A stretch of DNA of 63,792 nt, counting the filler, from Octopus bimaculoides (taxonomy: Eukaryota): NCBI RefSeq assembly GCF_001194135.2. It is 8 parts of 7 records of this genome, joined end to end, with 100 filler letters (N's around TTAATTAATTAA, not from the genome) between each part and the next. Parts side by side here need not be neighbours in the genome. Positions count along the whole stretch, not along the records: positions 23,398 to 45,698 come from NC_068992.1; 7 more parts are not named here. One strand, written 5' to 3'. The notes below the pieces were generated by a model, which saw only the letters and a program-made list of their open reading frames with translations, had not been told where the DNA came from and did not search any database. Shown here piece after piece: positions 1-63,792 of the stretch. How positions within the stretch are numbered: position 1 is the first letter of the stretch; every line of letters begins with the position of its first letter. Made by a program: the position numbers and the translations under genes.

Positions 1-62
<62 letters not shown>

Positions 63-410
63 GGGCTTATTAGCATGTAAGAGGAAGACGGAGGCTAGAG
101 ATGAAAAGAGGGACAAACACTTTCACTCTGTGGGTGTGAGTGCGGGGGTGACTTTGTATCTGTCAGTGTGTGTGTGTGACAGTGTCTTTGAGTGTGTGTG
201 TGTGTCTTTGAGTGTGTGTGTGTGTCTTTGAGTGTGTGAGTGTGCGTGTGGATATGTGTGTTGTGCGCGTCTACATCTTTAAGTGTGTGAGAGTGTGTAT
301 TTGTTTGTTTGTGTGTATGTGTGTCTGCATGTGTATGCTTCTCTTTGTGCATGTGTGTGTGTATTTGTATGTGCATATGTGTGTCTGCATGTGTGCACGC
401 GTGTGCCTAC
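1..410. repeat. Compound (GT)n/(GTAT) microsatellite
   Basis: Long GT dinucleotide tract with interruptions; explains the CVCV/HTHT pseudo-ORFs. Confidence 0.95.
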
Positions 411-1468
411 ACTGCAGCTAATCGTATGCGTAAGTGTCAGAGAGAAAGAAAAAAATATATACACATATAATAAAAGAATTGAAGAAGAAAGAGAAAAAGA
501 TCTAAAGGAAGACAGAAGCAATATAAAACGTGATTAAATGTTGCAACAGTCAATTTTTGAGCAGAACCTTCTTCTTCACGAGACGAACTGTAGCTGCCAG
601 CTTTCACGCAACATAAACTGCAGTTAGGTTCGTAAAGGGAGCACAGTGACTTCCGATACGGATTTGTTTCAAGCTCACTCAGCCGATACAAATTTGTCAA
701 TAGTCGAGGCGGGGGGGGGGNNNNNNNNNNNNNNNNNNNNNNNNNNNNNNNNNNNNNNNNNNNNNNNNNNNNNNNNNNNNNNNNNNNNNNNNNNNNNNNN
801 NNNNNNNNNNNNNNNNNNNNNNNNNNNNNNNNNNNNNNNNNNNNNNNNNNNNNNNNNNNNNNNNNNNNNNNNNNNNNNNNNNNNNNNNNNNNNNNNNNNN
901 NNNNNNNNNNNNNNNNNNNNNNNNNNNNNNNNNNNNNNNNNNNNNNNNNNNNNNNNNNNNNNNNNNNNNNNNNNNNNNNNNNNNNNNNNNNNNNNNNNNN
1001 NNNNNNNNNNNNNNNNNNNNNNNNNNNNNNNNNNNNNNNNNNNNNNNNNNNNNNNNNNNNNNNNNNNNNNNNNNNNNNNNNNNNNNNNNNNNNNNNNNNN
1101 NNNNNNNNNNNNNNNNNNNNNNNNNNNNNNNNNNNNNNNNNNNNNNNNNNNNNNNNNNNNNNNNNNNNNNNNNNNNNNNNNNNNNNNNNNNNNNNNNNNN
1201 NNNNNNNNNNNNNNNNNNNNNNNNNNNNNNNNNNNNNNNNNNNNNNNNNNNNNNNNNNNNNNNNNNNNNNNNNNNNNNNNNNNNNNNNNNNNNNNNNNNN
1301 NNNNNNNNNNNNNNNNNNNNNNNNNNNNNNNNNNNNNNNNNNNNNNNNNNNNNNNNNNNNNNNNNNNNNNNNNNNNNNNNNNNNNNNNNNNNNNNNNNNN
1401 NNNNNNNNNNNNNNNNNNNNNNNNNNNNNNNNNNNNNNNNNNNNNNNNNNNNNNNNNNNNNNNNNNNN

Positions 1469-1546
1469 AGAAGAAGAAGAAGAAGAAGAAGAAGAAGAAG
1501 AAGAAGAAGAAGAAGAAGAAGAAGAAGAAGAAGAAGAAGAAGAAGA
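1469..1546. repeat. (GAA)n microsatellite
   Basis: Pure AAG repeat at the edge of an N gap. Confidence 0.95.
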
Positions 1547-1949
1547 CCACATGGGAAAAATTGAACGGAAAAGAAATACTCGCTAACAGGGCGAGTCCAC
1601 GTAGTCCTTGTCCACTAGACATAACAACAAAATTATCTCAAATCGCATCCTACCATTCGAAGTAAAGAAACGTGACATTGTACAATGTCGTCTATATACT
1701 TCTAGATAAAAGAGTTGATCTATGCTGGAATACCCTTGATCATAGTCCAACTCAAACAGGACCTACCTTGGGTTAAAAAAAAACAACAATATCTTCAGCA
1801 AGAAAAGAACGATGTGATAGGATGAAATACAGAAACTGAAAGAAAAGAGACAGGTGGGGTCTGGGGAACTGAATAAGGAAAAATAAGCCAAGAATAAAAG
1901 AAAAACTATGAAAGAAGATATGTATTAAAATATCGTTTTCAGATTTTTA

Positions 1950-2105
1950 TATCGACCCGAGTGCTCAACTGGTACTTATATTGTAGACCCGAGACGATGA
2001 AAGGCAAAGTCGAACTTAGCGGAATTTGAACTCAGAACCTAATGACGGACGAAATGCTGCTAAACATTTTGCCCAGCATGTTAACGATTCTGCCAGCTCG
2101 CCGCC
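1950..2105 (-). mobile_element. tRNA-derived SINE, family A (head GGCGGCGAGCTGGCAGAATCGTTAGC)
   Basis: Reverse complement of the element at 51501 and 58849; B-box-like GTTCAAAT and shared CCTTTCATCCTTTCGGGGTCGAT body. Confidence 0.8.
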
Positions 2106-2853
2106 TTGTTACATATTAAAATATTGAGTAATTTTTCACTACCATTTAATGCAATCTGATTGTTTTCAACTTCGATCGTTCATGTATATGTACACACACA
2201 CACGTGTATTCCTGTATGTATGTTTGTACATGTATGTGTATATATATATATATATACATGTATGTATGTTCTTTTCTGTTTTTAAAATTGTTTAGAAACT
2301 TCCTTTGAAGAAGAAGCTGTTTTCTAACAAAGATACAAAGCTCCATCGTGTTGGAATGTAAATAACCAAAACGATATCACGTTTTAAACCCGAGAAAAGT
2401 CTTGCAAAGTTTTGCTGTTCCGCTTACAGATTTTATTTGTAATGTGCAAGTCAGTTGGTTGATCTCTTTTTCTGAAAATCTAAGCTTATCCAGACTGACA
2501 GTTAAGTATTTTTCTTACACAACCAAGCGAACTAATTATTACTGTTATAAATGTAAATTTGTAAGCTGTATGTATATTTGTATGTATATCTGTGTATACC
2601 TGTCAATGTTATATATGCCATAAGGTCTGTAAATCTAACGGAGGCCTCAAAAGAAATTTTATGATCCACAAAGATCAGAACTGAACTGCAACTCTTGGTG
2701 GTCCAAAGTAGATATGCAATTTACGTGGGTATCTTTTCAAAATGTTGCCTGGTTTAAAAATAAAAACACATCGGACGCCATGATAGATATAATGTGTAGT
2801 AAGTACAAGAAATGGTCAGAATCTGCATAAGGAGTAGACAGCCACCATGTATG

Positions 2854-2884
<31 letters not shown>

Positions 2885-2971
2885 TAGTAAAACACAAAAG
2901 TATTATATAATAATTACACAGAAAAAGCATTTAAATTAGCGACAGCTGTCTGTGTCTCTATGTATTGCAGT

Positions 2972-3105
2972 CTTTTTTACTTGTTTCAGTCATTGGACTG
3001 TGGTCATGCTAGATTAGCACTTTGTAGGATTCGATCAGATCGAGCCCCAGTACTTGCTTTCAATTTCATTATCATTGTAGAGGTCACTTTTGCCGAACAG
3101 CTATT
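2972..3105 (-). mobile_element. SINE-like repeat, family C 3' part (TTTTACTTGTTTCAGTCATT...)
   Basis: Same sequence recurs at ~8535, ~34685 and ~62430. Confidence 0.65.
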
Positions 3106-3461
3106 TTATATATTATACCAATGTTATACGAACTGAACAGCTCATATACAACACCTCAACTCCTTCGTGAGCATCATTCAAAATGCGAAGTATGTTTCCA
3201 TATATCTCATAACCTCAAAGCTCTGCCGTTTTCCAAACTGCAACCGGTTCTTTTAGTCTTTTACTAAAATCATCTTTAACAACTTTTGTGGAAACCTCAT
3301 TTCCTTCATTTCTCAAACAAGGCGATTATCTGACCAGTACTTCTGCAGTCAAACTTTCTATATTCACTGTCTCTTTTGCATCCAACTCGCCACTGCAACC
3401 ATCAGCAAAATCTCTTCCCAAATTATCTCTTTCAATCCACTAGGTCTTCACCATGTTTGTT

Positions 3462-3842
3462 GTTGTTGGCACTCCGTCGCTTACGACGTCGAGGGTTCCA
3501 ATTGATCCGAAAACGGAACAGCCTGCTAATGAAATTAACGTGCAAGTGGCTGAGCACTCCACAGACACGTGTACCCTTAACGTAGTTCTCGGGGATATTC
3601 AGCGTGACACAGTGTGACAAGGCTGGCCCTTTGAAATACAGGTACAACAGAAACAGGAAGAAAGAGTGAGAGAAAGTTGTGGTGGAAGAGTACAGCAGGG
3701 TTCGCCACCATCCCCTGCCGGAGCCTCGTGGAGCTTTAGGTGTTTACGCTCAATAAACACTCACAACGCCCGGTCTGGGAATTGAAACCGCGATCCCATG
3801 ACCGCGAGTCCGCTGCCCTAACCACTGGGCCATTGCGTCTCC
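3462..3842 (-). mobile_element. Full-length tRNA-derived SINE, family B
   Basis: Minus strand begins GGAGACGCAATGGCCCAGTGGTTAGGGCAGCGG (A box) with a degenerate B box (GGTTTCAATTCC), then ~300 bp of body and a (CAA)n tail. Confidence 0.75.
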
Positions 3843-4172
3843 ACCTTCACCATGTGCACACACAATGAATATAAAAGTAGCTCTGGTCGCTTGAAACCAA
3901 CAAGTTCACCGTACCTAACAATGTGACTCCTTTTACCTGAAACAATCCACATTAGATCTACAGGAAATCTACTCTCCTATATTACTTACCAGTGGGATCT
4001 CGTTCATGAGAAATTAGTGAAAACAGTGTTCTTGTCCACAACGTCAGCAAACCATGCAACATGAATCTCCTGTCAAAACTGTCAGCATATGAACCCTGCA
4101 CAATTTCCCGTTTACTTAATTTGACTTTAAAAATATTGGTCGACGCGAATCTATACAATATGACATGTGTGA

Positions 4173-4209
<37 letters not shown>

Positions 4210-4299
4210 TGTGCACGTGCATGCGTGCGTGTATGGGTTTATGTAAATACGTGAGTGATAGAAAAAGAGAGTATTCAATATTTTAGAGTGAAGTAACTG

Positions 4300-4771
4300 A
4301 TTTGACGTTGAAACTTCATAAATAGTTACTCCGAGGTCCTCACAGCATATATCGGCCAAGCCTGACCTTTCTTTCTTGGTTCGGCCGTCGTCCGTGCAAC
4401 ATCTATATTCTTTCTTGTGCCTGTGAAATTTTGTATCCCTGCCGTAAGGCTTTAATTCCATACACGCCAGCTTAATTTAATTCATCCTTAGTCGAAAGAC
4501 ACCTGTTGTTATGTCCTGTTATTTGTATTTGTGTAACATTCTCCGTTTTTTTTCCGTCCTTGTTTTCTTATACATTCGCTGCTTTCTTCCAAGGAATCCA
4601 ATGCTCATAGCTTAGTTTTTCCTTGGGGCTGGCCAGTTTGGAGCAATCTCGAGTATAACCAGCCGAAATTGCAAAGATAATCTGGAACTCGACTGAGGAA
4701 AGAAAACTCCGAATGATCCGTCCTTGCTTTCTTTGTATCGTCAATCTGGATGTTTTGTTGTCCCCTTTTTT
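4300..4771 (-). mobile_element. Probable Penelope-like element 3' remnant
   Basis: Minus-strand translation RTKKERSGLADICCE loosely resembles the C-terminus of a PLE GIY-YIG domain; weak. Confidence 0.3.
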
Positions 4772-4871
4772 NNNNNNNNNNNNNNNNNNNNNNNNNNNNN
4801 NNNNNNNNNNNNNNNTTAATTAATTAANNNNNNNNNNNNNNNNNNNNNNNNNNNNNNNNNNNNNNNNNNNN
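4772..4871. other. Artificial 100-bp assembly spacer
   Basis: 44 N + TTAATTAATTAA (stops in all six frames) + 44 N. Confidence 0.95.
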
Positions 4872-4937
4872 CTGTGCTTTGGCAAGGATGTCTTGCTTTA
4901 GTTTTTCTTTTGCCTCAGGTAAGTCTTTTTCTGTAAT

Positions 4938-4939
4938 GC

Positions 4940-5031
<92 letters not shown>

Positions 5032-5240
5032 GTCATCATCATCATCATCATCATTATTATTGGTGTTCTTGTCGTCGCCGTGGTCGTTGTTGTTGTTGCC
5101 GTGATCGTTATTGTTATTATTACTATTATTATTATCATTAATTTTATCACTATTATCAGCATCATTTATATTATTAATGTTATTGTTATTATTATCCTTA
5201 ATATAACTGTTATTATGATTATTGGTATTATTATTATCTG
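4938..5240. repeat. Compound (ATT)/(ATC)/(GTT) trinucleotide microsatellite
   Basis: Direct inspection. Confidence 0.9.
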
Positions 5241-5929
5241 ACTTAATACTGTAACTTCACTGTAGAATGCAGCTGTCAGCTAACCACATTTAGCTAAGGC
5301 AACACTGTTTTCTGAAGAGGCTCTACCTTTACATTTATCTATAACTTTGCAATATATTTTCTGATGCTGACTCTTACAGCAACTAATCCACTAACAAGTT
5401 TAGCACTCAGCCTTATATCTAACCTGTTCCACATTTTCATTTTCTGATTATCTTTCATCCCCTGAGAAATACAATATCTGTCATTAAACAGGATATTTCT
5501 TCTTCATTGTCCCTTTCAATGAACACCTTAACTCATTACGTCCCATTGTATCTTTACATTGTCGCTATCAATTACTCTTTCTAATGTGTGTCCATACCAC
5601 AAGTTCGTTCTATCTTAGCTGTACTTAACACACAATACCCAATGTATCATTCTTTGTGCATCATTGTGACTTACTGGCTAATTTTTTTCAGGGGGTGGGT
5701 GGGGGAAGATTCCTGTTCTGATTCACAATATCCCAAAAAGCCTCTGCTTTATCACTACGCAACTTGCACTTGTTATTTCGTACTTCATTATAAATCCTGC
5801 ATTTCGTAGAAATTATTGTACATACCTTTTCCATTATTATCATTATTATTATAATGATTCTTTCTCCTATAGTGACATACCTTTTCCATTATTAACATCA
5901 TTATTAGTATGATTCTTTCTACTTTAGTG

Positions 5930-6123
5930 ACAAGACCTGCAAGTTCGGAAGAGGGAGCTAGTCGATTACATCGACCCATTACTCAGCTGGTACTTTTTTA
6001 TAGACTTCCAAAGGATAAAAGACAAAACCGACCTCGGCGAAATTTGAACTGAGAATATGAGGAGAGACAAAATGCTGCTAAGCATTTCGTCTGGCGTTCT
6101 ATCGATTCTGCCAGGGTGGCGCA
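5930..6123 (-). mobile_element. SINE family A
   Basis: GTCGATTACATCGACCC...GGCGAAATTTGAACTGAG...GATTCTGCCAG, as in the other copies. Confidence 0.75.
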
Positions 6124-8354
6124 TTTATCATTATTATAATAGCAATATCAGCTGAGTACTGGGAGTGATGTAATCGAGTTAACCCCAACTCCAAAAAACT
6201 TGAAAGGAGAGAATTTGAACGCAGAAAATATTTATCTAGAAAACATTCTCCACAATTCTACAATTTATTTACCAGTTCCCTATCTTACAGGTATTCTGCT
6301 GAATAATGAAGTGTTTTTGTTTATTGTTTTATCTTAATTCACCTACAGTGTTATTTATTGCTCACTTGAGATATTTTGTTTGTTAATAAGATATTTTGTT
6401 TGTTAATATTATATTGTAATTCTCAAAATGTTCTTCCTATATTACGTTGAGTTTTATACGTATATATATTGTTGCCGCCTCAAAAAAATAATATTGCTGT
6501 ATTTTATTCCCATTAACTAAATTATGTTTCAAATGCGGTTGTGAATATTAATTTGAACAGGAAAATCGACTGCTTCTAAAATAATCTAGATGCAATATAT
6601 GCAACACAGTTAATTTTCTAGTCAAGTAATCTCTTGGATAGAAAATGTACTTACGAAACTGAAAAATATGTTGTCTTTTCATTATGGTGTCTAATTTTCA
6701 ATTCCACCACAACGGGATAAGGGTATACCTATTGGAGACACACAAAAACTCTTACTCACTTACGTAAGTAAACTTCAACACACAGCAAAGGTAAATCACA
6801 TTATCGTGTCTAAATAATGTATCATCAATAAATATTTAATTCTACCCGCTTATTCCAACGTGTGAAGTGTTTGGTTATATATAGATTAATCGTGTCTCCA
6901 GTTAGTAACAGAAACAGGCCTCTAGTTTTAGAATCAAACACGAGTCTCCAAATTACTTCCAATAACATGAGATATCTGTCCTCTGATTGATTTATAAAAC
7001 AATATGAAAGGCAATAACTTCTAAAACGTTACTTCTTTCAAGAACAAAGGAAGTTCTTTTCTACATTGCATTATGAAACACTTAGTCACTTATTTCAATC
7101 AAGAATATTAGATAATTCTCATTCACATCACTGTATACGAATGTCTACGATTGAGTGCTTCATACGTTCGAATACATATATAGTTTTCGTATTATCAGAA
7201 AGTAACCATGATAGCTCGCGCGCGCGTCTGTGTGTGCATATGTATGCACATATGAATCATATACATGCATGTATGTTATTATAGTTGGATACATTTGTGT
7301 CAAAGCCCTCATAAATTTGAATTGTGTACACAGTTTGTGTAAAAGTAAATATAGAAGTATTTGTAGATATTAGCTTCGATTCTTAACTATGTATATATTC
7401 ATATGTAATGTTATATATATATATATATATAACGTTACATATGAATATATATAATGTTATAAAATTTTGCGTATTTATTATTCAGTTAATGCATGTGATA
7501 TCTAAATATAATCAGAAAAATATCACGAGCTTTGAGAATAGATAATTTGTGTTTACTACATGACAGGAATATTATATATCTACACGATGCAGTTGAATAA
7601 TTTGATTATTCCTGAAATAGCTTATTTTCATTATCTTTTTTATGATTTAGTATTTTCTGGCATTATTTAAAGATGTCTATCTATTTCTTTACAAAAATTT
7701 ATTTTGAATATTTCCTTGCGTAACATTTGATACAAAAGATTAATTAGTTTACTGTTTTTCTCATATTTTGTTTCTTTTCCACATTTATAATATAATTAAA
7801 GAAAAATCGATAATTATATCATAAACCATTTTTACTTTCTAGTTAGATATCAGTTGCTCGATTTTCTTTCATATTATAAAGTACATTGTTGATTCAAATA
7901 CATACACATTAGTCTTCATGTCTGCGATGGTGTTTTAAAACGATTTTCTGATTGTGACATTATCTTTTATCTGGTTTGATTTATTATGTTCTAGTGGATT
8001 ATTATATTCGGTATCGTGCACTTGTAATAATAAAATACAACATAGTTATGGCATAGTATTTAACTTCTTTTCTAACAACTCTGTCCTTATTTGAAGATGG
8101 AAAATAGGCAATCACAATTTATGGTTTTGTCTTCTTTACTTTCGTCTATGCCAGATCGATAAACTGGTTGTCTACTATTGGTGAAGTTAATCAATTATAT
8201 ATCTCCAATGTAAGTCCATGGTTTTCTACAAAAGTTACATATGCAGATTAGTGTTTTTATTCTTATTACTTTTACTATTCGTGATTATATAAATGCGTTA
8301 GGTCTTGCTACTGAAAATAAGAAGTATGTACATATAAGGAGTATGCGTGGATGT

Positions 8355-8499
8355 GTGTTAAGAAGCTTTCTTCCCAGACACATGATGCCGGTTTCAGTCC
8401 TATTGCCTGGCACCTTTGTTAAATGTCTTGACTATAGCCCCGGACCGCCCAAAGCCTTGCGATTGCATTTCATAAACGGACTCTGAAAGAAGCCCATCG

Positions 8500-8500
<1 letters not shown>
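8355..8500 (+). mobile_element. Degenerate CORE-like SINE, family D
   Basis: GGCACCTTTGTTAAATGTCTTGACTATAGCCCCGG...CTGAAAGAAGCCCATC matches copies at 38235 and (reverse) 31148 and 62694; followed by (TA)n. Confidence 0.55.
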
Positions 8501-8534
<34 letters not shown>

Positions 8535-8536
<2 letters not shown>

Positions 8537-8645
8537 TCTTTACTCTTTGCTCTTTTATTCTTTTACTTGTTTCAGTCATTTGACTGCGGCCATGCTGGAG
8601 CACCGCCTTTAGTCGAGAAAATCGACCCCAGGACTTATTCTTTGG
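8535..8645 (-). mobile_element. SINE family C 3' end
   Basis: Near-identical to 62430-62520; runs into an N gap. Confidence 0.75.
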
Positions 8646-9672
8646 NNNNNNNNNNNNNNNNNNNNNNNNNNNNNNNNNNNNNNNNNNNNNNNNNNNNNNN
8701 NNNNNNNNNNNNNNNNNNNNNNNNNNNNNNNNNNNNNNNNNNNNNNNNNNNNNNNNNNNNNNNNNNNNNNNNNNNNNNNNNNNNNNNNNNNNNNNNNNNN
8801 NNNNNNNNNNNNNNNNNNNNNNNNNNNNNNNNNNNNNNNNNNNNNNNNNNNNNNNNNNNNNNNNNNNNNNNNNNNNNNNNNNNNNNNNNNNNNNNNNNNN
8901 NNNNNNNNNNNNNNNNNNNNNNNNNNNNNNNNNNNNNNNNNNNNNNNNNNNNNNNNNNNNNNNNNNNNNNNNNNNNNNNNNNNNNNNNNNNNNNNNNNNN
9001 NNNNNNNNNNNNNNNNNNNNNNNNNNNNNNNNNNNNNNNNNNNNNNNNNNNNNNNNNNNNNNNGTGATCCAGCATAGGTGCTGCCTAACGTCCGAAAGAA
9101 ATAAAACATAATACATAAAAGAAATGTCATGTAAAAATGTCTTAATGCATAATTATCCTGGTGTTTTTATGCTCTAGAATGTTTCTATACCCATCTTATA
9201 AATCCTCTATCACGGTAACCACAGAAGCATTGTGAAATATCGCAGCTGAGTGAAGTAGAAATAGGATGATGCACACGTTCCTTGTTTACCTCTGAAATTG
9301 TACTTTAATAGTTACATTGGTGCTGATCTCCATTTGGCTCAACATTGTTATTAGTATGTATGATATAAATGCCCTGCAGCTTTTTTGCCGAAGGCTTGAA
9401 ATCAGAATGGTTAGGCATATTCAAAAACGCTGTCATATATTATTGTTACCCGAAGTATATTTATAGAAGCTAGTATGAAAAACTCTCGACCAATATGGAG
9501 TTTGTATTGTACTGATAATACACAACAGTAATCCACGCTGACTGAGTTTTTTAATATTCCTTTCAATACAAATGAAACTCCGTTTATATTGCTGCTTTCT
9601 GGATGGACATGTTTATATGGGAAATATACACATACGTACACACATATACACAGATACACACACTCACATAAA

Positions 9673-9732
<60 letters not shown>

Positions 9733-10789
9733 CTGTATACTTAATTATATATCAATATGCATGTATATATATGTATGTATCTATCTATTAATCGATCTAT
9801 ACATGTCTATAAATATGTGTGTATGTTTGTGTATGTGTGTGTGCCCGCGCACATGTGTATATATATATATATATATATACATGTATATTGATACACATAT
9901 AAACGTTCTTTCCCTTGTGTGGAGAAAGTGTTACGAGGGTGTTTTCTTTAGGAAGAAAAATTACTGGATTTCGTTTGGGCATTTAGATTCGAACCTGAAT
10001 GTATGGAATTCCCCTTTGCCAAGTCGATTTATACCTTTCCCTTTTAACAATTTGGACCATGTCTATGCCACCAAAAGCTGAAAATAGATAAAAATCTTCC
10101 ACAGCAGTTTTCCCCATTGTTCTTGGAGATATGTCTCTTTCTCGCTGGTCTATTATNNNNNNNNNNNNNNNNNNNNNNNNNNNNNNNNNNNNNNNNNNNN
10201 NNNNNNNNNNNNNNNNNNNNNNNNNNNNNNNNNNNNNNNNNNNNNNNNNNNNNNNNNNNNNNNNNNNNNNNNNNNNNNNNNNNNNNNNNNNNNNNNNNNN
10301 NNNNNNNNNNNNNNNNNNNNNNNNNNNNNNNNNNNNNNNNNNNNNNNNNNNNNNNNNNNNNNNNNNNNNNNNNNNNNNNNNNNNNNNNNNNNNNNNNNNN
10401 NNNNNNNNNNNNNNNNNNNNNNNNNNNNNNNNNNNNNNNNNNNNNNNNNNNNNNNNNNNNNNNNNNNNNNNNNNNNNNNNNNNNNNNNNNNNNNNNNNNN
10501 NNNNNNNNNNNNNNNNNNNNNNNNNNNNNNNNNNNNNNNNNNNNNNNNNNNNNNNNNNNNNNNNNNNNNNNNNNNNNNNNNNNNNNNNNNNNNNNNNNNN
10601 NNNNNNNNNNNNNNNNNNNNNNNNNNNNNNNNNNNNNNNNNNNNNNNNNNNNNNNNNNNNNNNNNNNNNNNNNNNNNNNNNNNNNNNNNNNNNNNNNNNN
10701 TTTGTGTATGTGTGTGTGCCCGCGCACATGTGTATATATATATATATATATATACTTATATATATTATGTTAGTTCGCTCTTGGGTGCT

Positions 10790-11920
10790 ACTAGCAACAT
10801 GAAAACAAGTACAACCTGTTGCATACTCGGGTCATCGGTGACTAAACCGGCAGCCCCACCGAGCTTACTTGGCAAGGAGAGTGATTGATGGACACTCCAC
10901 AGGGAGAAACATAAGACCTCAATTGGCGTTGTCTGCAATGGCTGTGTTCTTGTAGACAAGGTATTTAGAGGCCACGGGTTTGGCATAATTCGAGTGAAGG
11001 ATCTTGACTTTATTGTGTTTTGTTTCTAACCAGAGTTCCGTGTCTAAAACTAGTAGCCTATGTTTGGGGTGATTTTTAGGGTCGTCTAGCGTTACTTTAA
11101 TACTCTGGTTGGACGGACTTAGCTATTTGCTGGATGCTCTCCATGTTGTAAGCTTCTATCTCATCAGCATTGTCTTGTAAGGGTGCTTTGGCTACTATGT
11201 TGAAATCATCCACATAGTGGGAGTATATGGTTAGGGTTATGAAGTCCTCTGCTAAATCTTCTTTGAGTTTTCTATCCCACCATACCATATATAGATTAGC
11301 CACATTGCCGGCGATACTGACGCCGACGGCTGAAACTTCCTCTTGGGCGTATACCTTGTTATTAAACTTAAGTAGGTGGTCCTTGAGTGTGATCTTGGTA
11401 GTCGCACCCATCGCATGTGCAACCATTTTTTTAACTTGATCATCATTTTTCGGGTCCGTATATCTCTCGTTTACCAGTTCTATCTCTCCTTAGAGGTGTC
11501 CCTGGCCATACAATTTATAGTAGAAGGTCTATCTCTTACCGATCTAGTTGAGCAGGAACAAGTAAGGTCATGCTGATCTAAGTAACCTTTGTCACATATC
11601 AGTCTTAAGAGGAGACCCAGTAATTTTGTGCCAATACCACGAAACTCCTGACCACTTACACGCACTTCTCCAAAGCAAAATCAAAATCATCGAATACTAC
11701 TTCCATACTGACTATTATTATGCATTCCGTCAGGTCGTAGGCATAGTTGCAGTCAGTGATTCTGCTGAGGAGGTCCTCTGTGCTGTCACACATATCTGGA
11801 GACATTTTCATCAGAGGGCGTATGATTATAGATAGGAAGTAGGAGATCCGGTACGTGTTCGCAATATTGGCCTCGCAGACAGGTATCGTTACAGCAGATC
11901 AGTACTGTTGATGGGCCAGT
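10790..11920 (-). mobile_element. Penelope-like reverse transcriptase remnant
   Basis: Translation YAQEEVSAVGVSIAGNVANLYMVWWDRKL...YSHYVDDF contains RT motifs (YVDD); frame is interrupted. Confidence 0.65.
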
Positions 11921-11954
11921 ATGTATATGTGTGTATATATATATATATATTTAT

Positions 11955-12054
11955 NNNNNNNNNNNNNNNNNNNNNNNNNNNNNNNNNNNNNNNNNNNNTT
12001 AATTAATTAANNNNNNNNNNNNNNNNNNNNNNNNNNNNNNNNNNNNNNNNNNNN
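11955..12054. other. Artificial 100-bp assembly spacer
   Basis: 44 N + TTAATTAATTAA + 44 N. Confidence 0.95.
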
Positions 12055-12390
12055 TATATATATATATATATATTCATAAATACGTACACATATATAGATA
12101 ATGGTTGTTGAAGGAATTGTTGATTTAGTCAATATACATTGAAGAAATATTTTCTTAAATCAATAATTAAATCATAAAAATTATCTTATCATACCAAAAT
12201 GTATATGTACATGTATATATACACATATTTATATTTACATATATATTCTTACATCTATCTATCTATATAAAATTAAAACATAGGGTAAAAATCAGATATT
12301 AATTAATATCGATTTATTACCAAGAAGCCAGCACATTGAAAGAATCAGAGAGATACAGAAAGAATATCTGAGATCTCAGAGGTTTAATGT

Positions 12391-12626
<236 letters not shown>

Positions 12627-12929
12627 TAAGGGGAGTTAAAAGAGGTTTAAAGAAGTTAAAAGCAATTAAGAAGACATGAAAAAGTGAATTTAAGAAAAAT
12701 TATTTTATTTTTGAAAAATCTCAAAAGTCCTTTTGAAAAAACAATTGCTTAAAGAAAAAATTTTAAAGCTTAATAAACTTTTCAAACTTCAATAACCCCT
12801 CGCAGAGAATGTCTCTTCAAAAATTCACAAAATCTCAAAAATTCTCAAAGAGAAATTCGAAGGCTCCAGAGTAATGAAGTTTTAAAGGGTTTAGAGTTTT
12901 AAAGTTTATTCTTTTCTACTCTAGACACA

Positions 12930-13370
12930 AGGCCCAGGAAGGTCAGTGAGACATTAGAAGCTGGGTGTTCAACGTCGAATTGGATGTTGCGGCGGTTGCT
13001 GTTGAAGACATTGTGGATCCTGGTCGCCTCGTCCCAGGAGCGAGTGAAGACGAATACGTCGTCGACGTATCTCCACTATAGAGTGATGTGTCGTCCTGCG
13101 TGGAATGCCTTGCGTTCAAGGTCATCCAGGGTAAGGGTGGTCAGGATCCCACTGAGTCTGGAGCCCATTGCGAAGCCGCTGCATTGTCGGTATGTGGTGT
13201 TTTTGAACTAGAAGTAGGGGTTGGCGGTGCAGAACTCAAAAATGGACGTTAGGTTCACCGATGGAAAGTCTGTGGCTAGCTTCTATCTGCTTTCTAGCCA
13301 CTCCTTGATTCTTTGTATTAATCCTGTTAGTCTAGAATGGCCTAAAATGGACATAAGAACTGCCACCACC
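12930..13370 (-). mobile_element. Penelope-like reverse transcriptase remnant
   Basis: Minus strand reads FKNTTYRQCSGFAMGSRLSGIL, matching the PLE RT motif YxQxxGxAMGSPLS; stops present. Confidence 0.6.
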
Positions 13371-14802
13371 AAACCTAGCATGTAAAAATTAAATAAAAAC
13401 GAGTGACGTGACCACATAAAGCTGCAATAACAACAATAAGAGGCTGTTTCTTAATCTCTCTACTTTTAGAAATAACAGCCAAATATCCATTAAATCACAT
13501 CTTCCTATCATCAAAAAATGGAATGACACACAGGATAATTTAGTCCTTAAAATGCATTTTATTTGTAAAATAAAAAAAGAAAATCGACTGGGTGGTCATA
13601 GCTGGGACACCTTTCATCGACAGACTAACCTAGGGATAAAAAAGTGGCAACCGCTAGACAAGGAGAACTCTGTAGGATCGTTCTATCTGCTAATATAGCT
13701 CGCCAAATGGACTTCAAACCATATCTAATTGACTTAAAAGAAGGACACCGGATAATATAATATAAAGAAATATTCTTTGCAAACAGGGGCGGATGGTTAT
13801 GGATGGACTGTCCAGCGACAACAATAACAGCAGCAACATTGTAGACACACTTTGTCTGAAAGGCTGATACGTGATGCTTTATAGCTGGAGATCTTTGATC
13901 ATAAATCTCGACTCGAGTTGAGCAGAGATTAGGCAATTATGACCATCAGAAACCAACAACACTAATTATCATTTCAGTGATATACAAAATTAGCTAATGA
14001 AGTAAATTGCTTTATAGTTTTTTTTATGAAGCAAAGATATTACTGGTACTTATTTTATGAAAGTTGGGTTCTATGCTACAGAGTAAAATTTAACTAATGG
14101 TTCTAATTGACCTGAGAGCTTGTGGATCAACAACACCCACGAGATAAAGTATACGGCTCACTCCTTAAACAATCTAGATATATTAACCACTCGAAGAAGG
14201 CGACCTAAAATAGCAGCTAAATCTTCCTTATATCATACTATACCGTCTTAGAAAAAGGACACGTCAGATAATGTAGTTTCAGAGGCACTGTGTCTGAAAA
14301 TAAGATTAGAAAGTCACGGATGGGATGTCTTGGATCTGCTCAACGTGTTTTAATTTGGCACCAAACAATAATTGTTAATAGGACAAGTAAAGATGTTTGC
14401 TGATTCTGGCACAAATCCAGCAACTTTGAGGGGAGGGAGGTAGTCGATACCATTAGCTTCAGTATTTCATTGGTATCAACCCCAAATATTCATGTCAAAA
14501 TTGACCCTCGTTAAGATTTGAACTCATAGCGAAGGGGAAAAAATTCCGAAAGAAATACCCCATAGTATTTTCTGCGAGACTTAAATAATTCTTATATTTA
14601 TTTGCTTAATTAACAACTCATTACTTACATAAGGATTGGACTAAAAGTTCATTATGGAAATTCGGGCAATCAGTTTATCAGTCTTGGAAGGATGAAAACT
14701 AAAGTTAACAGAGACAGTATTTGAACTCAGAGCCCCAAGACCTGGAACAAATCACGGTTTAACGATTCTACCAAACTATTGATCTCATCTTTGAAGACAA
14801 AA

Positions 14803-14994
14803 CACTTTTCAGATATTTTCAAAGCACTTTTCAGATATTTTCAAAGCACTTTTCAGATATTTTCAAAGCACTTTTCAGATATTTTCAAAGCACTTTTCAG
14901 ATATTTTCAAAGCACTTTTCAGATATTTTCAAAGCACTTTTCAGATATTTTCAAAGCACTTTTCAGATATTTTCAAAGTACTTTTCAAATATTT
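14803..14994. repeat. 22-bp minisatellite (GCACTTTTCAGATATTTTCAAA), ~8.5 copies
   Basis: Direct inspection; produces the 22-aa periodicity in ORF 14779..15006. Confidence 0.95.
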
Positions 14995-15448
14995 ATATAT
15001 GTATAAAGAGTATGGATTAGTAACATTGCTAGACCGTTGGCCAAAGTAATTTCATACCTCACAATGGCCAACTTTGCTTTTCATCATTCCGCTGTCGATA
15101 AATAACGATCGAGTGAGAAAGCGGAGATATTTTTCATTGGCTACAAACGGTTCAAACATTGGAATAAATTTTATATCTTGGTGAAGAAGTCCAAGGAGTC
15201 GAACATGACCCTTATAATCCACAAGAATTCTCCGCCCCCTGAATGTGAGACTACGTAACTATGTTTTAGACATAACGTTTGTAATATATTACCGAATACC
15301 AGTGTTCAACTGGTACCAAGGCATTCCATTCATTTCTCAGTTCGCGTTTTGGAGCTGCGAAATGGAATGCTTGGTGTGTGTTTTGTTGTGGCTACTCCCT
15401 CCTAAAAAATATGGGGAATAGGCCTGGGCATATATATATATATATATA

Positions 15449-15548
15449 NNNNNNNNNNNNNNNNNNNNNNNNNNNNNNNNNNNNNNNNNNNNTTAATTAA
15501 TTAANNNNNNNNNNNNNNNNNNNNNNNNNNNNNNNNNNNNNNNNNNNN
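15449..15548. other. Artificial 100-bp assembly spacer
   Basis: 44 N + TTAATTAATTAA + 44 N. Confidence 0.95.
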
Positions 15549-15955
15549 TAGTACTCTTTCTTTATTTTTTTCTTTCATTTGTGTATGTTGTATCCTATCT
15601 AGTTCATTGACTCCTAAATACTTATATGGTTGGCTTTCGTCTAGTTCTCTTATTTCATTGGCTTTATCTAGTGTTATATTGCTACTTTTAACTAATTTTC
15701 CTCTTTTCATGGTTGCTTTGGCACATTTTTCTAATCCGAATTTCATATCTATTTCCTTGGTAAAGCCGTGTACTGTCTGTAGTAGTGTTTCTAGCTCTTT
15801 GTCGTTTTTTGCATATAATTTTAGGTCATCCATATATAGAAGGTGGCTGACTGTTTTTCCGTAGCATTTGTAACCGCATCCAGTTCTATTTAGCAAATCT
15901 GTTAAAGGTGTGAGTGCCAGGCAGAACAGGAGTGGAGAGAGCGTGTCTCCCTGTA
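15549..15955 (-). mobile_element. R4/Dong-like non-LTR retrotransposon RT fragment
   Basis: QGDTLSPLLFCLALTPL...SHLLYMDDLKLYAK...YKYLG; open frame, 5' junction in a TAA-rich tract. Confidence 0.8.
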
Positions 15956-16002
15956 TTATTATCATTATTTTTATGATTATGATTATTATTTTTATTATTA
16001 TT

Positions 16003-16395
16003 GAGTGAGAGAGCAGTGCATGCCATCAAAGTGACACTGGGGTAAAATATACGAAGCCCATTATACCCATCATGATAACCCGTATGATAAGGGTACACCA
16101 GGTCGAGTAGCCCATCCTGTTCAAAAGGTCCATGAATAAGGTTTGTTTAAGGATGTTGAGCAAAACACCCATGTTTCCAAAGGTGAATTATTCAAACCCC
16201 AAAGAATTCCTCTCACTCCTTGGCCAGGATGCTCCCCCTCTACTTCTGCTCATGATCAGAGATGCACATATCGTCAGCCACCAAGGGACATGCTCAACTG
16301 GTTAAGGTCAAACAACGGACAAGCAAATCTGTGGTATTAAGCAGAATATTTGCTGTAGCCCATCTTTTATACCAAGACAAAACAATGTACATGAT
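16003..16395. mobile_element. Interspersed repeat of unassigned family
   Basis: Higher-GC block bounded by (ATT)n tracts; recognised as a common octopus repeat from memory only, with a single copy in this window. Confidence 0.35.
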
Positions 16396-17323
16396 AAGAC
16401 TTCTGATCTTAATTGATTATTATTATTATGATTATTATTATTATTATCATTATTATTATGATCATTATCCTGTTGTTCACACAGTTATGTGGTGCTGATG
16501 ATGTAATACGCATGCCAGCTACTCATAACCAGTAGACTGAGGTGGCAACTTCTACTGTCAAAAATATTTTTCTAAGAATCCTCTCAGTTCCAAGGTGTAT
16601 TTTCTGTATGTTCCCTGATCTAATCTTATTCGCAATTTTTTTAAAATAGCATTCGCTTCTTATCCTCGCACTATTAGACACCCCAACTATAGTTCGTACA
16701 GCTTCAACATTTATTTGTATTGCCCATAAATGCTTTATCTCCTATATTAGTAGTCAATAGCTCTGTTTTTAATTGAATTCTTTGTCACGAACTTCATTCT
16801 CAAATGGATAGGCCATATATAGATTCAAACACTGTTGATTTTGTTAATTACCATTGCTCACATATAAAAGGTGTTCTGAAATTTTGTTGGTGGCCGATCA
16901 GAATCAAATAGGAATTCAGATTGCTAACCTCTTTTAGGATTTTATAATGGTGGTGGCAAATATAGTTCTTGAACATACAAAGGCCAGGCATAGCTTTGGT
17001 GGAGAAAGGTAATGTCGCGATATATTTGTTGGTCTATGAAGCTTGCCCAAAATGTCATTGATAAAGGAAACGAAAAAGTCGTAAAATATGTAAACTTGAA
17101 AATTGATATTTAGCAAATGTGGAATATAAAAACAAGATTTCAACGAACAAAACCAAACGCGATGATGATGATTATGATGATGATGATCATCATCATCATG
17201 ATCATAATAATAATAATAATAATAATGATGATGATGATGATCATAATAGTAATAATAACAGTAATAATAATAACAACAACAGCAGCAACAACAACAACAA
17301 CAACAATAATAATAATAATAACG

Positions 17324-17364
<41 letters not shown>

Positions 17365-17853
17365 TGATATTTAGCAAATGTGGAATATAANNNNNNNNNN
17401 NNNNNNNNNNNNNNNNNNNNNNNNNNNNNNNNNNNNNNNNNNNNNNNNNNNNNNNNNNNNNNNNNNNNNNNNNNNNNNNNNNNNNNNNNNNNNNNNNNNN
17501 NNNNNNNNNNNNNNNNNNNNNNNNNNNNNNNNNNNNNNNNNNNNNNNNNNNNNNNNNNNNNNNNNNNNNNNNNNNNNNNNNNNNNNNNNNNNNNNNNNNN
17601 NNNNNNNNNNNNNNNNNNNNNNNNNNNNNNNNNNNNNNNNNNNNNNNNNNNNNNNNNNNNNNNNNNNNNNNNNNNNNNNNNNNNNNNNNNNNNNNNNNNN
17701 NNNNNNNNNNNNNNNNNNNNNNNNNNNNNNNNNNNNNNNNNNNNNNNNNNNNNNNNNNNNNNNNNNNNNNNNNNNNNNNNNNNNNNNNNNNNNNNNNNNN
17801 NNNNNNNNNNNNNAATAATAATAATAATAATAATAATGATAATAATAATAATG

Positions 17854-17917
<64 letters not shown>

Positions 17918-18301
17918 TAATAGTAATAATAATAATAATGATAATATTTCTCGGTATCTTGTCTCCGATATAAAAGAATATATGCATTCCCTTTCTCTTT
18001 TTTTTTCGTACGGAAAAGATATTATTAGAGACGCAAAAGTTTTGTAGTAGGAACAACACAGTGAGACAAAAGTTGCACTTCAATTGACAAGATGATATTT
18101 TGGGATTGTAGCAGAAGACATGCAACTTGTTAATAGCCTGAGTCACCATAATCGGATCCCTCCCCACCCTTATTTTTTTATGGAATCCCACTTTATGGTA
18201 ATAACAATCAACTTCTGTCATTCAAATTCAAAATGGCTGAACACTAGCATCAGCTTGAAACTCAGGTGTACCAACGAATTTCAATCAAACTGTTTCGCTC
18301 T

Positions 18302-18375
<74 letters not shown>

Positions 18376-18796
18376 TCATATATATATATATATATGTGCG
18401 TGCGATTGTGTGTATATGCGTTTGTATGCATTTATCAAAGCATGTACATGTATCACTGGTGAAAATAGGAAATCAATTATGTTGGCAAAGAAATTCAAGA
18501 AAAAGATGAGAGTCGGTGAGATTGATAAGGAAATATTAGTGAAGGAAACTCACTTTTCAACGAATTGTAGAGGTGGACACAGGAACAACAGTTAAACAAG
18601 AAAGGAGAGCGAGGATATATACGTAGTAATAAACTGAGAAGAATCGCTAAGGTTGAATAAGAGAAACAAATCAGACACTAAAGACGAAACAAAACACCAT
18701 GGAAAAATGTCGGAAAAAATTCAGGCATTAATTGTGCTTTGAGAATTAAAAGTTTCTGATAGATGTTCTTTTCAATTATACTACTACTACTACTAC

Positions 18797-18856
<60 letters not shown>

Positions 18857-18916
18857 CAACAACAACAACAATAATAATAATAATAATAATAATAATAATT
18901 ATTATTATTATTATTA

Positions 18917-18950
<34 letters not shown>

Positions 18951-19244
18951 GGTAAAGATTATGATGGTGGTGATGATGACGATGATGATGATGATGATGA
19001 TGATTTACGCAGCGTTACTTAAAGGTCATCAAAGAGAGACAAACTACTTCTATACGTTTGTATTTTCATTAAAACTTTTGGATTTTATATTTTCAAGATG
19101 CGGATTTTAAATTAGAATTTAAATTAATGTACCATATATTAGAGAGATTATAGATCATGTCAATGTTTTGGGGCATATATGAGTGCGTTTATGAGAATAA
19201 CTGTGTGTTTTGCAGGAGTACGCATACAACCGGACACACATATA

Positions 19245-19278
<34 letters not shown>

Positions 19279-22200
19279 GCTTATATACATACATATCTAT
19301 ATAAATATATACATATACATAAATATATACATACATGCATATGGTATATATATTGAGAAAGAAACGTAAATACATACTAAAAATATGTGCTTAGAATATG
19401 CCTATGTGTAAGTATATAGAACGCTATATATATATATATNNNNNNNNNNATATAAACCAGATATATATAAGTACACACAAACACAAACACACACACACAC
19501 ACACACACACGCACGCACACGTCTGGCTTACAGCCCTTCTCGCTTATTTTCACTGTTTCGCTTTCCTGTCGTGTTTTCTGTTTGCCACTTAATTCCTCCG
19601 CATTATAAATTTAATTTAATTTGTTTCCGCGAGAAGAGCTATTCTAACAATGTGTCCTGCTCTAACTCTTCGAAACGCTTAATTTAGAATGGTGGCAGCT
19701 TATGAAGGAAATATTCTCTATGTGGCCTGTATGTTTTCTGTGCTCTGTTTATGTTCTGTTTTTCATTTTGTCCACGTTTCTTTTGTGACGTCCTGTGCCC
19801 AGATATGCATCCATATATACATGTAGATATAGGTATGAACATAAATATACGTATATATGCATATACTCACATATTATTTGTATTATTATATGATCGAACG
19901 CACGCATCCTTTTACAAGTAAGTTTTAACTTTATATACACATAGACGGATGATGGTTGGATGGTAGCATTGATTGATAAACAGGTATTCGGATGTATTGC
20001 TTTATATCTAAGAAGTTTCTGTTGTAAATGAAAGGAAATTATAATAAATATTTCCTATAAAACTACTTATAGAAAATATAACCTCATTTTGACGAACAGA
20101 TGTATATGCGTGCATACGGTATCATATACGTATTCTCTTTGAGAGAAATACACGTTATTCACTCGCACTTTTCATTAACAACTTTGGAATTTCCTACACA
20201 TAGATCTGTACGCTTCCTGAAGTTCAAATCTTGCCATGACATCAGATTAGTAAACACAAAGTCAGAATATATATATTTTTCGCTACGTGTATCTGTGTGT
20301 GTGTGTGTATGTGTGTGTGTGTGTGTGTGTGCGTGTGTGTGTGTGTGCGTGTGTGTGTGTTTGTCTCTGTGTTTGTGTGGTTTAAAATGAAATTTTCGGT
20401 GCAAATCACTGGATCTGCACGGCGGTATTTAACTATTTACATACATTCGCTGACACGCATATACACATACAAAGCATTTCTTTTTCTCTCTTTGCATTTC
20501 TCNNNNNNNNNNNNNNNNNNNNNNNNNNNNNNNNNNNNNNNNNNNNNNNNNNNNNNNNNNNNNNNNNNNNNNNNNNNNNNNNNNNNNNNNNNNNNNNNNN
20601 NNNNNNNNNNNNNNNNNNNNNNNNNNNNNNNNNNNNNNNNNNNNNNNNNNNNNNNNNNNNNNNNNNNNNNNNNNNNNNNNNNNNNNNNNNNNNNNNNNNN
20701 NNNNNNNNNNNNNNNNNNNNNNNNNNNNNNNNNNNNNNNNNNNNNNNNNNNNNNNNNNNNNNNNNNNNNNNNNNNATTAATAAGTAAAAGCACAATAAAT
20801 AAGTATAATATAATACAAAGTAAATATTATAAGATAAAGATAATAAAGCGACTACACGTGTTTCATAACCAATTTTCAAATAGAAAGAAAATTTAAATCG
20901 ATTAAAATCGATTAAAACAATCGAAAATCAATTCTATTCAAAAATATAACTAATCTTCAGGTCAAAGTACAACAATAATAATAACAAAAGAATGTATATA
21001 TCAACCAACAATAAATAACAAATGAATGTATATAAATACTTATTATATAAAGATAGAAAAATATTATTAAAAATATCAAAATAATAAACATATATTTTGT
21101 GGAATAAATGATTTTTCCCTTATGAGTTTTTTTCACGCTAGCTACTTGATAAATTCTTATAAAAGATCTTACCCTATTATTGAATGAATTATATATATAT
21201 ATATATATATAGGCAAGAATTTATGTATGCATACACGCTCATCTCAGTACGCAGCACTGCTTCAATTACACTGAGTGAACAAGCAAGGAAAAAGCTGGTG
21301 ATGGATGAAATCATTGCCCCTCGAACAATTTTAATTGATAACGCATCTCTAACATAATAGGAAGCGATACACTAACATGACCTTATCAATGTTGACGCTT
21401 CAATTCTTCACATTAGCAACATCATGGATTCTATGCATTTCCTCATTTAATTTCCATTTTTCTTCCTTTCTTTCTATCTTTCTTTCTTTTCTCCTTTCTT
21501 TCATTTTTCCATTCTTTATTTATTTATTTCATTCTTCCTTGCTTTCTTTCTTTCTTCTATCATTTTTCTCCCTATATTTTTAACTGTTTCTTTTTTAATG
21601 TTATTTTTGTTATTACATCATCCTCTTTCCTGGTTTCTTTTATTGCTTCAGTTTTGCGCTATACATTCTTTGTATCATTTGCCGTTCTTCCCTTCTGTTC
21701 TTCCCTTCTGTTGCTCCCCTCAATATGACCTCTCCCTTCCTCTAGTTTGGTCTTAAACCTCAAAATCATAACACATTCCATTTTTCTTCACGGATAATGC
21801 TTTTGTTCTTAAATTGTTCAATAATTTCTCATTATTAATCAATAATGCTTATTGGAAACTGAACTTCTTAGGAATAAATTACCCCGAGTATTTAGAATAG
21901 AAAAATGCACCAACAAATTAAAAAAGAAACCAAAACCACTACAACTAAAATTGCAATATTTATAACAACTTCCAGAATACCCGAATGATTCTTAAAAACC
22001 GCAGCTGTAACTATAACAGTCAGTTCAGTGTCCGCATTGGTAGCGCGATCATTATGACGAACCCACAAACACAACCACAAAGAATGTAATAACATAAAGA
22101 ACAGATACATGAAAGATATCAATCAAAATAGTGGCAATAACATCGATACGGATATAAAAATGAAATCAGTAGCGAAAATAACATCAAAGCCCGACAACAA

Positions 22201-22301
22201 AATCTAAGCCAATATAACTAACATCATTGAGTATGAATATAGCAGGTAATACTAGCATATGCAGAACAACAACAATAAAAACAATGACGATGACTACAGC
22301 T

Positions 22302-22374
<73 letters not shown>

Positions 22375-22738
22375 GCACTTGGAATGATGAAAAAAAGCTA
22401 CTGAAAATAATTTATGAATGACCCCTGGCTTACTATCTTAGCAAGAATTGCAAAAAGATTGTCTTAACTGGTATGTTATGGGTATTGTGAAGAGCTTTGT
22501 CAATGTGAATTTTCCTTCTTTTTTCCCCTTTATTTTATTTGTTTACTTGCTTATTTTTTTTATTTTTTCCCCTTGTTCTGTGTCTACACCCTTTTCTCTA
22601 TCACATGTAAAATGAGTAATCTGTTTTTTTTTTATTTGTTTCAATGACCTACCAATGTATACAGTACGTTTATTTACTCTTGGTGTCAGGAAGACACTCG
22701 CCAAGAAATGGAAACAGAATTGGGAGAAGATGCCATTG

Positions 22739-22817
<79 letters not shown>

Positions 22818-22856
22818 TGATGATGATGATGATGATAATAATAATAATAATAATAT

Positions 22857-23217
22857 AACAGACTGGACCTAGTGGTGGTGGACAAGGTGCACCACGCATG
22901 CTATATAGTTGATGTTGCTTACCCATTTGACCCAGGAATAGTCAAGAAGGAAGGCAAAATAATAAATAGATACAGTCCTCTTAGTTATGGAAAATGAAGT
23001 AAGTGAAGATAGTACCAATTATTTTGGAGATGCTTGAGATCGGTCTCAAAAGGCATCAAGCGGAATATAAAGGAAATTGGAATAGAGTGCCCAGTAGAAT
23101 TGGTACGAAATTGTTTTCCTCCTTGGCACGGGCAGAATAATCAGGAAAGTATTAAATAAATGAAAATAATGAATATCATGGTACCGTAGGAGCTCCCAAA
23201 AAACCTGTCATAAAGAG

Positions 23218-23220
<3 letters not shown>
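22857..23220 (+). mobile_element. R4/Dong-like 3' end (restriction-like endonuclease remnant)
   Basis: NRLDLVVVDK...CYIVDVAYPFD...KKE...RYSPL...VKIVPII resembles the REL domain; (TAA)n on both sides. Confidence 0.7.
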
Positions 23221-23297
<77 letters not shown>

Positions 23298-23397
23298 NNN
23301 NNNNNNNNNNNNNNNNNNNNNNNNNNNNNNNNNNNNNNNNNTTAATTAATTAANNNNNNNNNNNNNNNNNNNNNNNNNNNNNNNNNNNNNNNNNNNN
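23298..23397. other. Artificial 100-bp assembly spacer
   Basis: 44 N + TTAATTAATTAA + 44 N. Confidence 0.95.
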
Positions 23398-25890
23398 CGA
23401 ATGCGAGATGTTGAATGGTTCCGATAGATGGCCATTCACCTGTATGACCGAGCAGATGCCGCTGTATAAAGCAGCTATCCACCCGTGGAAGACCTGACCA
23501 AAGCCAGCTGCCAGGTATCGATGGTCGACCCTATCGAAGGCTTTAGACTGATCTAAATTTATCAAAGCCCCACCCGCGCCAGCTTCGTTACCCACCCTCT
23601 CTATGATGTAAGGCATGAAATGGAGGTTGTCGTGGATAGACCTGGTCGGCACGGCGCATGTCAGCGCCTTGCTGATCAGTTTGCCCACGACAAGCGCCAA
23701 TCTTCAACTCTGCATTGAGCAGAGTGATGGGCCTAAAGTTCCCTATAATGTCCCCGTTGTTTGGGTCCTTTCTTAGCAAAGCCACCACTCCTCAACAAAC
23801 AAAAGCAGGAATTTTCTCGTTTTGTTGCCAGTTGCACTAGACGTTTGCCAAGACACCCACAAACAAGTCTGGCATTGACATATAAAGCTCGTAAGGCAGA
23901 CCATCCAAACCCGGCGATCTACCTCTCGTGCAGCCTTTCATCGCTTCCTGTACTTCCCAGGCAGATATGGGTCCTTCGCAGCACTCGGCTTCGCTGGTCG
24001 AGAGTTGCGGCAGGCTGTCTAGGTACACACCGAAGTCTGTTCCGTCGTCCATCCTACTGTTCATCCCGAACAATTGAGCAAAGTGCTGCTGAAAGGCCGC
24101 GCACATCTGCTTCGGTTCCGAAATCTCGCAGTTGTTCTGGTCCACCAAAGACCGAATGGTTGCTCTGTTGCCACGCTTCGCCTTAGTCCCCTCCCCGCTT
24201 ACTGAAAGTGCTTTAGCTCTGACAACGCAGCCTTCATGCTTGGCATCAAAGTGTTGGTCGAGGGCCAACTTCGCTGCTAACACGTCGGTTGCGATGCCTG
24301 TCCTAAGAGCCTCGTCTAGTTTATTAACTAAATCCCGCTCTGTTTTCTTACGTTCTACAGCTAGAGCCTTACTAAACCTAATTGATTCTGCTCTAATTGC
24401 CTGCTTCAGGGCGAACCACCAGTTGTTATTGATAATTGCCCTGGTTAAAGCCCTCTTAACTAATAAACTAATCCGGTCTCTGTAGGCTTTGCACGCCATT
24501 AACAACGCGTTTAGCTTCCAGTAACCGGGACCTTGTCTATGGAGCCTATCTAAGTCGACCGTACAGATCACGAATTTGTGGTCCGTGTAGCCGACTATGT
24601 TGAATTGTGGACACCCTATGCTATCCTTATCCACTGGCCTACAGAAAATTCTATCTAAGTACGATCTAGACGACCCGATGCGATTAGTCCAAGTCCACAT
24701 TGGCACATTCGGGTTGTCTAGTCGATACTTGTCGGACAGCTGAAAGCATCTGAGCAGGTTGGCAAGGCTCTTGCATCCCCCTTTCCTATCAGATGCTCCC
24801 GCACCCACCCTATCGATACGTTCGCCTAAGACAGCCTTCCAATCCCCAACTAGCACTAAAGTGCGAGAAGTACCCAGGAAAACCTCCAGACGTTTGAAAT
24901 AATCCGACTGCCCTGCTCCTGTCGGAGCTTAGGCAGCCAGTAGTCTAAAGGCAGCGCCGTCACTACTATCGACGTCCAGGACCACCAACTTACCTTCTGG
25001 ATCCAGGAAGACTGCCCTTATTTTCAAGTCCAGGCCTTTCCGAAATAGCACCGCAGTACCCCCACCGCCCGCTTCCGGCCGACACGGAGATAGGAAAATC
25101 TCGTATCCGCCAAAAAGGGCTGCGAGTTCCTGTGGGTTGGAGAGCCTCATTTCGCTTATGGCTGCTACATCTACACTGTAAGACCTCAGGTCGTTCAACA
25201 GGTGACCTTGTTTCCAAGGCGACCCGAGGCCTCTCACATTTATGCTTCCGATTCTGAGAATTACCATGTTTTTTTCAAAAAAGGAAAAAATTAGAGGAGA
25301 AAAGGCTCTACTTACTGTTTTCTGGTGGGGTGGCTCCCCTATGTTTCCGTGTGGGTGTTTCCACTAAATTCCGATAAAGTCTTTGGGAGAAACCTCTCCC
25401 TAGCGACCCAACATCATTCGGAAACTTTTCTTTTATTTTATTGTAGTTTTCTTCAGTGATCTTTAGTGTGAGTATGTGTGCTGGTGGTGCGTTGTGTAGG
25501 GGTATAATGAAGTTTGTGATATTTGCATTTGTACAGTTTTTAAAAAAGTTTAATAAGTGTTCATTTTTGGTGTTGATGGCTGTTACGTTTGTGGTGTGTG
25601 TGATTGTTGGTGTTTGCGGTGGAGAAGGTGTTGCTATTTGTTGTGAGTGTGTTTTGTTGTTGTTGCTGATGATGTTGGGAAGCTCACCTTTTTCGCGCCT
25701 CCCCTCTTTGTCAATTGTTTCTTTTGTCTTTCTTCTCTGTTTTTTCGTTGGTGGTACAGTGTGCCACTTCCCTTTCTCACTATCAGTGCTCGCACAATCC
25801 GAGCTGATCTGATCTGGAAAGGGAATGTTTGTAGGATCTGGCGAAAATTCTTTTGCAATTTCTGTTGTTGTTGGTTCTGTTATTTTCTTA
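23398..25890 (-). mobile_element. Tx1/L1-clade LINE: ORF1 C-terminal part and disrupted ORF2 (APE endonuclease + RT)
   Basis: ORF2 starts at 25267 (IGSINVRGL, APE motif I), then GDWKAVL, SYLDRIF, TDHKFV, SPGLDGLP, NFRPITLLN, LDQSKAFDRVDH. Premature stop at 24929 and frameshifts. The upstream low-complexity basic ORF ends at 25308. Confidence 0.9.
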
Positions 25891-25971
25891 ATAATAATAA
25901 TAATAATAATAACTTCAACTTTACGATGAAAGTAAACAAACAAAGTTTGTCTTTAGAAGCATTGAGATGTA

Positions 25972-26123
25972 TTGTAAGATACAGAAATAAATTTATTTCT
26001 CAAACGCGTGATAATGCTATGAATAGCTTGATCAGGATAAATTATCCATATAATGCAGAAAAATACGTTACCAGCCAGCATTATCACGCGCTTGAGAAAT
26101 AAATTTATTTCTGTATCTTACAA
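25972..26123. mobile_element. 152-bp fold-back MITE with ~47-bp TIRs and putative TA target duplication
   Basis: TTGTAAGATACAGAAATAAATTTATTTCTCAAACGCGTGATAATGCT versus AGCATTATCACGCGCTTGAGAAATAAATTTATTTCTGTATCTTACAA; TA on both sides. Confidence 0.75.
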
Positions 26124-26181
26124 TAATAATAGCATTGAAAAATGCCTTAGGAATGAAAACCCAGGTTCGAAATTTCTCCAA

Positions 26182-26227
26182 GACATCTGATGAATGCTGG
26201 AGGGTATATCAGCCAAAACTTTGTGTT
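26182..26227 (+). ncRNA. Degenerate minimal type I hammerhead ribozyme
   Basis: GACAT-CTGATGA-ATGCTG-GAGGGTATAT-CAGC-CAAAAC-TTT-GTGTT. The CUGAUGA core and GCTG/CAGC stem II are present, but the GAAA box reads AAAA. Confidence 0.55.
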
Positions 26228-26403
26228 AACAACAAACAAGATGAGGACAAATATCCGTCAAATGTAAATAATGTAAATAATTCCTCATCTCTTAAATGTA
26301 GAACTGTATCAGAAAATATGTTTGTTCTTAATCACACACACACACACACACACACAGTTACTCACCTAAAATCATTAAAAAGCAAGAATAAAGCCATTCT
26401 TAC

Positions 26404-26547
26404 CAGATATGGCAAGAAAATTGATGTCATGTCCTACTCTTCGTGCCAAAGAGCCATTCTGTCCAAAGCCAGAAAGTCTGGTATAAATCAATCTTGGATT
26501 AACAGACAATAAACTTTCAGGTCCCAAACCATGTTTTTCCATGACCC
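26404..26547 (-). pseudogene. AMACR: Isolated internal exon of alpha-methylacyl-CoA racemase (CoA-transferase family III); exon or pseudo-exon
   Basis: 144-nt open exon with TAG acceptor and GTAAG donor, encoding [49 protein letters not shown]. It matches the AMACR segment around the GHDINY motif; no other AMACR exon was found in the window. Confidence 0.8.
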
Positions 26548-27927
26548 CTAGAAAATGAAATAGCAATATGAATAAGGAACAAGAACGAAGGACAATGCTA
26601 AATACACATACAAGATGAGGACAAATATCCGTCAAATGTAAATAATGTAAATAATTCCTCATCTCTTAAATATAGAACTATAATTCCATTCTATAGTAAA
26701 AGAGATATCCCAGAACTGACAGCAATTTAGTTTTGGTTTTTGTACATACACTAAAAATATGAGCTGTGTGCATGTAAGAGGAATGGCGTCTGGCCATAGA
26801 AAATCTGCATCAATAAACTCCGTCTGACCCATGCAAGCATGAAAAAGTGGACATTAAAACAATGATGTATATGTGCGTGTGCATGTATGTTTGTGTGAGT
26901 GAGATTCTTATTTGCCAAGTGTTTGCTGGTATGTAAACAATGGCTCCCTTTAAATGAGGCTCAGGTTTTGGTTAGAGTTACATTAGTGTTTCGAGTTTAG
27001 GATTAAGGTTTATTTTAGGGTTTAAGGGATTGGGGTGGTCAGAGATGAAAATCTGTTGCTGTACTGAAATTTCTTTGCACATGCATACAGCTCATATTTT
27101 TAGTCAATCTGTTCTAACTACATCAAATATGCTAGCACCCATTTTACTATAAAGGTTTTTATGCAGTAGGCATCCCTGGGTGGTATTTACATTTGATCAT
27201 TCTTTCAAGTTTTTAAGACCCCTTACAAAAAGAAATAAATAAACCTTCAGTCCTTTGATTGTTATTAGATTTTGCAAAGGAAGACAAATAAGACTGAAAC
27301 ATGTCTAAAGTTGTCCCTGTGCTGCTAAACATTCAGACTCACCATGCAGTTCATAATCAATTGTTAAGATTCCAGGGTTACCTCCTCTATATTCCTTGAT
27401 CAGAATTATTCATTCCATGATTTGATTTCATTACTATAGTAATTAATCTAATTAAAATTAAATCAAGTATGATGTACCCACTTTACTTTTATGGGTAGGA
27501 TTTCCACAAACAAACACCTGAATACTCTGGGGGAATATTGTTAACACAGTATAGTAATAACTGTGATGGTACTGTACTACAATGTGACTGAAGGTTGTTT
27601 TAACCATTCCACTTCACTTTCATCAGAATATCCTAATCTTGATATGCACTCCCATCATTGTCTTCTTCGTCACAACCATCATCGCCTCCACCACCATCAT
27701 TGCTGCCATGCATCTCCAACCCCACCACCACTACCATCATCATTTTTACATATGTTTTTCCATGATTGCAATAGGTGAGACAGGTCATCTCCATCTGCAG
27801 TTCTTTTGTCAACATGATGATAATGGTGATGATAGTGATGAAATAAAAGGGCTAGAAACTAATCAATAGATATTGATCTATTGGTATTTTGTATTTTTTA
27901 TTGTATTTTTCCCCCTTTTCTTTTTAG

Positions 27928-28062
27928 TACCATTGAAGCAATGAATGGTAATATTAGCTTCCAAGATGCATTAAGAACCAGGTTAAATATTATTAAACCA
28001 AGTAAAAATATTCTTAAACAGTTTCTAGAAACTCATCCACCAAAATTAACCGATGGAGTCAA
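27928..28062 (+). CDS. PSPH: Phosphoserine phosphatase, internal exon (first exon seen)
   Basis: TTTTTAG acceptor, TIEAMNGNISFQDALRTRLNIIKPSK...PPKLTDGVK, GTAAGT donor; 135 nt, phases match the next exon. Confidence 0.9.
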
Positions 28063-28129
28063 GTAAGTTATTTTGTTTGTTTGATTTGCTTTTTTCTTTT
28101 TTTTTGCATTAATTTGTCTTTAATTATCA

Positions 28130-28480
28130 TTATCATCTGGTTGAGCTCCCTCAAACATTTTCAACTTGCACATCTCATCTGTGTCAGTCCTACATTAGTT
28201 GAGCAAGGTCTTCGGGAAGGCATCCAGTGTTTCTGGGGAGTTGATCTACGTACGTTGTGTTTGGATGACCTGCTCGAGTACGGCCATGCTTTGACATCCA
28301 TAGCCATAGGTCACTTTACAGGACATTGCTGACAAGCTCTTGTTTAGCTCATCAACAATGTCCTGTGAAGTGCAAGCACCTTTCCCTTTTAATGGTGGAA
28401 ATGGGCAGGATATATCCATTCAGTGGGTTCTTGGTAGGATGAGTTCTCTAAGATACATCTAAGACTGTTCTTAACATTCA
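28130..28480 (-). mobile_element. Degenerate RTE-like LINE C-terminal remnant
   Basis: Minus strand TYGYGCQSMAV...LDAFPK resembles the RTE YGxETW...LDAF region; many stops. Confidence 0.35.
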
Positions 28481-28497
28481 GGTGTCAATTCTGTGTA

Positions 28498-28720
28498 ACT
28501 GGCAACGGCCACGCTCAAAATGGTGCACCCCATGTGCCACCCGCACAAGAGCCAGTCTAGGAGCACTGGCAACGATCTCGCTCGAAAATCCCACGAAGGC
28601 CAGCTAGGCGGCACTGGCAACAGCCACGCTCAAAATGGTGTATTTCATGTGTCACCCGCACAAGAGCCAGTCCAGGGGCACTGGCAACGATCTCGCTCGA
28701 AAATCCTACGACGGCCCATC
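28498..28720. repeat. Two tandem ~112-bp units (ACTGGCAACGGCCACGCTCAAAATGGTG...)
   Basis: The same unit type occurs inside the RTE-tail element at 33960-34200. Confidence 0.7.
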
Positions 28721-29230
28721 TATAAAATGTTTAATTAATTATTAAATGATATTTAACAATCTTTTTCTAATTCTAATTTTGTTATGAATATTTTTTTAAA
28801 TTCTTTCGTGGTTTATATTTCTAAATAATAATAACAACAGTCGATTGGCAGAATCGGTAGAGCGTTGCAAAAAAATGTGCATTTCTTCTAGCTCTTTACA
28901 TTCTGGGTTCAAATTCTGCCTAGATCAACTCTGCCTTCCATCCTTTCGGGGTCGATGTTATCAACTTAACATCTCACCCAAAATTTCAGGCTCTATGCCT
29001 GTACTAGTAAGGATTGTTATCATCATCATCATCATCATCATTACTATTGACAGTGCCAGTGGCACATAAAAAGCACCCACTACACTCTCGGAGTGTTTCC
29101 AGCTGTGGAAACATTGTCTGATCAGACTGGAGCCTGGTGCAGCCATTGGCTCTCCAGACTTCAGTCAAACCGTCCAACCCATGCCAGAATGGAAAACAGA
29201 CATTAAATGATGGTGATGATGATGACATGA

Positions 29231-29440
29231 GGCAGCGAGCTGGCAGAATCATTAGCATGCTGGACAAAATGCTTAGCGATATTTTGTCTGTCGCTACATT
29301 CTAAGTTCACATTCTGCTGAGGTCGACTTAGCCTTTCATCCTTTCGGGGTCGATAAAATAAGTCCCAGTTGAACACTGGGGGTCAATGTGATCAATCCAT
29401 CCCTACCTCCCCCAAGCTGCCCTTGTGGCAAAAATTTGAA
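29231..29440 (+). mobile_element. SINE family A
   Basis: GGCAGCGAGCTGGCAGAATCATTAGC head and CCTTTCATCCTTTCGGGGTCGATAAAATAAG body. Confidence 0.8.
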
Positions 29441-30231
29441 ATCCTTATTTCTATTAGCACGACCATTAATGTGCTGTACAAAATGCTTCATGGCATTTCT
29501 TCTAGTTTTTTTACATTCTTAAGTTCAAATCCAGACAAGATCAACTTCGCTTTTTCATCTTTTTGGAAACTGATAACATAAAGACTCAGTGGAATACAGT
29601 AGACAATCAGCTACTTCCCTCGACCTAAAAGAAATTGCTGGCCTTGTGCCAAGATTTGAAATGGTTATTATTATTATTATTAGTAGTAGTAGTAGTAGTA
29701 GTAACAATTTTGTCTTTCATCCTTTCAGGGTTGATGACATAAGTACTATCATCATCAATTAATTTCCATTTTCCATGCTAGCATGGGTTGGATGATTTGA
29801 CAGGAGCTGGCACGCTGGAGAGCTGCACCAGGCTACAATTGTCTATGTTGGCATGGTTTCTATAGCTGAATACCCTTCCTAACACTAACCACTTTACAGA
29901 GTGCATTGGGTGCTCTTTACATGGCACAAGCCTCCATGTGAAGCCTGATGTATGTATCAGCAATATGATCCTGAAGCTCTTCCTCCATTGTCCAAATTTC
30001 AATTTCACAGACGAATGCTCTCCACACACACCATCTGTGCAATTAATCAATACACATTTCTAATTCTAGTAAATTAAACAAATTTGGTAATTAAAAAATG
30101 AAAACATTTTTTTCAACCAGTTTGCCATTAGACATAAAATTATTTTCTTCCAAACCATTACAATTTTGTTTAGTAAAGAAATAACATAATATAGCATTTT
30201 ACTGTATGTTTTACCCCTTTTGGTTTCACAG

Positions 30232-30377
30232 AGACCTGATACTTATACTACAGGAAAAAAACATTGATGTCTATCTTATTTCGGGAGGATTCCGTACCAT
30301 CATTGAGACTGTTGCCAAAGAAGTGAACATTCCAAAAGATCATATATTTGCAAACAGGTTGCAGTTTGATCAAGATG
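30232..30377 (+). CDS. PSPH: Phosphoserine phosphatase exon
   Basis: CAG acceptor, DLILILQEKNIDVYLISGGFRTIIETVAKEVNIPKDHIFANRLQFDQDG (HAD motif II, SGGF), GTGAGT donor; 146 nt. Confidence 0.95.
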
Positions 30378-30496
30378 GTGAGTATATTATCCATTCAACA
30401 TTGGTTTTTTTAATGGGAACTATATCTGTGGTAGGATGCTCTTCTTGTCACCAACTCTTATCTGTTTATCATGTAAGGGATTTTTTTTTATTCTAC

Positions 30497-30707
30497 ATGT
30501 AGTTAGGGTTTCAAACCACCATCTGAAGACTGCTAACCATCTGCAATCTTGTTATTAAATCATAAGCTGGCACTTCAATATAACAATCACCTGCAGCTTT
30601 TTTTACAACTCCATATTATTGGAACCATTTTTAAATAGATTAATTAATTCTGCAAAAGACATCACAAACCATTTTGCTTCTTCTTTCACTTTCTTCCTCA
30701 AAACATT
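30497..30707 (-). repeat. Inverted copy of PSPH terminal exon and 3'UTR (32852-33059)
   Basis: Reverse complement aligns almost base-for-base with 32852-33059, with about a dozen substitutions and one small indel by eye. Confidence 0.95.
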
Positions 30708-30822
30708 TTTTCACAGTGTACAGTTACAGGTCATAACATCTACAAGGAATGCAAACATCATAATACTGTTTTGCTCAGCTGGTAACAAGTGAAGCAATGA
30801 AATGTCACATTCACACACATAT

Positions 30823-30854
<32 letters not shown>

Positions 30855-31147
30855 TCATGTATACATATTTTGAAGCACACATCTGTGTATGCCAGGTCAG
30901 CTAACCAACACCAACTTCAGCACAATGGTATTCCATTAAGCACTTCTCAGTGCATGTGTAAGTGGCATCTCTACACACTATACATCCAGACACTCAAGGC
31001 AACGGACTGTTTCATATTCAAACTTGTAACCATCCAGCCATAGAAACTATGCCAAAGGAGAGAGCAGAATATAACACAGTCTTCTGTCGGATCCCGTCAA
31101 ACTGTCCAACTGATGCCAGCATGGAAAACCGATGATAATGTCAGGCT

Positions 31148-31275
31148 TCTTTCCATATACCAAATCTACTCACAAGGCTTTGGTTGGCCCAGGACGATCA
31201 TAGAAGACACTTGCCCAAAGTACCACACAATAAGACTGAACTCAAGCCATTTTTAACCACACTGCTATGCCTGCA
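31148..31275 (-). mobile_element. CORE-like SINE, family D
   Basis: ACCAAATCTACTCACAAGGCTTTGGTTGGCCC...AGAAGACACTTGCCCAA. Confidence 0.65.
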
Positions 31276-31414
31276 TCTGAACCACTTTGTTAATTTACAT
31301 GAATTATTATGATAATTACTCTAACGTTTCTTTAAACCACTTGACATTATATTATTTATCACATCATCATCATCATTTAACAGCAGTTTTAATTCACCAT
31401 TTTTATATTTTCAG

Positions 31415-31563
31415 GTAATTATGTTAGTTTTGATAAAGCAGAGCTCACTGCCAAGAGTGGTGGTAAAGGACAAGTAATTCAACTTTTGAAAGATAAGCAT
31501 AATTATAGCAATTTAATTATGATCGGTGATGGTGCAACTGACATGGAAGCTTGTCCTCCTGCT
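31415..31563 (+). CDS. PSPH: Phosphoserine phosphatase exon
   Basis: TTTTCAG acceptor, GNYVSFDKAELTAKSGGKGQVIQLLKDKHNYSNLIMIGDGATDMEACPPA (HAD motifs III and IV, GDGATD), GTAAGT donor; 149 nt. Confidence 0.95.
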
Positions 31564-31638
31564 GTAAGTAATCTAATATTTCTATGCACATTGAAATAAC
31601 AGCTTGGATTGCAATCAAATGTGCAACATAACTATTTT

Positions 31639-31681
31639 GTGTGCTGATGAAAGGAAATAACCCGGAAATCGCGATACACAT
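31639..31681 (+). ncRNA. Candidate minimal type I hammerhead ribozyme in a PSPH intron
   Basis: GTGTG-CTGATGA-AAGGAAATAACCCG-GAAA-TCGCGA-TA-CACAT; intact core boxes, palindromic helix III, weak stem II. Confidence 0.45.
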
Positions 31682-32827
31682 TGTTTTGAGCTGAGTGAGG
31701 ATGCTAGATTCCCTTGTTCGAAAATTTAAGGACACAGATCATGTGGTATAGCCAGCTGGAGACGATGTCTCCTGGGGCTAAATTATAGCAACATTCATCC
31801 TAAACCAGGACTGCCATGTTATGTTGGCAAACAATCTTTACTCCAAAGTACTGTTGCTGAATATCTCGTGTTGTGAGATTTAAAAATAGTAATTTTCTAA
31901 AAACTATTTACAATTAACTGTAGTCGAGGTTTATCACACATTTTCACATGTATTTTTGTGTTAGCTGAGTTGAACTAGCTACTATGATCACTGTACAAAA
32001 ACACTGATTCTGCTACTGGGTCCAGTCTTCATTGTGATATGGTGGCTTGTATGCCCCAATGGCCCTGACAGCTATGCTAGCAGAAGACATGTTCCTGCTA
32101 GAGCCTGTCATGTTGAACAGGTCAAAGGTTAGATGCCAGAATGATGTGGATCACCTCTTCCCAGAAGTAAAAATAGGTTCCCATAGGGCCAATACTTCTA
32201 CCTAGAAAAAAAGCAAAGTTACAGAGGCATTGATAACTGAAAAACCAAAATAAAACTGGGAGAGGAAGGCCTTTCCTCAGGGATAAATATGAGGTGGTGC
32301 AGCAAAATCTGAAAGAAAACTGCAGGAAAAAAAAAGCAATAAGTCAACTGGAGAGAAGCAGAAAAGGCAGTCTGTAATTGAAAACAGTGGAGACAAATCA
32401 TTAATGATCCATGGTCTATAGAGAGCGAAAGACTTAAGTAATATACATAGTTTGAATTTTGATAATATATTATCAGGGTTACTTCCCCTACGTTTTTTTA
32501 TCAGAATTATTCATTCCATGATTTGTTTTCATTACTAAAGTAATCAATCTAATTAAAATTTTTCAACTTATGATATCAAGTACCCACTTCACTTTCATGG
32601 GTGGTTTTTCCACAAGCAAACACCTGAATACTCTGGGGAAGTATTGTTATTAACACAGTACAGTAATAACTGTGATGGTACTGTACTACAAAGTGACTGA
32701 GAGTTATTTTAACCATTTAAATCAATGAAGTAGTGTTGTGGCTGAATGCTCTTCCTACAACCAGCCATTATTTATAAAGTCAAATAGTGGTTAATATTTT
32801 TCTTTTCTTTTCTTTTTTCTCTCCTAG

Positions 32828-32929
32828 GATGCTTTTATTGGTTTTGGAGGTAATGTTGTGAGGAAGAAAGTGAAGGAAGAAGCAAAATGGTTTGTGATGT
32901 CTTTTACAGAATTAATTAATCTATTTTAA
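32828..32929 (+). CDS. PSPH: Phosphoserine phosphatase terminal exon
   Basis: CCTAG acceptor, DAFIGFGGNVVRKKVKEEAKWFVMSFTELINLF*; 102 nt. Confidence 0.95.
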   Translation, partial: DAFIGFGGNVVRKKVKEEAKWFVMSFTELINLF

Positions 32930-33824
32930 AATGGTTCCAATAATGTGGAGTTGTAAAAAAAGCTGCAAGTGACTGACATATTGAAGTGCCAGCCTATGAT
33001 TTAATAACAAGATTGTAAATCCTCAGTCTTCAGATGGTGGTTTGAAACCCTAACTACATATTTACATGAGACTATCTGAGAGCTTTTTTAACAAAGTCCA
33101 ATAAGTAAGAATCTATTCTCACCAGAAACCCTTGGAATGAGATAAAACCCTGCCACATATCATTAAAAATAAGATTCAACACACAATGTTTGATGTTGTT
33201 TTTGCTTGTTTTGTTTTTTAAACTAGAAGCAGAATCTCAGAAAAAGTGATTGAAAGGTATTAATCCATTTACCAATGATATCAGTAGCATAAATAGCTAC
33301 AAAAGTCAGTATATTTAGTGGTCAGTTAGCTCCAGTAAAACAGACACTGCTATTGGCCTTCCCTCCATTTTAATATCTAACATCTGCATCATTATCATCT
33401 TGATGTGCTAAGACCAAATGTGTTACACTGTCACAGGATTAGTTGAAAGGAGAGTAAGAGAAAAAGAGGAAGAGAGAAGTGTTAATGATGTTAGGTAAGG
33501 GAAAGTAATAGTTATTAAAAAGTGAGTTAAAAGGTGAGTTAGTTAAAAGAGAGCTACAAATACAATGTTTAACAGAGGAGTGATGTTCTGGTAGTGAGGT
33601 TAAAAATATGCAGATAGAGAGGGGAGGCAGTTATATTAAGAGGGAGAAGCAAATAATGTGAGAGATGCCATGTCAGCTGATGCATTATGCTGTAACATGT
33701 TTAGTGAAAGTGAGAGGTGAATTAAATGGTTAAAAAGTTTGTTGAAATATGTGGTAGAGAGAAATGTAAAGTGGTTAGCAGAGGGAAATTTTAAACATCA
33801 TATATTATTGTCATCATCATCATC

Positions 33825-34240
33825 ATCGTTTAACGTCCGCTTTCCATGCTAGCATGGGTTGGACGATTTGATTGAGGACTGGCAAACCAGATAGCTGCAC
33901 CAGGCTCCAATCTGATCTGGCAGAGTTTCTACAGCTGGATGCCCTTCCTAATACCAACCACTCCTCTTTTACGTGCCACCGGCACAAGGGCCAGTCTGGT
34001 GGTACTGGCAACAGCCACACTCAAATGGTGTTTTTTACGTGCCACCTGCATAGGAGTCAGTCCAGCGACACTGGCAACGACCTCACTCAAATGTTTTGTT
34101 CACATGCCAGTCAGGCGACGCTGGTAAAGATCATGCTCAAATGGTGCTTTTTACATGCCATTGGCACGGAAGCCAGACAGCTGCTCTGGCAGTGATCCCA
34201 CTTGGATGGTGCTGTTAGCGCTCCACAGGTGCCAGTCATT
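33825..34240 (-). mobile_element. RTE 3'-tail element (5'-truncated LINE or tail-sharing SINE)
   Basis: Reverse complement of the 3' end at 39468-39647 (GGAAGGGCATCCAGCTGTAGAAAC...GGAAAGCGGACGTTAAACGATGATGAT). Further copies at about 29045, 29750, 34930, 35150, 35525, 35880, 42300, 42640 and 43275. Confidence 0.8.
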
Positions 34241-35297
34241 GAATTTAGTTCAATTTCAATTGTGACTATCAAAATAACATTTTAATACTCAATTTTTTAC
34301 ATCTGTCAATCTATTTATCGATCTATCCACATTGACAAATACATCGATGGGTGGACAGTGGAAAGAAAGCTTATATTAGGTATAATGATAAACTTATCAT
34401 AAATAGGACTATAGATTTTCCAATGAAAGTGTAATATGTTAGTGAAATAGCTACGGATGTTATTTGTAAAACAGTACACCGCCACCACCACCCAATTGAC
34501 ACTTTTAAACAGTCTTAATTATGGAACAATAATGAAGAAGAGACAATGTATTTAACAATGAAAAGGTTTTAGAAAGTTCTGTGAATTTATGCATCAAAAA
34601 TAGAAACATGGTGTTTCCATGGATCTCACATGTATGAAAACATTTTCACTACATTCAAAACAAACTCCTAGGAAATCTTTTATCTTTTACTTGTTTCAGT
34701 CATTAGACTGCAGACATGCTGGGGCAGCACTGCCTTGAAGAATGGATTAACTCCAGTATTTATTTTTGGCTTTTTAAGCTTGGTTCTTATTCAGTTGATC
34801 TGTTTTACCAAACCACTAAGTTACAGGGACATAAACACACCAACATTGGTTTTCAAGTGGAGGTGGAGACACATAGACACACACACTTACACATATATGC
34901 AGACATTAAACAATGATGATGATATTGAATGTAAAAAGCACCCATTACATTCGTGGAGTGGAAGGGTATCCAGCTGTAGAAACATTGCCAGATCAGATTG
35001 GAGCCTGGTGCAGCCACTGGCTTTCTAAATCTCAGTCAAACCGTCCATTTATAAGGTCAGAGTACAAATCCTACTTCAACATCTTTAAGTTGTCTTTTAT
35101 GACATGCAGAGGTAACATTGGTTCTATTATTTGGCCTGCTGGTCCACTCACAGTTTAACTTCCGCTTTCCATGCTGGCATGGGTTAGACAGTTTAATCAG
35201 GGAGGCAGCACCAGGCTCCAAACTGATTTGGCAAGGTTTCCTACAGCTGGAAGCCCTTCCTAATGGCAACCACTGCGAAAATGTACTGAGTGCTTTT

Positions 35298-35360
35298 TAC
35301 ATGCCACCGGCACGGGAGCCAGTCAGGCGGCACTGAGTGCTCCCGTGCCGGTGGCATGTA
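35298..35360. repeat. Perfect 22-bp inverted repeat hairpin at the truncated end of an RTE-tail copy
   Basis: TACATGCCACCGGCACGGGAGC (35298-35319) pairs with GCTCCCGTGCCGGTGGCATGTA (35339-35360). Confidence 0.9.
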
Positions 35361-36889
35361 TAAATAAACTAAAATTATTTAAATACACAGGGCAGTCATT
35401 AACGACTTTGTCTATACAATTTCATTATGGGCAGAAAAAGTGTAGTTTATCAAAGCATCAAAACTGTCTGGTTAAAATTAAAACTATTTAATTTTAATCA
35501 GACAATTATCACCATTATTATTGTTTTAACATTTATGTTTCCATGCTTGCATAGGCCAAACAGAATTCATTGAAGTAGAGTTCTTATAGCTGGATGCCCT
35601 TCTTGTTGCCAATGCTCACTTGTTGCCTCACAAAGTGACGTTTTCCCATGGCCAGACACAATTTCATGGAGGGTTGGAAATGAACACCAATCATGTGGTA
35701 AGGCTTATTTACAATGATCACATAATGTCAAGACAAGGAGACACAAATACACACTTGTGTGCATTGTCTCCTTGTCTCAATAACACGCACTAAATGTAAA
35801 TAAACATCACCATTCTATAAGCAATATTGTTTATTTATAATCATGAAAGCATGTCTAGCTGTTTGAAATCATCATCATCATTGTTGAACGTCCACTTTCC
35901 ATGCTGGCATGAGTTGGACGGTTTCACTGAAAATTGGTGAGCCAGAGTGGGGGGACTGCACCAGCTTCCAATCTGATTTGGCAAGGTTTCTACAGCTGGA
36001 TGCCCTTCCTAACACCAACCACTCTGAGAGTGTAGTGGGTGTTTTTTACGTGCCACCAGCATGGATGCCGTTGACCTGACATTGTCATCAGCCATGACTA
36101 CAGTCTCGCTTGGCTTGACAGGTCAATACAAGCATGGTATATAGCCTAGAGTCTTGGTCACCTGTCACTGCCTCCATGATGCCCAACACTCAAGTGGTGT
36201 TTTTTGTTTGCCAATGGCATGGGTGCCAGTCAGACAGCACTGGCATCAGCCACAACTACAATTTCACTTGGTTTGACAGGTCTTCACAAAGACTAAGGAA
36301 AATATTATCTTGTTTGGGAGCAGGTGAAGATAGGTGACAGGAAGAGCATCCAGTTAAATTCCATCTGACCTGTGCAAGCATAGAAAAGAAAATATGAAAA
36401 CAATGAGAGTGATGAAAGACTTTACAACTGTTTAATATAATTAATTTTAATTATCTTATCTGCAGTTCATCATAATATTTCAGTTAAATGAACTTTAAAA
36501 AAATAAGCAGAAAGTAAACACACAAGTTGAAATGTAAAAGATAGTTTGAAAACATAACAAATATTTTATTAATGATGTTCAAACATTCCTTCATCGAACA
36601 AACATACATGAAACAGAAATGGATAAAAATAATAATTTTTATTATAACACGAATGTTTATGCATCCAAATGCACTTTGAAGATGTAACATGTACAATTAT
36701 ATGTTACTAGTGAACTAATATTCTATATACATTTTATATATGAATTCAATATCTGGTTATTATTACTATTATTGTCATTACAAAATAACAGCTTATTAAA
36801 ACCACATAAAGAGTGAATCACGTGAATTCTAATAGCACTGAGAAACTGTATTTTAAAAATATATTTGATGTAATAATCCTTTCTGCTAT

Positions 36890-37090
36890 ACGTACAAGGC
36901 CTGAAATTTTGAGAGGAGGAGTAAATCGATTACATTGACCCCAGTACTCAACTGGTATTTAATTTATCGACCCCGAAAGGATGAAAGGCAAAGTCTACCT
37001 TGGTGGAATTTGAACTCAGAACATAGCAGCAAACGAAATACTGCTTAGCATTTCGCCCGGCATGCTAACAGTTCTGCCAGCTCACTGCCT
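36890..37090 (-). mobile_element. SINE family A
   Basis: GTCGATTACATTGACCCCAGTACTCAACTGG...GATGAAAGGCAAAGT...TTCTGCCAGCTCACTGCC; similar copies at 41620 and 42945. Confidence 0.8.
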
Positions 37091-37868
37091 TTATTTGATG
37101 TAATAGTGGTTTTTCAATATTTTTGTTGACTGTAATGTACTCATTTAAAAACTGAGTTCCTATATCTTTTTTTTTTTTGTTTCTTTTTTGTTAATTTCTT
37201 AAAAATCTGATTGTTGATGGCAATAATGCCTCTTAAAATATAAACAATCCAAAGGTAAAAATAAATGGAACATTTCAAATATGGAAGCTTTAAAATAAAT
37301 TCTCTATGAAGCAACTACACCATGGCAGAACTAATTAATAACATGCAAAGCTGTTAAATTTGTTTTAAATTTATTTAATGCAGTATCAAACGAGCAAGTA
37401 GTAACTTGCTCATTGTTCCTGTTCTATTGCATCTTCATAGAACTGTATCAATGACAAGGTTGTATTTGTGTGATGAAATAAATTCAAACCTTTAGTATTC
37501 GGATTACTCTGTCAAGCATAATACTTCTTTATTCACATTGTTTTGAATTAAACATGCAACAAGTCATAGCTTTGAGATTTCAATGATATGGTTCTATATT
37601 TTTAGAATGACATTGTAGGGTTTATGTGAGAAGTTGGATCTAGCCAGTTTGAACATAAACAGGTAGAATATTTGAGCCAGATATGACTGGCTTAAATTTT
37701 GAAGGGTTAAATTTAAAATTAATTTAACAGCTTTGTGTGTTAGTAAATGGTTCTGCTACAATATAGTTAGTTCAATTTCATCACACCATCCCAGATGAAG
37801 CCACCTGCTAAACAAATACAACTCTAAAAGTCTACAAAGTAGTTTTTCCTTAAAGAGCACCATCATCG

Positions 37869-38078
37869 TCAAGACTGAGATTGGCCATAAGATTCAGCTA
37901 GTTTATAAAACCAACGCGACAGAGCAGCTTGTACACGAATCATCAACAGGAAGGTAATTAAACCAGTTAAAAAGGTGACTCCAGACATTGCAGCAGCAAA
38001 TATAAACCGAGGAGCAAATATCTTCCAAACCATTAAATGTCTTCTATGAAGTGCTGCTGCTGTCATACTGCTAAGTAA
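37869..38078 (-). CDS. PIGO: GPI ethanolamine phosphate transferase 3, terminal exon
   Basis: TTGCAG acceptor, LLSSMTAAALHRRHLMVWKIFAPRFIF...*; the HRRHLMVWKIFAPRF motif is characteristic of PIG-O; 210 nt. Confidence 0.92.
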   Translation of the reverse strand, partial: LLSSMTAAALHRRHLMVWKIFAPRFIFAAAMSGVTFLTGLITFLLMIRVQAALSRWFYKLAESYGQSQS

Positions 38079-38234
38079 CTGCAAAATAAAACAAACAAAC
38101 AAAATTACATGTGGGTTTATTCATTTGTATACACACACGCACACACAATTGTTTGTAGAGAACAGGGGAAATATTTAAAATCCTAATCCATTTAATGGAA
38201 TCGTTTACAATTTATTTCTTTATGCAAATGTGGC

Positions 38235-63792: not shown

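What the first reader, a model, noticed from the sequence alone, without database searches (positions are those of the whole stretch)
26236..26679. Orphan AMACR exon bracketed by 70-bp direct repeats next to a hammerhead
Seen: a 144-nt AMACR exon with intact splice sites lies antisense to and upstream of the PSPH exons, with no other AMACR exon visible in this 22-kb piece. It is flanked by 70-bp direct repeats (26236-26305 and 26610-26679, one mismatch), each with internal inverted ends AGATGAGGA/TCCTCATCT; the left copy continues the hammerhead-bearing repeat. Usual residues KLGLG, AGHD and INY read KHGLG, VGHD and INF, each one base away. Inference: a host exon with intronic flanks was captured between pseudo-LTR copies, as in Penelope or retrozyme-type transduction, and is decaying. 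Alternatives are a genuine AMACR gene interleaved with PSPH, or a misassembly.
Basis: partly seen in the sequence, partly recalled or inferred. Interest (0 to 1): 0.7.

Follow-up and report, generated by a model that had tools for sequence, protein, structure and literature searches.

The report
Stray AMACR exon inserted in octopus intron
A 304-base copy of one exon of the AMACR gene, with bits of its introns, has been pasted backwards into an intron of the phosphoserine phosphatase gene of Octopus bimaculoides, duplicating 70 bases of the target; it is a small copy-and-paste repair or replication event, not a ribozyme-bearing mobile element.

Summary
A 144-nt AMACR exon (26404-26547, minus strand) has an intact AG acceptor and GT donor. 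It lies between two 70-bp direct repeats that differ at one base. No other AMACR exon lies within about 15 kb on one side or 19 kb on the other.

The window is Octopus bimaculoides chromosome CM046612.1. At the orthologous site in O. sinensis the 70-bp sequence occurs once, with both flanks contiguous and no AMACR sequence. So the repeats are a duplication of native PSPH intron 1, not pseudo-LTRs. The insert is 304 bp: 62 nt of upstream intron, the exon, and 98 nt of downstream intron.

No hammerhead is present. Rfam finds none, and the CTGATGA box lacks the GAAA core. That stretch is ordinary intron also present in O. sinensis. The neighbouring retroelement is an APE-type LINE, not a Penelope-like element.

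The target is one arm of a strong native palindrome. Nine other lineage-specific insertions nearby have target overlaps of only 2-11 bp.

Best reading: a templated insertion with host-site duplication, made by template switching or staggered-break repair. Reverse transcription of unspliced AMACR RNA in trans is the main rival. The donor locus could not be retrieved, and an artefact of this short-read assembly is not excluded.

The parts
26236..26305 (.). Left copy of the 70-bp target-site duplication (native PSPH intron 1 sequence)
   Evidence: Identical to 26610-26679 except one base. Its left neighbour is collinear with O. sinensis L002 16091-16204.
26306..26403 (-). 98 nt of AMACR intron downstream of the exon, including (CA)12 at 26333-26356; left end of the 304-bp insert
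   Evidence: Absent from O. sinensis at the orthologous site. Starts with the GT donor on the minus strand. No poly(A) or other tail at its end.
26404..26547 (-). AMACR exon (144 nt, split codons of the same phase at both ends), residues equivalent to 87-135 of solved racemases, catalytic His-Asp retained
   Evidence: Same exon boundaries as exon 3 of a mollusc AMACR locus, L001.
26548..26609 (-). 62 nt of AMACR intron upstream of the exon (polypyrimidine tract and AG); right end of the insert
   Evidence: Absent from O. sinensis at this site.
26610..26679 (.). Right copy of the 70-bp target-site duplication
   Evidence: Its right neighbour (26680 onward) is collinear with O. sinensis L002 16273 onward, 91% identical over 1 kb.
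26122..26235 (.). Native PSPH intron 1 between the LINE and the duplication; holds the CTGATGA box (26188-26194) read as a hammerhead
   Evidence: 90% identical to O. sinensis L002 16091-16204. No Rfam hammerhead. No GAAA core.
26206..26281 (.). Arm B of a native palindrome; its partner arm A lies off the piece (L004 10255-10341). The duplication overlaps this arm
   Evidence: The O. sinensis version folds as single-stranded DNA at -66.6 kcal/mol, z -10.9.
23398..26121 (-). LINE (APE endonuclease plus RT), a second insertion specific to O. bimaculoides, in the loop of the palindrome at an (AAT)n run. Its 5' part has a 49-nt inverted repeat (25970-26018 / 26077-26125)
   Evidence: Pfam Exo_endo_phos and a sub-threshold RVT_1 match (17.4 bits against a cut-off of 29.6). 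Absent from O. sinensis; breakpoints at L002 16091-16101. Inverted repeat I19.
27929..32917 (+). PSPH coding exons 2-5 (27929-28063, 30230-30385, 31411-31563, 32828-32917); host gene of the insertion
   Evidence: tblastn. 96% identical to O. sinensis PSPH. Exon 1 at L004 10001-10120.

Best explanation
In the Octopus bimaculoides lineage, a 304-bp stretch of the AMACR locus was copied into intron 1 of PSPH, antisense to PSPH. The stretch holds 62 nt of intron, one 144-nt exon and 98 nt of intron. The insertion duplicated 70 bp of the target.

Shown: the insertion itself, its limits, the once-only state of the 70 bp in the sister lineage, the absence of any transposon hallmark, and the palindromic nature of the target.

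Inferred mechanism: a replication or repair synthesis end left the PSPH template at 26305, copied 304 nt from the AMACR locus or its unspliced transcript, and returned to the PSPH template 70 nt behind the point of departure. That leaves the insert framed by a host-site duplication. Equivalently, a break with 70-nt staggered ends was patched with a templated fragment and the overhangs were filled in.

The hairpin-prone palindrome probably made the site fragile. The insert is not a gene and is not expected to have a function.
For: - Empty site: O. sinensis has left flank, one 70-bp copy and right flank contiguous, with no AMACR sequence in 31 kb.
- Age: the two copies differ at 1 of 70 positions and share a 2-nt indel state against O. 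sinensis, while the flanking intron differs by about 9% between the species. If the duplication predated the split, about 6 differences would be expected; my Poisson arithmetic gives P(<=1) of about 0.01.
- The 70 bp is not a dispersed repeat. In about 95 kb of octopus DNA it recurs only as the inverted arm of the local palindrome.
- There is no poly(A) or microsatellite tail, no terminal inverted repeats, and intron sequence on both sides of the exon.
- Nine other clean lineage-specific insertions in the same 30-kb comparison have overlaps of only 2-11 bp, so the 70-bp duplication is not the local transposon signature.
- The native target folds into a stem of about 70 bp, z -10.9, and a second lineage-specific insertion (the LINE) sits in its loop.
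[quoted passage not shown] Templated patches of 73-414 bp from distant, often transcribed, regions are documented at breaks (PMC5110952).
Against: - The donor AMACR locus could not be retrieved, so copy gain and junction microhomology are untested.
- Described templated-insertion cycles in tumours involve 10-100 kb segments, not 0.3 kb.
- Break-patch insertions of class 2 typically lack target duplications.
- The assembly is short-read based with N gaps nearby (38949-39465; L004 10686-12394), and no independent reads were available.
- A word-based search found no octopus AMACR protein carrying this exon. This is unexplained and leaves the donor unproven.
Confidence: 0.5

Rival explanations
1. 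RNA-mediated insertion in trans. A retroelement endonuclease and reverse transcriptase (a LINE, or a Penelope-like element, which can copy intron-containing RNA) nicked the two strands 70 bp apart. It reverse-transcribed a fragment of unspliced AMACR pre-mRNA from the plus-strand 3'-OH at 26305, giving a long target-site duplication.
For: A target duplication is the hallmark of endonuclease-initiated retro-insertion; human class 1 templated insertions have one. Templated patches are enriched for transcribed sequence and reduced by RT inhibitors. [quoted passage not shown] A LINE of the same orientation inserted 114 bp away in the same lineage.
Against: There is no poly(A) or LINE-type 3' tail and no polyadenylation signal at the sense 3' end (...TTTTCTGATAC). 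The neighbouring LINE ends in an (ATT)n tail and landed in (AAT)n, which suggests tail-specific priming that the AMACR fragment lacks. Local transposon insertions show overlaps of 2-11 bp, not 70. The documented Penelope captures are framed by pLTRs with 8-10 bp duplications, and there are no pLTRs here.
Confidence: 0.25
2. Assembly artefact. The insert or the duplication does not exist in the animal. A small AMACR contig was threaded into the PSPH intron, and overlapping contig ends (or two haplotypes differing at one SNP) were left unmerged.
For: GCA_001194135.2 derives from a short-read assembly (my recollection) and has N gaps in this neighbourhood. The single G/A difference between the copies could be a heterozygous site. 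No octopus AMACR protein containing this exon was found by the word-based search; this would fit the exon being missing from its home locus in the assembly.
Against: Both junctions lie inside an ungapped 15.5-kb stretch (L004 12395-27945). The insert ends in unique sequence, not in a repeat where a contig would break. The 70 bp is not a dispersed repeat that could mislead a graph assembler. The G variant is linked to the insert and the A variant to the native flank, which requires reads spanning real junctions (inference). The same search also failed to find AMACR from O. sinensis, so that argument is weak.
Confidence: 0.18
3. Older insertion, later lost in the O. sinensis lineage. The unit of 70 bp, insert and 70 bp predates the species split, and O. 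sinensis deleted it by recombination between the two 70-bp copies. Gene conversion kept the O. bimaculoides copies alike.
For: Recombination between direct repeats would leave exactly the single-copy state seen in O. sinensis. Comparison with the palindrome's other arm shows that most differences in the 70 bp are changes on the O. sinensis side.
Against: The copies differ at 1 of 70 positions against about 9% divergence between the species in the flanks. The exon frame and splice sites are intact. This reading needs two extra events and still requires the same initial insertion.
Confidence: 0.05
4. Genuine AMACR gene interleaved with PSPH, with this as its real exon 3.
For: Intact frame, splice sites and catalytic residues.
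Against: O. sinensis has no exon at this site. In a mollusc AMACR locus exons 1 and 2 lie within 6 kb upstream, but none is found within 19 kb here, nor any downstream exon within 15 kb. No gene model is annotated here apart from PSPH and PIGO.
Confidence: 0.02

Closest known systems
Templated insertions with host-site duplication (templated-insertion 'cycles'; replication template switching, FoSTeS/MMBIR type)
   Same: A segment copied from elsewhere is inserted, and the host site is duplicated on either side. This is explained by switching back behind the point of departure (PMC6286353).
   Different: The described cases are somatic, in tumours, with segments of 10-100 kb. Here the event is germline and fixed in the assembly, with a 304-bp segment and a 70-bp duplication. 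The donor and the microhomologies are not seen.
Templated sequence insertions / TSIPs of the human genome (Onozawa and Aplan)
   Same: Small patches (73-414 bp in the experimental system) templated from distant, often transcribed, regions, including intronic sequence. They are heritable and the donor site is kept (PMC5110952).
   Different: Class 1 has a duplication plus poly(A) and a TTTT/A site; here there is a duplication but no tail and no such site. Class 2 has no duplication. This case fits neither class cleanly.
Penelope-like element capture of intron-containing host genes between pLTRs (Adineta vaga NRPS case)
   Same: Host sequence with introns is copied to a new site and framed by direct repeats, and an empty-site comparison is available (PMC3846280).
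   Different: In that case the repeats are element pLTRs absent from the empty site, and the duplication is 8 bp. Here the repeats are the target itself, present once at the empty site. There is no pLTR, no hammerhead and no GIY-YIG element.
LINE-mediated exon shuffling by 3' or 5' transduction
   Same: A LINE of the same orientation lies next to the exon copy.
   Different: Transduced sequence abuts the LINE inside one pair of duplications. Here 184 bp of native intron separates them, and the exon copy has its own duplication.

Membership tests
Hammerhead ribozyme | Conserved core CUGANGA ... helix II ... GAAA, with three helices around a cleavage site | tested here: not met
   CTGATGA at 26188-26194 is followed by a GCTG/CAGC stem and then CAAAAC, not GAAA. 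No core match was found near the site on either strand.
Hammerhead ribozyme | Match to an Rfam hammerhead covariance model | tested here: not met
   No hammerhead family at E<=1 over 22.3 kb or at E<=10 over 25900-26800.
Penelope-like element or retrozyme capture between pLTRs | Flanking direct repeats are element sequence, absent from the empty site | tested here: not met
   The O. sinensis empty site holds the full 70 bp once between the same flanks. Criterion from PMC3846280.
Penelope-like element or retrozyme capture between pLTRs | Repeats belong to a multi-copy family, or an RT with GIY-YIG endonuclease lies nearby | tested here: not met
   No further copies in about 95 kb of octopus DNA except the local inverted arm. 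The neighbouring element has Exo_endo_phos plus a sub-threshold RVT_1 match (17.4 bits against a cut-off of 29.6).
LINE-mediated templated insertion (TSIP class 1 / retrocopy) | Target-site duplication of at least 5 bp | tested here: met
   70 bp.
LINE-mediated templated insertion (TSIP class 1 / retrocopy) | 3' poly(A) or element-type tail and a polyadenylation signal | tested here: not met
   The sense 3' end is ...AACATATTTTCTGATAC, joined directly to the duplication.
LINE-mediated templated insertion (TSIP class 1 / retrocopy) | Endonuclease target motif at the nick | tested here: inconclusive
   The inferred nick is AGAACT^ATAATT, which is not the L1 TTTT/A site. The specificity of octopus LINEs is unknown to me.
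Templated insertion by template switching with host duplication | Insert framed by a duplication of host sequence that is single-copy at the ancestral site | tested here: met
Templated insertion by template switching with host duplication | Donor locus retained (copy gain) and microhomology at both switches | not testable with these tools
   The O. bimaculoides genome cannot be searched here. Exact-ORF look-ups and a metagenome scan found nothing.
Alpha-methylacyl-CoA racemase (CoA-transferase family III) gene | Exon homologous to the racemase core with the catalytic His-Asp | tested here: met
   Pfam E 2.6e-13. Aligns to residues 87-135 of 1x74 and 2g04, with GHD retained.
Alpha-methylacyl-CoA racemase (CoA-transferase family III) gene | Remaining exons present in order at the locus | tested here: not met
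   None from 15 kb on the low-coordinate side to 19 kb on the high-coordinate side.

The most novel reading that the evidence does not exclude
The insertion is real and RNA-templated. A retroelement reverse transcriptase in the octopus germline copied a fragment of unspliced pre-mRNA, carrying a symmetric exon (same phase at both ends) with working splice sites, into another gene's intron with a long duplication. That would be a transposon-independent or in-trans route for scattering shuffle-ready exons in cephalopod genomes, caught soon after the event.
Probability: 0.15. Interest if true: 0.55.

Novelty: new member of a known kind. Interest (0 to 1): 0.3.

Why it matters
If real, this is a clean and young example, with the empty site preserved in a sister species, of how a complete exon with both splice sites can land in a foreign intron without a transposon carrying it. 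That is the raw material that exon-shuffling models need. Here the exon lies antisense to its host gene, so it is probably inert. The finding also warns annotators that an isolated, intact-looking exon is not a gene, and that direct repeats around host sequence are not necessarily element ends. The palindromic target, with two independent lineage-specific insertions, is a small natural case of structure-prone DNA attracting rearrangements.

Tried and rejected
- Rfam scans for a hammerhead or any structured RNA at the site gave only sub-threshold snoRNA and miRNA noise. ARAGORN found no tRNA in 25800-27000.
- I looked for AMACR exons 1 and 2 using my recalled human sequence, exons from a mollusc locus (L001) and seven full-length representatives. 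None was found in the piece, L003 or L004.
- I tried to find the donor locus or independent assemblies. Exact look-ups of three ORFs spanning the junctions or the exon gave nothing on record. A metagenome scan with 45 nt of the exon gave nothing. The word-based protein search returned a single mollusc exon fragment and no octopus AMACR. The exhaustive representative search gave at best 73% identity, to fish and other animals.
- The O. vulgaris PSPH look-up for a second empty site was not on record.
- A single event with the LINE (5' transduction or one shared duplication) is rejected. 184 bp of native intron lies between them, and the LINE has its own (AAT)n junctions.
- The 70 bp as a MITE or SINE is rejected for lack of other copies. 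Its internal 9-nt inverted ends are also present in the O. sinensis native sequence.
- The weak C/D-box snoRNA resemblance of the 70 bp (E 0.2 in a 901-nt search) is treated as chance.

Full report
WHAT IS THERE

The repeats 26236-26305 and 26610-26679 are 70-nt direct repeats with one mismatch (G26282 against A26656), and the similarity ends sharply on both sides. None of 100 dinucleotide-preserving shuffles gave two matches.

Between the repeats, on the minus strand, lies a 144-nt open exon (26404-26547), preceded by ...ttttctAG and followed by GTaaga. Its product is [49 protein letters not shown]. It matches Pfam CoA_transf_3 (E 2.6e-13) and residues 87-135 of solved alpha-methylacyl-CoA racemases, with the catalytic His-Asp kept. 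The exon has split codons of the same phase at both ends. Its boundaries match those of exon 3 in an AMACR locus of an unidentified mollusc, L001, where exons 1 and 2 lie 3 and 6 kb upstream.

WHERE THE WINDOW COMES FROM

A large minus-strand exon at 43395-45371 is GPI ethanolamine phosphate transferase 3 (PIGO) of octopus. The plus-strand exons at 27929-32917 are phosphoserine phosphatase (PSPH). The piece is 100% identical to Octopus bimaculoides GCA_001194135.2, chromosome CM046612.1.

The longer locus L004 (window x = L004 x - 11003) places PSPH exon 1 at L004 10001-10120. This is left of an assembly gap (L004 10686-12394) that forms the piece's left edge. The AMACR exon therefore lies inside PSPH intron 1, antisense to PSPH, not upstream of the gene. 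The NCBI gene list for this locus holds only PSPH and PIGO. No other AMACR exon is found from 15 kb on the low-coordinate side to 19 kb on the high-coordinate side.

THE DECISIVE COMPARISON

The orthologous PSPH locus of O. sinensis (L002, CM016870.1) is collinear with the window at 90-95% identity. Window 26122-26305 and window 26606-27628 both align to L002, and they overlap there on a single copy of the 70-bp sequence (L002 about 16203-16272). The three-way alignment shows left flank, one 70-bp copy and right flank running on without interruption in O. sinensis. No AMACR sequence occurs anywhere in the 31-kb locus.

Relative to O. sinensis, O. bimaculoides therefore carries a 304-bp insert (26306-26609) plus a duplication of 70 bp of its own intron. 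The insert consists of 62 nt of intron, the exon, and 98 nt of intron with a (CA)12 run.

The repeats are thus the duplicated target. They are not ends of an element, and their internal AGATGAGGA/TCCTCATCT pair is simply part of the native intron, present in O. sinensis too.

AGE AND POLARITY

The two copies differ at 1 of 70 positions. They share a 2-nt indel state against O. sinensis, while the surrounding intron differs by about 9% between the species. Had the duplication predated the split, about six differences would be expected; my Poisson arithmetic gives P of about 0.01 for one or fewer.

An internal outgroup (the palindrome's other arm) shows that most substitutions in this stretch are on the O. 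sinensis side, so the argument is good but not overwhelming. An older insertion later removed from O. sinensis by recombination between the copies remains a minor possibility. It would not change what the structure is.

WHAT IT IS NOT

- No hammerhead. Rfam gives no hammerhead match at E<=1 over the piece or at E<=10 over 25900-26800. The CTGATGA box at 26188-26194 is followed by a short stem and CAAAAC instead of GAAA. The whole stretch 26122-26235 is single-copy native intron also present in O. sinensis.
- No Penelope-like element. The retroelement to the left (23398 to about 26121, minus strand) has an Exo_endo_phos endonuclease and a weak, sub-threshold RVT_1 match (17.4 bits against a cut-off of 29.6), so it is a LINE.
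- Not a pLTR capture. In the documented Penelope capture of an intron-containing gene, the pLTRs are absent from the empty site and only an 8-bp duplication is present once there (PMC3846280). The same test here gives the opposite result for the 70 bp.
- Not LINE transduction. 184 bp of native intron separates the LINE from the insert, and the LINE has its own junctions in an (AAT)n run.
- Not a dispersed repeat. The 70 bp has no other copy in about 95 kb of octopus DNA.

CONTEXT THAT BEARS ON MECHANISM

The first 46 nt of the 70 bp, together with the 30 nt to its left, form one arm of a native palindrome. The other arm lies about 140 bp away in O. sinensis (L002 15948-16043) and is present in both species. 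As single-stranded DNA the O. sinensis region folds at -66.6 kcal/mol against -25.8 for shuffles (z -10.9).

In O. bimaculoides the LINE sits in the loop of this palindrome and the AMACR fragment in its right arm. These are two lineage-specific insertions within about 200 bp.

In the same 30-kb comparison, nine other clean lineage-specific insertions show junction overlaps of only 2-11 bp. The 70-bp duplication is therefore unlike the local transposon signature. The insert has no poly(A), no microsatellite tail, no polyadenylation signal and no terminal inverted repeats.

MECHANISM

The structure is a templated segment framed by a duplication of host sequence. This is what is expected when a synthesis end leaves its template, copies a stretch elsewhere, and returns behind its point of departure. 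The description comes from work on templated insertions (PMC6286353). A staggered break patched with a templated fragment and filled in would give the same structure. Patches of 73-414 bp from distant, often transcribed, regions are documented at breaks in human cells and as heritable polymorphisms (PMC5110952).

I favour this DNA-repair or replication reading at about 0.5. The main rival, at about 0.25, is endonuclease-initiated reverse transcription of unspliced AMACR RNA in trans. It would explain a duplication, and Penelope-like elements are known to keep introns. It lacks any tail or pLTR and does not match the local duplication lengths.

An assembly artefact, at about 0.18, cannot be excluded without reads. 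Against it, both junctions lie within an ungapped 15.5-kb stretch, the insert ends in unique sequence, and the 70 bp is not a repeat that could misguide an assembler.

IS THE EXON DECAYING?

The three unusual residues are real. His occurs where Leu stands in 133 of 152 alignments and His in none. Val occurs where 141 of 150 have Ala. Phe occurs where 138 of 149 have Tyr. However, Phe is also found in the closest mollusc fragment and in functional fish AMACR, and the frame, splice sites and catalytic residues are intact. Without the donor copy, changes made after insertion cannot be told apart from octopus-specific residues.

WHAT COULD NOT BE DONE

The word-based search returned one mollusc exon fragment and no octopus AMACR. 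The exhaustive search of cluster representatives gave at most 73% identity. Three exact-ORF look-ups and one metagenome scan found nothing. I note the absence of an octopus AMACR hit as unexplained and draw no conclusion from it.

VERDICT

The 'orphan captured exon' idea is right, and the Penelope/retrozyme frame is wrong. The thing is a small templated insertion with a long host-site duplication at a palindromic site. It is a known kind of event, well preserved here, and of modest interest.

Noticed in passing
window 23398-26121 (continues to L004 10414; assembly gap at L004 10686-12394): A LINE with APE endonuclease and RT on the minus strand is absent from O. sinensis. It is inserted at an (AAT)n run, and its 3' end reads ...GGCCAATAAAACGAATTA(ATT)n. 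It lies in the loop of the native palindrome, 114 bp from the AMACR insertion.
   Followed up: partly
window 25970-26018 and 26077-26125: A 49-nt inverted repeat, 98% complementary with a 58-nt spacer, lies at the 5' end of the LINE insertion, between two (AAT)n runs. It could be the LINE 5' UTR or a separate small foldback element.
   Followed up: no
window 26206-26281 with L004 10255-10341; O. sinensis L002 15948-16043 and 16175-16250: A native palindrome with arms of about 75 nt and a loop of about 140 nt lies in PSPH intron 1 of both species. The short direct repeat TATAATTCCATT stands on both outer sides, so it may be an old foldback or MITE-like insertion. Its loop holds two tRNA-B-box-like motifs (GGTTCGAAAT, GAGTTCAATTCC).
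   Followed up: partly
window 30497-30710 (minus) and 32852-33059: An inverted partial copy of the last PSPH exon (last 24 or so codons plus 3' UTR; arms 169 nt, 93% complementary) sits in an upstream PSPH intron, and O. sinensis shares it. The intronic copy keeps ...LINLFKNGSNNMEL*, whereas the real O. bimaculoides exon has a stop after ...ELINLF. The two arms bracket the exon at 31411-31563.
   Followed up: partly
window 29737-29894, 33808-34091, 35141-35326, 35863-36075, 39477-39655, 42281-42488, 43275-43430 and others: Many copies, in both orientations, of an abundant SINE-like family with the core ...TCCATGCTAGCATGGGTTGGAC... and ...TTTCTACAGCTGGATGCCCTTCCTAA....
   Followed up: no
window 39873-40240: A long (TG)n/(TA)n microsatellite block produces spurious mir-297 and other miRNA matches in Rfam, all far below gathering scores.
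   Followed up: no
window 38949-39465: A 517-N assembly gap lies inside the PIGO gene region, flanked by ORF fragments resembling retroelement protein sequence (for example ...RLRWYGHVVRMDEDSCVKKCH).
   Followed up: no
(database result, not a window position): The word-based protein search with the 49-aa exon returned only one mollusc exon fragment and no AMACR from any annotated octopus proteome. PSPH and PIGO from the same genomes were found readily. Either the index misses short queries, or octopus AMACR is unannotated or differs in this exon.
   Followed up: partly

Follow-up and report, generated by a model that had tools for sequence, protein, structure and literature searches.

An inverted copy of the last PSPH exon in an upstream intron of the same gene in Octopus bimaculoides, and the exon-intron duplex predicted from it

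The PSPH locus and its inverted repeat

The window analysed here (63,792 nucleotides of Octopus bimaculoides DNA, to which all positions refer unless another locus is named) contains a piece that matches CM046612.1 of GCA_001194135.2 with 100% identity and carries the locus of PSPH, the gene for phosphoserine phosphatase (XP_014781791). The gene model proposed earlier was confirmed, with exons at approximately 30230-30377, 31415-31563 and 32828-32929 and a TAA stop codon at 32927-32929; the first coding exon, which carries the DxDST motif, is absent from the piece. A protein search with a 176-aa PSPH query retrieved cephalopod matches; with a shorter query of 125 aa no cephalopod was among the matches. 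The PSPH protein cluster has no member from transcript assemblies. Exact-product look-up of two window ORFs spanning the intronic copy gave no match, and neither Rfam (gathering threshold) nor ARAGORN identified an RNA family or a tRNA in the piece. The features relevant here are the following.

~30230-30377, plus strand: PSPH exon directly 5′ of the intron hosting copy 1
30378-31414: PSPH intron hosting copy 1
30481-30489, plus strand: run of nine T, with 7 unrelated nt between it and the copy; this flank is kept in three species
30497-30707, minus strand: copy 1, an inverted copy of the last-exon/3′ UTR segment, antisense to the exon in the plus-strand pre-mRNA
31186-31187, plus strand: site of copy 2 in O. 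sinensis and O. vulgaris; copy 2 is absent in O. bimaculoides
31415-31563, plus strand: PSPH exon of 149 nt coding for the GDGATD motif, within the loop of the predicted duplex
32828-32929, plus strand: last coding exon of PSPH, translated as DAFIGFGGNVVRKKVKEEAKWFVMSFTELINLF and a stop
32852-33059, plus strand: source arm, comprising the last 78 nt of the CDS including the stop codon (32852-32929) and the first 130 nt of the 3′ UTR
32906, plus strand: A32906, which opens the ACA codon of Thr217, is flanked by U (-1) and C (+1) and lies opposite C in the predicted duplex
32927-32929, plus strand: stop codon TAA of PSPH
33024-33059, plus strand: block of 36 nt that pairs perfectly with 30497-30532, a candidate gene-conversion tract
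33162-33167, plus strand: poly(A) signal ATTAAA followed by a GU/U-rich stretch, kept in 3/3 Octopus species

The position of the ATTAAA signal places the 3′ end of the mRNA near 33185, past the end of the repeat. The piece also contains a SINE family of about 180 nt with approximately 10 occurrences, which forms inverted pairs in the PSPH pre-mRNA too, and a LINE that retains remnants of endonuclease and reverse transcriptase.

The original prediction had described 30497-30707 as the reverse complement of 32852-33059 with about 90% identity. Alignment of the two arms gave 194 identical columns out of 211 (92%), the rest being 14 mismatches and one 3-nt indel, and a spacer of 2144 nt lies between them. 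The gene model also bears out that the source consists of 78 coding nucleotides with the stop codon and approximately 130 nt of the 3′ UTR, and that the copy arose by local duplication, in inverted orientation, of the last exon and 3′ UTR of the gene itself, within the same pre-mRNA. A blastn comparison of the arm with the 22-kb piece (E = 4e-83) found two copies only, and the arms are distinct from the SINE family, in line with the proposal that no dispersed repeat is involved. The loci fetched from three other species match at orthologous positions only. A repeat-family origin was rejected on the basis of these two comparisons.

Both ends of the copy are sharp. No similarity was found past the arm ends, since 162/500 and 183/500 shuffled controls reach the observed flank-alignment score; the weak similarity that had been thought to continue past the T-run is thus no better than shuffled sequence. 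An 8-mer, TCATGTAA, was spotted by eye in both flanks and is taken as chance. A target-site duplication of at least 6 nt was not found in the flanks, in which the longest common word is 5 nt long and lies away from the junctions, and no clear case of microhomology was found at the junctions.

Age of the copy and evolution of its arms

Orthologous copies were identified in O. sinensis (L003, 29250-29462) and in O. vulgaris (L004, 32187-32399). Both are located at the same intron position and in collinear alignments, and no copy is present at the Argonauta hians locus. Orthologs in other species had been named as a check on the copy and on the candidate codon; the copy was recovered in two of the species compared and is missing from the third, and the A at 32906 was found in neither O. 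sinensis nor O. vulgaris.

Inverted duplications may be artefacts in long-read assemblies, and a chimeric fold-back read could in principle have produced one here. The arms differ by 8%, and the copy is found at the orthologous site, with species-specific substitutions, in three genomes assembled independently of one another (GCA_001194135.2, GCA_006345805.1 and GCA_951406725.2), which leaves an assembly artefact with a next to negligible probability. Since the copy occupies the same site in three species, it is a real inverted duplication older than their split, and neither an artefact nor a retrocopy nor a member of a repeat family. Only one fixed difference between exon and copy, at 32858, is common to all species, which suggests that the duplication took place just before speciation.

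Another inverted duplicate is present in the same intron of O. sinensis and O. vulgaris (copy 2). It is a re-inverted duplicate of the sequence corresponding to 30598 to approximately 30866 of the window, i.e., half of copy 1 together with neighbouring intron sequence. It is younger than copy 1, and has 97% identity and a spacer of about 640 nt. That the sister lineage underwent a further inverted duplication of comparable size in the same intron suggests a recurrent local mutational process. As judged from its sequence and position, the nearer copy 2 should compete in these two species for the coding-complementary half of copy 1.

These comparisons also bear on the proposal that the copy is a retroposed, 5′-truncated 3′ end of an edited PSPH mRNA, with the T-run as remnant of the poly(A) tail and the A-to-G differences as old edits. 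The LINE remnants in the piece and the T9 run located 7 nt from the copy end would fit such an origin, as would the differences that are A-to-G in sense orientation, although these make up 3/14 of the arm differences and are not in excess. Polarisation of the changes contradicts it: 32906 is a G-to-A change of the exon, those at 32968 and 33018 entered the O. bimaculoides copy once the species had split, and the sole difference at the time of duplication is G-to-T. In addition, the copy ends at 33059, 103 nt before the conserved ATTAAA at 33162. The 7 nt between copy and T-run bear no relation to the source, the run itself belongs to a conserved flank, there is no target-site duplication, and in the sister lineage it was intronic sequence that the second event copied. 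The intron-loss test for retrocopies found that the copied segment lies within one exon and spans no splice junction. We regard retroposition as highly improbable.

The copy arm evolves at the rate of the intron or faster. Between species it differs at 22/211 and 20/211 positions (10.4 and 9.5%), compared with 162/2013 positions (approximately 8%) in the pooled intron of O. bimaculoides and O. sinensis (Fisher p = 0.24 and 0.28), and the 3′ UTR part of the source arm shows a divergence of 8.5%. Conservation of the copy arm, as the test for an editing-complementary sequence (ECS), is therefore not above the intron background, and each species tolerates 15-16 mismatches between its arms.

Within a species the two arms are more alike than expected from independent decay. 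Mismatches sum to 31 (30) within species, 37 (35) between orthologues and 40 (39) across species; six (five) sites with double hits are found in the same species and none across species. In these tests, a small sample that covers three species, two of them very close relatives, at about 210 sites and for the 3′ UTR lacks an outgroup, the arms share an excess of change within species (sign test p = 0.016 (0.031); bootstrap p = 0.0035 (0.007)). At 33030 and 33044, which both lie in the perfectly paired block 33024-33059, the two O. bimaculoides arms are alike, and neither arm of the other species shares their state. On the aligned sequences, this likeness could reflect gene conversion or compensatory change, including selection for pairing.

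The predicted duplex and the candidate site A32906

According to the folding model the two arms of the PSPH pre-mRNA can pair over about 210 bp and leave exon 31415-31563 in the loop, as had been predicted. The minimum free energy (MFE) fold of a 2971-nt pre-mRNA segment keeps the whole duplex, with 194/194 inter-arm pairs, and cofolding of the two arms alone yields -302 kcal/mol versus -76 ± 5 kcal/mol for shuffled controls. The source arm contains 75 adenosines, 70 of which are paired with U in the MFE fold and five unpaired. Nine differences between the arms are transitions; three of these result in G-U wobbles and six in A-C mismatches, and the A is on the exon arm at 32906, 32968 and 33018. 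The placement of A32906 in an ACA codon, opposite C and with U at -1, was correctly described in the original prediction.

The inverted complementarity flanks internal exon 31415-31563, with the downstream arm in exon and UTR rather than in an intron. Skipping of this exon is absent among the annotated isoforms, and its removal would shift the frame to an end in FDQDGCFYWFWR and a stop, with loss of the GDGATD motif. The suggestion that the copy is a splicing element is not borne out by the annotated isoforms, none of which skips this exon.

A at 32906 is present in the O. bimaculoides exon only; 7/8 aligned sequences (every copy and the exons of the other two species) carry G, coding for Ala. 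By this alignment A32906 is a derived G-to-A change in the O. bimaculoides exon (Ala217Thr). The stop codon is likewise a change in O. bimaculoides, from AAA to TAA. The copy thus did not lose the stop codon: the intronic copies retain AAA and the O. bimaculoides exon gained an earlier stop. In O. sinensis and O. vulgaris the reading frame runs nine codons past the O. bimaculoides stop, and this ancestral 9-codon tail (NGSNNVEL and a stop) is still open in O. bimaculoides. As read from these alignments, the intronic copy preserves the ancestral exon as a fossil, and the C-terminus of O. bimaculoides PSPH (Thr217, minus nine residues) is derived.

The copy had been interpreted as a gene-specific element that makes A32906 a candidate for Thr-to-Ala recoding. 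In its full form this reading takes the copy as a functional, self-made ECS that is kept paired by selection and aims ADAR at A32906, and that may also modulate splicing of 31415-31563. It would account for a thermodynamically dominant duplex with A32906 opposite C and U at -1, in a coleoid host with very high ADAR activity (PMC9068888), and for the retention of the copy in three species, the concordant sites 33030 and 33044, and the six double hits, all of which are of the same-species type. However, the copy arm is not conserved above the intron and has 15-16 mismatches to its partner in each species. The candidate site is an A in O. bimaculoides only, at a residue that varies freely, and in O. 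sinensis and O. vulgaris the closer and better matching copy 2 (97%) should take the coding-complementary half of copy 1. A near-perfect duplex as long as 210 bp tends to be edited promiscuously rather than site-selectively. A splicing role is further opposed by the frameshift and the loss of GDGATD on exon skipping, and by annotated isoforms without skipping. Together these points make a selected editing or splicing element unlikely.

Flanking inverted repeats promote circularisation, and hairpins of inverted gene fragments give rise to endo-siRNAs in flies and to young miRNA genes in plants. A long and stable predicted duplex whose arms flank an internal exon at a distance of 2144 nt might accordingly feed another dsRNA pathway, either back-splicing to a circRNA or exon skipping, or dicing to small RNAs that damp PSPH expression. 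The downstream arm is exon and 3′ UTR rather than intron, though, and the strongest pairing expected in O. sinensis and O. vulgaris joins copy 1 to copy 2, wholly upstream of the exon. Since the arm is not conserved and the annotated isoforms are ordinary, we consider such a role quite improbable.

A bolder reading takes the copy as a newborn editing guide that acts as a backup at the RNA level. ADAR would restore Ala217 and, by converting UAA to UGG, allow readthrough into the 9-codon tail, with pairing kept by compensation or gene conversion. The copy retains the ancestral bases and thereby presents C opposite the derived A32906, and both adenosines of the derived UAA stop are base-paired in the predicted duplex. 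We give this model a small chance only. If true, it would provide the datable birth of an ECS and of harm-permitting editing in cis.

Likely origin, comparison with known systems and meaning

On balance we favour, with some confidence, a real, lineage-specific and mostly neutral inverted duplication, in which the duplex is an incidental by-product and not a selected editing or splicing element. In the ancestor of O. bimaculoides and O. vulgaris/O. sinensis, shortly before their split, about 210 bp of the terminal exon of PSPH would have been copied, comprising the C-terminal coding part and the proximal 3′ UTR, and inserted, reversed, into an intron located two exons further upstream. Most likely the DNA itself was copied, through fold-back repair or local template switching. 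The intronic copy would then have decayed about as fast as neutral intron, with short patches of gene conversion between the arms perhaps arising now and then, and the O. bimaculoides exon would later have gained Ala217Thr and the premature stop that removes nine residues. The retention of the copy in three species is an observation that counts against neutrality, as does the excess likeness of the two arms within a species if it stems from selection for pairing.

Under this preferred explanation the duplex probably serves ADAR as an incidental target of clustered editing. Should the intron still be unspliced when the last exon has been transcribed, clustered and promiscuous editing of many adenosines would be expected on both arms; A32906, opposite C, would be a favoured site, and its editing would restore the ancestral Ala. 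Quick co-transcriptional splicing of the host intron could also keep the duplex from ever forming. The O. bimaculoides recoding table in the supplement of PMC9989829 has no PSPH, PIGO or endosulfine among the rows listed, and the supplements of PMC8382921 contain no entry for any of the three. A literature search found no paper joining octopus with phosphoserine phosphatase.

In classical ECS systems such as the Q/R and R/G sites of GRIA2, HTR2C and Drosophila syt1, an intron pairs with an exon and A-C at the target is favourable. Their duplexes are short, imperfect and conserved along with the edited site, and since the pairing partner is intronic, editing must come before splicing. The PSPH copy resembles them in being intronic, pairing with an exon and placing A-C at the candidate site; unlike them, its duplex is approximately 210 bp long, 92% paired and no better conserved than the intron background, with a species-specific candidate site.

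Human CLDN9/CLDN6 and TOR1B/TOR1A are closer in architecture: there the ECS is a reverse-oriented paralogous exon, and 10-19 clustered A-to-I sites are found on both arms (Gabay et al. 2022, PMC8897444). As in these pairs, a coding exon of PSPH faces an inverted coding duplicate in one transcript, with which it would form a long stable dsRNA. The partner in the human pairs is an entire neighbouring paralogous gene reached via an extended 3′ UTR, whereas that of PSPH is a 210-bp fragment of its own last exon in an upstream intron; the editing is documented for CLDN and TOR1, and for PSPH the duplex is predicted.

The ‘ubiquitous’ class of editing in cephalopods is attributed to inverted SINE pairs in introns and 3′ UTRs (PMC9068888), and reverse-complementary ADAR substrates have been defined by at least 80% identity over at least 50 nt within ±2 kb (Zhang et al., PMC9989829 / 10.1101/2020.01.19.911685). 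The PSPH arms exceed the identity and length thresholds, and their spacing of 2.1-2.25 kb is just beyond ±2 kb. Unlike inverted SINE or Alu pairs, they consist of unique gene sequence, and one arm is coding.

Restorative or harm-permitting editing sites (Jiang & Zhang 2019, PMC6881472) offer a further parallel, since A32906 derives from an ancestral G and predicted editing would give back the ancestral residue. The difference is that residue 217 is variable: among 117 homologues it is Q in 30, E in 13, A in 11, D in 11, K in 10 and S in eight. Such variability argues against harm from the G-to-A change, which on this comparison was probably neutral and left nothing to be ‘permitted’. As a recoding candidate A32906 is not supported, being a derived, species-specific change at a variable residue.

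Intrachromosomal inverted duplications, such as palindrome arms and templated insertions at break repair, undergo gene conversion. The PSPH copy is like them in being sharp-edged and local, in lacking a poly(A) tail and a target-site duplication, in having a second event nearby in the sister lineage, and in the signal of concerted evolution between its arms. It differs in its very small scale (approximately 210 bp) and in having no clear junction microhomology, and a mechanism of this kind is putative for it.

If the duplex is edited, the locus would be a clean natural experiment on the origin of exon-targeting dsRNA, with a dated event, the ancestral sequence kept in the copy, a lineage with the competing copy 2 and a copy-free outgroup. 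It would then test whether a new long duplex is edited promiscuously or site-selectively in a coleoid, and whether a G-to-A change is restored in RNA. If it is unedited, even an exon-intron duplex of 210 bp can be inert, presumably since the intron is spliced first. Edited or not, the copy serves as a fossil indicating that the C-terminus of O. bimaculoides PSPH is derived.

The inverted pair and its surroundings

The PSPH region (29500-33500) is 100% identical to chromosome CM046612.1 of the O. bimaculoides assembly GCA_001194135.2. PSPH (XP_014781791, 223 aa) was mapped by tblastn with PSPH homologues and by direct translation; its first coding exon is outside the ~22-kb part of the window ("the piece") that holds the rest of the gene.

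Features of the PSPH piece (window coordinates)
~27927-28063, 30230-30377, 31415-31563, 32828-32929, plus strand: PSPH exons
30497-30707, inverted, in intron 30378-31414: copy 1 (copy arm)
32852-33059: source (exon arm)
41825-45371, minus strand: PIGO (GPI ethanolamine phosphate transferase 3, XP_014781790), convergent neighbour of PSPH
23398-25267, minus strand: non-LTR retrotransposon fragment, ORFs with endonuclease/exonuclease/phosphatase domain (PF03372) and reverse-transcriptase-like motifs
27373-27608, 32474-32717: 244-nt direct repeat, 85% identity
29053-29227, 29748-29931, 31085-31139, 33804-33963, 34929-35047, 35148-35321, 35868-36060, 39467-39647, 42284-42475, 42632-42817, 43278-43417: SINE copies

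The arms of the inverted pair are identical in 194 of 211 columns of the local alignment and differ by 14 mismatches and one 3-nt indel; they are separated by 2144 nt and contain a perfect 36-nt block at the 3′UTR end. Repeat search, local alignment and blastn (E = 4e-83 within the 22-kb piece) all recovered the pair, which forms a two-copy family. With exon coordinates from tblastn and translation, the original prediction proved exact in its description of an inverted PSPH last-exon and 3′UTR copy: the source comprises 78 nt of coding sequence including the stop codon and 130 nt of 3′UTR, A32906 lies in an ACA codon with U at −1, and the T9 run is present at 30481-30489. The weak similarity proposed to continue past this run was not recovered, since alignments of the flanks on both sides scored no better than shuffled sequence; the arm ends are thus sharp. 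A cluster of six changes within ~10 nt (30537-30543, corresponding to 33016-33024) beside the indel is confined to the O. bimaculoides copy arm and looks like one complex mutational event, not independent substitutions.

The numerous further repeats of the piece are copies of a ~180-nt SINE (about ten, both orientations); after some of these copies come tandem units of 66-115 nt (28498-28716, 33967-34093). Inverted SINE pairs within PSPH introns (e.g., 29758-29812 and 31085-31139) are further potential dsRNA. The copies of the direct repeat lie in two different PSPH introns, each a few hundred nucleotides upstream of an exon, and both also occur, at 83-86%, in O. sinensis and O. vulgaris; the repeat may be an intragenic duplication of older date or an element of low copy number. 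The retrotransposon fragment lies in a ~50% GC block and is cut off by the start of the piece. PIGO includes one very large exon with a 658-aa ORF (43395-45371, minus strand), and its coding sequence ends near 37869, ~4.9 kb from the PSPH stop. A run of N at ~38940-39470 marks an assembly gap flanked by a retroelement-like ORF fragment (38709-38938).

Inheritance and origin of the copy

The 3′ halves of PSPH in O. sinensis (locus L003), O. vulgaris (L004) and Argonauta hians (L002) were reached via the PIGO orthologues. The search for the copy in other octopuses, which had been proposed as a check, found it in O. sinensis and O. vulgaris at the orthologous intron position, within a collinear intron alignment; its flanks, T-run included, are conserved across the three octopuses. 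The A. hians locus contains the three exons at ~75% identity and no inverted copy. Judged from these alignments, the copy is inherited and not an assembly artefact. Among six arms from three species and two partial sequences of a second duplicate (copy 2), only one exon-versus-copy difference is common to all (32858, G versus T), which places the duplication only shortly before the split of O. bimaculoides from O. vulgaris/sinensis. In A. hians, a direct 98.8% duplicate of the last-exon region lies 6.8 kb away (L002 18932-19100, 25726-25894) and there is a 454-aa fused gene call, which suggests that PSPH was recently duplicated in tandem.

The copies preserve earlier states of the exon. A32906 is derived, all other sequences (every copy, and the exon in O. 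sinensis and in O. vulgaris) having G (Ala), and the O. bimaculoides stop codon (TAA, 32927) arose from AAA. Nine further codons are read in O. sinensis and O. vulgaris (…FKNGSNNMEV*), the Argonauta protein is also longer, and the old tail is still open in frame in O. bimaculoides (32927-32956, NGSNNVEL*). Loss of the stop codon by the copy was rejected, since polarisation shows that the exon gained it; the polarised C-terminal differences agree with the annotated proteins. The exon arm of O. bimaculoides has lost the three nucleotides of the indel, and all four coding differences between this species and the other two in the 78-nt stretch change the protein (T/A, I/T, L/V, stop/K).

A retroposed mRNA 3′ end, with the T-run as poly(A) remnant and edits recorded as A-to-G changes, had been offered as an alternative. 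This origin was rejected: the copy ends at 33059, whereas the likely poly(A) site is marked by a conserved ATTAAA at 33162 and a GU-rich downstream element; no target-site duplication was found; the T-run is part of the conserved flank, and unrelated bases lie between it and the copy; and the A-to-G differences either postdate speciation or occurred on the exon.

Evolution of the arms

Mismatches were summed in a four-point comparison of O. bimaculoides with O. sinensis (O. vulgaris in brackets), giving 31 (30) for within-species paralogues, 37 (35) for orthologues and 40 (39) for cross-species paralogues. Six (five) sites changed in both arms of one species and none in opposite arms of different species (sign test p = 0.016 (0.031); bootstrap p = 0.0035 (0.007)). 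Two sites are strictly concordant transversions, with ~0.14 expected by chance: 33030 (T,T versus A,A) and 33044 (G,G versus C,C), both within the perfect 36-nt block. By these sequence comparisons the arms show concerted evolution. Compensatory selection may lie behind the concordant changes; the preferred reading is gene conversion over a short tract, since the concordant sites are neighbours and every species retains 15-16 mismatches elsewhere.

Divergence between O. bimaculoides and O. sinensis/O. vulgaris
Copy arm: 10.4%/9.5%
The two intron segments that border the copy: 4.3-8.5%
Large intron 31564-32827: 8.2%/7.5%
Other PSPH exons: 2.0-2.7%
Source arm, 3′UTR part: 8.5%

The copy had been proposed as a gene-specific editing or splicing element, and its divergence does not differ significantly from that of pooled intron (Fisher p = 0.24 and 0.28). 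Among the differences between the O. bimaculoides arms, nine are transitions (three giving G-U wobbles, six A-C mismatches) and 3/14 are A-to-G. The copy evolves like intron, its rate and difference types giving no sign of selection on its sequence, and the arm differences hold no record of editing.

In O. sinensis and O. vulgaris, copy 2 (L003 28291-28520; L004 31217-31445), which is absent from O. bimaculoides, is a re-inverted duplicate of the equivalent of 30598 to ~30866, containing the coding-complementary half of copy 1 and adjacent intron. Its insertion point corresponds to 31186/31187, ~640 nt from its source, with which it shares 97% identity. A CA/TA microsatellite lies just downstream of copy 1 (30806-30863), and a SINE is inserted there in these two species; the template of copy 2 was an intron version without this SINE. 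The event suggests a recurrent local mutational process. The predicted hairpin between copies 1 and 2, being nearer than the exon and transcribed earlier, should compete with the exon for copy 1, which argues against a conserved exon-pairing role.

Predicted duplex, editing and splicing

The proposed ~210-bp duplex within one pre-mRNA is borne out by folding: the cofolding energy of the arms is −302 kcal/mol, compared with −76 ± 5 when one arm is shuffled and ~−63 when the two are folded separately, and all 194 inter-arm pairs are retained in the minimum-free-energy structure of 30230-33200. Copy and exon can thus, by prediction, form a long duplex, in which 70 of the 75 adenosines in the exon arm are paired with U, and A32906, A32968 and A33018 lie opposite C. 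So long and regular a predicted duplex would be expected to undergo promiscuous editing, fitting the "ubiquitous" class of cephalopod intron and 3′UTR editing (PMC9068888). It belongs to the known dsRNAs formed by nearby reverse complements, including duplexes of exons with inverted paralogues; in the human pairs CLDN9/CLDN6 and TOR1B/TOR1A, exons paired with reverse-oriented paralogous exons have 10-19 edited sites (PMC8897444), editing being observed there and predicted here. Editing would require the 1037-nt host intron to stay unspliced until a further ~1.65 kb had been transcribed. The Thr/Ala position of the A32906 codon is among the most variable of the C-terminal helix in 117 homologues (Q, E, A, D, K, S…), and recoding would likely have little effect; putative editing there would be restorative in the sense of Jiang and Zhang (PMC6881472), probably of a neutral change. 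Skipping of the looped 149-nt exon (31415-31563), also proposed, found no counterpart among the annotated isoforms of three species, none of which alters the PSPH 3′ half; by translation, it would cause a frameshift (…FDQDGCFYWFWR*) and loss of the GDGATD motif.

In PSPH, part of an exon was duplicated in inverted orientation into an intron; the duplication is real and dated, and the copy is most probably a neutral by-product of this local process and an incidental putative ADAR substrate. The locus is of value as a natural experiment that public RNA-seq could test directly.
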